Assembly (NCBI RefSeq): GCF_046105845.1
Contig: NZ_CP151004.1
Length of the DNA stretch: 64,000 bases
Origin: Escherichia coli
Lineage (GTDB): Bacteria; Pseudomonadota; Gammaproteobacteria; Enterobacterales; Enterobacteriaceae
Direction: 5' to 3' (one strand)
Part shown: piece by piece, positions 1 through 64,000 of the stretch
Numbering within the stretch: position 1 is the stretch's first letter
How the letters are laid out: the number at the start of each line of letters is the position of its first letter
Program-made: the position numbers and the translations under genes
Notes under the pieces: generated by a model
The model's input: the letters and a program-made list of their open reading frames with translations, nothing else
Told to the model about the DNA's origin: nothing
Database searches by the model: none

Positions 1-574
1 TTCTACCACCAACAACGTCGAACGCCAAAAACAGGCGGCTTTCTCTGACACTATTTTCGTGGTCGGTACGCGCCTGTTGACCAAAAAGGGTGGCGATATC
101 AAAGATTTCGCCGATCTGAAAGGCAAAGCCGTAGTCGTCACTTCCGGCACTACCTCTGAAGTTTTGCTCAACAAACTGAATGAAGAGCAAAAAATGAATA
201 TGCGAATTATCAGCGCCAAAGATCACGGTGACTCTTTCCGCACCCTGGAAAGCGGTCGTGCCGTTGCCTTTATGATGGATGATGCTCTGCTGGCTGGTGA
301 ACGTGCGAAAGCGAAGAAACCAGACAACTGGGAAATCGTCGGCAAGCCGCAGTCTCAGGAAGCCTACGGTTGTATGTTGCGTAAAGACGATCCGCAGTTC
401 AAAAAGCTGATGGATGACACTATCGCTCAGGTGCAGACCTCCGGTGAAGCGGAAAAATGGTTTGATAAATGGTTCAAAAATCCCATTCCGCCGAAAAACC
501 TGAACATGAATTTCGAACTGTCGGACGAAATGAAAGCACTGTTCAAAGAACCGAATGACAAAGCACTGAACTAA
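1..574 (+). CDS. gltI: Glutamate/aspartate ABC transporter periplasmic binding protein, C-terminal part (5' end lies outside window)
   Basis: Open frame from position 2 with no stop; translation ...DTIFVVGTRLLTKKGGDIKDFADLKGK... matches GltI C-terminus; followed by gltJKL. Confidence 0.9.
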   Translation, partial: STTNNVERQKQAAFSDTIFVVGTRLLTKKGGDIKDFADLKGKAVVVTSGTTSEVLLNKLNEEQKMNMRIISAKDHGDSFRTLESGRAVAFMMDDALLAGERAKAKKPDNWEIVGKPQSQEAYGCMLRKDDPQFKKLMDDTIAQVQTSGEAEKWFDKWFKNPIPPKNLNMNFELSDEMKALFKEPNDKALN

Positions 575-730
575 TTACAAGAACCAGGGGCGGAAATTCC
601 AGCCCTCTCGATTGTTACGTAGCACGGACAGACTATACGCCTGATGGTCGTTCCCCATCGGGCCTGAAAACCGCAATACGCTGGGTAACAATCTTCGAGG
701 GTAGCAGTTAACGCTGCTACCCTCTTTTTT
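570..730 (+). ncRNA. sroC: Probable SroC sRNA locus in the gltI-gltJ spacer (ends at intrinsic terminator)
   Basis: Established knowledge that SroC is processed from the gltI-gltJ intergenic part of the gltIJKL mRNA; 169-nt spacer ends in a strong hairpin plus T-tract; exact 5' end not determinable from sequence. Confidence 0.45.
697..730 (+). terminator. Intrinsic terminator/attenuator between gltI and gltJ
   Basis: GAGGGTAGCAG-ttaacg-CTGCTACCCTC stem followed by TTTTTT. Confidence 0.75.
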
Positions 731-743
731 CTGGAGTAGATTT

Positions 744-1484
744 ATGTCTATAGACTGGAACTGGGGTATTTTTTTACAACAAGCCCCGTTCGGCAACACC
801 ACCTATCTTGGTTGGATCTGGAGTGGTTTTCAGGTCACGATCGCTTTGTCGATCTGCGCCTGGATTATCGCTTTCCTCGTCGGTTCATTTTTCGGCATTT
901 TACGTACCGTTCCAAACCGTTTTCTCTCCGGTCTGGGTACGTTGTATGTCGAACTGTTCCGCAACGTGCCGTTGATTGTGCAATTCTTTACCTGGTATCT
1001 GGTGATCCCGGAGCTGCTGCCGGAGAAAATCGGCATGTGGTTTAAGGCCGAGCTGGATCCCAATATTCAGTTTTTCCTTTCATCCATGCTCTGCCTGGGG
1101 CTGTTTACCGCCGCCCGTGTTTGCGAACAGGTACGCGCCGCGATCCAGTCGCTGCCGCGTGGGCAGAAGAATGCCGCGCTGGCGATGGGTCTGACGCTGC
1201 CGCAGGCTTACCGCTATGTACTGTTGCCTAATGCTTATCGCGTTATCGTCCCGCCGATGACCTCCGAGATGATGAACCTGGTGAAAAACTCCGCCATCGC
1301 CTCGACCATCGGTCTGGTGGATATGGCGGCGCAGGCGGGTAAATTGCTCGACTACTCGGCCCACGCCTGGGAGTCGTTTACCGCCATCACGCTGGCGTAT
1401 GTGTTGATTAACGCGGTTATCATGCTGGTAATGACGCTGGTTGAACGTAAAGTTCGCCTGCCCGGCAACATGGGGGGCAAATAA
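744..1484 (+). CDS. gltJ: Glutamate/aspartate ABC transporter permease
   Basis: 246-aa ORF, polytopic membrane protein, second gene of gltIJKL order. Confidence 0.95.
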
Positions 1485-2158
1485 TGTACGAGTTTGACTG
1501 GAGTTCCATTGTCCCTTCCCTGCCATATCTGCTCGACGGGCTGGTGATCACCCTGAAAATCACCGTCACGGCAGTCGTGATTGGTATTTTGTGGGGCACC
1601 ATGCTGGCGGTGATGCGCTTGTCCAGCTTTGCGCCCGTAGCGTGGTTTGCCAAAGCCTACGTTAACGTATTCCGCTCGATTCCTTTAGTTATGGTTTTGC
1701 TGTGGTTTTACCTGATTGTGCCGGGTTTTCTGCAAAACGTGCTGGGATTATCGCCAAAAAATGATATCCGTTTAATTTCGGCGATGGTGGCGTTTTCGAT
1801 GTTTGAAGCGGCCTACTATTCAGAGATTATCCGCGCCGGTATTCAAAGTATTTCTCGTGGTCAGTCGAGCGCCGCGCTGGCGTTGGGGATGACTCACTGG
1901 CAGTCGATGAAACTGATTATTCTGCCGCAGGCGTTCCGCGCGATGGTGCCGCTGCTGCTCACTCAGGGCATCGTACTGTTCCAGGATACCTCACTGGTGT
2001 ATGTGTTATCTCTGGCCGATTTCTTCCGTACCGCCTCAACCATTGGTGAGCGTGATGGTACGCAGGTTGAGATGATCCTGTTTGCCGGATTTGTTTATTT
2101 CGTTATTAGCCTTAGCGCATCGTTGTTGGTCAGCTACTTGAAAAGAAGGACAGCATAA
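1484..2158 (+). CDS. gltK: Glutamate/aspartate ABC transporter permease
   Basis: 224-aa ORF, start overlaps gltJ stop (ATGA-type coupling). Confidence 0.95.
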
Positions 2159-2883
2159 TGATTACCCTGAAAAATGTTTCAAAATGGTATGGTCACTTTC
2201 AGGTGCTGACCGACTGCTCAACCGAAGTGAAAAAAGGCGAAGTGGTGGTGGTTTGCGGCCCGTCTGGTTCCGGCAAATCAACGCTGATTAAAACCGTCAA
2301 CGGCCTCGAACCGGTGCAGCAAGGTGAAATCACCGTCGATGGCATCGTGGTTAACGACAAGAAAACCGATCTGGCAAAGCTGCGTTCCCGCGTCGGGATG
2401 GTGTTCCAGCATTTCGAGTTGTTCCCCCATTTGTCGATTATTGAAAACCTGACCCTGGCGCAGGTGAAAGTGCTTAAACGCGATAAAGCACCCGCTCGTG
2501 AAAAAGCATTGAAATTGCTGGAGCGCGTCGGGCTTTCCGCACATGCCAATAAGTTTCCGGCGCAGCTTTCCGGCGGTCAGCAGCAGCGTGTGGCGATCGC
2601 TCGCGCATTGTGCATGGATCCTATCGCGATGCTGTTCGACGAACCGACATCGGCGCTGGATCCGGAGATGATCAACGAAGTGCTGGACGTGATGGTGGAA
2701 CTGGCGAACGAAGGAATGACCATGATGGTGGTGACCCACGAAATGGGCTTTGCCCGTAAAGTGGCGAATCGGGTGATCTTTATGGACGAGGGTAAAATTG
2801 TCGAAGACTCGCCGAAAGACGCTTTCTTCGATGATCCGAAATCGGACCGCGCAAAAGACTTCCTCGCGAAAATCCTGCATTAA
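2158..2883 (+). CDS. gltL: Glutamate/aspartate ABC transporter ATP-binding protein
   Basis: 241-aa ORF with Walker [13 protein letters not shown] signature LSGGQQQR, Walker [12 protein letters not shown]. Confidence 0.95.
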
Positions 2884-2890
2884 TCACTCT

Positions 2891-2930
2891 GGCGCGCATA
2901 CCCAATTGCGCGCCATCTCACGCTTTATCG
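2891..2930 (+). terminator. Candidate terminator hairpin downstream of gltL
   Basis: GGCGCGCA-tacccaat-TGCGCGCC stem; weak T-tract. Confidence 0.4.
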
Positions 2931-3000
2931 TTTCGCCCCTCGTATCTGTTACATCCTGGCGTTACCCTTGTCGCAAAGAAGCACACAACAAGGAGCAACA

Positions 3001-3936
3001 ATGGCACTGCCAATTCTGTTAGATTGCGACCCAGGTCATGACGACGCTATCGCAATAGTTCTCGCCCTCGCCTCACCAGAGCTTGATGTCAAAGCAATTA
3101 CGTCTTCCGCCGGAAACCAGACACCAGAAAAAACCTTACGCAATGTTCTGCGTATGCTGACCTTGCTTAATCGCACCGATATTCCGGTAGCAGGCGGCGC
3201 GGTAAAACCGTTAATGCGTGAGTTGATTATCGCGGACAATGTGCACGGCGAAAGCGGTCTCGACGGCCCGGCATTACCGGAACCGACGTTCGCACCGCAA
3301 AACTGTACGGCGGTAGAGCTGATGGCGAAAACACTACGTGAAAGTGCGGAACCTGTCACGATTGTTTCTACCGGACCGCAAACTAACGTTGCCTTGCTGC
3401 TCAATAGCCACCCGGAACTGCATAGCAAAATTGCCCGTATCGTGATTATGGGCGGTGCAATGGGGCTTGGTAACTGGACGCCTGCGGCTGAATTTAATAT
3501 TTACGTTGACCCGGAAGCGGCAGAAATTGTCTTCCAGTCAGGGATCCCGGTGGTGATGGCCGGTCTGGATGTTACTCACAAAGCACAAATTCACGTTGAG
3601 GACACCGAGCGTTTCCGCGCCATTGGCAACCCTGTTTCAACCATTGTTGCCGAACTGCTGGATTTCTTCCTCGAATATCATAAAGACGAAAAATGGGGCT
3701 TTGTCGGCGCACCGCTGCATGACCCATGCACCATCGCCTGGCTGTTAAAACCGGAGTTGTTTACCACTGTTGAGCGCTGGGTTGGCGTGGAAACACAAGG
3801 GAAATATACCCAGGGTATGACGGTTGTTGATTATTATTATCTGACCGGCAATAAACCGAATGCTACTGTAATGGTCGATGTTGATCGTCAGGGCTTTGTT
3901 GATTTACTGGCTGATCGTCTGAAATTTTACGCTTAA
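3001..3936 (+). CDS. rihA: Pyrimidine-specific ribonucleoside hydrolase RihA
   Basis: Translation from [15 protein letters not shown] (nucleoside hydrolase DxDxxxDD motif); AAGGAG RBS just upstream; longer ORF start at 2968 rejected. Confidence 0.9.
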
Positions 3937-3940
3937 TCAC

Positions 3941-3966
3941 TCGCCGGATGACATCACGCCATCCGG
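3941..3966. terminator. Palindromic hairpin in the 44-bp convergent rihA/ybeL junction (probable bidirectional terminator)
   Basis: GCCGGATG-acatcacgc-CATCCGGC perfect 8-bp inverted repeat. Confidence 0.5.
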
Positions 3967-3980
3967 CACCACTCATTTCA

Positions 3981-4463
3981 TTAAGGCTCGAACGGGCGTC
4001 TCTGGAACTGGTCATGACCACATTTCGGGCATAGCGTCAGCACTTCCGGTGTATAGATCGGGAGATGGAAATGACATTTCTCGCAGACCAGATTTCCCAG
4101 CCCTACCACTTCTCCGCTGTGATAAACCCCGTGATGATTGAGGTCCTGGAAAACTTCGCGCCATTCAAGCTGCGTTTTATCGGTGATGTCTGCCAGCTCC
4201 TGCCACAAGCTTTCTTTAATCACCCGCATAAAGACGCTGTCAGACTCTTCTTTCAGGCTCTCTTCATAGCTCATGGCGAACTCTTCCAGGTCACGTCTGA
4301 CAGCTCGCGTCAGCTCATCGACTTCGGTTCGCGTTAACTCCCCTGTTTTTATTACGCGCTCGCGCGCCTGTTCCACCAGTGCGTCGATATCACGTTCGCC
4401 ATTGCGCAGGCGTTCGCTCAGTGACGCGACCAGTTCACGGTAATATTGAGCAACCTTGTTCAT
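3981..4463 (-). CDS. ybeL: Uncharacterized DUF1451-type protein with C-terminal CxxC...CxxC zinc-ribbon
   Basis: 160-aa ORF MNKVAQYYRELVASLSERL...; CEKCH...CPKCGH motif. Confidence 0.85.
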   Translation of the reverse strand: MNKVAQYYRELVASLSERLRNGERDIDALVEQARERVIKTGELTRTEVDELTRAVRRDLEEFAMSYEESLKEESDSVFMRVIKESLWQELADITDKTQLEWREVFQDLNHHGVYHSGEVVGLGNLVCEKCHFHLPIYTPEVLTLCPKCGHDQFQRRPFEP

Positions 4464-4698
4464 CGTTTCATCTCCCGGGTCGTTAACTGACTATAATAAT
4501 AGACGTTCTTTGTTCCTTGCTTTGCTAATACGCCCACAAACTCTGTAAATTAATGTATGAATAATCCGAGCATCATTTCAACGTCGAGTGCGCGAAAGGC
4601 TGTTTTGACGCGGACGTTTGGGCTATGCTATGCGGATCTGAAAAACCACCTCAAACGCTACTTTTGTAGCCGTAATGAAAACAGGACCACTGGCTGCC

Positions 4699-7281
4699 AT
4701 GCAAGAGCAATACCGCCCGGAAGAGATAGAATCCAAAGTACAGCTTCATTGGGATGAGAAGCGCACATTTGAAGTAACCGAAGACGAGAGCAAAGAGAAG
4801 TATTACTGCCTGTCTATGCTTCCCTATCCTTCTGGTCGACTACACATGGGCCACGTACGTAACTACACCATCGGTGACGTGATCGCCCGCTACCAGCGTA
4901 TGCTGGGCAAAAACGTCCTGCAGCCGATCGGCTGGGACGCGTTTGGTCTGCCTGCGGAAGGCGCGGCGGTGAAAAACAACACCGCACCGGCACCGTGGAC
5001 GTACGACAACATCGCGTACATGAAAAACCAGCTCAAAATGCTGGGCTTTGGTTATGACTGGAGCCGCGAGCTGGCAACCTGTACACCGGAATACTACCGT
5101 TGGGAACAGAAATTCTTCACCGAGCTGTATAAAAAAGGCCTGGTATATAAGAAGACTTCTGCAGTCAACTGGTGCCCGAACGACCAGACCGTACTGGCGA
5201 ACGAACAAGTTATCGACGGCTGCTGCTGGCGCTGCGATACCAAAGTTGAGCGTAAAGAGATCCCGCAATGGTTTATCAAAATCACTGCTTACGCTGACGA
5301 GCTGCTCAACGATCTGGATAAACTGGATCACTGGCCAGACACCGTTAAAACCATGCAGCGTAACTGGATTGGTCGTTCCGAAGGCGTAGAAATCACTTTC
5401 AACGTTAACGACTATGACAACACGCTGACCGTTTACACTACCCGTCCGGACACCTTTATGGGTTGTACCTACCTGGCGGTAGCGGCAGGTCATCCGCTGG
5501 CACAGAAAGCGGCGGAAAATAATCCTGAACTGGCCGCCTTTATTGACGAATGCCGTAACACCAAAGTTGCCGAAGCTGAAATGGCGACGATGGAGAAAAA
5601 AGGCGTCGATACTGGCTTTAAAGCGGTTCACCCATTAACGGGCGAAGAAATTCCCGTTTGGGCAGCAAACTTCGTATTGATGGAATACGGCACGGGCGCA
5701 GTTATGGCGGTTCCGGGCCACGACCAGCGCGACTACGAGTTTGCCTCTAAATACGGCCTGAATATCAAACCGGTTATCCTGGCAGCTGACGGCTCTGAGC
5801 CAGATCTTTCTCAGCAAGCCCTGACTGAAAAAGGCGTGCTGTTCAACTCTGGCGAGTTCAACGGTCTTGACCATGAAGCGGCCTTCAACGCTATCGCCGA
5901 TAAACTGACTGCGATGGGCGTTGGCGAGCGTAAAGTGAACTACCGCCTGCGCGACTGGGGTGTTTCCCGTCAACGTTACTGGGGCGCGCCGATTCCGATG
6001 GTGACGCTGGAAGACGGTACCGTAATGCCGACCCCGGACGACCAGCTGCCGGTGATCCTGCCGGAAGATGTGGTGATGGACGGCATTACCAGCCCGATTA
6101 AAGCAGATCCGGAGTGGGCAAAAACTACCGTTAACGGTATGCCAGCGCTGCGTGAAACCGACACTTTCGACACCTTTATGGAGTCCTCCTGGTACTATGC
6201 GCGCTACACTTGCCCGGAGTACAAAGAAGGTATGCTGGATTCCAAAGCGGCTAACTACTGGCTGCCGGTGGATATCTACATTGGTGGTATCGAACACGCC
6301 ATTATGCACCTGCTCTACTTCCGCTTCTTCCACAAACTGATGCGTGATGCAGGCATGGTGAACTCTGACGAACCAGCGAAACAGTTGCTGTGTCAGGGTA
6401 TGGTGCTGGCAGATGCCTTCTACTATGTTGGCGAAAACGGCGAACGTAACTGGGTTTCCCCGGTTGATGCTATCGTTGAACGTGACGAGAAAGGCCGTAT
6501 CGTGAAAGCGAAAGATGCGGCAGGCCATGAACTGGTTTATACCGGCATGAGCAAAATGTCCAAGTCGAAGAACAACGGTATCGACCCGCAGGTGATGGTT
6601 GAACGTTACGGCGCGGACACCGTTCGTCTGTTTATGATGTTTGCTTCTCCGGCTGATATGACTCTCGAATGGCAGGAATCCGGCGTGGAAGGGGCTAACC
6701 GCTTCCTGAAACGTGTCTGGAAACTGGTTTACGAGCACACAGCGAAAGGTGATGTTGCGGCACTGAACGTTGATGCGCTGACTGAAGATCAGAAAGCGCT
6801 GCGTCGCGATGTGCATAAAACGATCGCTAAAGTGACCGATGATATCGGCCGTCGTCAGACCTTCAACACCGCAATTGCGGCGATTATGGAGCTGATGAAC
6901 AAACTGGCGAAAGCACCGACCGATGGCGAGCAGGACCGCGCCCTGATGCAGGAAGCGCTGCTGGCGGTAGTCCGTATGCTTAACCCGTTCACCCCGCACA
7001 TCTGCTTCACGCTGTGGCAGGAACTGAAAGGCGAAGGCGATATCGACAACGCACCGTGGCCGGTTGCTGACGAAAAAGCGATGGTGGAAGACTCCACGCT
7101 GGTCGTGGTGCAGGTTAACGGTAAAGTCCGTGCAAAAATCACCGTTCCGGTGGACGCAACGGAAGAACAGGTTCGCGAACGTGCTGGCCAGGAACATCTG
7201 GTAGCAAAATATCTTGATGGCGTTACCGTGCGTAAAGTGATTTACGTACCCGGTAAACTCCTCAATCTGGTCGTTGGCTAA
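4699..7281 (+). CDS. leuS: Leucyl-tRNA synthetase
   Basis: 860-aa product starting [21 protein letters not shown]; class I HMGH and KMSKS motifs present. Confidence 0.97.
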
Positions 7282-7295
7282 GCGCGGGAGGAAGC

Positions 7296-7877
7296 GTGCG
7301 ATATCTGGCAACATTGTTGTTATCTCTGGCGGTGTTAATCACCGCCGGGTGTGGCTGGCATCTGCGTGATACCACGCAGGTTCCTTCCACTATGAAGGTC
7401 ATGATCCTGGACTCAGGCGATCCGAACGGGCCATTAAGCCGTGCGGTGCGTAACCAGTTACGTCTGAATGGTGTCGAGTTGCTTGATAAAGAAACCACGC
7501 GTAAGGACGTTCCATCCCTGCGTTTGGGTAAAGTGAGCATCGCGAAAGATACCGCATCGGTATTCCGTAACGGTCAAACAGCAGAGTATCAGATGATCAT
7601 GACGGTCAATGCGACCGTGTTGATCCCCGGCCGTGACATCTACCCGATTAGCGCCAAAGTCTTCCGTTCGTTCTTCGATAACCCGCAAATGGCGTTAGCG
7701 AAAGATAACGAACAAGACATGATCGTAAAAGAGATGTACGACCGTGCTGCCGAACAGCTGATTCGTAAGCTGCCAAGCATCCGTGCTGCGGATATTCGTT
7801 CCGACGAAGAACAGACGTCGACCACAACGGATACTCCGGCAACGCCTGCACGCGTCTCTACCACGCTGGGTAACTGA
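7296..7877 (+). CDS. lptE: LPS assembly lipoprotein LptE (RlpB)
   Basis: 193 aa, GTG start, lipobox LITAGC; immediately downstream of leuS. Confidence 0.9.
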
Positions 7878-8908
7878 TGATTCGGTTGTACCCGGAACAA
7901 CTCCGCGCGCAGCTCAATGAAGGGCTGCGCGCGGCGTATCTTTTACTTGGTAACGATCCTCTGTTATTGCAGGAAAGCCAGGACGCTATTCGTCAGGTAG
8001 CTACGGTACAAGGATTCGAAGAACACCACACTTTTTCCATTGATCCCAACACTGACTGGAATGCGATCTTTTCGTTATGCCAGGCCATGAGTCTGTTTGC
8101 CAGTCGACAAACGCTATTGCTGTTGTTACCAGAAAACGGACCGAATGCGGCGATCAATGAACAACTTCTCACACTCACCGGACTTCTGCATGACGACCTG
8201 CTGTTGATCGTCCGCGGTAATAAATTAAGCAAAGCGCAAGAAAATGCCGCCTGGTTTACTGCTCTTGCGAATCGCAGCGTGCAGGTGACCTGTCAGACAC
8301 CGGAGCAGGCTCAGCTTCCCCGCTGGGTTGCTGCGCGCGCAAAACAGCTCAACTTAGAACTGGATGACGCGGCGAATCAGGTGCTCTGCTACTGTTATGA
8401 AGGTAACCTGCTGGCGCTGGCTCAGGCACTGGAGCGTTTATCGCTACTCTGGCCAGACGGCAAACTGACATTACCTCGCGTTGAACAGGCGGTGAATGAT
8501 GCCGCGCATTTCACCCCTTTTCATTGGGTTGATGCTTTGTTGATGGGAAAAAGTAAGCGCGCGTTGCATATTCTTCAGCAACTGCGTCTGGAAGGCAGCG
8601 AACCGGTTATTTTGTTGCGCACATTACAACGTGAACTGTTGTTACTGGTTAACCTGAAACGCCAGTCTGCCCATACGCCACTGCGTGCGTTGTTTGATAA
8701 GCATCGGGTATGGCAGAACCGCCGGGGCATGCTGGGCGAGGCGTTAAATCGCTTAAGCCAGCCGCAGTTACGTCAGGCCGTGCAACTCCTGACACGAACG
8801 GAACTCACCCTCAAACAAGATTACGGTCAGTCAGTGTGGGCAGAGCTGGAAGGGTTATCTCTTCTGTTATGCCATAAACCCCTGGCGGACGTATTTATCG
8901 ACGGTTGA
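7877..8908 (+). CDS. holA: DNA polymerase III delta subunit
   Basis: 343 aa [17 protein letters not shown]...; start overlaps lptE stop. Confidence 0.95.
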
Positions 8909-8909
8909 T

Positions 8910-9551
8910 ATGAAATCTTTACAGGCTCTGTTTGGTGGCACCTTTGATCCGGTGCACTATGGTCATCTTAAACCCGTGGAAACGCTGGCGAATTTGATTG
9001 GTCTGACGCGGGTCACAATCATCCCTAATAATGTTCCTCCGCATCGTCCCCAGCCGGAAGCGAACAGCGTACAGCGTAAACACATGCTTGAACTGGCGAT
9101 TGCCGACAAGCCATTATTTACTCTTGATGAACGCGAGCTAAAGCGCAATGCCCCCTCTTACACTGCGCAAACACTGAAAGAGTGGCGGCAGGAACAAGGG
9201 CCGGACGTGCCGCTGGCGTTTATTATTGGTCAGGATTCACTGCTGACCTTTCCGACCTGGTACGAATACGAAACGATACTCGACAATGCACATTTGATCG
9301 TCTGTCGGCGTCCAGGTTACCCACTTGAAATGGCGCAACCGCAATACCAGCAATGGCTGGAAGATCATTTGACACATAACCCGGAAGATCTTCACCTTCA
9401 GCCTGCCGGTAAAATTTATCTGGCTGAAACGCCGTGGTTTAACATCTCCGCGACCATCATCCGCGAACGTTTGCAAAACGGTGAATCGTGTGAGGATTTA
9501 TTGCCGGAACCGGTACTGACTTACATTAACCAACAAGGCTTGTATCGCTGA
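8910..9551 (+). CDS. nadD: Nicotinate-mononucleotide adenylyltransferase
   Basis: 213 aa with [11 protein letters not shown] nucleotidyltransferase motif. Confidence 0.95.
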
Positions 9552-9574
9552 TACCTGTCGTTACGGAGGGCATG

Positions 9575-10186
9575 ATGCGACTGTGGTTAATTCGTCATGG
9601 TGAAACGCAAGCGAATATCGATGGTCTTTACAGCGGTCATGCGCCCACCCCCCTGACTGCGCGCGGTATTGAGCAAGCGCAAAATCTGCATACGCTGCTA
9701 CATGGTGTTTCCTTTGACCTGGTTTTATGCAGTGAACTGGAACGGGCACAGCATACCGCGCGACGGGTTCTCAGTGACCGCCAGCTCCCCGTGCAAATCA
9801 TCCCTGAACTCAACGAAATGTTTTTTGGCGACTGGGAGATGCGACATCATCGCGACCTCATGCAAGAAGATGCCGAAAACTATAGCGCGTGGTGCAATGA
9901 CTGGCAGCATGCTATCCCCACGAACGGTGAAGGATTTCAGGCATTTTCACAACGTGTGGAACGGTTTATCGCAAGGCTTAGTGAATTTCAGCACTATCAG
10001 AATATTTTAGTCGTCAGCCATCAGGGTGTACTGAGTCTGTTAATCGCCCGTTTAATTGGTATGCCTGCCGAAGCTATGTGGCATTTTCGCGTTGACCAGG
10101 GGTGTTGGAGCGCCATTGATATCAACCAAAAATTCGCGACGCTACGCGTCCTCAATAGCCGTGCCATCGGGGTCGAGAATGCATGA
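9575..10186 (+). CDS. cobC: Alpha-ribazole phosphatase / phosphoglycerate-mutase family phosphatase
   Basis: 203 aa from MRLWLIRHGET (RHG histidine phosphatase motif). Confidence 0.9.
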   Translation: MRLWLIRHGETQANIDGLYSGHAPTPLTARGIEQAQNLHTLLHGVSFDLVLCSELERAQHTARRVLSDRQLPVQIIPELNEMFFGDWEMRHHRDLMQEDAENYSAWCNDWQHAIPTNGEGFQAFSQRVERFIARLSEFQHYQNILVVSHQGVLSLLIARLIGMPAEAMWHFRVDQGCWSAIDINQKFATLRVLNSRAIGVENA

Positions 10187-10427
10187 CTTTTCTGTTTTTT
10201 TACGGGTAAGCCGCAACGACCATTGACAGCCCTGGGCAGGCTGATATTCTCCGCAGCCAGACTTTTTTCGCCAGACACGACTTTGTAGAAATTGTTTTAC
10301 AAAAATGGCGATGCAATCTGCGGCGCGGGGTGGGATGATAGCCCACTTTCGAAAGCCGATTCGGCGACAATTGTCCCGAAATCGCCTCTGGTTCAGGTAT
10401 ACTGACAGACCATTTTTATCTATTTGA

Positions 10428-10763
<336 letters not shown>

Positions 10764-10766
10764 TGC

Positions 10767-11234
10767 GTGAAGCTGCAACTTGTCGCCGTGGGAACGAAAA
10801 TGCCGGACTGGGTACAAACTGGTTTTACCGAGTACCTGCGTCGTTTTCCGAAAGATATGCCCTTCGAGCTGATTGAAATTCCGGCCGGAAAACGCGGCAA
10901 GAATGCGGACATCAAGCGCATACTCGACAAAGAGGGTGAGCAGATGTTGGCGGCCGCAGGCAAAAACCGCATTGTCACCCTCGATATTCCAGGCAAGCCC
11001 TGGGATACGCCGCAGTTAGCCGCTGAGCTGGAACGCTGGAAGCTGGATGGTCGCGACGTCAGTCTACTGATTGGCGGGCCTGAAGGGTTGTCGCCTGCCT
11101 GTAAAGCGGCGGCTGAGCAGAGCTGGTCGCTGTCGGCGCTTACCCTCCCCCATCCGCTGGTTCGCGTGCTGGTCGCAGAGAGTCTGTACCGGGCGTGGAG
11201 CATCACCACCAACCATCCTTATCACCGTGAGTGA
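10767..11234 (+). CDS. rlmH: 23S rRNA (pseudouridine1915-N3)-methyltransferase RlmH
   Basis: 155 aa, GTG start, SPOUT-type sequence. Confidence 0.9.
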
Positions 11235-11264
11235 TAAGGGAGCTTTGAGTAGAAAACGCAGCGG

Positions 11265-22931: not shown

Positions 22932-23519
22932 TTGTGACCATAAAACATTTATCAAAAATCTACTACTAGCATAGCAAAGCTACAATTAACATAACCTTAA
23001 TAGCCCCAACATAAAGAATAATCTGAATAGCTGCTCTATTTATTTCCGCTTGTTTAAGTTAAATATTTCCGCGCATCGATTAAAGATGATGCGTCGTTTT
23101 CTGCGATGGGAATAGTCAAAAAAGAAAAACCAAGTCTTTTTTGATGACAAAATGCAACCAAGAAAAAATTACTTTATTTTTAATAAGATACAAAAAATTC
23201 CTTAACGAAAAATATATTATATATCGTCAACCCATGATCATGGTAGATTATTTTTTGAGCGCACACCCGCGGCTAACACCATTGCAATTAACAAATTTGC
23301 ATCAATCCACCATCAATTTACACACATTATTATGTGATAATTGCCAACCGCTAAATATGCGTTTTGTTATCTATGTATAAAAACAGCAACTTCAATGTCT
23401 TAATGGCAGTTTTTCTTGATTTTAATCAGCATTCACCGCCAATTTATTGGGCATATTTTTTTCCTTAAGCTTTAGGAATTTTTTATTATTTACTTTGGGG
23501 CCTGGAGACAGGAAAAATT

Positions 23520-24905
23520 ATGCTGACATTCATTGAACTCCTTATTGGGGTTGTGGTTATTGTGGGTGTAGCTCGCTACATCATTAAAGGGTATTCCGCC
23601 ACTGGCGTGTTATTTGTCGGTGGCCTGTTATTGCTGATTATCAGTGCCATTATGGGGCACAAAGTGTTACCGTCCAGCCAGGCTTCAACAGGCTACAGCG
23701 CCACGGATATCGTTGAATACGTTAAAATATTGCTAATGAGCCGCGGCGGCGACCTCGGCATGATGATTATGATGCTGTGTGGCTTTGCCGCTTACATGAC
23801 CCATATCGGCGCGAATGATATGGTGGTCAAGCTGGCGTCAAAACCATTGCAGTATATTAACTCCCCTTACCTGCTGATGATTGCCGCCTATTTTGTCGCC
23901 TGTCTGATGTCTCTGGCCGTCTCTTCCGCGACCGGTCTGGGTGTTTTGCTGATGGCAACCCTGTTTCCGGTGATGGTAAACGTTGGTATCAGCCGTGGTG
24001 CAGCTGCTGCTATTTGTGCCTCCCCGGCGGCGATTATTCTCGCACCGACTTCAGGGGATGTGGTGCTGGCGGCGCAGGCTTCCGAAATGTCGCTGATTGA
24101 CTTCGCCTTCAAAACGACGCTGCCTATCTCAATTGCTGCAATTATCGGCATGGCGATCGCCCACTTCTTCTGGCAACGTTATCTGGATAAAAAAGAGCAC
24201 ATCTCTCATGAAATGTTAGATGTCAGTGAAATCACCACCACTGCTCCTGCGTTTTATGCCATTTTGCCGTTCACGCCGATCATCGGAGTGCTGATTTTTG
24301 ACGGCAAATGGGGTCCGCAATTACACATCATCACTATTCTGGTGATTTGTATGCTGATTGCCTCCATTCTGGAGTTCATCCGCAGCTTTAATACCCAGAA
24401 AGTTTTCTCTGGTCTGGAAGTGGCTTATCGCGGGATGGCAGATGCGTTTGCTAACGTGGTGATGCTGCTGGTTGCCGCTGGGGTATTCGCTCAGGGGCTT
24501 AGCACCATCGGCTTTATTCAAAGTCTGATTTCTATCGCCACCTCGTTTGGTTCGGCGAGTATCATCCTGATGCTGGTATTAGTGATCCTGACAATGCTGG
24601 CGGCAGTCACGACCGGTTCAGGCAATGCGCCGTTTTATGCGTTTGTTGAAATGATCCCGAAACTGGCGCACTCTTCCGGCATTAACCCGGCGTATTTGAC
24701 TATCCCAATGCTGCAGGCGTCAAACCTCGGTCGTACCCTGTCACCCGTTTCTGGCGTAGTCGTTGCGGTTGCCGGGATGGCGAAAATCTCACCATTTGAA
24801 GTCGTAAAACGCACCTCGGTGCCGGTGCTTGTTGGTTTGGTGATTGTTATCGTTGCTACAGAGCTGATGGTGCCAGGAACGGCAGCCGCGGTCACAGGCA
24901 AGTAA
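23520..24905 (+). CDS. dcuC: Anaerobic C4-dicarboxylate transporter DcuC
   Basis: 461-aa polytopic membrane protein, intact. Confidence 0.95.
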   Translation: MLTFIELLIGVVVIVGVARYIIKGYSATGVLFVGGLLLLIISAIMGHKVLPSSQASTGYSATDIVEYVKILLMSRGGDLGMMIMMLCGFAAYMTHIGANDMVVKLASKPLQYINSPYLLMIAAYFVACLMSLAVSSATGLGVLLMATLFPVMVNVGISRGAAAAICASPAAIILAPTSGDVVLAAQASEMSLIDFAFKTTLPISIAAIIGMAIAHFFWQRYLDKKEHISHEMLDVSEITTTAPAFYAILPFTPIIGVLIFDGKWGPQLHIITILVICMLIASILEFIRSFNTQKVFSGLEVAYRGMADAFANVVMLLVAAGVFAQGLSTIGFIQSLISIATSFGSASIILMLVLVILTMLAAVTTGSGNAPFYAFVEMIPKLAHSSGINPAYLTIPMLQASNLGRTLSPVSGVVVAVAGMAKISPFEVVKRTSVPVLVGLVIVIVATELMVPGTAAAVTGK

Positions 24906-24945
24906 ATAGTCATGCCGGAGGCAAGTTTCCTCCGGCTTTATCATG

Positions 24946-25626
24946 TCACCCACTGTGGTATATGCGTTGCGGTCTGCCAACTTTGCCGTGAACAATTTCA
25001 GCAATAATCAGATGGCGGCTGGCGCAATATTCAAGATAACGTCTGGCAGTGGTGCGGCTGATAGTCAGTGCCTGCGCCACCGTTTCTGCCGTATGTTGCA
25101 CACCAGGCTCTTTAAACAGTTTTCGCACTGCGTTTAGCGTCAAGGGGTCAATGCCGGTCGGCAGTTCGTCTTTGGGTTCACCGCGAGCATAGGCATTAAA
25201 CATCTCATCAATTTGCTTCTGGCTGGCGCTATCAATACTTTCCAGCATATGTTTACGCTGGCGGAAACGGGTTAGCGTTTGCCCCAGCCGTTCATAGGCA
25301 ATTGGCTTAATGAGATAATCAAATACACCACAACGTACGGCTTCAGACACCGTTTCCATATCGCTGGCTGCAGTGGTAAACACCACGTCGCCGGGATAAT
25401 GCGTCTGCACCAGTTCATGCAGTAAATTAATCCCTCTACCGTCAGGAAGATAGTTATCGAGCAAGATTAGCCCCGGCTTAAAACGCTCGATCATCATTCG
25501 GGCCTGCGCCAGGTTTCCCGCCAGTAATATCTGACTGAATCCGGGAATGTGACGAATATATTCCGCATGCATCTCTGCCAGCGGCGTTTCGTCCTCAACG
25601 ATCAATAGGGTTAATGGAGCTGTCAT
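24946..25626 (-). CDS. dpiA: Two-component response regulator DpiA (CitB)
   Basis: 226 aa, receiver domain with LLIVEDE, C-terminal HTH. Confidence 0.95.
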   Translation of the reverse strand: MTAPLTLLIVEDETPLAEMHAEYIRHIPGFSQILLAGNLAQARMMIERFKPGLILLDNYLPDGRGINLLHELVQTHYPGDVVFTTAASDMETVSEAVRCGVFDYLIKPIAYERLGQTLTRFRQRKHMLESIDSASQKQIDEMFNAYARGEPKDELPTGIDPLTLNAVRKLFKEPGVQHTAETVAQALTISRTTARRYLEYCASRHLIIAEIVHGKVGRPQRIYHSG

Positions 25627-27253
25627 TAGGTTTCACTTTCGGAATATAGATTGAAAATAAGGTACCGCAGGGCTCATTATCTTCGAGAGTGATAACACCA
25701 CCGCAGCGCGTTACGTAGCTGGCAATCAAGTACAACCCAATGCCATGTTCGCCGGGCTCGTCAGCACGCGTACTGACACCCTGCTCAAATATTTTGTCTC
25801 GTAGAGACTCTGGAACGCCGCAGCCCTGATCGGCGACTTCAATCACCACATCATCGCCTTCATCGCTGAGGAATAATTCAACGATCTTGTTTCCTTCATC
25901 GCTACGTAGGCTGGCTTCGAAGGCGTTATCAAGTAAATTGCCCACAATGGCTGCAAACTCGGTGCTGTCCAGTCCTGGCGGCAGTTGCGAAAGCTGACTT
26001 CCGGGGACGATGACCATTTTTAGCCCCAGTTCGCGGGCGCGCTGCACTTTACCAAAAAGCAGCCCCGCCACCTGGCGATCGGCAAACGCCTCGCGCAGGC
26101 TATCAATAAGCTGTTGCTGGGCCTGAGACTCCCCCTGCACCATCGCCAACACGCGATCATACTCTTTCATCTGCAACAGACCATTGAGCGTCGACATCCA
26201 ATTGAGATGCTCGTGTCGCAATGTGCGCAGGCTCTCGACGTATTGTTTAATTTGCGTCAGTTGCGCATTGAGGGTGGATATTTCGTCTTTACTACGAAAG
26301 CTGATAATGGCCCCCAGCAAATCATCACCAGAACGAATAGCTTCCCGGTTGGCAATAACGCTCAGACCGTTAAAGTTCGCCACCACATCCTGACGTTTTT
26401 CATCAATCTGTTCGGTAAAGAAATCGGCGGGCCTGACCACTTCAGCAATGGGTTTACCCAACCATTGCCGTCCGGGGGAGCTCAGCCCCAGCATCTTTCT
26501 TGCGTTACGATTGATGGCGGTAATGTAACCATGCGGATCCACCGCAATGAGCCCTTCATAAACCGAACTAAACAGCGCCTCTTGCTGACGGACCACGCGT
26601 GCGATTTGCTTTGGCTCCATGCCCATCATCTGCCGACGGATATGCGCGGCCAGGAACCACGATAGCAACATCAGAATCCCTAACAGCACGACAAACACGC
26701 CAGCCATCGGTAATAAAAACTCAGCCCGCCAGCTATCGATTTTACTCACCAGGTAGCCAATCGACACCACGCCGATGACTTTTCCATCGTCATCAAAGAT
26801 TGGCGTTTTGGCACGCATCGCCATGCCAATTGACCCTTTCCCGGTGATGAAGTAGCTCTCCCCTTTCTCCAGCGCGCCCGGTTTGGTGAACTGCATAGGA
26901 TAACCAATTTTCTCCGGATTAGGATGGTAAAGACGAATCGAGTGGCGATCGCCAATCACCACATAATCGAAATCAGTATCTCTTTGTAATTTATCAGCGA
27001 TGGTCGCCAGCCTCTTGTAGTCACGCGTTTTCACTGCGCTGATGATACTGTCATTAGAAGCAATAATTTTTGCCTGATTCATTGCCATGTCGCGCACATG
27101 AAGCGTTAAATAGTCCTCAAAACTGGCCGTAAAATATTGCGCCAGGGCTGCAATGACAAATATTGAGAACACCAGAATCAGCAAAAAGATACGCAGCGGA
27201 AATGCCAGTCTTTGGAAAAATGCAAACTGTTTATTCTCGTTAAGCTGCAACAT
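25595..27253 (-). CDS. dpiB: Citrate-sensing histidine kinase DpiB (CitA)
   Basis: 552 aa from MLQLNENKQFAFF; overlaps dpiA start by 32 bp; ORF-track start at 27313 rejected. Confidence 0.92.
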   Translation of the reverse strand: MLQLNENKQFAFFQRLAFPLRIFLLILVFSIFVIAALAQYFTASFEDYLTLHVRDMAMNQAKIIASNDSIISAVKTRDYKRLATIADKLQRDTDFDYVVIGDRHSIRLYHPNPEKIGYPMQFTKPGALEKGESYFITGKGSIGMAMRAKTPIFDDDGKVIGVVSIGYLVSKIDSWRAEFLLPMAGVFVVLLGILMLLSWFLAAHIRRQMMGMEPKQIARVVRQQEALFSSVYEGLIAVDPHGYITAINRNARKMLGLSSPGRQWLGKPIAEVVRPADFFTEQIDEKRQDVVANFNGLSVIANREAIRSGDDLLGAIISFRSKDEISTLNAQLTQIKQYVESLRTLRHEHLNWMSTLNGLLQMKEYDRVLAMVQGESQAQQQLIDSLREAFADRQVAGLLFGKVQRARELGLKMVIVPGSQLSQLPPGLDSTEFAAIVGNLLDNAFEASLRSDEGNKIVELFLSDEGDDVVIEVADQGCGVPESLRDKIFEQGVSTRADEPGEHGIGLYLIASYVTRCGGVITLEDNEPCGTLFSIYIPKVKPNDSSINPIDR

Positions 27254-27632
27254 TGTTTTCCTTGCGGGTTGTCCCGAGCCTCTTTGACGAATGTAATTAA
27301 AATGTTGAATCAAAATACATAGATATTAAATATAATCGTGGCAAATTTTATTCATTAAATCAATTAAATCACTTAAACCTGCGGGTCATTTCGTAATTAC
27401 ATTAATTAAAAAACTTAAAACCATTAAATAAATAAAAAACCACTAACTCTATGTGAAATAAATCAAAATTTCACGCTGCAATACTCCTTAGGATGTATAG
27501 CGAAAGGAGAAAAAGATATACCTCGATCGCCCCCCTTTCTCCCAAGTGAAAATAAAAGGTTATCAGTTTGCAACATCGAACAACATTCGTTGCAAATCGA
27601 TAACAACATGCACCTTCAGGATACTATTTATT

Positions 27633-28691
27633 ATGTTCGGCAATGATATTTTCACCCGTGTAAAACGTTCAGAAAATAAAAAAATGGCGGAAATTGCCCA
27701 ATTCCTGCATGAAAATGATTTGAGCGTTGACACCACAGTCGAAGTATTTATTACCGTAACCCGCGATGAAAAGCTTATCGCGTGCGGTGGAATTGCCGGA
27801 AATATTATTAAATGCGTTGCTATCAGTGAATCCGTTCGCGGTGAAGGACTGGCGCTGACATTAGCCACCGAGCTAATTAACCTCGCCTATGAGCGGCACA
27901 GCACGCATCTGTTTATTTATACCAAAACCGAATACGAGGCGCTGTTCCGCCAGTGCGGTTTTTCCACGCTGACCAGCGTACCCGGCTTGATGGTGCTGAT
28001 GGAAAACAGCGCCACGCGACTGAAACGCTATGCCGAATCGCTGAAAAAATTTCGTCATCCAGGGAACAAGATTGGCTGCATTGTGATGAACGCCAATCCC
28101 TTTACGAATGGTCACCGTTATCTGATTCAACAGGCTGCAGCACAGTGCGACTGGTTGCATCTGTTTTTAGTTAAAGAAGATTCTTCACGCTTTCCCTATG
28201 AAGACCGGCTGGATCTGGTGTTAAAAGGCACCGCCGATATTCCACGCCTGACTGTGCATCGCGGCTCCGAATACATCATCTCCCGCGCTACGTTCCCTTG
28301 CTACTTCATTAAAGAACAGAGCGTCATTAACCATTGTTACACCGAAATTGATCTGAAGATTTTCCGTCAGTACCTCGCTCCCACGCTGGGTGTAACTCAC
28401 CGCTTTGTCGGTACTGAACCCTTTTGTCGCGTTACCGCCCAGTACAACCAGGATATGCGCTACTGGCTGGAAACGCCGACTATCTCCGCACCGCCCATCG
28501 AACTGGTTGAAATTGAGCGGCTGCGTTACCAGGAGATGCCGATATCCGCTTCCCGGGTACGTCAACTGCTGGCGAAAAACGATCTCACGGCTATCGCGCC
28601 GCTGGTCCCTGCAGTCACGCTGCATTATTTGCAGAACCTGCTTGAGCACTCCCGCCAGGACGCGGCAGCTCGTCAAAAGACCCCCGCATGA
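27633..28691 (+). CDS. citC: [Citrate (pro-3S)-lyase] ligase
   Basis: 352 aa from MFGNDIFTRVKRSE. Confidence 0.9.
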   Translation: MFGNDIFTRVKRSENKKMAEIAQFLHENDLSVDTTVEVFITVTRDEKLIACGGIAGNIIKCVAISESVRGEGLALTLATELINLAYERHSTHLFIYTKTEYEALFRQCGFSTLTSVPGLMVLMENSATRLKRYAESLKKFRHPGNKIGCIVMNANPFTNGHRYLIQQAAAQCDWLHLFLVKEDSSRFPYEDRLDLVLKGTADIPRLTVHRGSEYIISRATFPCYFIKEQSVINHCYTEIDLKIFRQYLAPTLGVTHRFVGTEPFCRVTAQYNQDMRYWLETPTISAPPIELVEIERLRYQEMPISASRVRQLLAKNDLTAIAPLVPAVTLHYLQNLLEHSRQDAAARQKTPA

Positions 28692-28705
28692 GAAACAGGT
28701 GAAAA

Positions 28706-29002
28706 ATGAAAATAAACCAGCCCGCCGTTGCAGGCACCCTTGAGTCTGGGGATGTGATGATACGCATCGCCCCACTCGATACGCAGGATATCGACCTGCA
28801 AATCAACAGCAGCGTTGAGAAACAGTTTGGCGATGCCATTCGCACCACCATTCTGGACGTTCTCGCCCGCTACAACGTGCGCGGCGTACAGCTGAATGTC
28901 GATGACAAAGGCGCACTGGACTGCATTTTACGTGCACGACTGGAAGCCCTGCTGGCACGCGCCAGCGGTATCCCGGCTCTGCCATGGGAGGATTGCCAAT
29001 GA
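28706..29002 (+). CDS. citD: Citrate lyase acyl carrier protein (gamma subunit)
   Basis: 98 aa [25 protein letters not shown]... Confidence 0.95.
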
Positions 29003-29907
29003 TTTCCGCTTCGCTGCAACAACGTAAAACTCGCACCCGCCGCAGCATGTTGTTTGTGCCTGGTGCCAATGCCGCGATGGTCAGCAACTCATTCATCTAC
29101 CCGGCTGATGCCCTGATGTTTGACCTCGAAGACTCCGTGGCATTGCGTGAAAAAGACACAGCCCGCCGCATGGTTTACCACGCGCTGCAACATCCGCTGT
29201 ATCGCGATATTGAAACCATTGTGCGTGTAAACGCGCTGGATTCCGAATGGGGTGTTAACGACCTGGAAGCCGTCGTTCGCGGTGGTGCGGACGTTGTGCG
29301 TCTGCCGAAAACCGATACCGCTCAGGATGTTCTGGATATCGAAAAAGAGATCCTGCGCATCGAAAAAGCCTGTGGTCGTGAACCCGGCAGCACCGGCCTG
29401 CTGGCAGCGATTGAATCTCCGCTGGGCATTACCCGCGCGGTGGAAATCGCTCACGCTTCCGAGCGTTTGATCGGTATCGCCCTCGGTGCAGAAGACTATG
29501 TGCGCAACCTGCGTACAGAACGCTCCCCGGAAGGAACTGAACTGCTGTTCGCACGCTGTTCCATTTTGCAGGCCGCGCGCTCTGCGGGTATTCAGGCGTT
29601 CGATACCGTCTATTCCGACGCTAATAACGAAGCCGGATTCCTGCAAGAAGCCGCCCACATCAAACAGCTGGGCTTTGACGGCAAATCGCTGATCAACCCG
29701 CGTCAGATTGATCTGCTGCACAACCTCTACGCACCGACCCAGAAAGAAGTGGATCACGCCCGCCGCGTCGTAGAAGCCGCTGAAGCCGCCGCTCGCGAAG
29801 GCCTCGGCGTGGTTTCCCTGAACGGCAAGATGGTGGACGGTCCGGTTATCGATCGCGCCCGTCTGGTGCTCTCCCGTGCAGAACTTTCCGGCATCCGCGA
29901 AGAATAA
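28999..29907 (+). CDS. citE: Citrate lyase beta subunit (citryl-ACP lyase)
   Basis: 302 aa from [16 protein letters not shown] overlap with citD. Confidence 0.95.
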
Positions 29908-29917
29908 GGCAATCAAA

Positions 29918-31450
29918 ATGACGCAGAAAATTGAACAATCTCAACGACAAGAACGGGTAGCGGCCTGGAATCGTCGCGCTGAATGCGATCTTGCCGCTTT
30001 CCAGAACTCGCCAAAGCAAACCTACCAGGCTGAAAAAGCGCGCGATCGCAAACTGTGCGCCAACCTGGAAGAAGCGATTCGTCGTTCTGGTTTACAGGAC
30101 GGCATGACGGTTTCCTTCCATCACGCTTTCCGTGGCGGTGACCTGACCGTCAATATGGTGATGGACGTCATCGCGAAGATGGGCTTTAAAAACCTGACTC
30201 TGGCCTCCAGCTCCCTGAGTGATTGCCATGCGCCGCTGGTAGAACACATTCGCCAGGGCGTGGTTACCCGCATTTATACCTCCGGCCTGCGCGGTCCGCT
30301 GGCGGAAGAGATCTCCCGTGGTCTGCTGGCGGAACCGGTGCAAATCCACTCTCACGGCGGACGTGTGCATCTGGTACAGAGCGGCGAACTGAATATCGAC
30401 GTGGCTTTCCTCGGCGTCCCGTCCTGTGATGAATTCGGTAATGCCAACGGCTACACTGGTAAAGCCTGCTGCGGCTCCCTCGGCTATGCAATGGTTGATG
30501 CCGACAACGCGAAACAGGTTGTGATGCTCACTGAAGAACTGCTGCCTTATCCTCATAATCCGGCAAGCATTGAGCAAGATCAGGTTGATCTGATCGTCAA
30601 AGTTGATCGCGTTGGCGATGCCGCGAAAATCGGCGCTGGCGCGACCCGTATGACCACTAACCCGCGCGAACTGCTTATTGCCCGTAGCGCTGCGGATGTG
30701 ATTGTCAACTCTGGCTACTTCAAAGAAGGTTTCTCCATGCAAACCGGCACCGGTGGCGCATCGCTGGCGGTAACCCGTTTCCTGGAAGACAAAATGCGTA
30801 GCCGCGATATTCGCGCCGACTTCGCCCTCGGCGGTATTACCGCGACGATGGTTGACCTGCACGAAAAAGGTCTGATCCGCAAACTGCTGGATGTACAGAG
30901 CTTTGACAGCCACGCTGCGCAATCGCTGGCCCGTAACCCCAATCACATCGAAATCAGCGCCAACCAGTACGCTAACTGGGGTTCAAAAGGCGCATCGGTT
31001 GATCGTCTCGACGTGGTGGTACTGAGCGCGCTGGAAATTGACACCCAGTTCAACGTTAACGTGCTGACCGGCTCTGACGGCGTACTGCGTGGTGCTTCCG
31101 GTGGTCACTGCGATACCGCGATTGCCTCTGCACTTTCCATCATCGTCGCACCGCTGGTACGCGGTCGTATTCCGACTCTGGTGGATAACGTGCTGACCTG
31201 CATCACTCCGGGCTCCAGTGTCGATATTCTGGTCACCGACCACGGTATCGCAGTTAACCCGGCACGTCCGGAACTGGCAGAACGTCTGCAGGAAGCGGGG
31301 ATCAAAGTGGTTTCTATTGAGTGGCTGCGTGAACGTGCGCGTCTGCTGACCGGTGAACCACAGCCGATTGAATTCACCGACCGCGTCGTTGCCGTTGTGC
31401 GTTACCGCGATGGCTCGGTGATCGATGTTGTGCATCAGGTGAAGGAATAA
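29918..31450 (+). CDS. citF: Citrate lyase alpha subunit (citrate CoA-transferase)
   Basis: 510 aa from MTQKIEQSQRQ. Confidence 0.95.
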   Translation: MTQKIEQSQRQERVAAWNRRAECDLAAFQNSPKQTYQAEKARDRKLCANLEEAIRRSGLQDGMTVSFHHAFRGGDLTVNMVMDVIAKMGFKNLTLASSSLSDCHAPLVEHIRQGVVTRIYTSGLRGPLAEEISRGLLAEPVQIHSHGGRVHLVQSGELNIDVAFLGVPSCDEFGNANGYTGKACCGSLGYAMVDADNAKQVVMLTEELLPYPHNPASIEQDQVDLIVKVDRVGDAAKIGAGATRMTTNPRELLIARSAADVIVNSGYFKEGFSMQTGTGGASLAVTRFLEDKMRSRDIRADFALGGITATMVDLHEKGLIRKLLDVQSFDSHAAQSLARNPNHIEISANQYANWGSKGASVDRLDVVVLSALEIDTQFNVNVLTGSDGVLRGASGGHCDTAIASALSIIVAPLVRGRIPTLVDNVLTCITPGSSVDILVTDHGIAVNPARPELAERLQEAGIKVVSIEWLRERARLLTGEPQPIEFTDRVVAVVRYRDGSVIDVVHQVKE

Positions 31451-31453
31451 GCC

Positions 31454-32858
<1,405 letters not shown>

Positions 32859-32908
32859 TTATTTAAGCACTTGATAAATTTGGAAATATTAATTTTCGGA
32901 GAACCCGT

Positions 32909-34372
32909 ATGTCTTTAGCAAAAGATAATATATGGAAACTATTGGCCCCACTGGTGGTGATGGGCGTCATGTTTCTTATCCCTGTCCCCGACGGTATGCC
33001 ACCGCAGGCATGGCATTACTTCGCTGTGTTTGTGGCAATGATTGTCGGCATGATCCTTGAGCCAATTCCGGCAACAGCGATCAGTTTTATTGCGGTTACT
33101 ATTTGCGTTATTGGCAGTAATTACCTGCTCTTTGATGCCAAAGAATTAGCTGACCCAGCGTTTAATGCGCAAAAACAGGCGCTGAAATGGGGTCTGGCTG
33201 GTTTTTCCAGCACCACGGTATGGCTGGTATTTGGCGCATTTATTTTTGCATTAGGGTATGAAGTTTCCGGGTTAGGTCGTCGCATTGCCCTTTTCCTGGT
33301 GAAATTCATGGGCAAACGCACGCTGACGTTGGGTTATGCGATTGTCATTATCGACATTCTGCTGGCACCGTTTACACCGTCCAACACCGCGCGTACTGGC
33401 GGGACCGTTTTTCCGGTCATTAAAAACCTGCCGCCGTTATTTAAATCATTCCCCAACGATCCGTCTTCCCGTCGCATTGGTGGTTATTTGATGTGGATGA
33501 TGGTCATTAGTACCAGTCTGAGTTCTTCCATGTTTGTCACCGGTGCGGCACCAAACGTGCTGGGTCTGGAGTTCGTCAGCAAAATTGCCGGTATCCAGAT
33601 TAGCTGGTTGCAGTGGTTCCTCTGCTTCCTGCCGGTTGGGGTTATCTTGCTTATCATTGCGCCGTGGCTTTCCTACGTGCTGTACAAACCGGAAATCACA
33701 CACAGTGAAGAAGTGGCAACCTGGGCGGGTGATGAACTAAAAACCATGGGTGCGCTGACACGCAGAGAGTGGACGCTGATTGGCCTTGTATTGCTCAGCT
33801 TAGGTTTGTGGGTATTTGGCAGTGAAGTCATTAATGCTACTGCGGTAGGTCTGCTGGCAGTTTCGCTAATGCTGGCCCTGCACGTTGTGCCGTGGAAAGA
33901 CATTACCCGCTATAACAGCGCATGGAACACGCTGGTCAACCTGGCAACTCTGGTTGTGATGGCTAACGGCCTGACTCGTTCTGGTTTTATTGACTGGTTC
34001 GCTGATACCATGAGTACGCACCTGGAAGGATTCTCACCAAACGCAACGGTGATTGTACTGGTTCTGGTGTTCTACTTTGCACACTACCTGTTTGCCAGCC
34101 TGTCTGCGCACACCGCAACCATGCTGCCGGTTATTCTGGCCGTCGGTAAAGGTATTCCGGGCGTACCAATGGAACAACTGTGTATCCTGCTGGTGCTGTC
34201 TATCGGTATCATGGGCTGTCTGACGCCGTATGCAACCGGTCCTGGGGTGATTATTTACGGCTGTGGCTATGTGAAATCAAAAGATTACTGGCGACTTGGT
34301 GCAATCTTCGGGGTGATTTACATCTCTATGCTGCTGTTGGTTGGCTGGCCGATTCTCGCCATGTGGAACTAA
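32909..34372 (+). CDS. citT: Citrate/succinate antiporter
   Basis: 487-aa polytopic membrane protein. Confidence 0.95.
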   Translation: MSLAKDNIWKLLAPLVVMGVMFLIPVPDGMPPQAWHYFAVFVAMIVGMILEPIPATAISFIAVTICVIGSNYLLFDAKELADPAFNAQKQALKWGLAGFSSTTVWLVFGAFIFALGYEVSGLGRRIALFLVKFMGKRTLTLGYAIVIIDILLAPFTPSNTARTGGTVFPVIKNLPPLFKSFPNDPSSRRIGGYLMWMMVISTSLSSSMFVTGAAPNVLGLEFVSKIAGIQISWLQWFLCFLPVGVILLIIAPWLSYVLYKPEITHSEEVATWAGDELKTMGALTRREWTLIGLVLLSLGLWVFGSEVINATAVGLLAVSLMLALHVVPWKDITRYNSAWNTLVNLATLVVMANGLTRSGFIDWFADTMSTHLEGFSPNATVIVLVLVFYFAHYLFASLSAHTATMLPVILAVGKGIPGVPMEQLCILLVLSIGIMGCLTPYATGPGVIIYGCGYVKSKDYWRLGAIFGVIYISMLLLVGWPILAMWN

Positions 34373-34403
34373 TACGTTCGCCAAACGCTGAATAAATCAT
34401 CAC

Positions 34404-34437
34404 GCCCGCCAGGTAAGCCCACCTGGCGGGCTTTTTT
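34404..34437 (+). terminator. Intrinsic terminator after citT
   Basis: GCCCGCCAGGT-aagccc-ACCTGGCGGGC followed by TTTTTT. Confidence 0.8.
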
Positions 34438-34485
34438 ATGATTTAATAGATAGTATTCAGTATATGTATGAGTTCCACACCCATT

Positions 34486-35292
34486 ATGAAAGCATTCTGG
34501 CGTAACGCCGCGTTGCTCGCGGTTTCTCTGCTTCCCTTCTCTTCTGCCAACGCCGTGGCGTTGCAGGCAAAACAGTATGGCGATTTTGATCGCTATGTCC
34601 TGGCCCTCTCCTGGCAAACCGGATTTTGCCAGAGTCAACACGATCGAAATCGTAACGAACGAGATGAATGTCGCCTGCAAACCGAAACGACCAACAAAGC
34701 TGATTTTCTGACCGTACATGGTCTGTGGCCAGGATTGCCTAAATCGGTTGCTGCCCGTGGTGTTGATGAACGCCGCTGGATGCGCTTCGGTTGCGCTACT
34801 CGCCCAATCCCGAATCTGCCAGAAGCACGCGCCAGCCGGATGTGTTCATCGCCGGAAACCGGGTTATCACTGGAAACGGCAGCTAAACTAAGTGAAGTCA
34901 TGCCAGGAGCTGGCGGACGTTCCTGCCTGGAACGCTACGAATATGCCAAACACGGTGCCTGCTTTGGTTTTGATCCAGACGCATACTTCGGCACGATGGT
35001 ACGCCTGAATCAAGAAATTAAAGAGAGCGAAGCCGGAAAATTCCTTGCGGATAACTACGGTAAAACAGTGAGCCGCCGTGACTTTGACGCCGCCTTTGCC
35101 AAAAGCTGGGGAAAAGAGAACGTGAAAGCAGTTAAGCTAACATGCCAGGGTAACCCTGCGTATTTGACTGAAATTCAGATCTCGATCAAAGCTGACGCCA
35201 TCAACGCTCCGCTTTCTGCCAACTCATTCTTGCCACAACCACACCCAGGCAACTGTGGCAAAACCTTTGTGATTGATAAAGCAGGTTATTAA
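34486..35292 (+). CDS. rna: Periplasmic ribonuclease I (RNase T2 family)
   Basis: 268 aa from MKAFWRNAALLAVSLLPFSSANA signal peptide; FLTVHGLWP T2-RNase motif. Confidence 0.93.
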   Translation: MKAFWRNAALLAVSLLPFSSANAVALQAKQYGDFDRYVLALSWQTGFCQSQHDRNRNERDECRLQTETTNKADFLTVHGLWPGLPKSVAARGVDERRWMRFGCATRPIPNLPEARASRMCSSPETGLSLETAAKLSEVMPGAGGRSCLERYEYAKHGACFGFDPDAYFGTMVRLNQEIKESEAGKFLADNYGKTVSRRDFDAAFAKSWGKENVKAVKLTCQGNPAYLTEIQISIKADAINAPLSANSFLPQPHPGNCGKTFVIDKAGY

Positions 35293-35521
35293 TCCTCTGA
35301 TTTACAAAAGACGCTAATTCGTCTTCCATAAACCATGACGATTAAGATTTATACATAATGCGCTGCATTGAGGAATTCCCTGAATGTGACGCAAATCACT
35401 TCAAAGAGTGAGCAACAGTCAGTATCATCATGTGAGTTAAACCCTCGCCGCCTGACGGTGAGGGTTTTCTTTTGGGTATGTTTATCTGCGACACTCGCAG
35501 TACCGACGACATGGAGTAAAA

Positions 35522-35932
35522 ATGTCCAGACCAACTATCATCATTAACGACCTGGATGCCGAACGCATCGATATTCTGCTGGAGCAACCCGCCTATGCTG
35601 GTTTGCCAATCGCCGACGCGTTAAACGCAGAGTTGGATCGCGCCCAAATGTGTTCGCCAGAAGAGATGCCACACGACGTGGTGACAATGAACAGCCGGGT
35701 TAAATTCCGCAATCTTAGCGATGGCGAAGTGCGTGTGCGCACGCTGGTGTATCCGGCAAAAATGACCGACAGCAATACTCAGCTTTCCGTTATGGCTCCG
35801 GTAGGTGCCGCACTGCTGGGGCTGCGCGTTGGCGATTCCATTCACTGGGAACTTCCGGGCGGCGTTGCAACCCACCTTGAAGTGCTGGAACTCGAATACC
35901 AGCCAGAAGCTGCTGGCGACTACCTGCTTTAA
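35522..35932 (+). CDS. rnk: Regulator of nucleoside diphosphate kinase (GreA/GreB-like)
   Basis: 136-aa [25 protein letters not shown]... Confidence 0.9.
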
Positions 35933-35963
35933 TCCCATCTGCACAAGCGATAACTCGCTTTGC

Positions 35964-35991
35964 CCAGAGGATGCACTCGCATCCTCTTTCC
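35964..35991 (+). terminator. Candidate terminator hairpin after rnk
   Basis: GAGGATGC-actc-GCATCCTC then TTTCC. Confidence 0.5.
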
Positions 35992-36074
35992 GCTCAAATA
36001 TCAACCAGATTTATCATTTTGCTCTTAAGCGCAGCATTCTAATCTGAACTGGTTATTCATCTGCGGAACCTCAT

Positions 36075-36164
36075 ATGAGCGAAGCTCTCGGTATCACTGC
36101 ATTTTATATATTCATAGCCGCAATTATTGTTGCTGCAGTGCTATACCTTGAACAACGCTGGTAG
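36075..36164 (+). CDS. Hypothetical 29-aa single-TM hydrophobic peptide (MSEALGITAFYIFIAAIIVAAVLYLEQRW), unannotated candidate
   Basis: ATG-initiated ORF verified codon by codon; one predicted TM helix; no strong SD, so coding status is uncertain. Confidence 0.25.
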   Translation: MSEALGITAFYIFIAAIIVAAVLYLEQRW

Positions 36165-36287
36165 CGCCTGGTTTTATTTATTTTCCAGCTCAATAGCAAA
36201 TTCAGATCAAATCAGCCTCGCAAATCATAGATTCATAACCAATAATGTGCTGTTATGTATACATGCAAAAACAAGGAGAGAATGCTT

Positions 36288-36716
36288 ATGTACAAAACAA
36301 TCATCATGCCAGTTGATGTATTTGAAATGGAATTGAGCGACAAAGCGGTTCGCCACGCTGAATTCCTCGCCCAGGATGACGGAGTTATTCATCTACTTCA
36401 CGTACTACCGGGGTCAGCCAGCCTGAGCCTGCACCGTTTTGCCGCTGATGTACGTCGTTTTGAAGAGCATCTGCAACATGAAGCAGAAGAACGTTTGCAA
36501 ACGATGGTCAGCCACTTCACCATCGATCCTTCCCGCATTAAACAACATGTCCGTTTTGGTAGCGTGCGGGATGAAGTTAACGAGTTAGCGAAAGAACTTG
36601 ATGCAGATGTAGTAGTGATTGGTTCGCGTAACCCATCAATTTCAACTCATCTGTTGGGTTCTAACGCCTCGAGCGTGATCCGCCACGCCAATTTGCCGGT
36701 GCTGGTTGTGCGTTAA
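36288..36716 (+). CDS. uspG: Universal stress protein G
   Basis: 142 aa from [22 protein letters not shown] 8 nt upstream. Confidence 0.9.
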
Positions 36717-36732
36717 TTGCCAGAATAAGTAT

Positions 36733-36768
36733 CCCGCCCTGCCCGGAGCCATCCCGGCGGGGCTTTTT
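36733..36768 (+). terminator. Candidate terminator after uspG
   Basis: GC-rich hairpin CCCGCC...GGCGGGG followed by CTTTTTATT. Confidence 0.5.
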
Positions 36769-36769
36769 A

Positions 36770-36808
36770 TTGCCATAAAAAAGCCGCCAGGTTTGACCCC
36801 GGCGGCTA
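36770..36808 (-). terminator. Intrinsic terminator after ahpF
   Basis: Minus-strand hairpin AGCCGCC...GGCGGCT followed by TTTTTTATGGC. Confidence 0.6.
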
Positions 36809-36836
36809 AGCAATTGCAGGTGAATCTTACTTCTTC

Positions 36837-38402
36837 TTATGCTGTTTTGGTGCGAATCAGGTAGTCAAAAGCACTCAGAGAGGCTTTGGCACCTTCGCCA
36901 GTGGCGATGATGATCTGCTTGTACGGAACCGTTGTACAGTCACCCGCTGCGAACACGCCTTTCACGTTGGTTTCGCATTTCGCATCAATGATAATCTCGC
37001 CCATGCGGTTACGTTCGACTGCGCCTTCGAGCCAGTTGGTGTTCGGCAGCAGACCAATCTGCACGAAAATACCGGCCAGTTCGATGTTGTGAATATCGCC
37101 GCTGACACGATCTCGATATTCCAGACCAATGACTTTGCTGCCGTCGCCTTTCACTTCCGTAGTTTGCGCATTCAGAATAATGTCGACGTTTTTCAGGCTG
37201 CGCAGTTTGTCCTGCAGAACCTGGTCGGCTTTCATTTCTGGCGCAAATTCCAGCAGCGTTACGTGCTCAACGATACCCGCCAGGTCGATTGCCGCTTCCA
37301 CGCCGGAGTTACCGCCGCCGATAACCGCTACGCGTTTGCCTTTAAACAGCGGGCCGTCGCAGTGCGGGCAGTAGGTCACGCCTTTGGTGCGATACTGATC
37401 TTCGCCCGGAACGTTCATGTTGCGCCATTTTGCACCGGTCGCCACGATAATGCTGCGTGCTTTCAGTACCGCGCCAGAAGCTGTTTCAATCTGATGCAGA
37501 CCACCTTCAACCGCTGCCGGGATCAGTTTGCTGGCGCTCTGGCTGTCGATCACATCAACGTCGTATTCATCAACGTGAACTTTCAGCGCTCCTGCCAGCT
37601 TCTGCCCTTCAGTCTTCGGTACAGAAATGTAGTTTTCGATATCAACGGTATCGAGGATCTGACCACCAAAACGTTCGCCCATCAGACCAGTACGGATGCC
37701 TTTACGTGCGGAGTAAATTGCTGCCGCTGCACCCGCTGGGCCGGAACCGACGATTAATACGTCATAAGCATCACGCTTGTTCAGCTCTTCTGCCGCACGT
37801 TTTTCCGCGCCAGTATCAATTTTGGCGACGATTTCAGTCAACGTCATGCGACCCTGACCAAACTCTTTCCCGTTTACGAATACTGCCGGAACGCCCATCA
37901 CGTTGCGATCGGTGATTTCGTTCTGGAAGGTACCTCCGTCAATTGCAGTGTGCTTGATGCGCGGGTTCAGTACGCTCATCAGGTTCAGCGCCTGCACCAC
38001 ATCCGGGCAGTTGTGGCAAGAGAGCGAGTAATAGGTTTCGAATTCAAAATCACCGTCAATATGGCGAATCTGCTCCAGCAGAGACTGCGCTTCTTTCGAC
38101 GGATGACCACCGGTCCACAACAACGCCAGTACCAGCGAGGTAAACTCGTGGCCCAGCGGGGAACCTGCAAAACGTGGCCCCTGGTTAGAACCTGGGTTAG
38201 TGATCAGGAAAGACGGCTTACGCACCGGCAAGCTGTTATCTTCTTTAAAGGTGACTTTGTCTGACAGTTCTGCGATTTCAGCCAACAGTTCCTTGATTTC
38301 TGCCGATTTAGCGCTGTCATCCAGCGTGGCAATTAACTCAACAGGCTTGGTCAATTTCTCAAGGTAAGCCTTGAGTTGAGTTTTCATATTTGTGTCGAGC
38401 AT
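36837..38402 (-). CDS. ahpF: Alkyl hydroperoxide reductase subunit F (flavoprotein disulfide reductase)
   Basis: 521 aa from [21 protein letters not shown] and CPHCDG redox motifs. Confidence 0.95.
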
Positions 38403-38572
38403 GTTTATCTCCTGGGCTTTAAACATCATCATGCAAGCGGCCTCTGCGGCTACCTGGATGCAGCTTGCATCATGGTGCGGGGAAGAAAATCGGGTGCCGC
38501 AGCACCCGAAGAATTAGGTGAATTTCCGAAGTATTTCGCGCCGGAGTTGGTAGCGCGAAAGACGAAGGAAAT

Positions 38573-39136
38573 TTAGATTTTACCAACCAGGTCCAGAGAC
38601 GGAGCCAGAGTTGCTTCACCTTCTTTCCATTTAGCCGGGCAAACTTCACCTGGGTGAGAAGCTACGTACTGTGCTGCTTTGATTTTACGCAGCAGGTCAG
38701 ACGCGTCACGGCCAATGCCTTCAGCGGTAACTTCGATTGCCTGGATGATACCCTGCGGGTCAACAACGAAGGTCGCACGGTCAGCCAGACCTTCATCTTC
38801 ACGCATGTTGTCGAAGTTACGGGTCAGGGCGCCAGTCGGGTCGCCGATCATCGCATATTTGATTTTAGCGATGGTTTCAGAGCTGCTGTGCCATGCTTTG
38901 TGGGTGAAATGAGTATCGGTAGATACTGCGTATACGTCTACGCCCAGTTTCTGCAGTTCTTCGTAGTGGTCAGCAACGTCACCCAGTTCGGTCGGGCATA
39001 CGAAAGTAAAGTCAGCCGGGTAGAAGAAGAAGACGCTCCAGCGGCCTTCGGTATCTTTTTCGGTGATTTCGATGAATTCGCCGTTTTTGAATGCCTGGTT
39101 TTTAAAAGGTTTAATTTTGGTGTTAATCAAGGACAT
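38573..39136 (-). CDS. ahpC: Alkyl hydroperoxide reductase subunit C (peroxiredoxin)
   Basis: 187 aa [21 protein letters not shown]...; peroxidatic Cys in FTFVCPTEL. Confidence 0.97.
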
Positions 39137-39507
39137 CTATACTTCCTCCGTGTTTTCGATGAGATGTAAGGTAACCAATTTTTGCCGATTCGGCTAATGC
39201 GTTTCCATTATCAAATCGATAAGTTTTACCTTACAACCTTCGTAAGACAACTTTGTGAACTTTGCACCGCCAGCGGCGATAAAAAGTAAAATGGCCCCCT
39301 TTCCAGGTGACCGTGTAATCTGAACTACCCTTTGGTATCTTCAGCGCCTGCCTGCAGGCTGAGGTGTTGCCCTTACAAATGCAACAACGACATGGATTAC
39401 AACACCCTCATAAACAAAGGGCAATCACCTGATCTAAGCTCTTACCTATGACAGTGATAGGTTATGCCTTTTACTCGACTTTTGCACTGACTGAAAAGGA
39501 CAAATTA

Positions 39508-40254
39508 ATGTTAAAAAAGATACTTTTACTGGCTCTGCTTCCTGCAATCGCCTTCGCAGAGGAACTTCCTGATCCAGTAAAAGCGATTGAAAAACAGGGC
39601 ATTACAATCATCAAAACGTTCGATGCTCCCGGAGGAATGAAAGGTTATCTCGGCAAGTATCAGGATATGGGCGTCACCATCTACCTGACTCCAGATGGTA
39701 AGCACGCTATCTCTGGTTACATGTACAACGAGAAAGGTGAAAACCTGAGTAACACACTTATCGAAAAAGAAATTTACGCACCAGCCGGACGCGAAATGTG
39801 GCAACGGATGGAACAATCCCACTGGCTCCTCGACGGTAAAAAAGACGCGCCGGTCATTGTCTACGTCTTCGCCGATCCGTTCTGCCCATATTGTAAACAG
39901 TTCTGGCAGCAGGCTCGTCCGTGGGTAGATTCTGGCAAAGTGCAATTAAGAACATTGTTGGTTGGGGTTATCAAACCAGAAAGCCCGGCGACAGCAGCGG
40001 CAATTCTTGCCTCCAAAGATCCCGCAAAAACCTGGCAAGAATATGAAGCCTCTGGTGGCAAGCTTAAGCTAAACGTGCCTGCAAACGTAAGTACAGAGCA
40101 AATGAAAGTGTTAAGCGACAACGAGAAACTCATGGACGATCTGGGGGCAAATGTCACACCAGCTATCTATTACATGAGTAAGGAGAATACGCTGCAACAG
40201 GCCGTGGGGTTGCCCGATCAGAAAACGCTTAATATCATTATGGGGAATAAATAA
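39508..40254 (+). CDS. dsbG: Periplasmic disulfide isomerase DsbG
   Basis: 248 aa from [21 protein letters not shown] active site. Confidence 0.9.
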
Positions 40255-40463
40255 AAGGTAATTCATGGATGGTTGAACTATATCCCTGCTTTTCAACCAT
40301 CCTAAAAAAGCATGAATTGCTCGCTCTGCCCTAAGTGGCTGTGCTATTTTAGTAAAACTTAATCCTGAGTTAAGCAAAAAAAAATAATCAATAAAAATAT
40401 ATACGCAAAAAAACATTGATTAAGTGAATATATCATGGAAGAAAAATATAACCGGAGTAGTGT

Positions 40464-41366
40464 ATGGCCAATCTCTACGACTTGAAAAAGTTCGACTTAA
40501 ATCTTCTTGTCATATTTGAGTGTATTTATCAGCATTTAAGCATTAGCAAGGCTGCTGAATCACTATATATCACCCCGTCAGCCGTGAGCCAGTCGTTACA
40601 ACGCTTACGTGCGCAATTTAATGACCCTTTATTCATTCGCTCAGGAAAAGGTATCGCGCCGACGACGACAGGGTTAAATCTGCATCACCATCTTGAGAAA
40701 AATCTCAGAGGCCTTGAACAAACAATTAATATAGTCAATAAGTCCGAACTAAAGAAAAACTTTATTATCTACGGTCCTCAGCTCATTTCTTGCTCTAATA
40801 ATAGTATGCTGATCCGCTGCCTACGGCAAGATGCCTCTGTCGAGATTGAGTGCCATGATATCCTCATGTCAGCAGAGAATGCTGAAGAACTGTTGGTTCA
40901 CCGCAAAGCCGATCTGGTGATCACCCAAATGCCAGTGATCAGCCGTTCCGTCATTTGCATGCCATTGCATACAATTCGCAATACTCTAATTTGTAGTATT
41001 AAGCATCCGCGAATTACTGACAATAGCACTTATGAACAAATTATGGCAGAAGAGTTCACCCAATTAATATCCAAATCAGCAGGAGTTGATGATATTCAAA
41101 TGGAAATAGACGAGAAGTTTATGAATCGCAAAATTTCATTTCGTGGTTCCTCTTTGCTGACAATCATTAATAGCATTGCAGTTACAGATTTACTGGGAAT
41201 AGTCCCCTATGAACTTTATAACTCCCACCGTGACTTTCTTAATTTAAAAGAGATAAAACTAGAACATCCGTTACCTTCAATAAAGCTTTACATTTCCTAT
41301 AATAAATCTTCTTTAAACAATCTGGTGTTCTCACGATTTATTGACCGTCTAAATGAGTGTTTTTGA
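40464..41366 (+). CDS. ybdO: LysR-family transcriptional regulator, uncharacterized
   Basis: 300 aa, N-terminal HTH (LYITPSAVSQSLQRLR); AT-rich gene. Confidence 0.85.
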   Translation: MANLYDLKKFDLNLLVIFECIYQHLSISKAAESLYITPSAVSQSLQRLRAQFNDPLFIRSGKGIAPTTTGLNLHHHLEKNLRGLEQTINIVNKSELKKNFIIYGPQLISCSNNSMLIRCLRQDASVEIECHDILMSAENAEELLVHRKADLVITQMPVISRSVICMPLHTIRNTLICSIKHPRITDNSTYEQIMAEEFTQLISKSAGVDDIQMEIDEKFMNRKISFRGSSLLTIINSIAVTDLLGIVPYELYNSHRDFLNLKEIKLEHPLPSIKLYISYNKSSLNNLVFSRFIDRLNECF

Positions 41367-41512
41367 TATATAACTTCAGACAGCTACTATAACTTTCACC
41401 TATTTATTCACAGCGCGAATGAAAAATAAAACACTCTGCTTTTCAGTGTTTACTTTATAATTAACAGTCTTATCTCACTGATCACCCTGTAACGTTCAGA
41501 GAGCGTCTTCAG

Positions 41513-42733
41513 ATGTCTATTTATAAAATTCCTCTTCCGCTCAATATTCTGGAAGCTGCAAAAGAACGTATTACCTGGACACTTAACACCCTACCCCGCG
41601 TTTGTGTCTCATTTTCTGGCGGCAAAGACTCTGGTTTAATGCTGCATCTGACAGCCGAACTTGCTCGACAAATGGGCAAAAAAATCTGTGTTTTGTTTAT
41701 CGACTGGGAGGCGCAATTCTCTTGCACCATTAACTATGTTCAGTCCCTGCGCGAGTTGTACACCGATGTGATCGAAGAGTTTTACTGGGTTGCGCTCCCG
41801 CTTACGACGCAAAATTCCCTTTCACAATACCAACCCGAATGGCAGTGCTGGGAACCTGATGTCGAATGGGTACGTCAGCCCCCGCAAGATGCGATAACCG
41901 ATCCTGACTTTTTCTCCTTTTACCAGCCTGGCATGACCTTCGAACAATTTGTGCGTGAGTTTGCCGAATGGTTTTCGCAAAAACGCCCGGCGGCGATGAT
42001 GATCGGCATCCGTGCGGATGAGTCCTACAACCGTTTTGTCGCCATCGCCAGTTTAAATAAACAACGTTTTGCCGACGATAAACCCTGGACTACGGCCGCA
42101 CCAGGCGGGCATAGCTGGTACATTTACCCCATTTACGACTGGAAAGTGGCTGATATCTGGACCTGGTATGCAAATCATCAAAGTCTCTGCAACCCACTGT
42201 ATAACCTAATGTATCAGGCAGGCGTTCCTCTGCGTCATATGCGAATTTGCGAACCTTTTGGCCCGGAGCAACGACAAGGATTATGGCTCTATCACGTTAT
42301 CGAACCGGATCGCTGGGCTGCTATGTGCGCACGAGTCAGCGGGGTAAAAAGTGGCGGCATTTACGCCGGACATGACAATCATTTTTATGGTCATCGGAAA
42401 ATCCTCAAGCCCGAACATTTAGACTGGCAGGAGTATGCATTATTGCTACTCAACAGCATGCCGGAGAAAACAGCTGAGCATTATCGCAATAAAATCGCCA
42501 TTTATTTGCACTGGTATCAGAAAAAAGGCATCGAGGTTCCACAAACCCAGCAAGGGGACATTGGCGCGAAAGATATCCCCTCCTGGCGGCGAATATGCAA
42601 AGTTTTACTCAATAACGATTACTGGTGTCGGGCATTATCATTTAGCCCGACCAAAGCGAAGAACTATCAGCGTTATAACGAACGAATAAAAGGAAAACGT
42701 CAGGAATGGGGGATACTATGCAACAACGATTAA
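41513..42733 (+). CDS. ybdN: PP-loop ATPase / PAPS-reductase-like protein (IbrA-like), uncharacterized
   Basis: 406 aa; PP-loop SFSGGKDS motif visible in translation. Confidence 0.85.
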   Translation: MSIYKIPLPLNILEAAKERITWTLNTLPRVCVSFSGGKDSGLMLHLTAELARQMGKKICVLFIDWEAQFSCTINYVQSLRELYTDVIEEFYWVALPLTTQNSLSQYQPEWQCWEPDVEWVRQPPQDAITDPDFFSFYQPGMTFEQFVREFAEWFSQKRPAAMMIGIRADESYNRFVAIASLNKQRFADDKPWTTAAPGGHSWYIYPIYDWKVADIWTWYANHQSLCNPLYNLMYQAGVPLRHMRICEPFGPEQRQGLWLYHVIEPDRWAAMCARVSGVKSGGIYAGHDNHFYGHRKILKPEHLDWQEYALLLLNSMPEKTAEHYRNKIAIYLHWYQKKGIEVPQTQQGDIGAKDIPSWRRICKVLLNNDYWCRALSFSPTKAKNYQRYNERIKGKRQEWGILCNND

Positions 42734-43335
42734 CGCAGGATTTAACCCAATTTCTCGCCAGCTTGCCGGAAGACGATCGCATCAAAGCGATTAATGAAAT
42801 CCGCATGGCGATCCATCAGGTTAGCCCCTTTCGAGAAGAGCCAGTGGATTGCGTTCTGTGGGTTAAAAACAGCCAACTTATGCCTAATGATTACAACCCA
42901 AACAACGTGGCACCACCCGAAAAAAAACTGCTGAAAAAATCCATTGAAATAGATGGTTTTACCCAACCCATTGTGGTCACGCATACGGATAAAAATGCCC
43001 TGGAAATCGTGGATGGTTTTCACCGCCATGAAATTGGTAAAGGCTCATCATCGTTAAAATTACGCTTAAAAGGTTATTTGCCGGTGACCTGTCTGGAAGG
43101 TACGCGTAATCAACGCATCGCCGCGACTATTCGTCATAATCGCGCCCGTGGACGTCACCAAATCACTGCCATGTCAGAAATCGTCCGTGAACTCAGCCAG
43201 TTGGGATGGGACGATCATAAAATCGGCAAAGAGCTGGGAATGGACGGCGACGAAGTGCTGCGCCTGAAGCAAATTAACGGCCTGCAAGAACTGTTTGCCG
43301 ACCGTCAATTTTCCCGCGCCTGGACGGTTAAATAA
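42706..43335 (+). CDS. ybdM: ParB-like nuclease-domain protein (IbrB-like), uncharacterized
   Basis: 209 aa; IVDGFHRH ParB/Srx-type motif; 28-bp overlap with ybdN. Confidence 0.8.
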   Translation: MGDTMQQRLTQDLTQFLASLPEDDRIKAINEIRMAIHQVSPFREEPVDCVLWVKNSQLMPNDYNPNNVAPPEKKLLKKSIEIDGFTQPIVVTHTDKNALEIVDGFHRHEIGKGSSSLKLRLKGYLPVTCLEGTRNQRIAATIRHNRARGRHQITAMSEIVRELSQLGWDDHKIGKELGMDGDEVLRLKQINGLQELFADRQFSRAWTVK

Positions 43336-44496
43336 CTACAGCTGGCGCAGGCGTTCAGCTGCTGCCAGCAACGTCGATTCCTTCTTGGCAAAACAGAGAC
43401 GAATCAGTTTATGGGGGAAGGGATCGGCGCAAAACACCGACAGCGGAATCGCCGCTACACCGTGCTCCCGCGTCAGCCACTGGCAAAACTCAACGTCATC
43501 CAGGGTAGAAACCGCGCTGTAATCCACCAGCAAAAAGTATGTACCTTCACACGGTAAAATCTCCAGCCGGCTTTCATTTAAAGCATTCACCAGAATATCG
43601 CGTTTCTGGCGATAAAAGTCCGGTAACGCAAGATAATGCTCAGGTTCTGCACGTAGCATATCCGCAAGTGCCAGCTGTGCCGGGGTATTCACCGAAAAGG
43701 TCAGATACTGGTGTACCTTGCGAATTTCAGCGCTGATGGGCGCTGGCGCAACGCAATAACCCACTTTCCAGCCGGTCATATGATAGGTCTTGCCAAATGA
43801 AGAAACTGCCACCGCCCGCTCACGCAGCTGCGGATGCGCCAGCACGCTGGCATGGCCCTGTTGTGAAAAGTTGATGTGCTCGTAAACTTCATCGCTAATG
43901 ACAAAAATCTCGTGCCCGCCGATCGCCTGCCACAGAGCGGAGAAATCAGCCTGCTGCCAGACAGTTGCACTGGGGTTATGCGGGGTGTTGAGGATCACCA
44001 GTCGGGTGCGCTCGCTTAACAATGCGGCAAATTCCTGCCAGTCCACGCGAAAATGCGGTGGTTGCAGTGCAATACGTTTCACTATTCCCCCCGAAAGCGC
44101 GATGGCGGGCGCGTAACTGTCATAGCTGGGATCAAAGCAGATCACTTCATCACCATTGCGCACCAATGCGGTAATCGCTGCATATAACGCTTCCGTCGCC
44201 CCTGCCGTTACGGTGATATCGCTATCGGCATCCGGTTGATAGCCATACAGACGTTCCGTTTTCTGAGCAATCGCCTCGCGCAAGGCCTGCACGCCAGTCA
44301 TAGGCGCGTATTGGTTTGCCCCCTGGGCAACGTGGTACGCCAGCCGCTCTTGTAAATAGCGCGGACCATCAAAATCAGGAAAGCCTTGCGAAAGGTTAAT
44401 CGCCTGGTGTTGCTGCGCCAGCGCGCTCATCTGGGTGAAAATAGTGGTGCCAAGTTGTGGAAGTTTGCTTTGTGGAATCAGAGGGTTATTTGTCAT
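43336..44496 (-). CDS. ybdL: PLP-dependent methionine aminotransferase
   Basis: 386 aa; fold-type I aminotransferase with SFGKT PLP-lysine motif. Confidence 0.9.
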   Translation of the reverse strand: MTNNPLIPQSKLPQLGTTIFTQMSALAQQHQAINLSQGFPDFDGPRYLQERLAYHVAQGANQYAPMTGVQALREAIAQKTERLYGYQPDADSDITVTAGATEALYAAITALVRNGDEVICFDPSYDSYAPAIALSGGIVKRIALQPPHFRVDWQEFAALLSERTRLVILNTPHNPSATVWQQADFSALWQAIGGHEIFVISDEVYEHINFSQQGHASVLAHPQLRERAVAVSSFGKTYHMTGWKVGYCVAPAPISAEIRKVHQYLTFSVNTPAQLALADMLRAEPEHYLALPDFYRQKRDILVNALNESRLEILPCEGTYFLLVDYSAVSTLDDVEFCQWLTREHGVAAIPLSVFCADPFPHKLIRLCFAKKESTLLAAAERLRQL

Positions 44497-44604
44497 TTTT
44501 ATTGTACCTGACGAAGTTGCGTGTTGAAGGCACTATAACACGATGCTAGTATTTGGCAATCAAGACGTTTAGATGTCTAAATAAAACAATAAGGACAACA
44601 CAAC

Positions 44605-45693
44605 ATGCCTCACAATCCTATCCGCGTGGTCGTCGGCCCGGCTAACTACTTTTCACATCCAGGAAGTTTCAATCACCTGCACGATTTTTTCACTGATGAA
44701 CAGCTTTCTCACGCGGTGTGGATCTACGGCGAACGCGCCATTGCTGCGGCGCAAACAAAACTTCCGCCAGCGTTTGAACTGCCAAGGGCAAAGCATATTT
44801 TGTTTCGCGGCCATTGCAGCGAAAGCGATGTACAACAACTGGCGGCTGAGTCCGGTGACGATCGCAGCGTGGTGATTGGCGTCGGCGGCGGCGCACTGCT
44901 CGACACCGCGAAAGCCCTCGCCCGCCGTCTCGGTCTGCCGTTTGTTGCCGTTCCGACGATCGCCGCCACCTGCGCCGCCTGGACACCGCTCTCCGTCTGG
45001 TATAACGATGCCGGACAGGCGCTGCATTATGAGATTTTCGACGACGCCAATTTTATGGTGCTGGTGGAGCCAGAGATTATCCTCAACGCGCCGCACCAAT
45101 ATCTGCTGGCGGGGATCGGTGACACGCTGGCGAAATGGTATGAAGCGGTGGTGCTGGCTCCGCAACCAGAAACGTTGCCGCTAACCGTGCGGCTGGGGAT
45201 CAATAATGCGCAGGCCATTCGCGACGTCTTGTTAAACAGTAGCGAACAGGCGCTGAGCGATCAGCAAAAACAACAGTTAACGCAATCATTTTGCGATGTG
45301 GTGGATGCTATTATTGCTGGTGGTGGGATGGTCGGTGGTCTGGGCGATCGTTTTACGCGTGTGGCGGCGGCCCATGCCGTGCATAACGGTCTGACCGTTT
45401 TGCCGCAAACCGAGAAGTTTCTCCACGGCACCAAAGTCGCCTACGGAATTCTGGTGCAAAGCGCCTTGCTGGGTCAGGATGATGTGCTGGCGCAATTAAC
45501 AGAGGCGTATCAGCGTTTTCATCTGCCGACTACGCTGGCGGAGCTGGAAGTGGATATCAATAATCAGGTGGAGATCGACAAAATGATTGCCCACACCCTA
45601 CGTCCAGTGGAATCCATTCATTACCTGCCAGTCACGCTGACACCAGATACCTTGCGTGCAGCGTTCGAAAAAGTGGAATCGTTTAAAGCCTGA
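44605..45693 (+). CDS. ybdH: Iron-containing alcohol dehydrogenase family protein (hydroxycarboxylate dehydrogenase)
   Basis: 362 aa; GVGGGALLDTAK glycine-rich motif. Confidence 0.88.
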   Translation: MPHNPIRVVVGPANYFSHPGSFNHLHDFFTDEQLSHAVWIYGERAIAAAQTKLPPAFELPRAKHILFRGHCSESDVQQLAAESGDDRSVVIGVGGGALLDTAKALARRLGLPFVAVPTIAATCAAWTPLSVWYNDAGQALHYEIFDDANFMVLVEPEIILNAPHQYLLAGIGDTLAKWYEAVVLAPQPETLPLTVRLGINNAQAIRDVLLNSSEQALSDQQKQQLTQSFCDVVDAIIAGGGMVGGLGDRFTRVAAAHAVHNGLTVLPQTEKFLHGTKVAYGILVQSALLGQDDVLAQLTEAYQRFHLPTTLAELEVDINNQVEIDKMIAHTLRPVESIHYLPVTLTPDTLRAAFEKVESFKA

Positions 45694-45702
45694 CGTACAC
45701 AT

Positions 45703-45900
45703 TTAGCAGCAGCGCGCGCCGCCTTTTCCACCGTAGCGCGCGTCCTGCCGCTCACGGAAAAACTCCTCGTAGGTCATCGGCGTTTGATCGGGATGGTTAA
45801 CCCGCATATGTTCGACATAGTTGTCGTAATCAGGCATACCAATCATCAGCTTCGCCGCCTGACCTAAATATTTTCCGGCTTTTGCCAGTGAATCAAACAT
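45703..45900 (-). CDS. ybdD: Small DUF466 protein downstream of cstA
   Basis: 65 aa from [19 protein letters not shown]...; conserved pairing with cstA. Confidence 0.85.
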
Positions 45901-45959
45901 CAATACCTCCGGTAAACAGGTTGCTGATAGAGTGCATTAATAGCTATCAACGCGCTCGG

Positions 45960-46050
45960 TCAGTCCCCTCGCCCCACAGGAGAGAGGGTTAGGGTGAGGG
46001 GGAACCCTCGGCACCATGCCAACATTCGCCAACATCCCCCCTCACTCTGA
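45960..46050. repeat. GC-rich repeat element in the ybdD-cstA spacer
   Basis: Three copies of a CCCCTC(A/G)CC(CC) motif in direct and inverted orientation (45965-45975, 46001-46012 inverted, 46036-46047). Confidence 0.4.
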
Positions 46051-46052
46051 CT

Positions 46053-48158
46053 TTAGTGCGCGCCTTTCGCCTGCGCCACGATCTCTTCGACATTTTCCGG
46101 CATCGGCTCATACGGCGTTTCTTTCGCCGTTGGCTTCGGCTCTTTCAATGCCGCCAGTGCAGTCTTAATCGAGAACAGCGCCAGAACCACCACGACCACC
46201 ATAAAGAAGATGGTTAACCCGGCATCCAGACGGTTGTTGAACACCAGTTGCGCCAGTTGTGACTCAGTATACTGCGACGGAATATTGCCGCTGTCGATCA
46301 TTGCCTGGAACTTGTTAGCAATCGCCAGGAAGCCGACCTTCGCATCCGGGCTAAACGCTTTCTGCCAGCCAGCGGTCAGAGTACAAATCAGCAGCCAGGC
46401 CGTTGGTACCAGCGCCACCCAGGCGTAACGTTGACGTTTCATTTTGAACAGCACCACAGCACAGAGCATCAGCGCCATCCCTGCCAGCATCTGGTTGGCA
46501 ATACCAAACAGCGGCCACAAGGTGTTAATACCGCCCAGCGGATCGACCACGCCCTGATGCAGGAAGTAGCCCCACGCCAGCACGCACAGCGCCGTTGCCA
46601 GCAGGTTAGCAGGCAGTGAATCGGTCCTTTTCAGGCCCGGAGACACCACGCCCAGCAGATCCTGCAACATAAAGCGCGCAGCACGCGTACCTGCATCCAC
46701 CGCCGTCAGAATAAACAGTGCTTCAAACAGAATGGCGAAGTGATACCAGAACGCCACATCCATCATGCCGCCCAGCGCACCGTGCAGAATGTAGGCCATC
46801 CCCACCGCCAGGGTCGGCGCACCGCCCGCACGGGAAATGATCGACTGTTCACCCACTTCGCTGGCAATCTGGTTGAGCGTATCTGGTGTAATGCTAAATC
46901 CCCAGCTACTCACCACTTGCGCTGCAGAAGCGACCACATCCGCCGTCCCTGCCGGAGCCAGCACCGCCATCGGGCTGTTCATAGCGAAGTACACACCCGG
47001 ATCGATGATACAGGCGGAAACCAGCGCCATAATCGCTACGAAGGATTCCATTAACATCCCGCCGTAGCCGATAAAACACGCCTGCCCTTCGTTCGCCAGC
47101 ATCTTCGGCGTGGTACCGGAAGAGATCAGCGCATGGAAGCCAGACACCGCGCCACAAGCGATGGTGATAAACAGGAACGGGAACAGGTTACCGGTCCATA
47201 CCGGGCCAGTGCCATCAACAAATTTGGTCAGCGCAGGCATGGTCAGCGTCGGGCGCATGATCAGAATGCCTACCGCCAGACCGACGATAGTCCCGATTTT
47301 CAAGAAGGTTGAGAGGTAGTCACGCGGGGCCAGCAGCAACCACACCGGCAGCACCGCCGCCACGAAGCCGTAACCCACCAGCATCCAGGTCAGCTGCACG
47401 CCGGTAAAGTCAAAGTACGGTGCCCAGGTCGGACTTTCTGCCACCCAGCCGCCAGAGATAATGGCGAAAATCAGGAACACCAGGCCAATCACCGACACTT
47501 CGCCAATACGCCCCGGACGCAGATAACGCAGGTAGATCCCCATAAACAGCGCCAGCGGAATGGTGAACGCAACGGTATACGTTCCCCACGGGCTATGAGT
47601 CAGGGCTTTCACCACGATCATCGCCAGTACTGCAAGGATAATGACCATGATCATAAAGCAGGCCACCAGCGCTATCACCCCGGCGGTTGGCCCCATCTCT
47701 TCTTTGACCAACTCACCCAGCGAGCGACCATCGCGGCGCGTAGAAACAAACAGCACCATGAAATCCTGCACCGCACCGGCGAGAACCACCCCGGCGAGCA
47801 GCCAGATCATCCCCGGCAGGTAGCCCATTTGCGCTGCCAGCACCGGCCCAACCAGCGGACCTGCTCCGGCAATGGCCGCAAAATGGTGACCGAACAGCAC
47901 TTTCTTGTCCGTCGGCACATAGTCCAGCCCGTCGTTATGGCGCACCGCTGGCGTCATACGCGTCGGGTCAACCGCCAGCACATTTTTGGCGATATACAGA
48001 CCATAAAAACGGTAAGCGATCAGATAGATACAGACCGACGCCACCACAATCCACAGCGCGTTGATCTGTTCCCCACGATTTAAAGCAATATATCCCAGAG
48101 CAAATGCTCCCATTACAGAGAGCACTGTCCAGACGAGGTATTTCCCTGATTTGTTCAT
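46053..48158 (-). CDS. cstA: Carbon starvation protein A (peptide/pyruvate transporter)
   Basis: 701-aa polytopic membrane protein MNKSGKYLVWTVLSVMGAFALGYIALNRGEQINALWIV... Confidence 0.95.
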   Translation of the reverse strand: MNKSGKYLVWTVLSVMGAFALGYIALNRGEQINALWIVVASVCIYLIAYRFYGLYIAKNVLAVDPTRMTPAVRHNDGLDYVPTDKKVLFGHHFAAIAGAGPLVGPVLAAQMGYLPGMIWLLAGVVLAGAVQDFMVLFVSTRRDGRSLGELVKEEMGPTAGVIALVACFMIMVIILAVLAMIVVKALTHSPWGTYTVAFTIPLALFMGIYLRYLRPGRIGEVSVIGLVFLIFAIISGGWVAESPTWAPYFDFTGVQLTWMLVGYGFVAAVLPVWLLLAPRDYLSTFLKIGTIVGLAVGILIMRPTLTMPALTKFVDGTGPVWTGNLFPFLFITIACGAVSGFHALISSGTTPKMLANEGQACFIGYGGMLMESFVAIMALVSACIIDPGVYFAMNSPMAVLAPAGTADVVASAAQVVSSWGFSITPDTLNQIASEVGEQSIISRAGGAPTLAVGMAYILHGALGGMMDVAFWYHFAILFEALFILTAVDAGTRAARFMLQDLLGVVSPGLKRTDSLPANLLATALCVLAWGYFLHQGVVDPLGGINTLWPLFGIANQMLAGMALMLCAVVLFKMKRQRYAWVALVPTAWLLICTLTAGWQKAFSPDAKVGFLAIANKFQAMIDSGNIPSQYTESQLAQLVFNNRLDAGLTIFFMVVVVVLALFSIKTALAALKEPKPTAKETPYEPMPENVEEIVAQAKGAH

Positions 48159-48338
48159 AGTTGTTATCCGTGTGCGTGTCCATAGAGATGTTACATTTTG
48201 TTTCTATAACATCTTTGTACAATTTAACAACACGGCAACCATGTAAATCGGAGTTGAAACCAATATTTAACTTAACAATGTTAACTCGATCACTCCGTTA
48301 ACCGAGTTTTCCTGCAATCTCATTTAATTCTGTCGGGC

Positions 48339-49500
<1,162 letters not shown>

Positions 49501-49501
<1 letters not shown>

Positions 49502-50361
49502 TATTTCACCTCGCGGGAGAGTAGCTTCCACCAGGCGTCGATGGTCGGGTTTTTCGCCAGCATGACAAAGTCGATATCGCCATGCACTTTGCGCCAGCGC
49601 GCCGCCAGCGCCATCATGCGCACCGAATCCAGACCGTAGTCGATCAGGTTGTCATCATCGAACGGTTCATCGGACTCGTCCAGCAACGGCAGGATCACCT
49701 CACGCAGCGCCGCTTTGCTGGCGGGGATAGGTGCTGCTGGCAGCAATTCTTCGGTCATCACCACCCGGCCAGAACGTCCGGCCACATATTTCAGCGACAT
49801 CAAATGCTCGTCACGGCTGAAATCGGCCAGCGCATCTGCCACCATAAACGGTTTAATATCGCGCATAAATGCGTCCGTTGCGGTGGTCATACAGCCAATG
49901 TGGGCATATACCCCGGTAATAATCAGCTGGTTACGTCCACTCTCTTTGAGCATTTGCTCCAGCGGGGAACGATGAAACGCGCTGTAGCGCCACTTCACCA
50001 GCACCGTGTCGTCGGCATCTGGCGTCAGGCGATCCACCACCTTTTGCTGTTCCGGCGAACGGGTCAGGCCTGGCCCCCACATATCATTCAACAGCGCCCG
50101 ATCTTCATCGCTCTGCTCTTTCGGCTGGGCGGTGTAATAAACCGGGATATTGTGCTGTTTGCAGTAGTCGCGTAGTGCCGCAATATTCGCGATCACCTGC
50201 TCCATCATCGGGCAGTTCTCGCCCCAGAAGCTGACAAAATAGTCCTGCATATCATGGATTAACAACGCGGCATGTTGCGGTTCAAAGGCCCAGTCGACTT
50301 TATTCTGCGGAATATCGTGAGACTCCGGCAGTGCGTAAGCCTGTAATTTTGGAATAGCCAT
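49501..50361 (-). CDS. entB: Isochorismatase / aryl carrier protein EntB
   Basis: ORF MAIPKLQAYALPESHDIPQNK...; C-terminal carrier domain with LGLDSV phosphopantetheine site. Confidence 0.95.
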
Positions 50362-50374
50362 CGTGTTCTCTCCT

Positions 50375-51985
50375 TCAGGCTGATGCGCGTGACGCCAGCC
50401 ACTGACGTAATTGTTTTTTATCGACTTTCCCGACCGCCGTCAGCGGAAGTGAATCCACACACTCCACGCGATCCGGTAATTTAAATTCGGCAATACCCTG
50501 TTCACGCAGGAAACGACGCACCTGCACCGCGCGCAGCGGCTCTTTTACCACCAGATAAGCACAGCTTTTTTCGCCCATCAGCTCATCTTCCATGCTCACC
50601 AGTGCGGCGTAGATCACCGCCGGATGGCGCAGTAACAGGTTTTCGATCTCTTCGGCAGCGATCTTCTCGCCGCCACGGTTAATCTGATCTTTCTCGCGCC
50701 CCTGCACGGTGATGTAACCCTCTGGATCAATAGAGATCAGATCGCCAGAACAGTAAAAACCGTTGGCATCAAAGGCGCTGGCATTGTGCTGCGGGCTTTT
50801 GTAATAGCCGCGGAAGGTGTACGGACCGCGCGTCATCAGGCGTCCGACTTCCCCTTGCGGCAGTGGATTTCCTTCGGCATCGGCAACCCACACTTCATCG
50901 TCCGGACACATTGGATAGCCCTGGGTATGGATTATTTTCTCCGCGCTATCATCAAGTCGGGTGTAGTTCACCAGTCCTTCCGCCATGCCGAATACCTGCT
51001 GTAACTGGCAGCCAATCTCTGCGGGAATACGCGCCGCAAGCGTGGCAGAAAGACGTGCACCACCGACCTGTAACAGTTTCAGCGAGGCAAGCTGCGCCCG
51101 GCTTTCTCCTTCGGTCAGCGCCTGTAACCACAGGCTGACTGCGGGTGGCACCAGCGCGGTGACGTTCACCTGATGTTTTTCAATCAATGGGAAGCAGAGC
51201 GTGGCGCTGGGGTCGGCAGCCAGAACGACAGTGCCGCCAGCGAGAAATACTCCCAGCGATCCTGGCGAACTCATGGCGTAGTTATGAGCCGCCGGGATCG
51301 CGCACAGGTAGCGTGTCTGTTGTGTGAACTGACAAATCTCGACGCTACGACGCACGCTGTAGTAGTAGTCGTTATGAGTGCGCGGGATCAGTTTCGGTGT
51401 GCCGGTGGTGCCGCCGGAAAGCTGGAAATAGGCCACTTCATCAGCAGGTGACGGCGTGGCAGTAAAATCCTCAGCCGGATGGTTAATCGCATCCTGCAAA
51501 TTATGCTCACCGCTGTCGTTGTGCAGTTGCACCACGCGAATGGAGGAATGCTCTGCAACAAATGTATTGAGGAAATCATCCCCGCTAAACAGCGCATGCT
51601 GGCGATCGGCAATCAGTAACGCCGGTTCAATCTGGCTGGCATAGGCGTTCAGTTCACTACGCTGATGGCTGAACAGCGCCAGCACCGGCGCAACGCCCAG
51701 TTTCAGCAGCGCGAAAAAAGTAATGTAAAGTTCAGCGACGTTACCCAGTTGTACCAGCGCAGTTTCACCAGGTTTAATGCCCTGAAGGCGCAAACTACAC
51801 GCGAGGTTATCCGCCGCCTGATTCAGCTCCCGATAACTCAACTGCCGTTCGCCGTCGATGACCGCGATGCTGTCGCTTGCGGCATGACGGGTCAGAATGT
51901 CGGTCAGCGGCAAATCCTGCCAGTAGCCTTTTTCCCGATAGCGACGGGCAAACTCTTCCGGCCAGCGGGTGAATGGAATGCTCAT
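50375..51985 (-). CDS. entE: 2,3-dihydroxybenzoate-AMP ligase
   Basis: 536 aa from [22 protein letters not shown]; adenylation-domain motifs. Confidence 0.95.
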
Positions 51986-51994
51986 CCTCACTCC

Positions 51995-53170
51995 TTAATG
52001 CAATCCAAAAACGTTCAACATGGTAGAAAGTTTGACGCCCGTTTCGCGCCACTCACCCAACGGTGACGACGCAGGCACAATCCCCGCTCCGGCAAACAGA
52101 CGCACCTGATTTTCCCGCAGCTTCGCGCAGCGGATGGTCACCACCCATTCACCGTTACCTTCGCTGTCACACCAACCCACAATGCCGCCAAACAGTTCGC
52201 GGTCGAACGGCTCCAGTTCAGCAATAACCTGAGTCGCGGCCTGATGCGGGAAACCGCTCAGCGCGGGGGTCGGATGCAGCAGACAGGCCAGAGTCAGTGC
52301 GTTTTCTTGCGAATTCGCTTTACCTTCAAAGGGAGTTGCGAGATGCCACAGCGTCGGCGTGGTGATCAGTTGTGGAGAAGAAGGAACGTGTAACTCACTA
52401 CTGCGTTCGCGCAATACCTCTTTCATCGCCTGAGTCACCAGTTCATGTTCATGGCGATCTTTTTCTGACGCCAACAGACGATTACCCGCTTCGCGATCGA
52501 GCACTTCATCCGGCTGACGACGCGCGGAACCGGCTAACGGAATGGAGCTAAAACGCTCGCCGTCTTTACGTAGCAGCAGTTCCGGGCTGGCCCCCAGCAG
52601 AACGCCACCATCAGCCAGCGGGACATGGAAGTTGTAACTAACCGGGTTTTGCGCAATCAACCGTTCCAGCAATACGCCACTATCAATGGCGGCGTCAGTG
52701 GTGATATCAATCAACCGTGACAACACCACTTTGTCGACCTGCGGCGTGGCGGTAAGTGCGGCGGCGCGAGCAACCATCTGTTCAAACGTGGCTTGTTCCG
52801 GAATTGCCTGGCGTTCCACCACGTTCAGCGACTGGCTGCGGGTAAAACGGCGGGCTGAAGATTGTTTTTCCTGGCGGGAGAACGACTGCCAGGATTCAGG
52901 AATATACAGCGATGAAGGCTGACGTGGATCGAAGGGAATCGCCCCGACCATCACCGGATTTTTGATGCCCTGCGCTTTGGCATCGGCAAACAGCGCGGCG
53001 AGTTTTTGCTGGAAGGGACTGTCGGGTGAATCCCCGTTCACAGCGGGTTCATCGAAGCGGGCGAAACATCCTGACGTCGTAAAACTGCGGTACGGCGACA
53101 TAAAGAAAAAGCGATTGGGCGCAAGTGTTGCCATGGTCTGCTGTACTTCCTCAGCCAGTGACGTATCCAT
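51995..53170 (-). CDS. entC: Isochorismate synthase
   Basis: 391 aa from [27 protein letters not shown]. Confidence 0.95.
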
Positions 53171-53195
53171 ATCATCCTCCACAAAATGATAAAGG

Positions 53196-53216
53196 CTTTA
53201 ATAATGATTATCATTT
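53196..53216. promoter_or_regulatory. Fur box in the divergent entC/fepB promoter region
   Basis: TAATAATGATTATCATTTA closely matches Fur consensus GATAATGATAATCATTATC; a weaker second match lies at about 53315-53335. Confidence 0.6.
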
Positions 53217-53358
53217 ATATTTTCGGTCGCTAACCTAAAAGCAAACGCGCACTATGTCAACTCTTGAGGTAACGCAATCTGCAACTCGGGGTTGCATCTG
53301 GTTGTGGTTACAATGAAAATGAGAAGCATTAACTTCATTAATAACAGGAAGCTGATTT

Positions 53359-54315
53359 GTGAGACTCGCCTCGCTCTACCGCAACGCCCTTCTATTAACA
53401 GGACTTTTGCTTTCAGGAATAGTCGCAGTTCAGGCCGCCGACTGGCCGCGTCAGATTACTGACAGCCGTGGCACTCATTCCCTGGAAAGCCAGCCGCAGC
53501 GTATTGTTTCCACCAGCGTCACCCTGACCGGCTCACTGCTGGCGATTGATGCTCCGGTGATTGCCAGCGGCGCGACCACGCCAAATAACCGCGTCGCGGA
53601 TGACCAGGGCTTTTTACGCCAGTGGAGCAAGGTGGCGAAAGAACGCAAACTGCAACGGCTCTATATCGGCGAACCGAGCGCCGAAGCGGTGGCCGCGCAA
53701 ATGCCGGATCTGATTTTAATCAGCGCAACCGGCGGCGATTCGGCGCTGGCGCTGTACGATCAGCTTTCCACCATCGCCCCGACATTAATCATCAATTACG
53801 ACGACAAAAGCTGGCAGTCGCTGTTAACGCAACTTGGCGAAATTACCGGGCATGAGAAACAAGCGGCAGAGCGGATTGCGCAGTTTGATAAGCAACTGGC
53901 GGCGGCGAAAGAGCAAATCAAATTACCGCCGCAGCCGGTCACGGCCATTGTCTATACCGCCGCTGCACACAGTGCCAATCTCTGGACGCCTGAATCAGCA
54001 CAAGGGCAGATGCTGGAACAACTCGGCTTTACGCTGGCGAAGTTGCCAGAAGGGTTAAACGCCAGCCAAAGCCAGGGCAAACGCCATGACATCATTCAGC
54101 TTGGTGGGGAAAATCTGGCGACGGGATTAAATGGCGAGTCACTATTCCTGTTCGCCGGTGATCAGAAAGACGCCGATGCGATTTATGCCAATCCACTGCT
54201 CGCGCACCTGCCTGCAGTACAAAACAAGCAGGTTTATGCGCTGGGAACCGAGACGTTCCGACTGGATTACTACAGCGCCATGCAAGTGCTGGAACGACTT
54301 AAGGCGCTGTTTTAA
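53359..54315 (+). CDS. fepB: Ferric enterobactin periplasmic binding protein
   Basis: 318 aa, GTG start, signal peptide. Confidence 0.93.
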
Positions 54316-54318
54316 GCA

Positions 54319-55569
54319 TTAACTGTCGGACGCTGTCACCTGCGGCGGCGTCTGGCGAAAACGCCGCAACTCCACCAGCACCAGCAACAACAACACGCCG
54401 ATAATCAACAAACCAAAACCGCTCGCGCTTGCGGAAGCAACCGGTGTCATCATCGCTCCCAGACCGCCTAACAGCGCCGCGCCTATGGCATCGCCCGTCA
54501 CGTTTTGCGCCGTCCACAAACCGTTAATCCGCCCTAACATCGCTTCCGGGGTTTGCGTTTGCAGCATTGTGTATTGCAGCAACGAACTAACCGCGCTCAG
54601 CCAGCCGAACAGTGCCAGGCAAACCACGCCTAAAATCCACATCGGCATCAGGCCAAACAGACCAATGGCGAGGAACGATCCCAGCGTGGAGAGCAGCATC
54701 AATAACCCTGGTCGCGCGCTATGTGCCAGCTTCCCGCTGGTTAACGCGCCAATAGCCGCGCCGAGCGGGATCGCCGCATAGAGAAAACCAATCTGTGCCG
54801 CCGACATCTGCCAGTTGTCAGCCAGCGCCGGATACAGTACCCGCACCGCGCTCGCCATCGTCAATAAACCACCCAACAGCGCAATCCCTCCTACCAGCGG
54901 GCTGGCGAGCAGAAAACGAAATCCTGCCAGTAATGATTTCAACGGATGCTCACGCGGCTGAGGTGGCGGTGGCAACGCCGGAAGGCTTAATAACGGCAGC
55001 AAGGTAATAAACGTGCCCGCCGCCGCCAGCCCGTAGTTCCAGGCTACGCCGCCGGTCGCCAGCAATAAACCGCCAATCATGGGCGAAATCACCGACCCCA
55101 GGCGCACGGTCAACATGGTGATCGCCCCGGCCTGCATTAAGTTTTCACGCCCTACCAGTGCAGGTGTCGCCGCCAGTAGCGCCGTAACGCCAAGCGATGC
55201 GAAAAAACCATCCCATAATCCGAGTAAATAGATTGCCAGCAAAGATGGCTCCGGCAGCAGCGCGTTCAGGCACAGTCCAATGAAGCCAATGCCACAGGTG
55301 CCGCGCGCCAGCAAAATCACTTTTTTGCGCTCATAGCGATCCGCCAGCACACCGCCGACCATCAGGCCAACAAACATCGCGCCGCCGGTCAGCGTCACCG
55401 AAAGCCCCACCTGCCAGGTAGAATGCGTCATCATCTGGATCTGCACCGGCACCGCGACGCCGAGCAAACCCAGAGACACAATTGAGATAAAACGAGCGAG
55501 GAATACTGCGCGAAACGCCGGGTGCGTTTTCAACAGGCTGAGGTTAAGCAGCCAGGATTGTTTATTCAT
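54319..55569 (-). CDS. entS: Enterobactin exporter (MFS)
   Basis: 416-aa MFS membrane protein; tail-to-tail with fepB with a 3-bp gap. Confidence 0.93.
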
Positions 55570-55642
55570 TACAATGCCTTGCCATCAAATATTTTAAATA
55601 CCTATTCTTAGGCTGCACATGCTAACATATCCAAATAAGATC

Positions 55643-55670
55643 GATAACGATAATTAATTTCATTATCATG
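55643..55670. promoter_or_regulatory. Fur box(es) in the divergent entS/fepD promoter region
   Basis: GATAACGATAATTAATTTCATTATCATG contains overlapping Fur-box hexamer repeats. Confidence 0.65.
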
Positions 55671-55679
55671 GAAGTTCGT

Positions 55680-56684
55680 ATGTCTGGTTCTGTTGCCGTG
55701 ACACGCGCCATTGCCGTGCCCGGATTGCTGTTATTACTGATTATCGCGACGGCATTAAGCCTGCTCATTGGGGCAAAATCACTCCCCGCTTCCGTAGTGC
55801 TGGAGGCGCTCTCCGGCACCTGCCAGAGCGCCGACTGCACCATTGTGCTCGACGCCCGTCTGCCGCGCACCCTTGCCGGTTTACTGGCAGGCGGTGCGCT
55901 TGGGCTTGCCGGGGCGCTGATGCAAACCCTCACCCGAAACCCACTTGCCGACCCCGGCTTGCTTGGTGTGAACGCCGGAGCCAGCTTTGCCATTGTGCTG
56001 GGTGCGGCGCTGTTTGGTTACTCATCCGCGCAGGAACAACTGGCGATGGCCTTCGCCGGGGCGCTGGTGGCCTCATTGATTGTTGCCTTTACCGGCAGTC
56101 AGGGCGGAGGGCAGTTAAGTCCGGTGCGTTTAACCCTGGCGGGCGTGGCGCTGGCGGCGGTGCTGGAAGGGCTGACCAGCGGCATCGCCCTGCTTAATCC
56201 TGACGTCTACGATCAACTGCGTTTCTGGCAAGCCGGTTCGCTGGATATTCGTAATTTACACACCTTAAAAGTAGTGCTGATCCCGGTGCTGATCGCCGGA
56301 GTAACCGCGCTATTACTGAGCCGCGCACTGAACAGTTTAAGCCTTGGCAGTGACACCGCGACGGCGCTGGGCAGTCGCGTGGCGCGCACACAGTTGATTG
56401 GTCTGCTGGCGATTACCGTGCTTTGCGGTAGTGCAACGGCGGTAGTTGGCCCGATTGCCTTTATTGGCCTGATGATGCCGCACATGGCGCGCTGGCTGGT
56501 AGGTGCCGATCATCGCTGGTCGCTGCCCGTCACGCTACTTGCCACCCCTGCCCTGCTGCTGTTTGCCGATATCATCGGGCGGGTGATTGTGCCCGGCGAG
56601 TTGCGCGTTTCTGTGGTCAGTGCCTTTATTGGCGCACCGGTGCTGATCTTCCTCGTGCGACGTAAAACGCGAGGTGGCGCATGA
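55680..56684 (+). CDS. fepD: Ferric enterobactin ABC transporter permease
   Basis: 334 aa from MSGSVAVTRAIAVPGLLLLL. Confidence 0.93.
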   Translation: MSGSVAVTRAIAVPGLLLLLIIATALSLLIGAKSLPASVVLEALSGTCQSADCTIVLDARLPRTLAGLLAGGALGLAGALMQTLTRNPLADPGLLGVNAGASFAIVLGAALFGYSSAQEQLAMAFAGALVASLIVAFTGSQGGGQLSPVRLTLAGVALAAVLEGLTSGIALLNPDVYDQLRFWQAGSLDIRNLHTLKVVLIPVLIAGVTALLLSRALNSLSLGSDTATALGSRVARTQLIGLLAITVLCGSATAVVGPIAFIGLMMPHMARWLVGADHRWSLPVTLLATPALLLFADIIGRVIVPGELRVSVVSAFIGAPVLIFLVRRKTRGGA

Positions 56685-57673
56685 TTTACGTCTCTCGCCG
56701 ATTAATCATCACCTGTTTGCTGCTAATTACCGCCTGTGTGGTTGCAGGTATCTGGGGATTACGCAGCGGTACCGTCACGCTGGAAACCTCGCAGATATTC
56801 GCCGCGTTGATGGGCGATGCGCCGCGCAGTATGACGATGGTGGTCACCGAATGGCGTTTACCACGCGTGCTGATGGCGCTGTTAATTGGCGCGGCTCTGG
56901 GCGTCAGTGGCGCGATTTTTCAGTCGCTGATGCGTAACCCACTCGGCAGTCCTGACGTAATGGGCTTTAACACCGGGGCGTGGAGCGGCGTGCTGGTGGC
57001 GATGGTGCTGTTTGGTCAGGACCTGACGGCTATCGCCCTAGCAGCAATGGCGGGCGGCATTGTCACCTCGCTGCTGGTCTGGCTGCTCGCATGGCGTAAC
57101 GGCATCGACACCTTTCGGTTGATTATTATCGGTATCGGTGTTCGCGCCATGCTGGTGGCCTTTAATACCTGGCTGTTGCTGAAAGCGTCTTTAGAAACGG
57201 CACTAACAGCGGGTTTGTGGAATGCCGGATCGCTCAACGGCCTGACGTGGGCAAAAACCTCGCCTTCCGCACCCATCATTATATTGATGCTAATTGCCGC
57301 CGCCTTACTGGTACGCCGGATGCGCTTGCTGGAAATGGGCGATGATACCGCGTGTGCGCTGGGCGTCAGCGTCGAACGTTCGCGGCTATTAATGATGCTG
57401 GTCGCCGTAGTGCTTACCGCAGCTGCCACTGCCCTGGCGGGGCCGATTTCCTTTATTGCTTTAGTCGCGCCACACATTGCCCGGCGCATTAGCGGCACCG
57501 CTCGCTGGGGGCTGACCCAGGCGGCGCTGTGCGGGGCGTTGTTACTGCTGGCGGCCGATCTCTGCGCCCAACAACTGTTTATGCCGTATCAACTTCCGGT
57601 TGGCGTCGTTACCGTCAGCCTCGGCGGTATTTACCTTATCGTCTTGTTAATTCAGGAGTCTCGCAAAAAATGA
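56681..57673 (+). CDS. fepG: Ferric enterobactin ABC transporter permease
   Basis: 330 aa; start overlaps fepD stop. Confidence 0.95.
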   Translation: MIYVSRRLIITCLLLITACVVAGIWGLRSGTVTLETSQIFAALMGDAPRSMTMVVTEWRLPRVLMALLIGAALGVSGAIFQSLMRNPLGSPDVMGFNTGAWSGVLVAMVLFGQDLTAIALAAMAGGIVTSLLVWLLAWRNGIDTFRLIIIGIGVRAMLVAFNTWLLLKASLETALTAGLWNAGSLNGLTWAKTSPSAPIIILMLIAAALLVRRMRLLEMGDDTACALGVSVERSRLLMMLVAVVLTAAATALAGPISFIALVAPHIARRISGTARWGLTQAALCGALLLLAADLCAQQLFMPYQLPVGVVTVSLGGIYLIVLLIQESRKK

Positions 57674-58485
57674 CCGAATCAGTAGCCCGTTTGCGTGGCG
57701 AACAGTTAACCCTCGGATATGGCAAATATACCGTTGCGGAAAATCTGACTGTAGAAATTCCTGATGGTCACTTCACGGCAATTATCGGGCCAAATGGCTG
57801 CGGTAAATCCACGTTACTGCGTACCTTAAGCCGCCTGATGACGCCTGCTCACGGGCATGTCTGGCTGGATGGCGAGCACATTCAACATTACGCCAGTAAA
57901 GAGGTTGCACGCCGGATTGGCCTGTTGGCGCAAAACGCCACAACGCCGGGAGATATCACCGTGCAGGAGCTGGTGGCGCGTGGGCGTTACCCGCATCAAC
58001 CGCTGTTTACCCGCTGGCGCAAAGAAGATGAAGAAGCGGTAACGAAAGCGATGCAGGCCACGGGAATCACTCATCTGGCAGATCAAAGCGTGGATACCCT
58101 TTCTGGCGGACAACGCCAGCGAGCGTGGATAGCAATGGTGCTGGCCCAGGAAACGGCAATTATGCTGCTCGATGAACCAACGACCTGGCTGGATATCAGT
58201 CATCAGATTGATCTCCTGGAACTGTTAAGCGAACTGAACCGCGAGAAAGGCTATACCCTGGCGGCGGTGCTGCACGATCTTAATCAGGCCTGTCGTTACG
58301 CCAGCCATTTGATTGCATTGCGGGAAGGGAAAATTGTTGCTCAGGGAGCGCCGAAGGAGATTGTCACTGCTGAATTGATCGAGCGCATTTATGGTCTGCG
58401 CTGCATGATTATTGACGATCCGGTAGCCGGAACTCCGCTCGTGGTGCCGCTCGGACGAACGGCACCTTCAACTGCCAAGATTTAA
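57670..58485 (+). CDS. fepC: Ferric enterobactin ABC transporter ATP-binding protein
   Basis: 271 aa from MTESVARLRGEQ; Walker A GPNGCGKST, LSGGQRQR, Walker B MLLDEPTTWLD; ATGA overlap with fepG. Confidence 0.95.
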   Translation: MTESVARLRGEQLTLGYGKYTVAENLTVEIPDGHFTAIIGPNGCGKSTLLRTLSRLMTPAHGHVWLDGEHIQHYASKEVARRIGLLAQNATTPGDITVQELVARGRYPHQPLFTRWRKEDEEAVTKAMQATGITHLADQSVDTLSGGQRQRAWIAMVLAQETAIMLLDEPTTWLDISHQIDLLELLSELNREKGYTLAAVLHDLNQACRYASHLIALREGKIVAQGAPKEIVTAELIERIYGLRCMIIDDPVAGTPLVVPLGRTAPSTAKI

Positions 58486-59615
58486 ACTAAGTGCTCTTCC
58501 ATCACGGCATCCTGTTTTCTGGATGCCATCGCATGGCGCAACAGCACGCCACCACAAGCCACCATCCCGCCGATCATCGCAGAAAGGATCACAATAATCG
58601 CCTTACCCGGACCATCTTTTTTCACTGGCAATGACGGGCTTAACTGATATTTAAACGGCGTAAAATTCACATCGTTGATATTTGCTTTTGTTAGCTGCTC
58701 AACAAGATACTGACGATTACGTAATTCACCGTTCAGTTCCGCAACGTCAGTGACCGCTTTTTCAATTTCCAGTTTGCGTTCAATACCGTCTGCGCCGAGA
58801 GAAATAGAGAAATCGGGGTCATCTTTAACGGCCTGACCATTACTGTAAACGGGCTTTTTAATTCCTGCCGCGTTGGCAATGTCGAGTGAATAATTGAGGC
58901 GCTGAATGTTTGCATCAAGTTGATTTTTCGTTTTAATGCGATCCTGAGCCAGTTTTTCTTTTTCAAACTGGGTTTTGATCTCCAGTTTATTACGGACGTT
59001 TTCTATCGACTCTTTCACCACCAACGCAGAGATATAATCGATATACCCGCTCAAAACGGTCTGCGCCTCTTCACTGGTTGGCGCGGTAAAACTTAGCGTC
59101 CAGGAGGTATACAGTGACGGTTCATCTTTTTTCTTACTGGCATTGTCATCAACCGCTTTCATTTTTTCGCTCAATGCGACAATTGCGCGATGCAAATCCA
59201 GTTCGTCGATTTTCGCCTCTTTTAATTGGTCCATCACATAAGGTGTTGAGCGCAGGTACTCTTCCAGCAAGCTAACCGACTGAAACTTCTTGATAAACAG
59301 GTTAAATGCTTCTGTACGATCAATTTTGATATCCAGATCCAGCACACGAAGCTTAGTGAATGTTTTCTCAAGCGCCTGCCACTGAACAGGTTCTGGAGGC
59401 GTGACAACCGCCGCGCTGGTCCATTTTTGCGGCAGGATGAAAGAGATCAGTAAACCTGCGCAGGCAAATGCAAAAATGACCGCCATGACCGTTTTTTTGG
59501 CCCGCCATAAAACTGCGATTAGATTAAGTAAATCAATTTCATTATTACTGGGCGACGCCAGAGGATACTCGGGAAAATGAGTGTCACTTCCCTGTTTAAT
59601 ATTCAGTGATGACAT
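58482..59615 (-). CDS. fepE: Polysaccharide co-polymerase family protein FepE (O-antigen very-long-chain length regulator)
   Basis: 377 aa; stop codon overlaps fepC stop on opposite strand. Confidence 0.9.
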   Translation of the reverse strand: MSSLNIKQGSDTHFPEYPLASPSNNEIDLLNLIAVLWRAKKTVMAVIFAFACAGLLISFILPQKWTSAAVVTPPEPVQWQALEKTFTKLRVLDLDIKIDRTEAFNLFIKKFQSVSLLEEYLRSTPYVMDQLKEAKIDELDLHRAIVALSEKMKAVDDNASKKKDEPSLYTSWTLSFTAPTSEEAQTVLSGYIDYISALVVKESIENVRNKLEIKTQFEKEKLAQDRIKTKNQLDANIQRLNYSLDIANAAGIKKPVYSNGQAVKDDPDFSISLGADGIERKLEIEKAVTDVAELNGELRNRQYLVEQLTKANINDVNFTPFKYQLSPSLPVKKDGPGKAIIVILSAMIGGMVACGGVLLRHAMASRKQDAVMEEHLV

Positions 59616-59764
59616 GGGGTATAACCTGAAAATGAGTCCAATAGGGGGAAATCTCCACGGCGCTCACTTTACCAGTTGGTGAGAATTATCCGAAGCTGAA
59701 GTTTGTAAATTCCTTCCACTGAATGCAACATTCACTCTATTTAAGAGCAATATCCACCAAACTT

Positions 59765-59816
59765 ATAAATTAAATAAATGATAAACCCATAATCATTTCC
59801 AGTAATTATGGGTTTA
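59765..59816 (-). terminator. Intrinsic terminator after entF
   Basis: Minus-strand hairpin AAACCCATAAT...ATTATGGGTTT followed by T-rich ATCATTTATTTAATTT. Confidence 0.55.
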
Positions 59817-59830
59817 TGGATAATATTAAT

Positions 59831-62800
59831 TTACCTGTTTAGCGTAGCGCGAATAATCGGCCCAATTTTTTCAAACGCCACCGGAGAGATAATATCCACA
59901 TGCGCACAATCCTGACGATAGATATCCAGCTCAGCAATCCACGGTGCCCAGGCCTGTTCAGGACTCATACCTTCCTGAAGCGTGCGTTCGGCAACAAATA
60001 GCGTCGCTTTACCATCAAACGGTACGCTATGAGCTGTCGTCAGCAGGCGCACAGCATCAGCGTAGTTGCCTTCAATGGTGGTAAACAACTCCGTTGAAGT
60101 ACTTCCCTGCTGTGCCGCCAGGAAGGCTTCGCGCTCGCGGTTAATCTCCGCCAGCACTTCCGGGTCCAGACCATTGGCTTCTTTTTCCTGCCAGTTTTGC
60201 GTTTCTGGCGGCCAGGTATCCAGCAAGCCAAGAAATGCCACCTGTTCGCCACGGGCACGCAGCCGCGCCGCAATACCCTGCGCCAGCGTACCGCCCAGCG
60301 AATAACCCAGCAGGTAATAAGGGCCGTGCGGTTGATGCTCAAGTAACGTTGCCAGATGCGCTTCGCAGACTTCATCCAGATTTGCCGCGGTCTGCATGGG
60401 GCCATTGGGGCGCGGCGACTGAATGCCGATAATCGACCATTGTGGATCGAGATAACGCGAGAGCACGCTGAACTGCCAGGCAAAACCGGACGCAGGATGG
60501 AAACAAAACAGCGTCGGGCCATTACCTTCACGCAACGGCAGAATGGTTTCGAATCCCATGCGCTGGGTGCTGTCTTCTTCACCATCAATAATCGTTGCCA
60601 GTTTGGCGACGGTTGATGCGACCATCACCTGCCCCGGCGTCACCTGACGGGCAAAGTGTCGACTTAACTGCGCTGCCAGTTTCATTGCCAGTAGCGAATG
60701 ACCGCCAAGCGCGAAGAAATCAGCATCGGCATCCTGCACGTCACAACCCAGCAACGACGAGAATGCCGCGGCGATAATCGTTTCACTGCCCGCTTTCGGC
60801 GCACGCCCCGGCGCTTGTGCCTTCAGTTCAGGCAACGGTAAGGCTTTGCGATCCAGCTTGCCGTTGGCGCTAAGCGGCAACTGCGGAAGTTGCAGCAGAA
60901 CCACGGGCACCATATGCGGTGGCAATGTTTCGCGCAACTGCGCCTGCAATGCGCTGGTATCCAACGGCAGGCCCGATTGCGACACCAGATAGCCCACCAA
61001 CTGACGCGCATCGCCTCCCGTTGCGGCAGCCTGGTTAATGACGCAGGCGTGGGTCACGGCTTGTTCGACATCCGGCAGCGCCTGCATCACGCGATCGATT
61101 TCGCCCAGTTCGATACGCTGCCCGCGAATTTTTAGCTGATCGTCACTGCGCCCGAGGTACTCCACCGCGCCGTTATCCAGCCAGCGGGCAACGTCTCCGG
61201 TACGGTACATCCGTTCACCAGGGGCAAAAGGATCGGCAATAAAGCGGCTGGCGGTCAGATCGGGTCGTCCAAGATACCCCTGCGCCAGTTGTATGCCAGT
61301 GAGATAGAGATCTCCCGCCACACCCGGCGGCACCGGATGCATCATCGCATCAAGAATACGCAGGCCCGTATTCCACACCGGATAACCAATCGGCACACTG
61401 CTGCCGCGCACCTGTGCCAGTTCCTCGCCAAAAGCCGGATACCAGCTGACATCTACCGCCGCTTCCGTCGGGCCATATAGATTATGCAACGGCACGCTGG
61501 TTAACTGTTGCCATTCGCGGCATAAATCAGCGGGTAAGGCCTCACCACTACAGAAAACCTGTTTCAACGTCGCGCAATTCTGGCGAGCGGTTTGCGGAGT
61601 CAGCGATGCAACAAAAGCTGCCAGCATCGACGGCACAAAGTGCGTGGTCGTTACGCCATATTCGGCAAAGAATTGCTGCATAGCGAGCGGGTCGCGGTGC
61701 GCTTCCGGTTCAGCCATCACCAGTTTAGCCCCGGCAATAAACGGCCAGAAAAACTCCCACACCGAGACATCAAAACTGCACGGCGTTTTTTGGGCAACGA
61801 CATCTTCGCCTGTAAGCGGGTAGTGGTTTTGCATCCAAAGCAGGCGGTTAACGATAGCCGTCTGCCCGACCATTACCCCTTTCGGCCTGCCGGTAGAGCC
61901 AGAGGTAAAGATGATATAAGCCGTGTGGTGCGGTTGTGAAAGTTTCAGCGGCGCACTGCCCTGCGGTGTAAGCGGGGCGTTATAGCAAAGGCGGGTTAAA
62001 TCTGGAACATCGGCAAAGCGCGGCAGTTGATCGTCGGTGGTGATTAACAGCGACGGACGCGCATCTTCCAGCATCATTTTCAGGCGATCGTCCGGATAGC
62101 CGGTATCCAGCGGTAACCAGGCCGCACCAGCCTCAACAATTGCATGTAGCGCCAGAGTCAAAAAGACCGAGCGCGGTAGCGCCACCGCCACGCTGTCGCC
62201 TGGTTTAACGCCGCGCTCACGCAGCAGATTCGCCAGCGCCACCACCTGCTCGCGCATTTCCCGATAGCTAAACTGGTAACTCGCATCAACCAGCGCCGGA
62301 GCATGCGGTGTTTTTGCCGCCTGTTCCGCCACCAGCGCGCTCAGCGTGGTTTCTGGAATCTCAACCTGAGTGGCGTTGATCTGCGCCAGCTGCACATATT
62401 CACCTGGCAGCATAATATCGACATCGCCGCACAACAGCGCCGGATCCGCGGCGAACTGGGCAATCAGCATTTTCAGGCGTTCAGCGTGTTGAATTAACGT
62501 TGGCTCATCGTAACGCTGTTTATTGGCGAGGATCTCAATACTCAAATCACCGTGTTCATCCGGGAACAGTGCCAGTTCAAGGTCATTAACCGGACCGGTT
62601 GCCAGGGTATGGGTTTGCGCCTGAACACCAGGAATATCCAGTTGGTAATCAAATACCTTGATATTGAGTACCGGACCAAACAGCGGTTCATCACCTGCCG
62701 CTCGCCCGCTGTCACGGACAATTTGTTCGGCATCGTAACGTTGATGACGACGCATTTTTTTCAGTTGTGCTGCCAGTCGGGTTGCCAGTTGCGGCAGCGT

Positions 62801-63712
62801 TTCTTGCGCCTCAATATGAATACCCAACGGCAAAACGTTGAGCACGGGTCCGGTAGCCGTCAGCGCCGCCGAGCCCAGTCGACGCATAAAGATAAATCCG
62901 GCGGCGTAGTCCATGCGATTGCACAATCGCCCCAGCCATAAGGCCACCAGCGCAAGGGCTAAATCGGTACGCTGCACACCTGAAAGTTGCGTAGCCAGCT
63001 GGCGGAATTCCCCGTCAGTAAATTCCAGTTTCAGGCGAAGAATATCTGCCGAAGCGCTGCGCCCCGGTAAAGGTGCCGGAGAAAGTGACGCGGGCGGCGG
63101 CAATTGACGACGCTGTTCCGCCCAGAATGCCGCATCACGCTGCCAGGCTTCGCTTTCGCGGTATTGCTGGTACTCTTCCACTACATCAGCGAAAGGCGTA
63201 AACGGCGAAGCAGGCGTTGGTTCGCCACGCAGCCATGCGCAGTAAATATTGGCGATCTGGCGGGTAATGGCCGGGAAACTGAAGCCATCGACCAGCAAAT
63301 GGTGATAACGCTGATACCAGTACCAGCGGTTATCCGCCACCTGTATCAACTGATGAAAGACCAGTGGTTTACCGCTATCGACGCGCAGATCTTGTTGCAA
63401 ATCCGCCTGCATTAATGCCCGCGCAGTACCGTGCGGATCAATGTTGGTTCGCAGGTCGATAATTTCTGGCAGTTCGAACGTCAGCGCATCATCGACCCAC
63501 TGCCAGACTTCGCCGTTATCTTCCGTAAAACGCATCCGCAGCGTATCTGCTTGCGCTAATCCGGCAACCACCGCGCGGGCCAGTAATGGCGCATCAACCT
63601 CTCCGGTTAACTCAACGTAATGCGCCACGCTCCAGGCGGAGGGTAAATCCGACAGTTTTTCTGCCATCCAGATGCCGGGCTGTGCGGCGACCAAAGGTAA
63701 ATGCTGGCTCAT
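59831..63712 (-). CDS. entF: Enterobactin non-ribosomal peptide synthetase (C-A-PCP-TE, serine-activating)
   Basis: 1293 aa from MSQHLPLVAAQPGIWMAEKL; LGGHSL carrier motif, GYSLGG thioesterase motif; ORF-track start at 63850 rejected. Confidence 0.95.
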   Translation of the reverse strand: MSQHLPLVAAQPGIWMAEKLSDLPSAWSVAHYVELTGEVDAPLLARAVVAGLAQADTLRMRFTEDNGEVWQWVDDALTFELPEIIDLRTNIDPHGTARALMQADLQQDLRVDSGKPLVFHQLIQVADNRWYWYQRYHHLLVDGFSFPAITRQIANIYCAWLRGEPTPASPFTPFADVVEEYQQYRESEAWQRDAAFWAEQRRQLPPPASLSPAPLPGRSASADILRLKLEFTDGEFRQLATQLSGVQRTDLALALVALWLGRLCNRMDYAAGFIFMRRLGSAALTATGPVLNVLPLGIHIEAQETLPQLATRLAAQLKKMRRHQRYDAEQIVRDSGRAAGDEPLFGPVLNIKVFDYQLDIPGVQAQTHTLATGPVNDLELALFPDEHGDLSIEILANKQRYDEPTLIQHAERLKMLIAQFAADPALLCGDVDIMLPGEYVQLAQINATQVEIPETTLSALVAEQAAKTPHAPALVDASYQFSYREMREQVVALANLLRERGVKPGDSVAVALPRSVFLTLALHAIVEAGAAWLPLDTGYPDDRLKMMLEDARPSLLITTDDQLPRFADVPDLTRLCYNAPLTPQGSAPLKLSQPHHTAYIIFTSGSTGRPKGVMVGQTAIVNRLLWMQNHYPLTGEDVVAQKTPCSFDVSVWEFFWPFIAGAKLVMAEPEAHRDPLAMQQFFAEYGVTTTHFVPSMLAAFVASLTPQTARQNCATLKQVFCSGEALPADLCREWQQLTSVPLHNLYGPTEAAVDVSWYPAFGEELAQVRGSSVPIGYPVWNTGLRILDAMMHPVPPGVAGDLYLTGIQLAQGYLGRPDLTASRFIADPFAPGERMYRTGDVARWLDNGAVEYLGRSDDQLKIRGQRIELGEIDRVMQALPDVEQAVTHACVINQAAATGGDARQLVGYLVSQSGLPLDTSALQAQLRETLPPHMVPVVLLQLPQLPLSANGKLDRKALPLPELKAQAPGRAPKAGSETIIAAAFSSLLGCDVQDADADFFALGGHSLLAMKLAAQLSRHFARQVTPGQVMVASTVAKLATIIDGEEDSTQRMGFETILPLREGNGPTLFCFHPASGFAWQFSVLSRYLDPQWSIIGIQSPRPNGPMQTAANLDEVCEAHLATLLEHQPHGPYYLLGYSLGGTLAQGIAARLRARGEQVAFLGLLDTWPPETQNWQEKEANGLDPEVLAEINREREAFLAAQQGSTSTELFTTIEGNYADAVRLLTTAHSVPFDGKATLFVAERTLQEGMSPEQAWAPWIAELDIYRQDCAHVDIISPVAFEKIGPIIRATLNR

Positions 63713-63927
63713 TGCACCTCCTGCAACTGGGTGAAATTCGACGGTGTCAGAGTACGCCAGTGGGCTTCCAGCCACTGCTGGCAGGACGCCTGTGACTGCG
63801 GCTGACACACAACGTCCCAGCCTGCCGGTAAGGCGCATTGTTGCGGCCACAGACTGAATTGCCCCTGCGCATTGCGCAAAATGTAAAACGCTCCCTGCGG
63901 ATCATCGAAGGGATTACTGAATGCCAT
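63709..63927 (-). CDS. ybdZ: MbtH-like protein (NRPS adenylation-domain partner)
   Basis: 72 aa MAFSNPFDDPQGAFYILRNAQGQFSLWP...; ATGA overlap with entF start. Confidence 0.9.
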   Translation of the reverse strand: MAFSNPFDDPQGAFYILRNAQGQFSLWPQQCALPAGWDVVCQPQSQASCQQWLEAHWRTLTPSNFTQLQEVQ

Positions 63928-63929
63928 AT

Positions 63930-64000
63930 TCAACTCCTGTCATGGAAAAGTGGTTGCCAGAGGTCGATTAGCCCCTGCATCAAGCCACCGCGCCAACAAA
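63930..64000 (-). CDS. fes: Enterobactin esterase Fes, C-terminal end only (rest outside window)
   Basis: Minus-strand frame ends ...GGLMQGLIDLWQPLFHDRS-stop at 63932-63930, immediately before the ybdZ start. Confidence 0.7.
   Translation of the reverse strand, partial: CWRGGLMQGLIDLWQPLFHDRS

What the first reader, a model, noticed from the sequence alone, without database searches (positions are those of the whole stretch)
575..743. gltI-gltJ spacer: internal attenuator and probable SroC sRNA
Seen in sequence: a 169-nt spacer ends in a strong GC hairpin plus TTTTTT immediately before the gltJ start, consistent with differential expression of the binding protein versus the permeases. Established knowledge: the GcvB-sponge sRNA SroC is generated from this part of the gltIJKL mRNA. 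Exact ends cannot be set from sequence alone.
Basis: partly seen in the sequence, partly recalled or inferred. Interest (0 to 1): 0.3.

Follow-up and report, generated by a model that had tools for sequence, protein, structure and literature searches.

The report
Known SroC sRNA, gltI-gltJ spacer
This stretch is the already well-studied E. coli small RNA SroC, cut from the end of the gltI message and ended by a leaky terminator in front of gltJ; it is ordinary and already annotated.

Summary
gltI stops at 572-574 and gltJ starts at 744, leaving a 169-nt spacer. The spacer ends in a 12-bp hairpin (697-724) followed by TTTTTT (725-730), 13 nt before the gltJ ATG.

Rfam's sroC model (RF00369) matches window 570-732(+) full length at 174.8 bits (gathering score 45). 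Those 163 nt are identical to the ncRNA sroC (b4763) annotated in E. coli K-12 MG1655. The stretch is present in 5421 of 5426 complete E. coli genomes.

Both published GcvB-pairing sites are intact, 14 nt apart: BS1 GGACAGAC at 626-633 and BS2 UCGUUCC at 648-654. They include the two cytosines validated by compensatory mutation. The fold is supported by covariation across 43 enterobacterial homologues.

Published work shows a leaky Rho-independent terminator that yields a monocistronic gltI mRNA. RNase E with Hfq trims that mRNA to stable SroC, which pairs with GcvB and triggers its decay.

SroC starts 5 nt inside gltI (570) and ends at 732. There is also no evidence for regulated attenuation as opposed to constitutive leakiness.

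Novelty: already known. Interest: low.

The parts
1..574 (+). 3' part of gltI (periplasmic Glu/Asp-binding protein; the window begins inside the gene), stop TAA at 572-574. It is the parental mRNA of SroC.
   Evidence: ORF ending at 574. gltI is annotated under the 100% matches in E. coli genomes. K-12 annotation.
570..732 (+). SroC small RNA, 163 nt, derived from the gltI 3' end and UTR
   Evidence: Rfam RF00369, 174.8 bits, model positions 1-163 of 163. 163/163 identical to K-12 sroC b4763.
570..586 (+). Unpaired A/U-rich 5' leader of SroC (ACUAAUUACAAGAACCA), containing the gltI stop codon. The processed 5' end is at 570.
   Evidence: Unpaired in the MFE and centroid folds. 5' end as annotated in K-12. 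RNase E/Hfq-dependent processing is from PMC4474525, shown in Salmonella.
587..606 (+). Stem-loop 1 (GGGGCGGA AAU UCC A GCCCU)
   Evidence: MFE fold. A hairpin forms at this place in all 43 homologues despite different stem sequences such as GGGAGG/CCUCCC, GGGCGAG/CUUGCCC and GGGCAGG/CCUGCCC.
610..693 (+). Long composite stem-loop 2: outer stem 610-618/685-693 and apical stem 639-647/655-663
   Evidence: MFE fold. RNAalifold recovers it with compensatory changes at 3 apical pairs. Pair counts are 93-99% paired in these helices.
626..633 (+). GcvB binding site BS1, GGACAGAC (SroC 57-64), complementary to GcvB 156-163 GUCUGUCC (region R3/SL4)
   Evidence: Exact 8-nt Watson-Crick block against K-12 gcvB; local duplex -15.3 kcal/mol. 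Invariant in 43 of 43 homologues and not part of the search pattern. SroC C60-GcvB G160 corresponds to the Salmonella C63-G160 compensatory pair.
648..654 (+). GcvB binding site BS2, UCGUUCC (SroC 79-85), the 7-nt apical loop of SL2, complementary to GcvB 13-19 GGAACGA (SL1)
   Evidence: Exact 7-nt block; duplex -10.9 kcal/mol; unpaired probability 1.00. SroC C84-GcvB G14 corresponds to the Salmonella C87-G14 compensatory pair. Lies 14 nt from BS1, as published.
697..730 (+). Rho-independent (leaky) terminator: 12-bp hairpin 697-724 with a 4-nt loop, then U6 tract 725-730. It makes the SroC and monocistronic gltI 3' end.
   Evidence: Terminator scan; folds. Stem base and T-tract conserved in all 43 homologues. 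'Leaky Rho-independent terminator' is from PMC4474525.
733..736 (+). GGAG Shine-Dalgarno-like sequence of gltJ, 7 nt before the ATG
   Evidence: Read from the sequence. GGAG/AGGAG is conserved in the alignment.
744..2883 (+). gltJ (744-1484), gltK (1484-2158) and gltL (2158-2883): permease and ATPase genes, expressed only from transcripts that read through the terminator
   Evidence: ORFs. Same order as in the K-12 annotation.

Best explanation
Window 570-732(+) encodes SroC, the 163-nt Hfq-binding small RNA derived from the 3' end of the gltI mRNA of the gltIJKL glutamate/aspartate ABC-transporter operon of E. coli.

How it works. Transcription from the single glt promoter, upstream of the window, partly stops at the intrinsic terminator at 697-730. 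This gives a monocistronic gltI mRNA, and so more binding protein than permease. The rest reads through into gltJKL.

5'-end-dependent decay of the gltI mRNA by RNase E, guided by Hfq, stops at position 570. It leaves a very stable, tightly folded RNA with a 5' monophosphate.

SroC then pairs with the sRNA GcvB through two short sites: 626-633 with GcvB R3/SL4, and 648-654 with GcvB SL1. This triggers RNase E cleavage of GcvB. The decay de-represses the many amino-acid transport and metabolism mRNAs that GcvB silences, including gltI itself.

What is shown here: the identity, coordinates, fold, terminator, complementarity and conservation. What is taken from the literature and not testable here: termination leakiness, RNase E/Hfq processing, GcvB decay, and further targets (MgrR, fliE/flhBAE).
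For: Identity and presence:
- Rfam sroC hit, full length, 174.8 bits against a gathering score of 45.
- 163/163 identity to annotated K-12 sroC b4763, in the same position relative to gltI and gltJ.
- Present in 5421 of 5426 complete E. coli genomes, at >=99% identity in 5271.

Structure and terminator:
- Stable fold, z = -6.5.
- Canonical terminator hairpin plus T6.
- The fold is supported across 43 homologues from Escherichia, Citrobacter, Kluyvera, Klebsiella, Raoultella and Enterobacter. 93.3% of cells are paired against 34-52% when partners are slid. 108 cells show double-sided changes against 2-27 when slid. The covariation score is 0.188 against 0.044-0.065.
- 13 of 13 tested homologues score 141-177 bits on RF00369.

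GcvB pairing and promoter:
- BS1 and BS2 are exactly complementary to K-12 GcvB, 14 nt apart, and include the nucleotides validated by compensatory mutation.
- BS1 is invariant in all 43 homologues although it was not used to find them.
- No sigma-70-like promoter on the + strand in 1-3200, consistent with a processed RNA.

Literature:
- PMC4474525: leaky terminator, RNase E and Hfq processing, compensatory mutants, and the E. coli homologue being functional.
- PMC9299463: 67,138 GcvB-SroC RIL-seq chimeras in E. coli.
- PMC10250213: in E. coli SroC has a half-life above 16 min and shortens the GcvB half-life to about 4 min.
- PMC9438474: review, '163-nt SroC species'.
Against: Nothing contradicts it, but four caveats apply.
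- The SroC-GcvB complementarity is not statistically unusual on its own. 31% of dinucleotide shuffles of SroC have an 8-mer complement in GcvB, and 8.8% have an 8-mer plus a nearby 7-mer. The site assignment therefore rests on correspondence with published experiments, not on statistics.
- gcvB lies outside the window, so pairing was tested against K-12 gcvB, not this strain's copy.
- Most mechanistic experiments were done in Salmonella. E. coli support comes from heterologous and two-plasmid tests, RIL-seq and half-life assays.
- The RNA ends in this particular strain are inferred from the K-12 annotation.
Confidence: 0.97

Rival explanations
1. The spacer is only a cis-acting intercistronic terminator and stabiliser that sets the GltI-to-permease ratio. 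The RNA fragment it leaves is an inert decay intermediate with no function in trans.
For: The hairpin and T-tract by themselves explain differential expression. The complementarity to GcvB is not significant against shuffles. [quoted passage not shown]
Against: - About 125 nt upstream of the terminator are strongly conserved and covary as a structure, which a bare terminator does not need.
- BS1 is invariant across 6 genera.
- Published compensatory mutations, a GcvB half-life change from 1.7 min to more than 15 min in the sroC deletion, and the chromosomal sroC** mutant.
- E. coli RIL-seq chimeras and GcvB destabilisation.
Confidence: 0.02
2. An independently transcribed sRNA gene with its own promoter inside the end of gltI, like the DapZ/MicL class of 3'UTR sRNAs.
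For: Some 3'UTR sRNAs have internal promoters (PMC4474525 discussion).
Against: - No sigma-70-like promoter on the + strand in window 1-3200.
- The literature reports a 5' monophosphate and no transcription start site at the 5' end.
- SroC formation requires RNase E and a 5'-monophosphorylated precursor.
Confidence: 0.01
3. A regulated attenuator. The conserved CCCUC at SroC 34-38 (window 603-607) competes with the identical CCCUC of the terminator's 3' arm (720-724) for GAGGG (697-701). When stem-loop 1 is kept open, for example by a ribosome terminating on the gltI stop or by a bound factor, an antiterminator helix forms and RNA polymerase reads into gltJKL.
For: - Forcing this pairing gives a coherent fold in which the helix stacks on the outer SL2 stem.
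- It is the MFE for nascent prefixes of 132-150 nt when the first 20 nt are blocked, and for the unblocked prefixes of 146 and 150 nt.
- Both segments are nearly invariant.
- Miyakoshi et al. explicitly raise the possibility that a cis element or trans factor regulates termination here.
Against: - The forced alternative is 9.2 kcal/mol worse than the terminator fold (-57.1 against -66.3), so it is negligible at equilibrium.
- Blocking up to nt 18, about what a terminating ribosome could cover, leaves stem-loop 1 and the terminator intact.
- Conservation of both segments is already explained by stem-loop 1 and the terminator.
- No covariation specific to the alternative pairing was seen.
- In E. 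coli 7 bp of the terminator would still form.
Confidence: 0.06
4. A protein-coding gene on the opposite strand (ORF 802..575, 75 aa, GTG start) occupies the spacer.
For: The ORF appears in the mechanical ORF list.
Against: - It overlaps the gltJ start and is not annotated in K-12.
- The conservation pattern is that of an RNA structure with indels in loops, which would break a reading frame.
Confidence: 0.005

Closest known systems
SroC sRNA (Rfam RF00369; E. coli K-12 b4763; Vogel et al. 2003; Miyakoshi, Chao & Vogel 2015, PMC4474525)
   Same: Everything tested: sequence (163/163 against K-12), fold, gltI-gltJ location, terminator, and both GcvB pairing sites.
   Different: Nothing in the RNA itself. 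There is one synonymous gltI difference 8 nt upstream (window 562, AAA against AAG). Salmonella numbering is E. coli +3 (C63/C87 = C60/C84).
Other RNase E-processed 3'UTR-derived Hfq sRNAs (CpxQ, SdhX, NarS, MalH, OppZ, GlnZ)
   Same: Made by RNase E processing of a parental mRNA, share the mRNA's intrinsic terminator, carry a 5' monophosphate and bind Hfq (review PMC9438474).
   Different: SroC comes from an operon-internal leaky terminator rather than the operon's last 3'UTR. Its main target is another sRNA (sponge or decoy) rather than mRNAs.
Other sRNA sponges or traps (chbBC intergenic RNA against ChiX; 3'ETS-leuZ against RyhB/RybB)
   Same: A by-product of another transcript titrates or destabilises an Hfq-dependent sRNA by base pairing.
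   Different: SroC uses two short sites that contact distant parts of GcvB, and it triggers RNase E cleavage. The ChiX trap instead exposes ChiX to PNPase. SroC is not co-degraded.
Intercistronic elements that raise binding-protein over permease expression in ABC operons (e.g. REP hairpins after malE)
   Same: A stem-loop after the first cistron gives excess periplasmic binding protein.
   Different: Here the excess arises from partial transcription termination rather than protection from 3' exonucleases (PMC4474525 discussion).

Membership tests
SroC (Rfam RF00369) | Covariance-model score at or above the family's gathering threshold, over the full model | tested here: met
   174.8 bits against 45; model 1-163 of 163; E = 7.4e-37; window 570-732 +
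SroC (Rfam RF00369) | Sequence identity to the experimentally defined E. coli sroC (b4763) | tested here: met
   163/163 identical; the 221-nt alignment differs only at one gltI wobble base
SroC (Rfam RF00369) | Location between gltI and gltJ on the coding strand, with the 5' end overlapping the gltI stop | tested here: met
   gltI stop at 572-574, SroC at 570-732, gltJ ATG at 744
SroC (Rfam RF00369) | 3' end formed by a Rho-independent terminator (hairpin plus U tract) | tested here: met
   12-bp stem at 697-724 plus T6 at 725-730, -22.7 kcal/mol. Actual termination and its leakiness were not measured here.
SroC (Rfam RF00369) | Two GcvB-complementary sites (BS1, BS2) 14 nt apart, including the C residues validated by compensatory mutation | tested here: met
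   626-633 against GcvB 156-163 and 648-654 against GcvB 13-19, using K-12 gcvB; matches PMC4474525. This strain's own gcvB is outside the window.
SroC (Rfam RF00369) | Conserved secondary structure (SL1, long SL2, terminator) supported by covariation | tested here: met
   93.3% paired against 34-52% when slid; 10 pairs and 108 cells with double-sided changes; compensatory pairs in the SL2 apex
SroC (Rfam RF00369) | Processed 5'-monophosphate end made by RNase E with Hfq; no own promoter | not testable with these tools
   Only indirect evidence: no promoter-like site on the + strand. The experiments are in PMC4474525.
SroC (Rfam RF00369) | Hfq-dependent destabilisation of GcvB in vivo | not testable with these tools
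   Literature only: PMC4474525; in E. coli, PMC10250213 and RIL-seq counts in PMC9299463
Regulated transcription attenuator (terminator/antiterminator switch) | A mutually exclusive antiterminator structure of comparable stability, with a sensing input (leader peptide, ligand, protein or tRNA) | tested here: inconclusive
   A 5-bp alternative (603-607 with 697-701) exists and dominates some nascent prefixes. It is 9.2 kcal/mol worse than the terminator fold, and no sensor was identified. No riboswitch or leader family hit was found here in Rfam.

The most novel reading that the evidence does not exclude
The leakiness of the gltI-gltJ terminator may be regulated. The invariant CCCUC at 603-607 could act as a kinetic antiterminator partner for GAGGG (697-701) whenever stem-loop 1 is held open, whether by a ribosome terminating on the gltI stop 12 nt upstream, by Hfq or by another factor. 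That would couple gltI translation, or a trans factor, to the split between SroC release and gltJKL read-through, and so to GcvB levels. Miyakoshi et al. raised this open question. My folding does not exclude it, but gives it little support.
Probability: 0.06. Interest if true: 0.45.

Novelty: already known. Interest (0 to 1): 0.06.

Why it matters
SroC is a textbook example of an mRNA-derived sponge that controls a global regulator, GcvB, which affects roughly 1% of E. coli genes. It links expression of one amino-acid transporter to many others. Recognising it here only confirms correct annotation of this window and adds no new biology. The one open point is whether termination at 697-730 is regulated. 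That question is already posed in the literature and would need experiments.

Tried and rejected
- RNAduplex on the two full-length RNAs gave a meaningless -78.8 kcal/mol 'duplex' spanning both molecules. I used exact complementary blocks and local duplexes instead.
- The shuffle test of SroC-GcvB complementarity was not significant: an 8-mer in 622 of 2000 shuffles, and an 8-mer plus a nearby 7-mer in 176 of 2000. I do not claim the sites from statistics.
- A second 8-mer complement (SroC 101-108 against GcvB 189-196, inside GcvB's terminator stem) and several 6-7-mers are treated as chance.
- RNAalifold on the alignment with flanks missed stem-loop 1, because indels shift its register. It also proposed spurious long-range pairs between the spacer and the gltJ coding start. 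Stem-loop 1 was checked by folding each sequence separately.
- The genome contigs pattern search was anchored on BS2 and its 3' flank. Conservation of BS2 in the 43 hits is therefore by ascertainment and is not evidence. The search returned no Salmonella locus, so the +3 numbering offset to Salmonella could not be traced to a specific indel or 5' end.
- A literature search for 'SroC' alone returned only 'summary ROC' meta-analyses.
- The antiterminator idea was tested and judged weak.
- The first script failed because locus L002 was not yet on disk.

Full report
**Observation**

The window begins inside gltI. That ORF ends with TAA at 572-574, and the next ORF, gltJ, starts with ATG at 744. 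gltK (1484-2158), gltL (2158-2883) and rihA follow.

A consensus scan finds a terminator-like site at 697-724. It has 12 pairs (7 G-C) and a 4-nt loop, and is followed by TTTTTT at 725-730. The hairpin segment folds at -22.7 kcal/mol. After the T run come CT, GGAG (733-736), seven bases and the gltJ ATG.

**Identity**

A scan of the whole window against Rfam 15 gives a full-length match to sroC (RF00369) at 570-732 on the + strand. The score is 174.8 bits against a gathering score of 45, E = 7.4e-37.

In E. coli K-12 MG1655 the ncRNA sroC (b4763) is annotated at 686681-686843 on the minus strand. It overlaps the end of gltI by 5 nt and ends 11 nt before gltJ. Aligning window 540-760 with that stretch gives identity at every position except one synonymous gltI base at window 562. 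All 163 nt of SroC are identical.

The 221-nt stretch is present in 5421 of 5426 complete E. coli genomes, at 99% identity or more in 5271, with gltI and gltJ annotated under the match. The window is therefore E. coli and the element is the annotated sroC gene. Its 5' end (570) is the second base of the last sense codon of gltI.

**Anatomy**

Taken as RNA, 570-732 folds at -66.3 kcal/mol against -40.5 +/- 4.0 for shuffles (z = -6.5). The fold has four parts:
- an unpaired A/U-rich leader (570-586);
- stem-loop 1 (587-606);
- a long composite stem-loop 2 (610-693), whose 7-nt apical loop is 648-654;
- the terminator hairpin (697-724) with its U tract.

**Comparative support**

A DNA pattern anchored on the SL2 loop and its 3' flank retrieved 43 loci from species-representative genomes. 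The genera were Escherichia, Citrobacter, Kluyvera, Klebsiella, Raoultella and Enterobacter. All lie immediately upstream of a gltJ start, and 40 of the 43 directly follow a gltI stop. Thirteen of thirteen tested score 141-177 bits on RF00369.

I mapped the E. coli fold onto the alignment and counted pairs:

| Measure | As mapped | 3' partners slid 1-3 columns |
|---|---|---|
| Cells forming standard pairs | 93.3% | 34-52% |
| Cells with changes on both sides | 108 | 2-27 |
| Covariation score | 0.188 | 0.044-0.065 |

Ten pairs carry these double-sided changes. RNAalifold independently recovers the SL2 apex with three compensatory pairs, for example AU/CG/GC at one position. Stem-loop 1 forms in every homologue with different stem sequences.

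The octamer GGACAGAC (626-633), with its flanks, is invariant in all 43 sequences. It was not part of the search pattern.

**Mechanism: what the sequence shows**

I fetched gcvB from K-12 and compared it with SroC:
- SroC 57-64 (window 626-633, GGACAGAC) is exactly complementary to GcvB 156-163.
- SroC 79-85 (window 648-654, UCGUUCC, fully unpaired) is exactly complementary to GcvB 13-19.

The local duplex energies are -15.3 and -10.9 kcal/mol. The two sites are 14 nt apart.

These sites correspond to BS1 and BS2 of Miyakoshi, Chao & Vogel 2015 (PMC4474525), described there as 7-8 nt sites, 14 nt apart in SroC and far apart in GcvB. The base pairs SroC C60-GcvB G160 and SroC C84-GcvB G14 are the ones validated in Salmonella by compensatory mutation, as C63G/G160C and C87G/G14C; Salmonella numbering is E. 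coli +3.

One caveat applies. Complementarity of this size is not rare by chance: 31% of shuffles of SroC have an 8-mer match to GcvB. The assignment therefore rests on correspondence with the experiments and on the invariance of BS1, not on statistics.

**Mechanism: what the literature shows**

From PMC4474525:
- SroC carries a 5' monophosphate, and there is no transcription start at its 5' end.
- Its formation needs RNase E, a 5'-monophosphorylated precursor and Hfq for correct cleavage.
- Its 3' end comes from a conserved Rho-independent terminator.
- Deleting sroC or mutating both pairing sites raises the GcvB half-life from 1.7 min to more than 15 min.
- The E. coli SroC and GcvB homologues work equally.

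E. coli-specific support:
- RIL-seq found 67,138 GcvB-SroC chimeras, up to about 70% of GcvB chimeras in stationary phase (PMC9299463).
- SroC has a half-life above 16 min. It lowers the GcvB half-life to about 4 min whatever its 5' phosphorylation state (PMC10250213).
- A review adds MgrR as a second sponged sRNA and fliE/flhBAE as mRNA targets (PMC9438474).

My promoter scan found no sigma-70-like site on the + strand of 1-3200, consistent with a processed RNA.

**Is it a regulated attenuator?**

I noticed that CCCUC occurs twice: once at 603-607 (the 3' side of stem-loop 1) and once at 720-724 (the terminator's 3' arm). Both copies could pair with GAGGG at 697-701.

Three results bear on this:
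- Forcing the upstream pairing gives a fold at -57.1 kcal/mol against -66.3 for the terminator fold.
- The upstream pairing is the best fold only for nascent prefixes of 132-150 nt, mostly when the first 20 nt are blocked.
- Blocking up to nt 18, about what a ribosome on the gltI stop could cover, leaves stem-loop 1 and the terminator intact.

There is no covariation specific to this alternative. I keep it as a low-probability reading (about 6%). It matches an open question stated by Miyakoshi et al..

**Verdict**

The finding is real and correctly interpreted, but it is already known. The RNA is an annotated gene in K-12, an Rfam family and the subject of detailed mechanistic work. Nothing in this window departs from the characterised sequence. 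Interest is low (0.06).

Noticed in passing
window 697-724, compared with L003-L045 (alignment A2, columns 156-186): The SroC terminator hairpin comes in two lengths. Escherichia and Kluyvera (plus one related MAG) carry 9-12 extra nt that lengthen the stem to 11-13 bp, at about -20 to -24 kcal/mol (E. albertii -16.0 because of a mismatch). Citrobacter, Klebsiella, Raoultella and Enterobacter have a 9-bp stem with a 3-nt loop, at about -13.7 kcal/mol. The loop sequences differ between Escherichia and Kluyvera. Terminator leakiness, and hence the ratio of SroC to gltJKL, may therefore differ between genera.
   Followed up: partly
L025 2016-2148 (-); also L014 and L038 (Citrobacter braakii, Citrobacter sp. 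Res13, and a genome labelled C. amalonaticus S646): In three Citrobacter genomes a ~125-nt element sits between the gltI stop and SroC stem-loop 1, displacing the usual 5' leader. The element is a dispersed intergenic repeat, with 13,213 places in 4,529 E. coli genomes at 60-80% identity and no annotated feature under them. From memory it looks like an ERIC/IRU element. The Rfam sroC score drops only to about 148-150 bits. The SroC 5' end and its processing must differ in these species.
   Followed up: partly
window 21939-22297 (-): The Rfam 'cspA thermoregulator' (RF01766) hit at 123 bits lies on cspE, not cspA. The ORF on this strand encodes [19 protein letters not shown]..., flanked by crcB/fluC and pagP. 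The match is mostly over the conserved cold-shock-protein coding sequence, so it should not be read as a thermosensor without further evidence.
   Followed up: partly
window 35368-35476 (+): Full-length Rfam hit to the enterobacterial rnk leader (RF01771, 124.9 bits), with its own terminator-like hairpin.
   Followed up: no
window 39281-39374 (-): Marginal Rfam hit to sRNA STnc70 (RF02069): 44.1 bits against a gathering score of 40. It spans only 94 nt of the window although the model is 149 nt long.
   Followed up: no
window 670-677, against GcvB 189-196: A second exact 8-nt complement between SroC (ACCGCAAU) and GcvB (AUUGCGGU). It lies inside GcvB's terminator stem and is probably chance; 31% of shuffles give an 8-mer.
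   Followed up: partly
L001 3352-4546 (K-12 687851-689045): K-12 MG1655 carries IS5D directly upstream of gltI. The window starts inside gltI, so whether this strain has the insertion cannot be seen. It could affect the glt promoter, and therefore SroC output, in K-12.
   Followed up: no
L004 42-84 (-), Escherichia albertii: Rfam hit to the ES036 (CssrF) sRNA (RF02751) at 45.5 bits, in the flank of the E. albertii glt locus.
   Followed up: no

Follow-up and report, generated by a model that had tools for sequence, protein, structure and literature searches.

The rihA-ybeL junction of Escherichia coli raises the question of whether the short gap between these two convergent genes in the present strain is a place from which genes were lost, or a place that they never reached. 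In E. coli K-12 MG1655 the same site is filled by seven further genes, the ybeQ-hscC block. Here we surveyed the junction in the window (the whole stretch of 64,000 nucleotides that was analysed), in complete E. coli genomes and in related genera. In our reading, the site in the window is still unoccupied and keeps the ancestral layout of the two convergent genes, and we give this explanation as a whole a probability of about 0.8.

The junction is anchored upstream by gltL (2158..2883, + strand; gltJKL-rihA synteny), which is 100% identical to K-12 GltL and is so annotated in the near-identical CFSAN018748, and downstream by leuS (4699..7281, + strand), which is divergent from ybeL. The rihA gene (3001..3936, + strand) encodes a pyrimidine-specific ribonucleoside hydrolase of 311 aa (Pfam IU_nuc_hydro, E 6e-106); its annotated start is the ATG at 3001, the mechanical open reading frame begins at an in-frame TTG at 2968, and the TAA stop codon occupies 3934-3936. 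The ybeL gene (3981..4463, - strand) encodes a DUF1451 zinc-ribbon protein of 160 aa (Pfam DUF1451, E 7e-50), and its stop codon reads TTA on the + strand with its first base at 3981. Identity to the K-12 counterparts is 99.7% for RihA and 100% for YbeL, and the closest relative of the window is the swine isolate CFSAN018748 (99.9% over 1.5 kb). As in K-12, the gap from the gltI 3' end to gltJ carries the sroC sRNA (570-732, + strand; Rfam RF00369, 174.8 bits); it was the only family returned by an Rfam scan of 1-5000, with none in the spacer.

Between the last base of the rihA stop and the first base of the ybeL stop lies a convergent intergenic spacer of 44 bp (3937..3980), just as the sequence-only reading of this DNA had measured it, and it contains a perfect 8-bp inverted repeat. 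The arms are GCCGGATG (3943-3950) and CATCCGGC (3960-3967), each of 8 nt, 100% complementary and separated by a 9-nt loop. That reading was right in calling the repeat perfect and went too far in saying that it makes up almost the entire spacer, of which repeat and loop together cover 25 of 44 nt. The stem begins 6 nt past the rihA stop and 12 nt past the ybeL stop. In the rihA-sense RNA the hairpin spans 3943..3967 (+ strand; 8 bp plus 1 bp) and the 44-nt spacer folds at -14.8 kcal/mol (z -5.0), while in the ybeL-sense RNA it spans 3942..3968 (- strand) with an 11-bp stem including G-U pairs and a 5-nt loop, at -19.5 kcal/mol (z -4.3). The window has a single instance of the inverted-repeat pattern where 0.00 would be expected, and on each strand 0 of 200 shuffles folded equally; for these two reasons the repeat is beyond chance.

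The gene order in MG1655 is ybeL, ybeQ, ybeR, djlB, ybeT, ybeU, djlC, hscC, rihA, the seven genes from b0644 to b0650 forming the block, and 7,976 bp separate the ybeL and rihA stop codons. The sequence-only reading had named all seven genes exactly; its figure of about 9 kb was too large, the true distance being about 8 kb. It would have been undone by rihA and ybeL being neighbours in K-12 too, and there the seven genes intervene. Its statement that the block is missing here also stands, for the 64-kb window has no gene for any of the seven proteins. The similarity of the window to K-12 ends at each stop codon. The two K-12 junction spacers measure 83 bp (rihA-hscC) and 69 bp (ybeQ-ybeL); when the window spacer was compared with them, 259 of 1000 shuffles scored as high against the left one and 12 of 1000 against the right one. 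There is thus no homology on the left; on the right the score is marginal, and since it comes from the stop codon and a run of TTTCATT, homology was not accepted there either.

The block has a GC content of 46.9% against 51-53% in its flanks. In its seven proteins Pfam recognises only Sel1, DUF1266, DnaJ and Hsp70 domains, and no integrase, transposase or recombinase. Direct repeats flanking the block, which the sequence-only reading had proposed to look for in carrier strains, do not exceed chance (longest 7 nt), and its longest flanking inverted repeat is 9 nt, a length reached or exceeded in 17 of 300 shuffles. Compared with a mobile genomic island, the block thus has the atypical base composition and the variable presence, and has neither the recombinase nor the flanking repeats; at the K-12 site no tRNA, integrase, IS element or flanking repeat was seen. 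Against the PADLOC-DB models the only matches were weak ones of Sel1 repeats to PtuA, at E 1e-4 and 5e-3, of which no stretch passed by itself, and the other five proteins had none; from these comparisons nothing credible would mark the block as a known anti-phage defence system. A literature search on strain-level variation of ybeQ-hscC returned nothing on this question, and a broader one yielded only chaperone reviews.

The K-12 block is internally duplicated (locus L001, 4571-10664), with one unit of ybeQ (Sel1) beside ybeR (DUF1266) and djlB (J-domain), and another of ybeT (Sel1) beside ybeU (DUF1266) and djlC. This duplication probably accounts for the two places per genome that the block search reported in most genomes.

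The distribution of the two arrangements was determined in 5,426 complete E. coli genomes. The empty junction, recorded as one contiguous match across rihA, spacer and ybeL, is present in 964 (17.8%), UTI89 and E2348/69 among them, and block DNA in 4,449 (82.0%), which bears out the earlier view of the window as the empty state of a variable accessory locus. The full block (at least 80% of 8 kb) is carried by 3,663 genomes and a shorter form of about 5.2 kb (66-71% coverage) by about 786. Empty and block-DNA genomes add up to 5,413, so the two main classes look essentially exclusive. A 56-nt query with the spacer matched 883 genomes at one place each, including a strain labelled ST38, APEC O78:H4, and UTI89, NU14, E2348/69, NC101 and BEN2908, the last five of which belong to phylogroup B2. 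The short form in strain TUM2830 (L086, 7635-8100) keeps hscC, djlC, a DUF1266 gene and ybeT, has djlB and ybeQ as pseudogene fragments, and has no ybeR; an identical sequence (100% matches) is found in O25b:H4, JJ1887, ZH063, ZH193 and 81009, all of them ST131. In E. coli BH212 (NZ_CP029239.1) the ybeL portion of the query alone matched, at one place, and rihA may be deleted or disrupted there. These counts leave practically no room for the idea that the short spacer is an artefact of sequencing or assembly, such as a collapsed region, since the identical junction is seen in 964 independently assembled complete genomes, with UTI89 and E2348/69 included, and NCBI annotates rihA and ybeL as adjacent in them; nothing spoke in favour of an artefact.

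Which of the two arrangements is older was approached through a scan for YbeL with one genome per species, giving 80 loci, a set to which E. albertii, E. fergusonii and an E. coli representative do not belong. When the K-12 proteins were mapped to these loci, the block was found at the rihA-ybeL site only in Escherichia, in sp. E1V33, E. whittamii and sp. MOD1-EC7003. In about 30 other species rihA adjoins ybeL and none has the block; they include Citrobacter, Salmonella enterica subsp. arizonae, Pseudocitrobacter, Phytobacter, Kosakonia, Kluyvera, Enterobacter, Lelliottia, Trabulsiella and Pseudenterobacter. Many further species have ybeL beside gltL, with both rihA and the block missing. The spacers of the outgroups are made of REP elements. 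Several Citrobacter spacers have the form GTAGGCCGGATAAGACGC...GCGTCGCATCCGGCA(C/A) and end a few bases short of the ybeL stop; the Citrobacter REPs carry a GTAG-type head, GTAGGCCGGATAAG..., and Citrobacter sp. FP75 has a short hairpin, TGCCGGATGGCGATACCATCCGGCAC, colinear with that of the window. In global alignments the window spacer scores 34-35 against the Citrobacter REP spacers (shuffle mean 10-12; 0 of 1000 shuffles equal), and the ...CATCCGGCA arm keeps its position beside the ybeL stop in both. From the outgroup adjacency and the spacer alignment together, the neighbourhood of rihA and ybeL and a REP-type hairpin between them would predate the block. Judged by these comparisons, the empty arrangement is the ancestral one and that of K-12 is derived. 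Against strict orthology of the spacers, the likeness to Citrobacter could come from independent REP colonisation of the same gap, REPs being a repeat family.

One further empty junction comes from a divergent Escherichia genome, contig NZ_JAATUR010000029.1, labelled 'E. coli SCPM-O-B-8794' (L005), which has a homologous 39-bp spacer with a perfect 11-bp stem and a rihA 93% identical to that of E. coli. Its rihA-side flank is 93.5-93.9% identical to E. coli and its ybeL-leuS flank 97%, and it was drawn from the one-genome-per-species collection; the genome is either mosaic or mislabelled.

The outgroup spacers also vary in other ways. In Lelliottia sp. WAP21 (L041, 10481-11132) and Huaxiibacter chinensis (L042, 10481-10946) the rihA-ybeL spacer is 0.5-0.65 kb long and contains units with CATCAGGC every ~93 nt, seven times in the former and four in the latter, which looks like tandem BIME-type arrays. 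In Trabulsiella (L031 and L033, ~10481-10486) there is no spacer at all: the stop codons of rihA and ybeL overlap and share the palindromic TTAA (…TACCGTTAAGGCTC…). Citrobacter sp. MGH106 has a fimbrial island at the site, and there the ~20 nt past the rihA stop (L014, 17332-17355) read GTCTTGATTAAGACCATCG and resemble the rihA-side block junction of K-12, GTCATTGATTAAGATCACCACG (L001, 12429-12477); a fainter version, CATTTATCATTAAG, precedes the REP of C. gillenii. This similarity may reflect a shared older element at the rihA 3' end.

The standing of the window hairpin within the REP family was judged from its sequence. E. coli REPs are by definition imperfect palindromes, 30-40 nt long, whose foot bears a conserved GTAG, and binding and cleavage by TnpA-REP need both the GTAG and a mismatch in the stem (PMC3333891). 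The window hairpin resembles the y and z types of REP and BIME (Bachellier et al.; Ton-Hoang et al. 2012, PMC3333891) in its GCCGGAT...ATCCGGCA core, in its extragenic position between the stop codons of convergent genes and in folding on both strands, and the canonical GTAG-headed REPs in the same spacer of Citrobacter align with it. It differs from them in its length of 25-27 nt (27 with the G-U pairs of the - strand), in having neither GTAG nor CTAC, with CTCG before the stem and CACC after it, and in its perfect 8-bp stem without the two-base mismatch required by TnpA-REP; the mismatch dinucleotides appear as deletions when it is aligned with the Citrobacter REPs. No GTAGGCC or GGCCTAC lies near the spacer, GTAGGCC-type heads in the window being confined to gene interiors, and the canonical REP consensus (TATCMGGCCTAC, at most 1 mismatch) has 0 matches in the whole window. 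The hairpin has one copy in the 64 kb, and one place per genome by the 56-nt megablast query, a kind of search that diverged short repeats escape. Because it is headless, short, stripped of the mismatch dinucleotides and the sole element of its kind in the window, it is best called a decayed REP remnant and not a working member of the family.

Another hairpin of this kind is found inside the block, where the convergent hscC-djlC spacer carries the REP-like TGCCGGATGCGGCGTAAACGCTGCATCCGGCA (K-12, L001 10665-10723; L003 16647-16705; L004 16647-16732; L006 19087-19272). It follows 'TAA ACAC', resembling the 'TAA TCAC...GCCGGATG...CATCCGGCA' of the window. The E. whittamii and MOD1-EC7003 copies are canonical CTAC/GTAG BIMEs, that of MOD1-EC7003 being expanded with CATCCGG repeats. 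This hairpin is either the old rihA-ybeL REP carried within the block or an unrelated copy, and it counts against the preferred explanation.

The arrival of the block was examined at its ends. K-12, TUM2830, E1V33 and E. whittamii share both junction sequences, despite a rihA divergence of 6-8%, and junctions so identical across species point to one old insertion, which we infer to have been a single ancient event. In MOD1-EC7003 extra genes break up the junction on the ybeL side, and the rihA end falls outside the compared locus. The extra DNA there (L006, 10578-12916) adds ~2.5 kb between ybeL and ybeQ, with a 93-aa J-domain ORF (Pfam DnaJ, E 4e-8) followed by ORFs of 326 and 321 aa without a Pfam match; the first two of these three ORFs together resemble a djlC-like gene that has been split (29% identity to DjlC across this stretch).

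The flanks of the junction, taken as 1.5 kb on each side, record how the two alleles have been kept. The empty AST216 and the short-block TUM2830 agree at 99.4% in each flank; between the window and AST216, two empty junctions, identity is 96.8% on the left and 98.1% on the right. Across these 3 kb, five empty genomes and two carriers show 0 fixed differences in the left flank and 1 in the right, 9 nt into ybeL. The flank haplotypes do not follow the allele, which suggests exchange by homologous recombination through rihA and ybeL. Five of the 9 right-flank SNPs between AST216 and TUM2830 fall within the first 72 bp from the junction, a cluster that is the expected trace of a recombination endpoint. 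The flank similarity of the empty genomes to L005 gave no signal of a donor. Taken together, the flanks suggest that the presence/absence polymorphism is old and has been moved between lineages by homologous recombination.

An alternative history is a secondary loss. Under such a loss the ancestor of the window strain had the block, and this was removed by deletion or, more plausibly, by allelic replacement from an empty-allele donor through rihA and ybeL. The block does stand at the site in E. whittamii, E1V33, MOD1-EC7003 and 82% of E. coli, so that the immediate ancestor of E. coli may have had it. Its decay is also in progress in ST131-type genomes, where a 5.2-kb remnant with truncated djlB and ybeQ is left, and both states occur inside one flank haplogroup, the SNP cluster of AST216 and TUM2830 by the junction fitting a replacement as well. 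A simple deletion is nevertheless excluded, as the 44-bp spacer does not derive from the sequences at the K-12 junctions and matches instead the spacers of genera without the block. Allelic replacement in turn needs an ancestral empty allele that persisted somewhere, and it would modify the main explanation more than replace it. We regard secondary loss as a possible but somewhat doubtful course; the data fit equally a window lineage that never had the block and one that regained the empty allele by recombination.

The hairpin itself invites a different explanation, in which it is the site of integration or excision of the block, attachment-like or targeted as a REP, and the 44-bp spacer is its target, either restored or never occupied. 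Some insertion sequences are known to target REPs, the hscC-djlC gap within the block has a hairpin similar to this one, and in other genera unrelated cargo at the same intergenic site gives it a hotspot-like behaviour. Citrobacter sp. MGH106 and Cu233 have chaperone-usher fimbrial operons downstream of ybeL, and Leclercia has a TPS-domain protein with a ShlB-type transporter (two-partner secretion, Pfam-confirmed); K. oxytoca, K. grimontii and Silvania have inserts like that of Leclercia in size and two-ORF layout, and Enterobacter quasihormaechei has an Hcp gene in DNA of 36% GC (cargo at L014 10481-17355; L018 10481-19052; L048 10481-14429; L069, L077, L053 and L055; and L032 5719-7573). 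Yet no copy of the hairpin, whole or half, was found at the block ends of K-12, TUM2830, E1V33 or E. whittamii, the flanking repeats are at chance level (7 nt direct; 9 nt inverted, 17/300 shuffles), the block is without a recombinase, and the hairpin has no GTAG, on which TnpA-REP depends both to bind and to cleave (PMC3333891). This explanation is largely refuted and we consider it very improbable. The suggestion of the sequence-only reading that the hairpin marks the insertion junction fails in the same way, as the hairpin has the same place in genera without the block and is absent from both block junctions of K-12.

A broader proposal can be drawn from the cargo of these genera, namely that the REP-colonised spacer between rihA or gltL and ybeL is a conserved cargo hotspot of the Enterobacteriaceae (the HscC module in Escherichia, fimbriae in Citrobacter, two-partner secretion in Leclercia, K. 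oxytoca and Silvania, Hcp in Enterobacter), that its REP/BIME structure promotes integrase-free insertion, and that the Escherichia alleles are a long-lived trans-species polymorphism. We think it unlikely that this proposal holds as it is worded here.

On the preferred explanation, that of an unoccupied ancestral junction, the history of the site would run as follows. Before Escherichia diverged, rihA and ybeL would have stood tail to tail with a short REP-colonised spacer between them. In an early Escherichia lineage one event would have set a low-GC module of 8 kb, made of hscC and two copies of a unit with a Sel1 protein, a DUF1266 protein and a J-domain protein, flush between the two stop codons, replacing the REP spacer. 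Both alleles would since have segregated in E. coli and other Escherichia, exchanged by homologous recombination via the conserved flanks with no machinery of mobile elements. In the window strain the spacer would contain a single decayed REP, now without the GTAG head and the mismatch in the stem, whose RNA may still form a stable GC-rich stem-loop in both convergent transcripts, acting as REP stem-loops do.

The empty arrangement is in itself already known, being annotated in hundreds of public genomes, and is ordinary pan-genome variation. Its value lies in what it says about K-12: HscC and its partners DjlB and DjlC, the third Hsp70 system of that strain, are accessory, and about one in six sequenced E. 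coli do without them. The strains without this system include classic extraintestinal and EPEC strains (UTI89, NU14, NC101, E2348/69), and in ST131-type genomes it is decaying; this accessory status fits its dispensability in K-12. The view of K-12 as the norm, and of the window strain as one that has 'lost' genes, would also need correcting, as the rihA-ybeL adjacency appears to be the older state. A mildly interesting lead is that one gap receives unrelated cargo across several genera, even though the Escherichia block shows no mobility genes.

The locus can finally be set beside the systems that it resembles. The window hairpin is like an intrinsic (Rho-independent) terminator in being a GC-rich stem-loop directly after the stop codons of two convergent genes, and differs from one in that the spacer has no U/T tract on either strand. 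A terminator consensus scan of 3500-4800 found 0 sites, and a classical U-tract terminator was rejected for this hairpin on both grounds. In K-12 the ybeQ-ybeL spacer has a terminator-like GGGCCG...CGGCCC hairpin with a T-rich tail. REPs within ~15 nt of a stop codon reportedly stall terminating ribosomes. Most likely the window hairpin would serve as a 3'-end stem-loop for both transcripts, a barrier to exonucleases and a block to read-through between the convergent genes. Transcription termination and mRNA stabilisation have been named among the hypothesised roles of REPs (PMC3733652).

The K-12 HscC system, an Hsp70 with its J-domain partners DjlB and DjlC, occupies this very position on the chromosome, flanked by the same pair of stop codons, and the whole module is missing from the window. 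In K-12, HscC works with DjlC and DjlB as partners and hscC is dispensable for growth, its loss raising the sensitivity to Cd2+ and UV; among prokaryotes the occurrence of HscC is sporadic, which suggests horizontal transfer (PMC8215388). With the ybeQ-hscC module absent, the window strain would be one without a third Hsp70 system.

The locus also resembles a wider class of loci in the E. coli pan-genome. Insertion hotspots without an integrase reportedly lie between conserved core genes there. The rihA-ybeL site shares with these hotspots a strain-variable stretch of low-GC accessory DNA between syntenic core genes, and different cargo at the same site in related genera. It differs from them in that the alternatives in E. 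coli are just three, namely empty, full and decayed.

Follow-up and report, generated by a model that had tools for sequence, protein, structure and literature searches.

Does the longest non-coding stretch in a 64,000-nt window of an Escherichia coli chromosome (the whole stretch of DNA analyzed here) conceal a gene, or is it a long control region and nothing else? The stretch lies between the divergently oriented genes pagP and dcuC, with cspE and crcB beyond pagP and dpiA/dpiB beyond dcuC, in a chromosome that is 99.9% identical to that of strain A10 over 1.7 kb. An initial annotation, made from the sequence alone, had described it as an unusually long, AT-rich pagP/dcuC control region with room for an unannotated small RNA or small ORF. 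The region is in fact the already-studied dcuC/pagP (crcA) control region of strain K-12, the regulators of which have been published, and it represents no new kind of element; what its length consists of is the subject of this report.

Size, composition and distribution of the spacer

When gene boundaries are taken from the annotation of strain A10 (99.9% identical), the pagP/dcuC spacer is the longest among the 49 intergenic regions of the window; the median length is 109 bp, and the two that follow it in rank measure 378 bp and 371 bp. Its GC content is among the three or four lowest of the 28 intergenic regions of at least 100 bp, and A/T tracts occur at 23117-23130 and 23173-23201. Coordinates and GC content thus confirm the longest non-coding stretch, AT-rich and placed between divergent pagP and dcuC, that the initial annotation had described, and the A/T tracts and 79-aa ORF (23141-23380) that it quoted were found in place. 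In K-12 MG1655 the gap has the identical length of 588 bp (655,969-656,556 of NC_000913.3) and carries no annotated feature. Of 5426 complete E. coli genomes, 5375 contain the spacer (≥80% coverage), and no annotated feature lies under the match in any E. coli record among the matches listed.

A scan for PagP yielded 80 enterobacterial loci, in 45 of which dcuC is located divergently upstream of pagP. The intervening DNA varies in length. In Escherichia it measures 558-588 bp, and elsewhere 281-307 bp (Klebsiella/Raoultella), 403 bp (Salmonella enterica arizonae), 411-465 bp (most Citrobacter) or about 437 bp (several Enterobacter), being AT-rich in each of these groups; a few Enterobacter, Kosakonia, Silvania and Huaxiibacter have spacers of 660-1024 bp with higher GC, in which a search for ORFs revealed nothing consistent. 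The great length of the spacer is real but lineage-specific.

In an alignment of 46 enterobacterial spacer sequences, which defines all conservation columns given below, cross-species conservation is restricted to two modules at the ends of the spacer (Table 1). Mean pairwise divergence within E. coli, computed among four strains (the window strain, K-12, CFT073 and O157), is 0.035 in the pagP module, 0.018 in the dcuC module and 0.150 in the center, compared with 0.039 at third codon positions.

Table 1. Features of the pagP/dcuC region, in window coordinates
Feature	Position	Strand	Remarks
pagP CDS	22371-22931	-	
pagP/dcuC divergent intergenic control region	22932-23519		588 bp, GC 0.31
pagP promoter module	about 22960-23030		PhoP-box-like repeat, extended -10, RcsB-like box; cross-species conservation
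Predicted pagP extended -10, TGcTATGCT (pagP strand)	22968-22976	-	conserved columns and sigma70 peak
PhoP-box-like direct repeat TATTAAGGTTATGTTAA	22986-23002	-	overlaps pagP -35 position
RcsB-box-like element AAAGAATAATCTGA	23013-23026		about 60 bp upstream of predicted pagP TSS
AT-rich central filler	23031-23281		unconserved, H-NS-covered; hotspot 23132-23281
Hairpin	23071-23094	+	terminator-like, non-conserved
Perfect 10-bp inverted repeat	23116-23144		non-conserved
'Constitutive promoter' hexamers proposed for dcuC/pagP (Shimada et al., gSELEX)	23144-23172; 23177-23205	+; -	back to back
dcuC upstream segment conserved within Escherichia	23282-23415		low divergence; candidate factor-binding DNA
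FNR site TTGATTTTAATCAG	23416-23429		one mismatch (9/10 match) to TTGAT-N4-ATCAA
Predicted dcuC -10 hexamer CATATT	23452-23457	+	conserved TTTATTnGGCAnATT block
dcuC Shine-Dalgarno region GACAGGA	23507-23513	+	columns 80-90% conserved, directly 5' of ATG
dcuC CDS	23520-24905	+	

The pagP promoter module

Conserved columns on the pagP side outline an extended -10 element whose TG and hexamer TA are common to about 90% of the 46 sequences, and an anaerobic sigma70 ChIP-seq peak at 655742 (Myers et al. 2013) maps to window position 22969. This arrangement would place the pagP transcription start site (TSS) at about 22961 and leave a 5'UTR of about 30 nt. The best PhoP-repeat candidate on the pagP strand, TATTAAGGTTATGTTAA, precedes the extended -10 by 9 nt; it has 3 mismatches in 12 positions to KGTTTA-N5-KGTTTA, a quality of match that is common in the window, while its columns TTAAG and TT.A are about 90% conserved. 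A PhoP site has been reported 32 bp from the crcA (pagP) TSS. The same DNA (22986-23001) contains a GTTAA-N6-GTTAA (ArcA-type) repeat with one mismatch, a candidate for the published ArcA matrix match, which was reported for dcuC/crcA as a position-weight-matrix site without a ChIP peak.

Upstream of these elements lies AAAGAATAATCTGA, the AATC core of which is 80-90% conserved among the 46 sequences. It differs at one position from what we take to be the RcsB core, and a putative RcsB box is the assignment that we favor. With regard to SlyA, whose consensus we presume to be TTAGCAAGCTAA, the spacer contains no ungapped match at three or fewer mismatches. A near-palindrome seen by eye, TAGCAAAGCTA at 22972-22982, overlaps the -10 and has a spacer one base longer than the SlyA consensus. 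RcsB-dependent induction of pagP has been published, and pagP is SlyA-dependent in biofilm. Scans of the spacer for the H-NS 10-mer and for IHF, CRP and ArcA half-sites returned weak matches only, which are not interpretable.

The dcuC promoter module

The FNR site TTGATTTTAATCAG is the only match to the FNR box in the spacer at two or fewer mismatches. The 20-bp block that spans it (TTTcTTGATTTTAATCAGCA, 23412-23431) is almost invariant in the 46 sequences, and is followed in the alignment by the TTTATTnGGCAnATT block and then by the Shine-Dalgarno sequence. Published coordinates (U00096.2) were transferred to the window via the K-12 alignment, the mapping being checked on the sequence of this site: the FNR site predicted by Myers et al. 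2013 (CTGATTAAAATCAA at 655,281) corresponds to 23416-23429 and is identical, and their FNR ChIP-seq peak at dcuC/pagP (655,298), a locus with an FNR ChIP-chip peak as well, corresponds to 23412. The same study lists dcuC as directly activated by FNR. Anaerobic induction of dcuC is about 20-fold. The spacer contains an FNR-type site and a candidate PhoP-type site, both conserved across species, in agreement with the initial reading of it as a divergent pagP/dcuC control region.

Since the FNR site is centered at 23422.5, a -41.5 architecture would put the -10 at CATATT and transcription initiation near 23464, giving a predicted 5'UTR of about 56 nt; the dcuC promoter would then be of the class II FNR-activated type. 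An anaerobic sigma70 ChIP-seq peak at 655,235 (Myers et al. 2013) maps to 23476, 12 bp from the predicted TSS. The entry for dcuC in the published table reads 'TSS not in peak region' (Myers et al. 2013), so the dcuC TSS annotated at that time lay elsewhere; a further promoter of dcuC may lie upstream and give rise to a long leader.

Conservation on this side extends well beyond the core promoter within the genus. The whole segment 23282-23519 has a pairwise divergence under the third-codon level, and bins at 23310-23435 are 67-81% identical to other Escherichia species, versus 31-60% in the center. The portion 5' of the FNR site (23282-23415, about 130 bp) includes ATTAACAAATTTGCATCAAT (23286-23305), which is partly conserved in Citrobacter, and an inverted repeat, GCAATTA...TAATTGC (23284-23296 / 23332-23344). 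This Escherichia-conserved DNA probably binds further factors.

H-NS coverage and RNA polymerase occupancy

With a GC content of 0.30-0.34 along its length versus 0.518 for the window, the spacer is as AT-rich as expected of an H-NS-silenced region. Recurrent IS5 insertion under selection is typical of H-NS-silenced control regions. In this spacer, IS5 insertions recur under kanamycin selection. Two H-NS ChIP-chip regions (654,590-655,558 and 655,584-656,283; Myers et al. 2013) jointly cover the whole spacer and run on into both pagP and dcuC, gSELEX flags H-NS in the spacer, and pagP is derepressed 18-fold in a delta-hns strain.

Exactly two anaerobic sigma70 ChIP-seq peaks fall within the spacer, at 22969 and 23476, and none is located in its center in K-12 (Myers et al. 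2013). The initial annotation had named a lack of start sites or binding peaks beyond those of the two known promoters as what would speak against it, and this is what sigma70 ChIP-seq shows, at least in anaerobic, glucose-grown cells. A simple sigma70 promoter scan of the spacer returned 0 matches against 3.7 expected in shuffled sequences, and a designation as a 'promoter island' was rejected by this criterion; both true promoters are non-consensus, as expected of activator-dependent promoters. In vitro, RNAP sigma70, RpoN/NtrC and other holoenzymes bind in or near the spacer in gSELEX. The published RpoN/NtrC peak maps to 22951, near which no sigma54 motif is found, the only match being one with 3 mismatches at 23385-23400 (minus strand), and we treat this peak as unexplained or non-specific.

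Does the spacer hide a gene?

In favor of an encoded small protein, the 79-aa ORF on the plus strand, starting with TTG, is uninterrupted in the window strain; similar 'hypothetical proteins' have also been called in a few E. coli/Shigella annotations. The frame is however truncated at codons 8-22 in 7 of 8 E. coli strains, its alignment includes 5 indel columns, and stops occur in all frames in E. whittamii and E. sp. E1V33. Its 47 variable sites are distributed 11/18/18 by codon position (p=0.35), versus 4/4/23 in pagP and 0/0/17 in dcuC, and no purine-rich Shine-Dalgarno sequence precedes the TTG. A search of 5.8 billion proteins returned 25 sporadic 'hypothetical protein' calls of 46-90 aa, which contain no Pfam domain, are inconsistent in length and come from E. 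coli/Shigella only; moreover, the ORF lies upstream of the predicted dcuC TSS. Truncations, indels and the lack of a third-position excess agree with the earlier opinion that this ORF is non-coding, and the broken frame and absent codon-position bias run against the room for a small ORF that had been suggested alongside it. The small-protein reading of the 79-aa ORF is effectively refuted, and that the spacer encodes any small protein, be it this ORF or one of the 25-36-aa ORFs, is scarcely credible.

Another candidate is an sRNA transcribed in the direction of pagP, or else a long leader with a regulatory role in pagP expression. For Shigella flexneri 2a 301, Wang et al. 2016 list an sRNA of about 295 nt, Ssr31, between pagP and dcuC on the pagP strand, from a promoter-plus-terminator prediction with RT-PCR scored 'Yes', and in the gSELEX work a pair of hexamers directed toward pagP was proposed some 240 nt 5' of its ATG. 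The RT-PCR was, however, not shown to be strand-specific and does not distinguish an sRNA from read-through, and every line of sequence evidence from the spacer itself is negative. An Rfam scan of 21900-24000 at permissive E-values detected nothing beyond the known thermoregulator of the cspA type in the leader of cspE; the spacer has no match at E<1, its best one (E=1.8, 23.7 bits) falling far short of the gathering score. Folding z-scores, computed for 48 windows on both strands, reached at best -2.2, none of them notable. The terminator scan found one plus-strand hairpin (23071-23094) and none on the pagP strand; in CFT073, W224N and O157, substitutions with no compensating change disrupt both this hairpin and the inverted repeat at 23116-23144, the terminator-like structure being lost in B2 and O157 strains. 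The candidate region is also the least conserved DNA of the locus, at or above neutral divergence, and each of the two sigma70 ChIP peaks is located at a proximal promoter. The supplements of Kim 2012 and Adams 2021 contain no entry for pagP or dcuC, and the absence of 3' ends so labeled from the Term-seq supplements examined is a weak negative. Rfam, folding, terminators, conservation and sigma70 peaks all speak against the unannotated sRNA for which the length of the spacer had seemed to leave room; Ssr31 is a weak lead, and an sRNA or long leader encoded here is improbable. A hidden gene in the spacer is not supported.

The central block

The DNA between the two modules (about 23031-23281) is not alignable outside Escherichia; compared in 42-bp bins with E. 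whittamii and E. sp. E1V33, it shows an identity of only 31-64%. Its divergence is concentrated in 23132-23281, where the mean of 0.150 is about 4x the value of 0.039 at 19,288 third-codon positions of the 64 kb; when 2324 sliding windows of 150 bp are ranked, this stretch belongs to the top 1% and is the sole intergenic hotspot, the other diversity hotspots being located close to 45.9 kb and in citR and its surroundings. Between K-12 and O157, divergence amounts to 17.4% in the central block, versus 0.7% at flanking third positions. The window strain is a mosaic that resembles K-12 as far as about 23150 and then CFT073 until about 23235, and 29 of 325 informative site pairs show all four gametes. 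Its haplotype is rare, with 68 of 5379 genomes at least 95% identical over 23031-23290. The hexamers proposed by Shimada et al. fall within this block and are degraded in the window strain, to AATTAC and TTAAGG.

We read the central block as unconstrained, mutation-prone, recombining filler. Simple lack of constraint falls short of fully explaining a divergence about 4x that of third codon positions, and a more elaborate reading has to be weighed, namely that about 23130-23280 is a functional polymorphic regulatory element whose recombined haplotypes set H-NS nucleation or cryptic-promoter strength. Everything that makes the block exceptional can be cited in its favor: the excess divergence and its status as the one intergenic hotspot, the nearly identical flanks of K-12 and O157, the mosaicism and failed four-gamete test, the scarcity of the window haplotype, and the fact that the proposed -10 and -35 hexamers vary by haplotype. 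Against it, DNA rich in A/T homopolymers is prone to mutation and indels, similar hotspots elsewhere in the window (citR and its flanks) indicate that deep local genealogies are not unusual, the K-12 center lacks a sigma70 peak, and the analysis covers only 4-8 strains. We consider such an element unlikely, and equally so that its haplotypes tune pagP/dcuC between lineages through regulatory-allele exchange or balancing selection; the same low expectation applies to 23132-23281 as a set of recombining old regulatory haplotypes or as the origin of an H-NS-silenced transcript, Ssr31 for instance, that is made only under certain conditions. Less probable again is that the Escherichia-specific extra DNA derives from a gene or mobile element that once entered the space between pagP and dcuC and has since decayed. 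Other genera have 120-300 bp less DNA here, the higher-GC spacers of 660-1024 bp in a few genera show that the site accepts insertions, and IS5 has inserted into the spacer in the laboratory; yet even at the sensitivity of blastn the block occurs only once per E. coli genome, it has no terminal repeats and shows no IS, REP or ERIC-like signature, and at the protein level it matches nothing but its own ORF calls. We very much doubt such an origin.

A probable composite, H-NS-embedded control region

The reading that we prefer, and hold with considerable confidence, is that the spacer is a composite divergent control region embedded in H-NS and made up of three parts. The pagP module, about 100 bp, would comprise the PhoP-type repeat at -35, the extended -10, a leader of about 30 nt and the RcsB-like box. 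H-NS would keep pagP off until an anti-silencer acts, with PhoP (low Mg2+), RcsB (osmotic/envelope stress), SlyA or EvgA overcoming H-NS at this proximal module. The dcuC module, about 240 bp, would consist of a class II FNR promoter with a weak CATATT -10 and a leader of about 56 nt, together with the Escherichia-conserved DNA 5' of the FNR site, FNR at the class II position turning dcuC on anaerobically. Between the two, the central filler of about 250 bp appears to be gene-free DNA with no detectable constraint that expanded in Escherichia; it probably serves to keep both promoters in one H-NS-bound tract, and may extend and stabilize the tract and separate the promoters from each other. 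That the filler is of use as a platform for H-NS, and not just DNA that selection tolerates, is our inference.

The value of this analysis is mainly that of a clean negative, as the longest non-coding stretch of the window shows no sign of hiding a gene. It also provides an example of a long enterobacterial spacer composed of two short, conserved, activator-dependent promoters with labile H-NS-bound DNA between them. Were the unlikely regulatory role of the central block to prove true, lineages of E. coli would differ in how the block tunes lipid A palmitoylation, the anaerobic transport of C4-dicarboxylates, or both; and if its diversity were selected, the locus would be a small case of regulatory-allele exchange affecting outer-membrane remodeling (pagP), with a possible, speculative relevance to antimicrobial-peptide and aminoglycoside tolerance.

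Comparison with known systems

The closest counterpart is the dcuC/pagP (crcA) region of K-12, which is alike in locus, 588-bp length and flanking genes, is 95.8% identical, and has the same FNR site and PhoP-type repeat as the window strain. The two spacers show 25 differences, 22 of them clustered in 23158-23271, and among the differences is an indel of a single nucleotide, owing to which the 79-aa frame is open in the window strain only. With Ssr31 of Shigella flexneri, which lies on the pagP strand, the window shares the spacer and the orientation of the genes, but no conserved terminator, structure or sequence that would support Ssr31 was found; Ssr31 itself is a prediction with RT-PCR scored 'Yes', lacking a Northern blot, 5' RACE or a function.

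In common with class II FNR promoters (dmsA and the narG core), where the site is located near -41.5, dcuC has the FNR box, an in vivo FNR peak, activation by FNR and a predicted weak -10 at the place that -41.5 spacing would require; it differs in that the published table places the then-annotated TSS outside the peak region. On the other side of the spacer, the pagP region resembles H-NS-silenced, anti-silencer-activated envelope genes, among them those of the Salmonella pagC/ugtL type and E. coli pagP as characterized earlier (Chalabaev et al. 2014; Szczesny et al. 2018). The resemblance covers AT-rich upstream DNA, H-NS coverage, derepression in delta-hns, activation by SlyA, PhoP and RcsB, and IS5 insertions. 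Two differences set it apart from the pagC/ugtL type: FNR still occupies its site inside the H-NS tract, with no nucleoid-protein masking reported there, and pagP is an ancestral enterobacterial gene with conserved synteny rather than a recent horizontal acquisition.

Sequence diversity and conservation in the pagP/dcuC spacer

Within the AT-rich intergenic region separating pagP from dcuC, sequence diversity among four E. coli strains (the window strain, K-12, CFT073 and O157) is concentrated in a central block (23132-23281), where mean pairwise divergence reaches 0.150; the window-wide value for third codon positions is 0.039. K-12 and O157 differ at 17.4% of positions in this block, against 0.7% at flanking third positions. 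The haplotypes in this block form a mosaic that does not pass the four-gamete test; candidate causes of the hotspot include mutation-prone A/T tracts, a deep recombining genealogy, or selection.

Directly adjoining this block, the ∼130 bp upstream of the FNR site (23282-23415) are conserved within Escherichia and partially in Citrobacter. This segment contains the conserved sequence ATTAACA...GCATCAAT, as well as an inverted repeat (GCAATTA...TAATTGC); a search for its regulator yielded none that could be assigned.

In some Citrobacter, Enterobacter, Huaxiibacter, Silvania and Kosakonia, the dcuC/pagP spacer extends to 660-1024 bp, with a higher GC content of 0.40-0.47 (compared loci L011, L025, L032, L035, L041, L052, L058, L059 and L061). 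These long spacers harbor no consistent ORFs, and several lineages have therefore gained additional DNA here by insertion.

The pagP side of the spacer and PagP divergence

Published in vitro gSELEX peaks for both RpoN holoenzyme and NtrC lie at K-12 position 655,760 (U00096.2), corresponding to window position 22951, which places them ∼20 bp upstream of the pagP ATG; no sigma54 -24/-12 motif was found near 22951. Judging from amino acid identities, PagP (22371-22931) is evolving much more quickly than its neighbor DcuC (23520-24905): identity to E. whittamii is 88% for PagP and 98% for DcuC, and to Salmonella arizonae 74% and 93%, respectively.

Features mapped in the window
Feature	Position	Strand	Remarks
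ybeM, C-N hydrolase (deaminated glutathione amidase)	20669-21457	-	intact in window strain
cspA thermoregulator family, RF01766	21939-22297	-	Rfam, 123 bits, E=1.6e-32
Inverted repeat GCAATTA...TAATTGC	23284-23296 / 23332-23344		within 23282-23415
yldA-uspG gap without ybdR	∼36070-36290		

The strong Rfam match to RF01766 spans the cspE leader and coding region.

Variation elsewhere in the window

The top divergence hotspots of the 64-kb window among the same four strains are 40300-41600, comprising citR and both flanking intergenic regions, and ∼45876-46050, at 0.13-0.18 per 150 bp. High divergence at citR and in the intergenic regions on either side (0.121 and 0.099) suggests that citR exists as divergent alleles swapped through recombination.

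Gene content also varies. ybeM is likewise intact in A10 (the 99.9%-identical strain from which annotation was taken), CFT073 and O157; the K-12 MG1655 annotation lists it as a pseudogene. The zinc-dependent alcohol dehydrogenase gene ybdR is present between yldA and uspG in K-12 and O157, and missing there from the window strain, A10 and CFT073. In CFT073 the ybeQ-ybeR-djlB-ybeT block is absent beside ybeL, where gltI...rihA adjoin instead (window 1-4000 compared with locus L093), and ybeF is truncated and frameshifted; gene content at the window's left end thus varies across E. coli.

Follow-up and report, generated by a model that had tools for sequence, protein, structure and literature searches.

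yldA and a short, ybdR-less form of the rnk-uspG interval in Escherichia coli

The rnk and uspG genes are separated by only 355 bp (35933-36287, between the last base of the rnk coding sequence, 35932, and the uspG ATG at 36288) in the 64,000 bp stretch of Escherichia coli DNA analysed here, referred to as the window (contig NZ_CP151004.1), while the same interval in E. coli K-12 holds ybdR, a 1,239 bp gene encoding a Zn-dependent alcohol dehydrogenase. An earlier note on this DNA had recognised the short junction devoid of a long ORF and had correctly placed ybdR between these genes in K-12, which raises the questions of how the two forms of the interval are related and what is encoded by a small hydrophobic ORF in the shorter one. 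On neither strand does the gap contain an ORF of more than 31 aa. The explanation we consider very likely is that the small ORF represents the known gene yldA, and that the window carries the short, ybdR-less alternative allele of an old dimorphism of the rnk-uspG interval.

Interval layout and identity of the small ORF

The features of the interval and its flanking genes, in window coordinates, are as follows.

35522-35932, + strand: rnk coding sequence, nucleoside diphosphate kinase regulator, the left anchor (ORF list; RefSeq annotation of near-identical genomes)
35941-35963, + strand: first small hairpin of the rnk 3′ region, GCACAAGCGAT-AACT-CGCTTTGC (minimum-free-energy fold of 35925-36080)
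35966-35987, + strand: rnk 3′ hairpin, AGAGGATGC-ACTC-GCATCCTCT, then TTTCCG, starting 34 nt past the rnk stop
35994-36269, no strand: haplotype-specific segment of 276 bp, facing 1,611 bp in K-12 (yldA, ybdR and the ybdR-uspG intergenic region of K-12)
36065-36068, + strand: Shine-Dalgarno-like GGAA, 6 nt 5′ of the yldA ATG (sequence)
36075-36164, + strand: yldA coding sequence, type I allele, for the 29 aa single-pass small membrane protein YldA (RefSeq, NCBIfam, synteny, conservation)
36165-36287, + strand: AT-rich yldA-uspG spacer, with the uspG Shine-Dalgarno sequence AAGGAGA at 36273-36279
36288-36716, + strand: uspG coding sequence, universal stress protein G, the right anchor (RefSeq annotation)
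36560-36659, + strand: divergent patch inside uspG, 83% identical to K-12 against 98-99% around it (100-bp sliding identity, MAFFT alignment)

Near-identical genomes in RefSeq share the gene order citT, rna, rnk, a 90-bp coding sequence and uspG, with ahpF and ahpC on the opposite strand, and rnk shows 99.6-100% identity to its K-12 counterpart. As several ORFs of 22-31 codons can be found in the 355-bp gap, a length of 29 codons is in itself ordinary, and the distinguishing mark of the ORF at 36075-36164 is its conservation rather than its length.

The arms of the first hairpin downstream of rnk (AAGCG/CGCTT; 35941-35963) are kept in most of the genera aligned. The second hairpin, which had been pointed out previously and is found at 35966-35987, occurs once in the window (0 expected by chance). 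Its exact stem is present, with varying loops, in 55 of 82 loci across genera (strains C4 and K-12 together with 80 species representatives anchored on Rnk, a set that includes neither E. fergusonii nor the GTDB representative of E. coli), while nearly all of the loci without the exact stem carry G-U or compensatory variants, with pairing on the + strand only. This hairpin was not called in a consensus terminator scan because its T-run is only 3 long; it probably serves as a (leaky) terminator or as a stabiliser of the rnk transcript. It is also the final stretch that the window and K-12 have in common ahead of the haplotype break.

The ORF at 36075-36164 begins at the first ATG past an in-frame stop and comprises 29 codons and a TAG, with the translated product MSEALGITAFYIFIAAIIVAAVLYLEQRW. 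Averaged over residues 4-25, the Kyte-Doolittle hydropathy is 2.5, which fits one transmembrane helix. The GGAA upstream of its start has counterparts in other genera, where a purine-rich GGA or GGGG lies at the matching position of the homologous loci, 6-9 nt upstream of the start. An identical peptide is named 'small membrane protein YldA' in RefSeq (WP_001287361.1; strains C4 and PKF4), and all full-junction matches annotate the ORF as yldA (5,426 complete E. coli genomes, searched by megablast with 35522-36716). Furthermore, the peptide scores above the cut-off of 45 for the YldA equivalog family NF041476 of NCBIfam (59 bits; E-value: 3.2e-16; residues 1-29 on profile positions 1-29 of 29). 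Against the YldA-like Pfam family PF23689, the window allele remains under the gathering score of 27 (22.9 bits; E-value: 9e-5) and the K-12 allele reaches 73.6, which we take to mean that this model leans towards K-12-type sequences; the orthology of the window YldA thus rests on NCBIfam, synteny and our own profile instead. The ORF is therefore the already known and catalogued gene yldA, so that the earlier description of an unannotated membrane peptide is right in predicting a single hydrophobic helix but not in regarding it as unannotated (WP_001287361.1; b4734 in K-12).

In K-12 MG1655, yldA (b4734; YP_009518757.1; NF041476, PF23689) is located at 643330-643419, between ybdR and rnk, and has the same position and 29-aa length as in the window. 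The gene begins 142 bp past the rnk stop on the same strand in the window and 137 bp past it in K-12, with a like arrangement in 35 further loci. The two proteins share the core AAIIV-x-AVLYLE and the invariant residues E3, A21, V22, L25 and E26. However, the genes are only 54% identical at the nucleotide level (52% amino acid identity; pS 0.80), without similarity detectable by blastn, and 3 bp separate K-12 yldA from the stop codon of the convergent ybdR, whereas the window yldA is followed by a 123-bp spacer and the co-oriented uspG. The K-12 YldA protein (MAEAFYILIGFLIMAAIIVMAVLYLENHS) is one of 36 small proteins that were SPA-tagged on the chromosome and then detected on immunoblots of LB cultures (VanOrsdel 2018, PMC6001520). 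Protein detection thus pertains to the K-12 allele, and from the purifying selection outlined below we infer that the window allele is translated as well.

When the 82 loci were searched with a profile built from the two E. coli YldA alleles, 37 proved to have a homologue on the same strand as rnk; these are distributed across Escherichia, Citrobacter, Enterobacter, Lelliottia, Leclercia, Phytobacter and Kosakonia. Its start lies 124-150 bp past rnk in all but two of these loci, and its length is 29 codons in all but one. Comparison of the window and E. albertii yldA genes reveals 7 synonymous and 0 non-synonymous changes. In a set of 36 homologues, 28 of the 29 codons show variation at the third position (entropy of 1.19, versus 0.66 and 0.48 for the first and second positions), dN/dS is ~0.27, and residues M1, E3, A21, V22, L25 and E26 are invariant, with I7, A16, V19, L23 and Y24 near-invariant. 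These codon-level patterns, which the earlier note had proposed to examine, indicate that yldA is under purifying selection. Of 5,422 E. coli genomes, very few lack an annotation of the gene; those seen are HS-02, an indel-ridden assembly, and HH97, which is discussed below.

The frequency of 22-31-codon ORFs in the gap, the weak Shine-Dalgarno sequence (GGAA) and the failure to find a consensus promoter are what would be expected of a chance ORF, or of the decaying remnant envisaged in the earlier note, without a coding function. Substitutions specific to codon position and homologues across genera rule this out, and the ratio of 7 to 0 changes against E. albertii, the fixed 29 codons, the invariant residues, the near-universal annotation and the detected K-12 protein likewise argue against it, so that we assign it a negligible probability. 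The suggestion that the ORF forms part of a type I toxin-antitoxin-like element, with a small hydrophobic toxic peptide checked by an antisense or overlapping RNA, has also fared poorly and is highly unlikely. YldA is short, hydrophobic and composed of a single helix, resembling the type I toxins Hok, Ldr, Ibs, ShoB, TisB and DinQ in size and hydrophobicity; its K-12 transcript is overlapped by convergent ybdR transcription (PMC12288877), and overexpression of its probable paralogue YoaI delays growth (PMC11429745). Unlike those toxins, YldA has no toxin-family match in Pfam, NCBIfam or PADLOC, nor was an antisense RNA gene found. PADLOC returned no defence-system match, and an Rfam scan of 34000-38000 on both strands (E-value up to 1) identified only the known rnk leader and chance-level hits to snoZ223 and ncr1175, leaving no RNA family match on either strand. 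Type I loci are patchy in distribution and multi-copy; yldA, by contrast, occurs once and holds the same syntenic position from genus to genus. It is moreover intact in ~1,816 short-haplotype genomes which lack the overlapping ybdR transcript. The protein is also tolerated in growing cells, as YldA-SPA accumulates at its native level in normally growing K-12 (PMC6001520).

Two haplotypes of the rnk-uspG interval

Alignment of the junction to K-12, as suggested in the earlier note, breaks at 35993/36270 and confirms ybdR in K-12. The window is 99% identical to K-12 up to 35993, and the alignment resumes at 36270, leaving 18 bp to the uspG ATG. No similarity was detected between 35994-36269 and the 1,611 bp of K-12 (blastn, word size 7), no ybdR remnants were found in the gap (blastn, word size 7; tblastn), and no direct repeats or scars were evident by eye at the haplotype boundaries. 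The left haplotype boundary just coincides with the point where the conserved rnk hairpin stops.

Among 5,426 complete E. coli genomes, 1,817 carry the 276 bp of the window (short form) and 3,605 the K-12 segment (long form). These add up to 5,422, the exact number of genomes with rnk/uspG, and the two forms are mutually exclusive. The short and long forms are thus alternative alleles of one locus, both of which are common in E. coli in proportions of about one third and two thirds, respectively. The short form is composed of rnk, the hairpin, a type I yldA, the 123-bp spacer and uspG, while the long form, as in K-12, comprises rnk, the hairpin, a type II yldA, the convergent ybdR, a 220-bp divergent promoter region and uspG. 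Carriers of the short form include strains S88 and Nissle (EcN), and those of the long form K-12, O157:H7, O111 and O121; the named short-form carriers belong to phylogroup B2 and the long-form carriers to phylogroups A, E and B1.

The uspG allele is linked to the haplotype. This gene shares 94% nucleotide identity with its K-12 counterpart, with 3 amino acid differences, compared to 100% for rnk and 98% for rna and ahpF. The divergent patch at 36560-36659 within uspG is probably a recombination footprint, as judged from the local drop in identity.

A recent simple deletion, in which a K-12-like ancestor lost ~1.3 kb including ybdR and the ORF was left beside the scar, would accord with the presence of ybdR at this site in K-12 and two thirds of the complete E. 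coli genomes and with its wide distribution in the Enterobacteriaceae. Real losses of ybdR do occur, as exemplified by the genuine recent deletion in HH97, where K-12-type flanks enclose a ybdR pseudogene fragment of 192 bp and a 46-aa fusion in which YldA is joined to 19 foreign residues. Remnants of this type are, however, found nowhere in the window, which does not contain a ybdR fragment. Furthermore, the lack of similarity over 35994-36269 extends even across yldA (54% nucleotide identity; pS 0.80), and the identical architecture is found, at 88-95% identity, in E. albertii and two other Escherichia lineages. A recent deletion is therefore extremely improbable, and the window is better read as carrying one of two standing alleles.

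The age of the ybdR difference can be approached through the distribution of the two forms. E. albertii and the two other non-coli Escherichia representatives, whose rna genes are 84-93% identical to that of K-12, share the short architecture and the same YldA, with an identity to the window in the yldA region of 95% for the latter two lineages and 88% for E. albertii. As the short form is shared with other Escherichia, the K-12 cassette was most likely never present in the window strain, and for this Escherichia sample, which is without E. fergusonii, 'never had' appears more likely than 'lost'. The earlier note had allowed for either a deletion or a failure to acquire ybdR; a simple deletion does not account for the replacement of 1,611 bp by 276 bp with a divergent yldA and a different uspG upstream region, while the second option comes nearer to the truth.

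Both allele classes extend beyond Escherichia. Citrobacter R56, NCU1, Awk 4 and S646 harbor the type I intergenic region and allele (~72% identity), and the type II class, comprising the K-12 allele and intergenic region, is also found in C. sedlakii, C. koseri and C. amalonaticus-like genomes. The K-12 ybdR gene is 80-81% identical to those of Salmonella and C. sedlakii, a divergence like that of rnk (82-83%) and ahpF (82-85%), and the long cassette is therefore no recent import from these genera. ybdR is carried across the family by Salmonella, Enterobacter, Leclercia and C. sedlakii, and given this spread it could be ancestral. Its presence varies within Enterobacter and the type II Citrobacter as a clean indel, extending from just past the yldA stop to ~80 bp before uspG. 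The recurrence in Citrobacter and Enterobacter of the allele classes and of a ybdR indel with the same boundaries suggests an old dimorphism of allele classes and an old ybdR indel, which would have been reshuffled by homologous recombination via rnk and uspG/ahpF. The indel would be bounded by sequences that need to be retained, namely yldA and the uspG promoter.

Expression of yldA and the yldA-uspG spacer

The spacer between yldA and uspG is not homologous to the region upstream of K-12 uspG, save for its last ~18 bp, and must hold the uspG promoter of the short haplotype. The region 36140-36295 displays less structure than shuffled sequences (fold z-score: +1.8), and no terminator-like site was called between yldA and uspG in the consensus scan. 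As there is thus no terminator ahead of uspG in the short haplotype, yldA and uspG may be co-transcribed. In K-12, ybdR and yldA are listed as a convergent excludon (PMC12288877), and transcription of yldA would there collide with the convergent transcription of ybdR instead.

The constant spacing between rnk and yldA across genera suggests that yldA would be transcribed by read-through of the weak rnk hairpin, with its TTT tail only, and/or from a weak promoter of its own. A consensus promoter scan found no sigma-70-like promoter in the gap, and this model of yldA transcription is therefore conjecture. A TAATCTG motif is located ~30 nt upstream of yldA and is only partly conserved in the cross-genus alignment; no promoter was assigned from it.

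Resemblance to YoaI and the proposed action of YldA

No functional study of YldA was found in the literature searched. A lead is provided by YoaI (b1788), a 34-aa PhoB-regulated small inner-membrane protein which binds and activates EnvZ (Vellappan et al. 2025, PMC11429745). Against the NCBIfam equivalog family for YoaI (NF041475), the window peptide scores 30 bits (E-value: 4e-7), below the cut-off of 45, and YldA is as such no YoaI orthologue and is treated as a probable paralogue. Alignment with hhalign of a profile of 30 YldA sequences and the MG1655 YoaI sequence gave a probability of 91% (E-value: 1e-6) over 27 residues in register +5. The real YoaI scored 18.6 bits, while the maximum for 2,000 full shuffles was 9.4, with 0/2,000 reaching the real score; when the helix core of YoaI was shuffled, 1/2,000 reached it. 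The reciprocal match is weak (YoaI against the YldA model: 14 bits; E-value: 0.035).

In register +5, residues S26, V27 and E31 of YoaI correspond to A21 (Ser to Ala), V22 and E26 of YldA, all invariant in 30-36 YldA homologues, and YoaI E8 aligns with the invariant E3 of YldA. Across 57 YoaI orthologues, S26, V27 and E31 do not vary, E31 is located in the cytoplasmic tail, and the E31A and E31Q substitutions abolish EnvZ binding and activation (PMC11429745). Both are single-pass small membrane proteins whose family-invariant residues coincide. They differ in that yoaI is found at the yeaK-yeaL locus, as opposed to rnk-uspG for yldA, and in the five extra N-terminal residues of YoaI. YldA therefore looks like a paralogue of YoaI, on the strength of a similarity over 27 residues of hydrophobic helix.

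By analogy, YldA would be a single-pass inner-membrane peptide, with the short N-terminus and its invariant Glu3 outside and the tail, with the motif E26-x-x-W, inside, and it would modulate a larger membrane protein. The alignment of A21, V22 and E26 with S26, V27 and E31 of YoaI points to a membrane sensor kinase, contacted through Glu26, as the most likely partner. We put this forward as a tentative proposal with a probability well short of even. It resembles the mode of action of MgrB on PhoQ, SafA on PhoQ and MzrA on EnvZ, where a membrane-anchored small protein tunes a histidine kinase. MgrB, SafA and MzrA show no sequence relation to YldA, and are only functional analogues for a role that in YldA we infer.

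The main rival to this proposal is that the partner is not a sensor kinase: YldA would then bind a transporter or membrane enzyme, as do AcrZ, KdpF and MgtS, and its likeness to YoaI would reflect a helix scaffold. Transporters or enzymes are the targets of most small membrane proteins that have been characterised (review PMC12648545), the similarity to YoaI is short with a weak reciprocal score, and the conserved neighbours rnk, uspG and ahpCF hint at no kinase. Against this stand the coincidence of the invariant residues in register (E3/E8, A21-V22/S26-V27 and E26/E31) and a YldA-YoaI similarity exceeding that of composition-matched shuffles, and we rate a non-kinase partner as possible, at somewhat less than an even chance.

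The presence or absence of ybdR between rnk and uspG constitutes ordinary accessory-genome variation, and since yldA is named and catalogued and its K-12 product has been detected, the small ORF itself carries little weight as a discovery. The paralogy with YoaI and the dimorphism in allele and context represent modest leads rather than discoveries. A wider reading, which is speculative and unlikely as it stands, is that an old two-state locus exists in several genera, in which a type II YldA is opposed by ybdR and a type I yldA reads into uspG, and that, with a YoaI-like kinase contact via Glu26, the two states would provide heritably different stress-signalling set-points, kept by selection rather than drift. 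The probable paralogy with YoaI, with the critical glutamate kept, provides a specific kinase-partner hypothesis for the functionally uncharacterised YldA. Furthermore, as E. coli strains carry one of two divergent YldA alleles, each in its own transcriptional setting, findings from K-12 may not hold for Nissle, S88 and other B2 strains.

Variation of yldA and ybdR between rnk and uspG

The ybdR gene, which encodes a Zn-dependent alcohol dehydrogenase in K-12, is variably present within both Enterobacter and Citrobacter (L035 versus L026, L030 versus L053 and L019 versus L023 among the compared rnk loci). The indel in these genera is clean, extending from the yldA stop codon to approximately 80 bp before uspG, with boundaries matching those in Escherichia, and the loci lacking ybdR carry approximately 60 bp of unique sequence in place of approximately 1.35 kb. 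The boundaries of the ybdR indel recur across genera.

By contrast with the junction in the window, a fresh deletion can be observed in E. coli HH97 (NZ_CP116409.1; positions 2577-2921 of the compared locus), where the loss of ybdR from a K-12-type haplotype has left a 192-bp pseudogene fragment. The yldA reading frame of this strain is joined to 19 foreign codons and encodes a product of 46 aa. This represents a genuine and recent loss of ybdR.

The small membrane protein YldA also varies in the B2 strain E. coli S88 (positions 782-871 of the compared locus), where it carries an L25F substitution (WP_001287360.1) at a residue which is invariant among the cross-genus YldA homologues. The loci of Salmonella enterica subsp. 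diarizonae and arizonae (L021 and L022) retain both the rnk hairpin and ybdR, with only approximately 90 bp between rnk and the ybdR stop codon. No yldA homologue was detected in these two loci, and the gene therefore seems to be missing from them.

The uspG alleles and the relatedness of the window

The UspG alleles WP_001308472.1 and WP_000278509.1 are linked to the short (ybdR-lacking) and long (K-12) haplotypes, respectively, while the short-haplotype strain PKF4 carries a third allele. A 100-bp patch of uspG (36560-36659) shares 83% identity with K-12, with 98-99% identity in the flanking sequence, and looks like a mosaic recombination footprint. Hairpins in the interval between the convergent uspG and ahpF genes probably constitute a bidirectional terminator.

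Features of the uspG-ahpF interval in the window
36731-36808: GC-rich hairpins between uspG and ahpF
36807-36782, minus strand: terminator-like site

Across the 16 kb surrounding this junction (28000-44000), the top match among 5,426 complete E. coli genomes reaches just 98.8% identity, with all members of that collection in the 95-99% band. The window is therefore derived from a lineage, or is a mosaic, without a close relative among them.

Conserved hairpin downstream of rnk

Structured elements are located on both sides of rnk.

Features flanking rnk in the window
35368-35476: rnk leader, known Rfam family RF01771 (124.9 bits)
35400-35428: promoter-like site in the leader
35439-35467: terminator-like hairpin of the leader
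35966-35987, plus strand: rnk 3′ hairpin, stem AGAGGATGC/GCATCCTCT, followed by TTTCCG

The 3′ hairpin, which matches no Rfam family, lies approximately 35-45 nt past the end of rnk in the 82 loci compared. In C. amalonaticus AUH_CA_2023_1 it occurs twice (positions 3945-3964 and 4108-4127 of that locus), and the rnk-yldA gap is 313 bp versus the usual ~140 bp, apparently through local duplication of this intergenic region. The loop varies freely, but the stem is unchanged in 55/82 loci, which come from numerous genera. In nearly all loci without the exact stem, the differences are limited to G-U or fully compensatory variants, and these pair on the plus strand only. Because conservation of the stem greatly exceeds that of rnk itself (72-84% nucleotide identity outside Escherichia), this pattern suggests that the hairpin has a sequence-specific role beyond termination.

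Follow-up and report, generated by a model that had tools for sequence, protein, structure and literature searches.

Where the citR locus leads

What do a LysR regulator, a PP-loop protein and a ParB-like protein do side by side on the E. coli chromosome, and how long have they been there? In the window (the whole stretch of 64,000 nucleotides analysed), the original prediction described these genes as an AT-rich, horizontally acquired, probably silenced two-enzyme module. The sequence features that it listed are all present. The locus is the already annotated citR(ybdO)-ybdN-ybdM of E. coli and is not new; the best reading is that it is a silenced, anciently resident, Enterobacteriaceae-wide chromosomal copy of the IbrA/IbrB phage module with its own repressor. 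That YbdN and YbdM act on nucleic acid or a nucleotide-derived substrate, as was proposed, is plausible.

Gene layout and silencing

The block had been placed at 40255-43338; its start is indeed the first base directly after dsbG, but its end lies 3 nt inside ybdL. The dsbG-citR spacer (40255-40463; 31.6% GC) is followed by ybdO/citR (40464-41366, + strand), the citR-ybdN spacer (41367-41512; 34.9% GC), ybdN (41513-42733, + strand), ybdM (42706-43335, + strand) and ybdL (43336-44496, - strand). The 28-nt overlap of the ybdN 3' end and the ybdM 5' end on the + strand was confirmed at 42706-42733 and suggests translational coupling; among homologues, the ends of the pair usually overlap or stand a few nucleotides apart. 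An alternative in-frame ATG of ybdM at 42718 would reduce the overlap to 16 nt, although 42706 is the favoured start because the corresponding methionine is missing in the Pseudocitrobacter YbdM orthologue. The ybdM stop ends at 43335 and the ybdL stop codon begins at 43336, so the two genes meet tail to tail at 43335-43336 with zero spacer, as had been noticed; this junction is kept in Klebsiella and Salmonella and appears in a list of convergent excludon pairs (PMC12288877).

CitR, a LysR-type repressor of ybdNM, matches Pfam HTH_1 (1.7e-18) and LysR_substrate (1.8e-8) and scores 462.9 bits with the NCBIfam CitR equivalog model (cut-off 400). The dsbG-citR spacer is the citR promoter and silencing region, in which the ybdO transcription start (107 nt upstream of the ATG) and an H-NS upstream regulatory element were mapped (PMC4720273), and ChIP-exo gave a CitR peak upstream of citR (PMC9068703). 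It contains a perfect 11-nt inverted repeat (40267-40302) and is the most divergent region between the E. coli allele classes. Within the citR-ybdN spacer, a candidate ybdN promoter (TATAAT, 41456-41461) was read from the sequence, and the dyad AACACT-N9-AGTGTT at 41430-41450 is possibly a CitR operator. H-NS represses ybdO (PMC4720273) and CitR represses ybdNM, with ybdN up by 5.5 log2 in the ybdO deletion (PMC9068703). As H-NS silences citR and CitR represses ybdNM, the pair is normally off, which supports the suspected silencing.

YbdM and the IbrA/IbrB relationship

YbdM is a three-part protein with an N-terminal helical hairpin (aa 1-40), a ParB/sulfiredoxin domain (~aa 45-150; Pfam ParB_N, 2.8e-4) and a helix-turn-helix (~aa 153-196), so that a nucleotide-binding domain of the ParB/sulfiredoxin kind is fused to a DNA-binding helix-turn-helix of the KorB/ParB type. 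The IVDGFHRH motif (43006-43029, + strand; aa 101-108) lies in a conserved domain, as expected: D103, G104 and R107 are invariant in 55 homologues, and in alignments the motif falls on the GERR box of Noc and ParB; it is the DGxHR motif with which the ParB/Srx fold binds phosphate. A second, family-specific motif, RHNRARGxH (43132-43158, + strand; aa 143-151), occupies the place of box III in ParB CTPases, and its R143, H144, N145, R146, A147, R148, G149 and H151 are invariant in 55 YbdM-family sequences from many phyla and phages. From E. coli to Firmicute phages the mean column identity is 41%, with YNPN, DGxHR and RHNRARGxH invariant and the helix-turn-helix almost invariant; such enzyme-like conservation is easier to reconcile with a universal substrate than with operators specific to each host. 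In the CTPase switches ParB/Spo0J, Noc, KorB and VirB, box I is QPR and box II is GERR, whereas YbdM has YNPN and DGFHR, and unlike these proteins it has neither a C-terminal dimerisation domain nor a ParA or parS context.

The suggested kinship with IbrA/IbrB, the regulators of immunoglobulin binding from the E. coli ECOR-9 island, was borne out. YbdN is 57% identical over 99% of its length to IbrA of Escherichia phage PhiR5_2, and YbdM is 57% identical to the PhiR5_2 IbrB; the two-gene order, the overlapping ends and the domains (PAPS_reduct and DUF3440, then ParB_N and helix-turn-helix) are shared. However, ybdNM is the paralogue of the core chromosome and has a LysR repressor of its own, whereas IbrAB copies are found on islands and prophages; both paralogues coexist in one Citrobacter werkmanii genome (L014 and L020). 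For YbdNM, no target of the eib type is known.

This kinship lends itself to an explanation without any covalent change of DNA. YbdM/IbrB would be an NTP-switched ParB-like clamp which spreads on DNA and relieves H-NS silencing like KorB or VirB, and YbdN/IbrA would be an accessory that loads or modifies YbdM or produces its ligand. VirB counteracts silencing in a CTP-dependent manner, and the phage IbrA/IbrB genes are annotated as 'co-activator of prophage gene expression'. IbrAB was named for activating prophage eib expression (as summarised in PMC7649339), the ybdNM locus sits within H-NS-bound DNA (PMC4720273), and 86 genes were altered by the ybdO deletion (PMC9068703). Nevertheless, near-invariance of the helix-turn-helix and of the whole IbrB across phyla and phages is atypical for regulators of host-specific sites, box III and the C-terminal dimerisation domain that clamp closure needs are missing in YbdM, and neither the catalytic PP-loop of IbrA, which is strictly conserved, nor the SNF2 helicase partner is given a role. 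We consider such a regulator unlikely.

Pairing and gene neighbourhoods

The two genes represent a family of obligate pairs that phages commonly carry. An IbrB-like gene adjoins the IbrA-like gene in 79 of 80 genome loci, the sole exception being cut by a contig end, and in 73 of 80 viral loci, which upholds the coupled two-gene unit originally proposed. A protein with SNF2-rel_dom and Helicase_C domains is encoded directly upstream in 16 of the 80 genome loci and is present in 22 of the 80 viral loci; this SNF2-like partner thus accompanies about a fifth to a quarter of loci and is absent from most bacterial ones. The LysR repressor gene occurs with the pair in enteric loci only (8/80). Phage modules adjoin replication and recombination genes (primase, YqaJ, RecT, helicase).

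Conceivably, the pair could sense or damage invading DNA or deplete nucleotides, serving anti-phage defence, exclusion or abortive infection, or phage-borne counter-defence. Family members are mobile, patchily distributed, frequent in phages and flanked by varied genes, and in temperate phages the module is in the moron region, with lysis genes on one side and the integrase on the other. ParB-superfamily proteins have been proposed as nucleotide-degrading or nicking effectors in conflict systems (PMC10853773), PAPS reductase and ParBc proteins are among candidate PANGU-related clusters (bioRxiv 10.64898/2026.04.06.716658), and a Listeria pair was flagged by TASmania as a putative toxin-antitoxin system (PMC7020466). 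Yet virulent phages carry the module too, PADLOC models gave weak partial DndC and BrxP matches and nothing else, and in enterobacteria the copy belongs to the core genome, keeps its synteny and is silenced, and does not form part of a variable defence island. As overexpression of YbdM lowers the growth rate by only ~10% (PMC8764527), the protein is not strongly toxic. A defence role is, in our estimation, distinctly improbable.

YbdN and sulfur chemistry

YbdN comprises a PP-loop ATP pyrophosphatase domain (aa 30-234; Pfam PAPS_reduct, 1.2e-13) and DUF3440 (aa 237-383; 5e-23). The PP-loop, ParB-like and LysR assignments all agree with the profile matches. The SFSGGKDS motif (41609-41632, + strand; aa 33-40) falls within PAPS_reduct, as anticipated; across 61 diverse homologues G37, K38 and S40 never vary and the conservation of S35, G36 and D39 reaches 90% or more, and a GxRxDESxxR motif is also conserved. 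Neither this motif nor IVDGFHRH is thus a fortuitous match. By sequence comparison, YbdN is a PP-loop domain of the PAPS-reductase/CysD/FAD-synthase type joined to DUF3440. Its nearest matches, in solved folds as well as sequence profiles, are CysD of the CysD/CysN ATP sulfurylase (1zun, 2.6e-10) and FAD synthase, an FMN adenylyltransferase (8rom, 1.7e-9), and the proteins of known structure closest to it all either act at the alpha-phosphate or bind AMP-sulfate. CysD and FAD synthase move AMP from ATP onto an oxyanion, CysD being driven by an NTPase partner (PDB 1zun); that partner is a translational-type GTPase, whereas the partner of YbdN is a ParB/Srx protein. The fold match is confined to the N-terminal ~230 residues. 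YbdN also has an insert rich in Trp (aa 95-140) and a DUF3440 domain of 170 residues; structure-profile comparison gave no recognisable solved relative for this C-terminal half, which leaves the substrate-binding part uninterpreted.

No invariant cysteine was found among the aligned YbdN homologues, whose cysteine patterns are mosaic; YbdN is thus neither a PAPS reductase nor a DndC. The curated models agree, with 35.5 bits for PAPS_reductase (cut-off 254), 18-25 bits for CysD (cut-offs 195-413) and 22 bits for DndC (cut-off 290), whose conserved Fe-S and relay cysteines are missing. The DndC-like analogy drawn earlier therefore fails on both the defining cysteines and the model scores. DndB/DndC and SspE/SspD of DNA phosphorothioation likewise pair a ParB-superfamily protein with a PAPS-reductase-clade PP-loop ATP pyrophosphatase and act on DNA (PMC10853773), but DndA, DndD and DndE partners were not found near YbdN/YbdM-family loci, and YbdM matches no DndB model in PADLOC.

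These results bear on small-molecule sulfur or nucleotide metabolism, in which YbdN would work as a PAPS/APS reductase or in the manner of a sulfurylase, and YbdM would be a phosphotransferase akin to sulfiredoxin or serine kinases. The RefSeq product name of YbdN is 'phosphoadenosine phosphosulfate reductase', its fold relatives include CysH besides CysD and FAD synthase, YbdM also shows similarity to sulfiredoxin, SbnI and SerK, expression of the CysB sulfur regulon goes up alongside ybdNM in the ybdO deletion (PMC9068703), and the neighbouring ybdL encodes a methionine transaminase. Apart from the low scores and the want of a conserved catalytic cysteine, this explanation is opposed by the DNA-binding helix-turn-helix of YbdM, the helicase partners, the phage replication-module settings and the ybdL adjacency, which is convergent and limited to enterics. 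Unlike YbdM, with its DNA-binding domain and its obligate pairing with a PP-loop protein, sulfiredoxin and the free serine kinases SerK and SbnI lack a helix-turn-helix, consist of one domain or are extended in other ways, and act on proteins or small molecules. We regard a metabolic role as highly improbable.

Base composition, age and selection

The AT-richness attributed to the whole block was found in citR (38.9% GC; GC3 0.40, lowest among the 35 long ORFs of the window) and the two spacers, but not in ybdN and ybdM, which at 47.6% GC each are near dsbG (46.9%) and modestly under the window mean (51.8%). Horizontal acquisition holds in an ancient sense only; recent gain is contradicted by the presence of the citR-ybdN-ybdM block in 5422 of 5426 complete E. 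coli genomes, by the gene order ahpC-dsbG-LysR-N-M-ybdL, zero spacer included, common to E. coli, Salmonella, Klebsiella and Citrobacter, and by the GC content of ybdN and ybdM, which tracks each host genome. In three divergent E. coli lineages both genes are intact, without internal stops and with dN/dS of 0.03-0.09, and are under purifying selection; citR has two deep allele classes (dS ~2, dN/dS 0.03). Although the locus is silenced (PMC4720273, PMC9068703), is incomplete in ~100 of the 5422 genomes (e.g., strain G8) and has truncated YbdM forms in Shigella (P0154), the notion that an old mobile element is decaying here without a function, persisting only through silencing, is largely refuted by this selection analysis. 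It is also opposed by the 73-85% protein identity with synteny kept across genera and by the intactness of every catalytic motif, and deserves almost no credence.

A proposed DNA-directed adenylyl-transfer pair

Our tentative proposal, which could well be right but to which we give somewhat less than an even chance, is that ybdNM encodes a phage-derived, DNA-directed, sulfur-free adenylyl-transfer/modification pair that is normally off. It draws on the obligate pairing, the helicase and replication context, the folds of both proteins, their conserved motifs, purifying selection and the precedents of ParB-like partners of DNA-modifying enzymes, namely DndB with DndC and SspE with SspD (PMC10853773) and DpdB with DpdA (PMC12839542). 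CysD, the solved relative closest to YbdN, likewise depends on an NTPase partner. In 7-deazaguanine DNA modification by DpdA/DpdB, a ParB-like NTPase is the energy or loading partner and helicases occur in the cluster (PMC12839542), a role to which YbdM may be likened, although DpdA is a transglycosylase and YbdN a PP-loop enzyme. YbdM would bind DNA and a nucleoside triphosphate and position or drive YbdN, which would spend ATP to place an adenylyl group on an oxyanion of DNA, be it a phosphate or the carbonyl of a base, as the first step of a covalent modification without sulfur; the phage SNF2-like helicase would supply translocation.

Several observations sit uneasily with adenylyl transfer: most bacterial loci are without the helicase, the DUF3440 half of YbdN is uninterpreted, the rise of the CysB regulon in the ybdO deletion could hint at sulfur chemistry (PMC9068703), and the sole genetic phenotype reported for IbrAB, the activation of gene expression, could also stem from a regulator without enzymatic activity. 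In the searchable literature we found no demonstrated modification, substrate, complex or nucleotide specificity for any family member. In essence, DNA modified by the pair would be read differently by silencing, restriction or gene expression, and if the proposal is true, DNA modification by IbrAB would explain why prophage eib genes are reportedly activated.

Organization and base composition of the citR-ybdN-ybdM locus

The locus comprises the LysR-type regulator gene citR (ybdO; 40464-41366, + strand), ybdN (41513-42733, +) and ybdM (42706-43335, +), and in our ORF list it is preceded by ahpC (38573-39136, -) and dsbG (+, ending at 40254) and followed by ybdL (43336-44496, -) and hcxA (ybdH; 44605-45693, +). 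The reported overlap of ybdN and ybdM is exactly 28 nt in the ORF list, and the convergent junction of ybdM and ybdL, described as tail-to-tail with zero spacer, is exactly 0 nt. In the RefSeq annotation of E. coli, the genes appear as citR, ybdN (“phosphoadenosine phosphosulfate reductase”), ybdM (“IbrB-like domain-containing protein”) and ybdL, and the K-12 counterpart of the locus is b0603-b0601. The citR product carries the HTH_1 and LysR_substrate Pfam domains and passes the NCBIfam CitR equivalog NF047710 (462.9 bits vs. a cut-off of 400). The object of the original prediction is real and, with a qualification on its AT-richness, correctly described; it is an annotated K-12 locus with published regulation, and since the family assignment, the regulation and the locus itself are already in databases and papers, the prediction adds no new object.

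The two motifs highlighted in that prediction, SFSGGKDS (YbdN residues 33-40) and IVDGFHRH (YbdM residues 101-108), were placed by profile searches inside conserved domains (Pfam PAPS_reduct, DUF3440, and ParB_N), and alignments of 61 and 55 diverse homologues, respectively, show little or no variation in their columns. They are therefore signatures of catalytic sites rather than chance strings. The AT-richness attributed to the whole block holds for citR, which at 38.9% GC and a GC3 of 0.40 is the lowest among the 35 long ORFs of the window, and for the spacers flanking it (31.6% and 34.9% GC), but not for ybdN and ybdM, which at 47.6% GC each are dsbG-like and slightly under the window mean of 51.8%.

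In the intergenic regions, a perfect 11-nt inverted repeat (GGATGGTTGAA-N14-TTCAACCATCC, 40267-40302) begins 13 nt past the stop codon of dsbG and lacks a T-run; it may serve as a terminator-like hairpin of dsbG or as a protein-binding site. The citR-ybdN spacer contains a dyad (AACACT-N9-AGTGTT) beside a perfect TATAAT hexamer with no recognisable -35 element (41430-41461 for both together), a candidate operator for CitR and a candidate activator-dependent promoter for ybdN. An Rfam scan of 39900-43700 gave no match at E ≤ 1, and the promoter/terminator scan returned sites no more numerous than in shuffled sequence. The spacer 3' of hcxA (45816-45980) is only 71-92% identical among the window, strain N21, and K-12, the surrounding genes being 95-99% identical.

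Age, selection, and regulation of the module

The block was matched in 5422 of the 5426 complete E. coli genomes, with at least 80% of it carried by 5321. The order ahpC-dsbG-LysR-YbdN-YbdM-ybdL is identical, zero spacer included, in Klebsiella pneumoniae and Salmonella enterica, and is also kept in Citrobacter, Pseudocitrobacter, and Superficieibacter. In GC content, ybdN and ybdM track the host (55-60% in Klebsiella, 50% in Salmonella), and the citR-type regulator is AT-rich in every host compared. Among three divergent E. coli lineages, dN/dS was 0.03-0.04 for ybdN and 0.05-0.09 for ybdM, a range that matches the flanking housekeeping genes, and no stops were found. The wide presence, shared synteny, host-like GC, and low dN/dS indicate that the module is old, resident, and kept by selection. 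Horizontal acquisition, if meant as recent, was rejected on the conserved synteny and host-tracking GC, and gene decay was rejected on the dN/dS values of 0.03-0.09; the module is neither recently acquired nor decaying.

The suggestion that the module is probably silenced is supported by published work, as H-NS binds and represses ybdO via upstream and downstream elements (PMC4720273) and the loss of CitR, which binds upstream of citR, raises ybdN by 5.5 log2 and ybdM by 2.5 log2 (PMC9068703). The ybdO deletion induces not only ybdNM but also the CysB regulon of sulfur assimilation (cysDNC, cysJI, cysAWU) and the flagellar regulon (PMC9068703, Table 1), a loose end that favours no model clearly. 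YbdM protein was 29-fold up in E. coli with a blaCTX-M-15 plasmid, and its overexpression lowered the growth rate by about 10% (PMC8764527).

Among the 5422 E. coli genomes with the block, 3632 fall in an identity class of 95-99% and 1754 in a class of 80-90%, the latter being the one that differs from the window. The flanks of the locus are 95-99% identical across all E. coli genomes, and the divergence is restricted to ∼40100-41700, which covers the 3' end of dsbG, citR with both spacers, and the 5' part of ybdN. Two deep citR allele classes are present (80% nucleotide and 88% protein identity; dS ∼2, dN/dS 0.03). This split matches the H-NS-linked diversification of ybdO, reported among the most sequence-diversified H-NS-bound genes of E. 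coli (PMC4720273).

YbdN is an IbrA-like PP-loop protein

YbdN has the IbrA-family architecture of a PAPS_reduct domain (PF01507, 1.2e-13, residues 30-234) followed by DUF3440 (PF11922, 5.1e-23 and 2.2e-6, residues 237-383). It is 56.9% identical to IbrA of Escherichia phage PhiR5_2 across 99% of its length and matches phrog_2302 over residues 2-387 (E 4.5e-77); its relatives are widespread and amount to 1686 cluster representatives at E ≤ 1e-3. The PP-loop, D64/E66, a GxRxDESxxR motif, and a Trp-rich insert (W110, W113, W119) are conserved in the 61 homologues, among which no invariant cysteine was found, positions 94, 112, 246, 362, and 372 being mosaic. The idea that a subfamily has a three-Cys Fe-S site was rejected, as C246, C362, and C372 fail to co-occur. 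DUF3440, which makes up the C-terminal 170 residues, is helical with no detectable solved structural relative, and the extensions of the long homologues (P0243, P0296, P0310, P0377, P0355) look low-complexity or chimeric, with no informative domain fusions.

As an assimilatory PAPS/APS reductase (CysH), YbdN was rejected by TIGR02057 (35.5 bits vs. a cut-off of 254.2), NF002537 (34.3 vs. 154), and TIGR00434 (25.1 vs. 165.1), and the 61 homologues share no conserved cysteine that could be the C-terminal catalytic one of CysH. Membership in CysD was likewise rejected, on scores far under the curated cut-offs and on the absence of conserved cysteines. The analogy to DndC-like enzymes was not borne out either, with 22.3 bits against 290.4 for TIGR03183, a partial stretch at 21.9 bits for the PADLOC DndC model, and no conserved cysteines for a 4Fe-4S cluster or sulfur relay; BrxP was likewise matched over a partial stretch only (PADLOC, 18.5 bits). 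From these sub-cut-off scores we regard YbdN as an ATP alpha-phosphate-directed PP-loop enzyme. Judging from its sequence, YbdN is neither a PAPS reductase nor a phosphorothioation or thiolation enzyme of known type, and the alignment shows what is predicted to be an intact ATP-pyrophosphatase site of the adenylyl-transfer clade, without sulfur-handling cysteines.

YbdM represents a distinct ParB/Srx-HTH family

The AF2 model of YbdM (pLDDT 89.7) consists of an N-terminal helical hairpin, a type confined to some lineages, a ParB/sulfiredoxin domain, and a three-helix HTH. All the hallmarks of the IbrB family (YNPN, DGxHR, RHNRARGxH, and the C-terminal HTH) are found in YbdM, which matches phrog_2159 at 2.8e-68 and whose ParB/Srx-HTH fold was confirmed. 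Across the 55 homologues (alignment A2), YNPN, E72, DGxHR, and RHNRARGxH are invariant and the HTH is almost so, and the conservation is unusually high, the E. coli protein being 44-57% identical to those from Firmicute, Bacteroidete, and phage sources.

Like the ParB/Spo0J/Noc/KorB partition and clamp proteins, YbdM has an N-terminal ParB/Srx fold with an HTH behind it, but it scores below the family cut-off (TIGR00180, 15.8 bits vs. 58.45) and has DGFHR instead of the GERR of box II and RHNRARGxH instead of the ENLQRE of box III. YbdM ends at residue 209, behind its HTH, and is missing the C-terminal dimerisation domain. Without ParB box III and this dimerisation domain, YbdM belongs to a distinct ParB/Srx family and is probably not a partition-type CTPase. 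YbdM joins a predicted nucleotide-binding ParB/Srx domain to a predicted DNA-binding HTH.

IbrA-like and IbrB-like genes form an obligate pair

Our genome scan, with one genome per species, yielded 80 loci from Proteobacteria, Firmicutes, Bacteroidetes, Verrucomicrobia, Heimdallarchaeota, and others. An IbrB-like gene adjoins the IbrA-like gene in 79 of them, the lone exception lying at a contig end, and the pairing recurs in 73 of the 80 loci of the viral-contig scan; the two genes are an obligate pair. In the window, the adjacent co-oriented partner of ybdN is ybdM, overlapping it by 28 nt. The comparison with IbrA/IbrB in the original prediction was well founded, and on domain architecture, full-length similarity, and gene pairing, the locus appears to belong to the IbrA/IbrB family.

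A protein with SNF2-rel_dom and Helicase_C domains (phrog_62) is encoded directly upstream in 16/80 genome loci, and such a protein is found in 22/80 viral loci. The LysR regulator is enteric only (8 loci), the neighbours in non-enteric loci are heterogeneous, and the large genes downstream are mutually unrelated. Conserved third components in bacterial loci are only lineage-restricted, namely the SNF2-like helicase and, in 11 Bacteroidetes loci (including L037:7569-7997 and L048:7585-7992), a ∼140-aa protein whose gene immediately precedes that of the IbrA homologue in the same orientation. The latter protein, which may be a lineage-specific third component, resembles GNAT only faintly (E 0.19) and matches no PHROG, and its iterated HMM found nothing past the 11 members. 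In Citrobacter werkmanii, a syntenic YbdN-type copy (84% identity) and an IbrA-type copy (58%) on another contig (loci L014 and L020) were observed, and therefore two paralogous modules coexist.

A YbdN relative is encoded in 224 deposited phage records. In Escherichia phage PhiR5_2 (annotated IbrA/IbrB, 57% identity), the module follows two antirepressor genes; elsewhere it lies between lysis and early genes in Streptococcus and Lactobacillus phages, between lysin and integrase in a Clostridium prophage, and among primase, helicase, YqaJ, and RecT in the replication/recombination block of a Microcystis phage. The module is found repeatedly together with an SNF2 motor and within those regions of phage genomes that serve DNA metabolism. 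Alternative gene orders were seen on viral contigs (IMG/VR loci L092-L124, and L008:3906-6191), either IbrB (220-260 aa), a small ORF of ∼140 aa, and IbrA, or a long IbrB (380-400 aa) and then IbrA. Both upstream ORFs of Microcystis phage Mwe-JY13 carry a ParB/sulfiredoxin annotation.

Possible function of the YbdN-YbdM pair

No mechanistic, biochemical, or structural study of IbrA, IbrB, YbdN, YbdM, or DUF3440 was found in the searchable literature. Our analysis argues against PAPS reduction, phosphorothioation, and thiolation, places the gene pair in DNA-related contexts, and points to DNA as the target. On our preferred reading, YbdM would bind DNA and an NTP and would position or drive YbdN, which would adenylylate DNA at a phosphate or at a base carbonyl, this adenylylation being the opening step of a modification without sulfur. 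As a whole, such YbdM-guided, sulfur-free DNA adenylylation is a reasonable possibility that we hold with some doubt. Analogous pairings are DndB with DndC and SspE with SspD (PMC10853773), DpdB with DpdA (PMC12839542), and CysN with CysD (PDB 1zun). The Dnd, Ssp, and Dpd systems, in which a ParB-like protein is paired with a DNA-modifying enzyme, are what the locus works most like, but the locus is not a member of any of them; ybdNM has ahpC, dsbG, citR, and ybdL as neighbours and no Dnd, Ssp, or BREX partner genes nearby. More tentatively, the IbrA/IbrB family, including YbdN/YbdM, could be a widespread phage-derived system for sulfur-free DNA modification or adenylylation, in which the ParB/Srx-HTH NTPase would target a CysD-like adenylyltransferase, with help from the SNF2 motor in phages, and of which one enterobacterial copy would have been domesticated under H-NS and CitR to switch the expression of silenced DNA.

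The main rival is that IbrB is a KorB/VirB-like, NTP-switched anti-silencer with IbrA as an accessory. It fits the only phenotype known, namely that IbrAB activates prophage eib genes, after which the family is named (Sandt et al., 2002, as cited in PMC7649339). We find this rival unlikely; it leaves the strictly conserved PP-loop, the helicase partner, and the near-invariance of the HTH across phyla unexplained. A role in defence or exclusion is decidedly doubtful and less consistent with the data; the defence-system models of PADLOC-DB 2.0 gave only weak partial DndC, BrxP, and MTase_II matches to the components of the locus. Small-molecule sulfur metabolism, also less consistent with the data, is very improbable, and decay, less consistent with them as well, is scarcely credible.

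The analysis narrows the options for the chemistry and names residues for mutation. Few conserved core genes of E. coli K-12 have recognisable catalytic domains and no known reaction, and ybdN and ybdM are two of them. If the pair does modify DNA, as in the sulfur-free adenylylation proposed here, its epigenetic or anti-restriction chemistry would be of a new kind, and it would explain how IbrAB switches on prophage genes.

Follow-up and report, generated by a model that had tools for sequence, protein, structure and literature searches.

The cstA-ybdD spacer and its repeated motifs

The window, that is, the whole stretch of 64,000 nt of Escherichia coli DNA that we analysed, contains cstA and ybdD next to each other on the minus strand. 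The open reading frame of cstA covers positions 46053-48158, with the TAA stop codon at 46053-46055 according to sequence and annotation, and ybdD is found at 45703-45900, with its annotated ATG at 45898-45900. As the cstA frame extends from 46053 and the ybdD ATG to 45900, the two co-oriented genes are separated by a spacer of 152 nt (45901-46052). A GGAGG ribosome-binding site (45906-45910) accompanies the ybdD start codon, so that start codon and binding site occupy 45898-45910 on the minus strand. Across the spacer, a stretch of 196 nt is 100% identical to E. coli strain A22. The gene hcxA (44605-45693, plus strand) is convergent with ybdD, with 9 nt between the two stop codons (window 45693-45703).

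In the original prediction, the spacer had been described as containing three copies of a C-run motif separated by purine-rich segments. We find the motifs on the plus strand as CCCCTCGCCCC (45965-45975), GGGTGAGGGGG (45992-46002) and CCCCCCTCACTC (46036-46047). They are not due to chance, as the 19-mer CCCTCACCCTAACCCTCTC, searched with up to three mismatches, occurs once in the window compared to 0.00 expected occurrences in shuffled sequences. The motifs form inverted repeats, where 45965-45974 is complementary to 45992-46001 (10 nt, 90%) and 45988-46002 to 46037-46051 (15 nt, 87%). The motifs are thus real, but they are parts of one known composite element and not free-standing copies. Furthermore, the count of three missed a degenerate fourth block, GAGAGAGGG, between motifs 1 and 2 (45980-45988). 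This block is the purine-rich segment seen between these two motifs, whereas motifs 2 and 3 are separated by a segment rich in C and A. A direct-repeat search additionally detected a tandem duplication of 10 nt (GCCAACATTC/GCCAACATCC, 46018-46037, plus strand) between the BoxC element described below and the G-rich block behind the cstA stop codon.

A BoxC repeat with a probable remnant of an inverted partner

The element in the spacer is almost certainly a copy of the enterobacterial repeat BoxC, which is also known as PIT element or TMECO. A profile match, a published K-12 entry and the dispersal of the core lead to this assignment, and the earlier suggestion of an intergenic repeat family is thereby borne out. 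We searched with an nhmmer profile of 21 published BoxC members from which the K-12 cstA-ybdD orthologue had been excluded, and obtained a match over 49 nt at 46004-45956 on the minus strand (44.1 bits, E = 9.4e-13, model positions 2-50 of 51). The K-12 orthologue itself is identical to entry eco:7_BoxC in supplementary file 69 of PMC2267715. When the search for further copies was extended to whole genomes, the 56-nt core (45955-46010) was found to be a dispersed repeat that is present in 5,425 of the 5,426 complete E. coli genomes. A genome contains it at 17 places in the median and at 31 at most, and nearly all of these places are chromosomal. Within the window, pattern and profile searches found no second BoxC copy; a profile match at 35442-35466 (E = 8.6) was dismissed as chance.

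The BoxC family was first noted in the early 1990s. The table of Petrillo et al. 2008 (PMC2267715) gives E. coli BoxC as 56 bp with about 32 copies in K-12, a number that comes from a survey cited there. According to Holder et al. 2015 (PMC4666352), BoxC is the same as the PIT elements of Maher and as the TMECO motif, where PIT denotes a potential intrastrand triplex motif (Hoyne and Maher 2000; PMC4666352). The number of copies varies strongly among strains: in some E. coli, such as strain 536, we detected only two to five places, in others 25-31. This agrees with the strain-to-strain spread of BoxC/TMECO copies in PMC4666352, which ranges from one copy in IHE3034 to 29 in strain 55989.

The copy in the window is of type A, which is characterised by a TAA/TTA second loop, and covers 45956-46004 on the minus strand, as delimited by the profile match, the K-12 orthologue and the dispersed core. 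Its C-rich strand is the mRNA strand of cstA-ybdD, on which it reads TTCCCCCTCACCC-TAA-CCCTCTCTCC-TGT-GGGGCGAGGGG-ACTGACCGA. Like the family as a whole, it is intergenic, being located behind the stop codon of cstA and before the start codon of ybdD, and it has a GC-rich imperfect dyad symmetry of two C-blocks and one G-block, which is evident from the inverted repeat and from the folding of the core into a hairpin. Block 1, CCCCCTCACCC (45992-46002, minus strand), corresponds to motif 2 and pairs on the mRNA with the G-block at 46036-46047 in the inverted-repeat search and in the RNA folds. Block 2, CCCTCTCTCC (45979-45988, minus strand), was located by pattern search, profile alignment and fold. 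Block 3, GGGGCGAGGGG (45965-45975, minus strand), corresponds to motif 1 and constitutes the 3' arm of the BoxC core hairpin according to the sequence, the inverted repeat and the folds.

Block 2 carries one C-to-T change compared to the consensus CCCTCTCCCC. On the mRNA strand, this change results in a G-U wobble in the core stem; on the G-rich strand, it results in one mismatch to the TMECO pattern (GGGNGAGGGNNNGGGNGAGGG). The strict pattern given in PMC4666352 is CCCTCNCCC N3-6 GGGNGAGGG N3 GGGNGAGGG, and the plus strand of the window copy reads CCCTCGCCC-CACAG-GAGAGAGGG-TTA-GGGTGAGGG, i.e. type A with the usual 'mm' mismatch. In our pattern search the strict pattern was missed by a single base in the middle block GAGAGAGGG, and we thus regard the window copy as a degenerate TMECO member. 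The K-12 orthologue also deviates from the strict pattern, as its last block contains an insertion, and Table 1 of PMC4666352 does not list it. Compared to PIT/TMECO, the window copy is the same element seen on the G-rich strand, and its locus is likewise hypervariable.

Candidates for a G-quadruplex were inspected by eye on the plus strand. There are only three runs of at least three G (GGG, GGG and GGGGG) and an additional GG; thus, no canonical four-tract motif is formed. For consensus oligonucleotides, a triplex agrees better with the published NMR data than a quadruplex does (PMC4666352).

BoxC also occurs as inverted pairs of a type A and a type B copy, and the third motif is best explained as what is left of a truncated inverted partner, namely its terminal block. 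This reading is based on the alignment of the spacer, block by block, with the K-12 inverted pairs in alx-sstT, ygfF-gcvP, hrpB-mrcB and fepB-entC. The aligned stretch consists of the last G-block of the type B partner, a similar linker, the type A BoxC and the 3' flank. In the window, the G-block GTCAGAGTGAGGGGGG (46036-46051, minus strand; motif 3 on the plus strand), which is supported by the inverted repeat, the folds and the pair-module alignment, directly follows the cstA stop codon, and this stop codon occupies the place of the partner's middle block. As the G-run behind the stop codon aligns with the partner's last block, the spacer would represent a truncated inverted-pair module. The linker at 46005-46035 (minus strand), defined by the same alignment as a homologue of the linker in the K-12 pairs, separates the G-block from BoxC and covers most of the tandem duplication. 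The complete spacer thus reads on the mRNA strand as cstA stop, AGTCAGAGTGAGGGGGG, linker, BoxC and ACTGACCGAG. This anatomy fits the description of palindromic TMECO pairs as often partly deleted with hairpin formation still possible (PMC4666352). Compared to a typical BoxC, the window copy differs in the single C-to-T change of the second block and in the reduction of the inverted partner to one block; nothing essential differs.

One of the pairs used for the alignment has no counterpart in the window strain. Between fepB and entC (window 53183-53358), the strain lacks a segment of 186 nt that K-12 carries and that constitutes an inverted BoxC pair (TMECO 7 and 8). The outer flanks of this segment look by eye like inverted repeats, so that the whole resembles a long palindromic MITE-like unit. 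In K-12, a very strong 'orphan' Term-seq 3' end has been mapped at this locus at 624,680 (minus; 103,563 reads, LB OD 0.4). It is located immediately 5' of the BoxC pair and not after it, and has no counterpart in the window; it might mark a processing site or a premature stop, and strains without the module would then lack it.

Spacer alleles in E. coli and related genera

Three major spacer types are found at this site among the 5,426 complete E. coli genomes. The K-12 type contains BoxC followed on its 3' side by an inserted REP (182 nt; 3,701 genomes), the type of the window contains BoxC only (152 nt; 401 genomes) and the type found in PCN033 and ST131 contains no BoxC (112 nt; 1,189 genomes). 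The REP of the K-12 type is inserted between BoxC and ybdD, at about 45935-45945 of the window. In the alignment, the K-12 REP (GCCGGATAAGGCGTTCACGCCGCATCCGGC) corresponds to a gap in the window sequence, in line with the earlier impression that the repeat is not a classical REP.

The BoxC-less allele, E. albertii and the GTDB representative of E. coli retain the G-block together with a pairing C-block similar to 'GTTCCCCTCAC', and in the BoxC-less E. coli allele a hairpin is still predicted directly after the cstA stop codon. As this remnant resembles the 5' end of BoxC, the comparison hints at a deletion of blocks 2 and 3 and not at an empty site. Neither the BoxC-less E. coli allele nor E. 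albertii has the 10-nt duplication of the linker. The BoxC-less B2-type spacer (PCN033, positions 510-621) has a second small hairpin, GCCCTC...GAGGGC, that is followed by ATTTGTA. This hairpin matches the single hairpin of Citrobacter spacers and thus suggests an older hairpin that has been replaced by the REP in the K-12 type.

Across Enterobacterales, ybdD could be recognised next to 26 of the cstA-ybdD spacers, and 25 of these contain a stable GC-rich hairpin of varied sequence. Outside of E. coli, single BoxCs are found in Leclercia and in an Enterobacter MAG, whereas inverted BoxC or BoxC-like pairs are present in E. cloacae, E. asburiae, Pluralibacter sp., Pseudocitrobacter faecalis, Enterobacter sp. 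Ag1 and Cedecea neteri. A hairpin of the CCCTCTCC...GGAGAGGG type or another GC hairpin occurs in Citrobacter, P. gergoviae, Superficieibacter, Pseudescherichia, Kluyvera, Edwardsiella, Aeromonas and Mangrovibacter. The BoxC copies are closely alike, and the spacer hairpins of different species cannot be aligned as one family. In betaproteobacteria with an identifiable ybdD, most spacers are 0-25 nt long and have no hairpin.

The pairs in Pseudocitrobacter, Pluralibacter, Enterobacter and Cedecea (loci L010, L011, L016, L022, L023 and L024 of our comparison, positions about 2254-2410) show the opposite order to that in E. coli, with the C-rich-first copy leading. Judging from this arrangement, either BoxC has been inserted repeatedly at the cstA-ybdD site or it has persisted there for a long time and been rearranged.

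The polymorphism of the site has to be weighed against a functional reading. BoxC is dispensable at this position, as 22% of the genomes (the 1,189 of the BoxC-less type) lack it there, and we count this against a role at the RNA level. The spacer might then be a neutral leftover, i.e. the decaying remnant of a BoxC pair in a tolerant spacer, with RNA 3' ends as the passive result of a stable hairpin. We consider this unlikely, although several observations agree with it: at least three major alleles segregate, the middle block of the copy is mutated and its partner truncated, the window strain lacks the whole fepB-entC pair module of K-12, and PMC4666352 reports no function and hypervariable loci. 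On the other hand, a hairpin has been kept in nearly all of the Enterobacterales spacers and in those E. coli and E. albertii alleles that lack BoxC, and the only substitution in the core stem leaves a G-U wobble on the mRNA strand. An RNA 3' end detected in vivo in K-12, which is described below, also argues against mere decay; here, function and passive consequence are hard to separate from the present evidence.

The indel-rich spacer, where BoxC and REP are each present or absent and a 10-nt duplication is found, could also reflect an element acting at the level of DNA. In the course of replication or repair, its G-rich strand would adopt a non-B conformation, such as an intrastrand triplex of the purine motif, and local instability would be the main effect, as proposed in PMC4666352. 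The same study found TMECO loci to be more variable than control sites and detected a triplex in vitro by CD and NMR, for consensus oligonucleotides only. However, DMS footprinting in vivo gave no support for a stable triplex (PMC4666352), and the extra mismatch in the middle G-block of the window copy should weaken any triplex. Instability would moreover be an effect and not a use, and it is compatible with a role of the RNA. We thus regard a DNA-level element as improbable, though less so than the terminator and protein-binding readings discussed below.

RNA structure, RNA 3' ends and a possible role of the element

The sense RNA of 45955-46052 (minus strand) is predicted to fold into a closed structure of two hairpins (dG -50 kcal/mol, z = -3.07, 0 of 200 shuffled sequences as stable), so that folding of the spacer RNA supports the idea of a stable structure. 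Hairpin 1 is formed by the G-block, as its 5' arm, and BoxC block 1, with the linker in its apical part; hairpin 2 is the BoxC core. Both are closed by an outer stem in which GUCAG from the G-block (46047-46051) pairs with CUGAC (45959-45963, minus strand). The ybdD start codon and the GGAGG site both remain outside of the BoxC structure. The fold of the K-12 spacer is not better than that of its shuffles (z = -0.68), since any sequence with a G-run and a C-run folds well.

The mapping of RNA 3' ends provides in vivo data for the spacer. Supplementary file 1 of Adams et al. 2021 (PMC7815308) lists a K-12 Term-seq 3' end at 632,098 (plus; LB OD 2.0), whose register in the table we checked against the thrL entry. 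It falls on the G in ...GGGGCGAGGGGACTGACCGAG|CGCG. Reading downstream, the last G of BoxC precedes it by 10 nt and the outer stem by 4 nt, and ybdD follows 84 nt later. By eye, using the K-12/window alignment and the window sequence, we mapped this 3' end to position 45955 (minus strand) of the window. The end is weak, with 1,686 reads in one condition only. By searching the table of PMC7815308 for BoxC blocks, we found four more K-12 BoxC copies whose core hairpin is followed by a 3' end after 3-4 nt: 3,781,065, which is the primary end of lldD, 4,231,270, 847,200 and 3,959,467. The ends occur with BoxC in both orientations, including two in the G-rich orientation that were detected with a shorter motif. 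BoxC hairpins thus coincide with stable RNA 3' ends in vivo.

Such an end, together with a GC-rich hairpin directly after a stop codon, would also be expected if cstA and ybdD were separated by a rho-independent terminator or attenuator. Downstream of the hairpins, the sequence continues with ACUGACCGAGCGCG, and neither hairpin is followed by a U-tract. A terminator scan of 45600-46400 detected no terminator-like site on either strand, which upholds the earlier view that the spacer does not contain a simple rho-independent terminator. Earlier tests of PIT/BoxC, as summarised in PMC4666352, likewise found no terminator activity, along with no promoter activity and no effect on RNA polymerase; the same summary gives no bias in position or orientation relative to genes across the genome. 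We therefore consider a terminator or attenuator very improbable. It is said, from work by Hwang and colleagues in 2018, that ybdD is needed together with cstA for pyruvate uptake, and such a joint requirement would favour read-through.

An independent small RNA gene or a protein-binding site, the latter having been part of the original prediction, is at least as hard to sustain, and we give it hardly any credence. Apart from the repeated motif itself nothing speaks for it. A promoter scan found no promoter-like site on either strand of the spacer. No Rfam family reached its gathering threshold in 45500-46500 at permissive E-values; the best matches were to eukaryotic miRNA and snoRNA models, the top one being mir-423 with 26.3 bits compared to a gathering score of 71. 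Furthermore, the BoxC literature that we found reports neither a binding protein nor a transposase linked to BoxC.

REP and BIME elements act as stabilisers of mRNA 3' ends in operon spacers, for example in malE-malF. The BoxC copy resembles them: it is a short palindromic repeat, rich in GC and without a U-tract, that is located between two cistrons, and RNA 3' ends are found at the base of its hairpin. The same role as an exonuclease barrier can be proposed. It belongs to an unrelated sequence family, as the REP consensus (GCCGGATAAGGCG...CGCATCCGGC) is missing from the spacer of the window. Since no terminator activity was found in the earlier tests, the likeliest mechanism would be a barrier to exonucleases or a stop for trimming, as for REP.

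In the mechanism that we propose, the element would act at the RNA level, once the cstA-ybdD transcript has folded into the closed structure in which GAGUGAGGGGGG pairs with CCCCCUCAC in hairpin 1, the BoxC core forms hairpin 2 and the outer stem holds both together. As a U-tract is missing, this structure would not behave as an intrinsic terminator. It might instead stop 3'-to-5' exonucleases or mark the point to which transcripts that end further downstream are trimmed back. The full cstA-ybdD message would then be accompanied by a stable RNA of cstA alone, in the way known for REP elements in other operons. An RNA structure that couples the expression of cstA and ybdD, as had been suggested before, is thus plausible. 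That the copy at this site defines or protects an RNA 3' end as a REP-like hairpin is a tentative reading, whose chances we see as nearly balanced, leaning slightly towards doubt. BoxC identity and an RNA 3'-end role are jointly the best explanation for the element, and we consider this explanation reasonably probable.

The other strand of the same DNA may serve hcxA in a similar way. In the plus-strand RNA of 45988-46051, a hairpin of 15-18 bp is predicted between BoxC block 1 and motif 3. The terminator scan of 45600-46400 found no terminator-like site for hcxA, including the interval between hcxA and ybdD. As the two genes converge with 9 nt between them and no terminator-like hairpin, hcxA transcripts must run antisense through ybdD, and the plus-strand hairpin may act on this convergent read-through. 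In K-12, a region of Rho termination on the opposite strand peaks at 631,994 (PMC7815308), which corresponds to window position 46058, about 7 nt past the plus-strand hairpin; this position is only approximate, because the score was computed from windows of 800 nt. The region is consistent with the BoxC module also marking the end of hcxA read-through.

More generally, BoxC core hairpins might constitute a second, unrecognised REP-like class of elements for RNA 3' ends that works in either orientation, with a single module serving both transcripts at cstA-ybdD and with selection for a hairpin in the Enterobacterales spacer. This generalisation is speculative, and we think that it is doubtful as a whole. 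If it were true, one strand would cap the cstA-only mRNA and thereby set the ratio of CstA, a transporter, to the small YbdD protein that partners it, whereas the other would cap hcxA read-through. Selection for a spacer hairpin would then explain why BoxC, REP or simple GC hairpins are found in this spacer across Enterobacterales.

The BoxC copy between cstA and ybdD is real but ordinary, and would at most serve as an RNA hairpin at the end of the cstA message. Its value as a discovery is small, since the repeat family has had its name for three decades and a published list already includes the K-12 copy of this site. Some value remains because BoxC is still without an accepted function, and in the literature we found no functional work on BoxC, PIT or TMECO later than Holder et al. 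2015 (PMC4666352). Mildly new are the anatomy of the truncated pair, the allele frequencies, the near-universal hairpin in Enterobacterales spacers and the association of BoxC hairpins with Term-seq 3' ends. Such ends after the hairpins of four K-12 copies and of the cstA-ybdD copy point to a simple REP-like role for the family. With BoxC and REP, BoxC only, or neither, the three natural spacer alleles of E. coli offer a ready comparison for the balance of CstA and YbdD.

Follow-up and report, generated by a model that had tools for sequence, protein, structure and literature searches.

Two divergent intergenic regions of the enterobactin cluster

The window, the whole 64 kb stretch of DNA that was analyzed, has gltI at one end and the ybdZ/fes side of the enterobactin cluster at the other, and is colinear with Escherichia coli strain AST215 over its full length at ~98–99% identity. 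Two intergenic regions are the subject here. The first, positions 53171–53358, is exactly the 188-bp spacer between entC and fepB (GC 0.37). The second, at 55570–55679, is a 110-bp spacer between the divergent genes entS and fepD (GC 0.31). These four names, already assigned in the initial annotation of the sequence, are those that RefSeq gives the genes in near-identical E. coli genomes. The first region is bounded by the following start codons.

53170, minus strand: entC start codon, ATG
53359, plus strand: fepB start codon, GTG, with a Shine-Dalgarno sequence AGGAAG at 53346–53351

By megablast, the segment 52900–55900 matched 5417 of 5426 complete E. coli genomes at 95–99% identity. It is ~97% identical to most E. 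coli genomes versus 99.2% identical to AST215, and FepB is 96% identical to the proteins of Escherichia sp. MOD1-EC7003 and E. whittamii versus 95% to that of the E. coli species representative. The AST215 and FepB identities suggest that the ent-fep allele carried here may be divergent or recombinant. All 161 bp between the entC ATG and the end of GCATTA (53171–53331) are identical to MG1655, as is every base of the entS-fepD spacer together with the first 21 nt of fepD. Published K-12 footprints (PMC2189734 Table 3) and transcription start sites (PMC3415461) were converted to window coordinates by script.

Fur consensus matches in the window

Every window position was scored on both strands against the published 19-bp Fur consensus GATAATGATAATCATTATC, which is not a curated Fur weight matrix. 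A Fur box was defined as either a match to the 19-bp consensus GATAATGAT(A/T)ATCATTATC or three or more GATAAT-like hexamers in an array, in each case beyond what chance would give. Five places in the 64 kb window reached at least 15/19 matches, four of them within the two intergenic regions.

3823–3841: 15/19, GTTGTTGATTATTATTATC, inside the rihA coding sequence
53200–53218: 15/19, entC-fepB spacer; ATAAATGATAATCATTATT on the minus strand, the best 19-mer register of the entC box
53315–53333, plus strand: 15/19, entC-fepB spacer; GAAAATGAGAAGCATTAAC
55643–55661: 15/19, entS-fepD spacer
55649–55667: 16/19, entS-fepD spacer

The matches fall at three sites, one near entC, one near fepB and one shared by the entS-fepD pair, and all three match the consensus at 15–16 of 19 positions. 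Under a 7-1-7 model, TGATAATNATTATCA, the best match of the entire window is 53199–53213, with a single mismatch.

Matches of this kind might be chance products of AT-rich promoter DNA with no part in Fur binding. Both intergenic regions are indeed AT-rich, like the consensus, and an equal 15/19 match lies inside rihA. However, 200 dinucleotide-preserving shuffles of the window gave a mean of 0.085 places with at least 15/19 matches, versus five observed. When the spacers alone were shuffled (2000 trials), local dinucleotide shuffles reached the observed maximum in just 0.1–0.25% of trials (P ~0.0025 for entC-fepB and 0.001 for entS-fepD). Matches of at least 14/19 at 3823, 26962, 47637 and 57118, all in coding sequences (rihA, dpiB, cstA and fepG, respectively), were set aside as chance. 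Intragenic Fur sites in E. coli are on record (PMC2189734); the rihA match at 3823–3841 is most likely a chance one.

Separate promoters and operators of entC and fepB

Combining the consensus matches with the transferred K-12 footprints and start sites gave the following layout for the entC-fepB spacer.

53176–53224, minus strand: entC Fur operator, equivalent of the 49-bp K-12 DNase I footprint (PMC2189734 Table 3) and identical to MG1655
53199–53217, minus strand: core entC Fur box TAATAATGATTATCATTTA, +8 to +26 of entC; 'Fur box 2' of PMC5020551
53224, minus strand: entC transcription start, giving a 54-nt leader; K-12 start 624054 of Kim et al. 2012 (PMC3415461 supplement file 2)
53232–53260, minus strand: entC promoter, -35 TTGACA (53260 to 53255), 17-bp spacer, -10 TAGGTT (53237 to 53232)
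53292–53320, plus strand: fepB promoter, -35 TTGCAT (53292–53297), 17-bp spacer, -10 GAAAAT (53315–53320)
53309–53339: equivalent of the 31-bp K-12 fepB footprint, its first 23 bp (53309–53331) identical to MG1655 (PMC2189734 Table 3)
53315–53333, plus strand: fepB Fur box GAAAATGAGAAGCATTAAC, -13 to +6 of fepB, over the -10 and the start site
53328, plus strand: fepB transcription start, giving a 31-nt leader (53328–53358); K-12 start 623950 (PMC3415461 supplement)

The entC and fepB hexamers were read from the sequence, and their placement fits the mapped K-12 start sites. The entC operator covers +1 to +49 of the transcript and contains an array of GATAAT-like hexamers. The initial annotation had reported the core box of this array at 53198–53216; the sequence is present and matches Fur as claimed, one base further along at 53199–53217. 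It had also rightly placed Fur boxes in both divergent promoter regions, while overlooking the second entC-fepB box at 53315–53333. Both boxes have named K-12 counterparts, 'Fur box 2' ATAAATGATAATCATTAT for entC and 'Fur box 1' AAAATGAGAAGCATTATT for fepB (PMC5020551). Fur box 2 is described as lying downstream of its +1, -10 and -35 (PMC5020551), in agreement with the mapped entC layout.

With one box reported in the 188-bp region, and with the adjacent entS-fepD pair governed by one common operator, the box at 53199–53217 could be read as a single bidirectional operator shared by entC and fepB. Several observations make this extremely improbable. An equal-scoring box at 53315–53333 sits over the fepB -10 and start, whereas the entC box lies upstream of that start by more than 110 bp. 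In K-12, two distinct regions are protected (PMC2189734) and two non-overlapping Fur boxes have been described (PMC5020551), and the ~85 bp between the sites is unprotected, much of it poorly conserved. The entC and fepB starts are 104 bp apart and the boxes, also separate, ~100 bp apart; neither operator overlaps both divergent promoters. The entC-fepB region is thus made up of two sigma-70 promoters placed back to back, each with an operator of its own, rather than a shared box. On a plasmid, the two non-overlapping Fur boxes of fepB-entC work in both directions, and iron controls expression both ways from the cloned region (PMC5020551).

One operator for entS and fepD

The entS-fepD spacer is organized differently, with the features below.

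55611–55647, minus strand: entS promoter, -35 TTATCG (55647 to 55642), 17-bp spacer, -10 TAGCAT (55624 to 55619)
55611, minus strand: entS transcription start, giving a 42-nt leader, with a minor start at 55583; K-12 starts 621481 and 621509 (PMC3415461 supplement)
55620–55635, plus strand: fepD promoter, extended -10 TGcTAACAT (55620–55628), no good -35
55635, plus strand: fepD transcription start, giving a 45-nt leader; K-12 start 621457, 81 reads (PMC3415461 supplement)
55630–55698: equivalent of the full 69-bp fepD-entS footprint, a primary and a weaker secondary region, identical to MG1655 (PMC2189734 Table 3)
55643–55670: entS/fepD Fur operator core GATAACGATAATTAATTTCATTATCATG, +9 to +36 of fepD and -32 to -59 of entS
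55670–55674, plus strand: fepD Shine-Dalgarno GGAAG, preceding the true start codon ATG at 55680–55682 (the RefSeq start)

The operator core lies exactly where the initial annotation had put its second box. It comprises two overlapping 19-mers offset by six bases, with 15/19 and 16/19 consensus matches, and reads as the hexamers GATAAC GATAAT t AATTTC ATTATC. On opposite strands, the entS and fepD -10 hexamers have 2 bp in common, and 24 bp separate the two starts; here a single operator, an array of five hexamers, overlaps both divergent promoters. The footprint extends from -6 to +64 of fepD, reaching into the first 19 nt of the coding sequence. Gel shift of a fepD-entS oligonucleotide by Fur has been published (PMC2189734). 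A table quoted in the same paper lists three Fur dimers for the entS oligonucleotide, with a Kd of ~3 nM, and two for that of fepB (PMC2189734).

The core ends at 55670, about 10 bp before the fepD ATG at 55680, as the initial annotation had remarked. It had offered two ways to accommodate this spacing, a very short fepD leader or an operator within the transcribed region. The second is correct, the core occupying +9 to +36 of a 45-nt leader. A promoter inside or just past the Fur box, yielding a nearly leaderless mRNA, finds some encouragement in a pattern scan that returns TCGATA-17-TATCAT at 55641–55669, with a start ~4 nt before the ATG. We consider this very unlikely in view of the K-12 start at 55635, with its 81 reads and 45-nt leader, the conserved extended -10 TGcTAACAT that precedes that start, and the conserved GGAAG at 55670–55674 before the invariant ATG at 55680. 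The generic promoter scan recovered none of the four real promoters, which have weak hexamers or an extended -10, and its pseudo-promoters inside Fur boxes were dropped in favor of the mapped start sites.

A mechanical open reading frame list begins fepD at an ATG at 55668–55670, within the Fur box (MEVRMSGS...). We rejected this in-frame ATG as the fepD start: its T is kept in only ~30% of species, whereas the ATG at 55680 is invariant and has a Shine-Dalgarno sequence.

Conservation and published Fur binding

A scan with FepB, using one genome per species, gave 80 Enterobacteriaceae loci from genera including Escherichia, Citrobacter, Salmonella, Klebsiella, Raoultella, Enterobacter, Kluyvera, Leclercia and Kosakonia. 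The four gene starts were placed by tblastn and the spacers aligned, leaving 50–56 distinct sequences. Conservation is given as mean identity to the window.

entC box: 0.93
entC footprint (53176–53224): 0.86, over 55 other Enterobacteriaceae sequences
entC -10: 0.96
entC -35: 1.00
fepB -35: 0.99
fepB box: 0.95
entS/fepD box: 0.90
entS/fepD overlapping -10 and start block (55611–55642): 0.89
three spacers of the entC-fepB region: 0.51 (entC promoter spacer), 0.49 and 0.39 (fepB promoter spacer)
entS leader: 0.59

The Fur boxes are therefore conserved at 0.90–0.95 versus 0.39–0.51 for the adjacent AT-rich spacers. The entS/fepD box retains 16–17 of 19 consensus matches at the aligned position in all 50 distinct sequences, the window included.

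Published experiments bear on the same DNA. DNase I footprints at entC, fepB and fepD-entS carry information scores of 23.1, 16.7 and 20.1 bits, respectively (PMC2189734 Table 3), and because the sequence is identical to K-12, the published entC and fepD-entS matrix scores apply directly here. With the K-12 starts mapped, the Fur boxes overlap or lie directly downstream of the core promoters of iron-uptake genes. In uropathogenic strain CFT073, Fur ChIP-seq peaks reach a height of 2860 at entC/fepB and 3485 at entS/fepD, and fur-/wild-type RNA ratios are 676 for entC, 21 for fepB, 84 for entS and 79 for fepD (PMC7157518 supplement). Absence of ChIP peaks had been named at the outset as grounds for abandoning the Fur assignment; peaks are present at both regions. 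Together with the K-12 footprints on identical sequence, the CFT073 peaks and RNA ratios bear out the iron regulation that had been proposed. Box conservation in excess of the neighboring AT-rich spacers, along with published footprints and ChIP peaks on identical sequence, effectively refutes the view that the Fur matches arose by chance in AT-rich DNA, which we regard as vanishingly improbable.

Fur repression and relation to known systems

Both regions are almost certainly classical operators for repression of enterobactin genes by Fe2+-Fur, with three operator clusters rather than two. Our own contribution to this reading consists of the sequence matches, their significance, the identity to K-12 and the conservation; footprints, start sites, ChIP data and derepression in fur mutants come from publications.

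Dimers of Fe2+-Fur polymerize on the hexamer arrays. At fepB, Fur bound over the -10 and +1 would exclude RNA polymerase, as would Fur bound over the -35 at entS. At entC, with the operator just downstream of the start, the predicted block falls at the formation of the open complex, at promoter escape or in early elongation. The same candidate steps would apply to fepD, where the operator is similarly placed and where the extended footprint (-6 to +64) and the interpenetrating entS promoter may provide an additional route. Binding and repression are published, whereas the transcription step blocked by Fur at each promoter is one that we infer.

The essentials of both regions are already known, having been established in 1990–2002. 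In the K-12 fepB-entC region (Brickman, Ozenberger & McIntosh 1990, J Mol Biol 212:669; via PMC2189734 and PMC5020551), the genes, the promoters and the two separate operators are the same as here, and the start sites fall on equivalent bases within sequence that includes the 161 bp identical to MG1655. K-12 differs in having a 186-bp BoxC/triplex insertion, starting 4 nt after the fepB start, that this strain does not have. In the K-12 fepDGC-entS (ybdA) region (Christoffersen et al. 2001, J Bacteriol 183:2059; Lavrrar et al. 2002, J Mol Biol 322:983; via PMC2189734), a single Fur site serves overlapping bidirectional promoters; all of this recurs here without detectable difference, down to the F-F-x-R-R arrangement of the single hexamer array, the overlap of the -10 elements and the 69-bp extent of the footprint. 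At fepA-fes, as at entS-fepD, one Fur site serves two divergent iron-uptake promoters (PMC2189734 list).

The fepA-fes region, which brings the Fur-controlled divergent regions of the ent cluster to three, lies just outside the window; the window stops beside ybdZ, no more than ~75 bp into fes. The operators treated here are among the founding examples of Fur control and have been footprinted, mutated, mapped by ChIP and reused in expression vectors. Our results confirm the annotation of the window and correct it to three operators and to a 45-nt fepD leader that contains an operator.

The fepB leader and the K-12 insertion

The principal departure from K-12 lies in the fepB leader. This strain is without the 186-bp insertion that K-12-like genomes carry after GCATTA (53331), 4 nt into the fepB transcript. 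As a result, the entC-fepB spacer measures 188 bp here versus 374 bp in K-12, and the fepB mRNA begins with a leader of 31 nt where K-12 has 217 nt. The final 8 bp of the K-12 footprint at fepB also differ, reading ACTTCATT here versus TTGATGGA in K-12. Beyond ~53331, on the distal side of the fepB operator, this strain has the AT-rich sequence ACTTCATTAATAAC. Because those last 8 bp of the K-12 footprint lie in the insertion absent here, the fepB operator of this strain may end differently from that of K-12 on its promoter-distal side.

The insert holds an inverted pair of BoxC/PIT 'TMECO' intrastrand-triplex motifs, numbers 7 and 8 of Holder et al. 2015, at MG1655 624579–624614 and from 624676 onwards (PMC4666352), inside the fepB-entC spacer at 624511–624884 (PMC5020551). 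Genomes carry the BoxC/TMECO element at a median of 6 places. The long form, with the 186-bp insertion, is found in 2755 of 5426 complete E. coli genomes, the remainder having the short form. In Enterobacteriaceae, 47 of 68 loci have a spacer of 187–188 bp, which argues that the short form is ancestral and the K-12 insertion derived. Variability at the TMECO locus is already published, and in the CFT073 study the fepB 5' sequence was flagged as not conserved with MG1655 (PMC7157518).

The two leaders also differ in predicted structure. The K-12 fepB leader folds as a long hairpin (-98 kcal/mol, z = -3.7), while the 31-nt leader here is unstructured (z = 0.19). An Rfam scan of 50–60 kb of the window at E ≤ 1 found no known leader RNA element or sRNA. 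Judging from sequence comparison, the short leader and the altered distal 8 bp could make Fur repression, mRNA stability or FepB translation strain-dependent, K-12, the strain that serves as biochemical reference throughout, being the derived and atypical state; we hold this tentatively and lean somewhat against it. The fepB leader of K-12 nonetheless reflects a derived insertion, which this strain and about half of E. coli do not have, and caution is warranted in transferring K-12 regulatory coordinates.

Other insertions were seen in the entC-fepB spacer. A 101-bp insertion in E. whittamii, at the equivalent of 53328–53331, has the terminal sequences of the K-12 element with most of the GC-rich center missing, which suggests either partial deletion of a palindrome or an independent shorter copy. 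Unrelated insertions of 20–156 bp occur in further species, that of Klebsiella grimontii at ~53273–53276. In Salmonella enterica subsp. arizonae, a 126-bp insertion at ~53198 aligns beside the entC Fur box, and presumably belongs with the ERIC/IRU elements, which it resembles. Small repeats seem to have landed repeatedly in the entC-fepB spacer.

Other elements near entF and fepE

Two further elements were noticed in the cluster. In the fepE promoter region (59680–59700, minus strand), the K-12 start-site record has a palindrome, GGATAATTATCACC, between the -35 and -10. This palindrome resembles a Fur half-site; the window reads GGATAATTCTCACC, in which one base is changed and the palindrome broken. 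Just past entF, at 59765–59815 on the minus strand and between entF and fepE, lies an inverted repeat rich in AT, ATAAACCCATAAT...ATTATGGGTTTAT, with a T-rich run after it. The repeat has 12/19 matches to the Fur consensus, and may be a weak terminator or attenuator.
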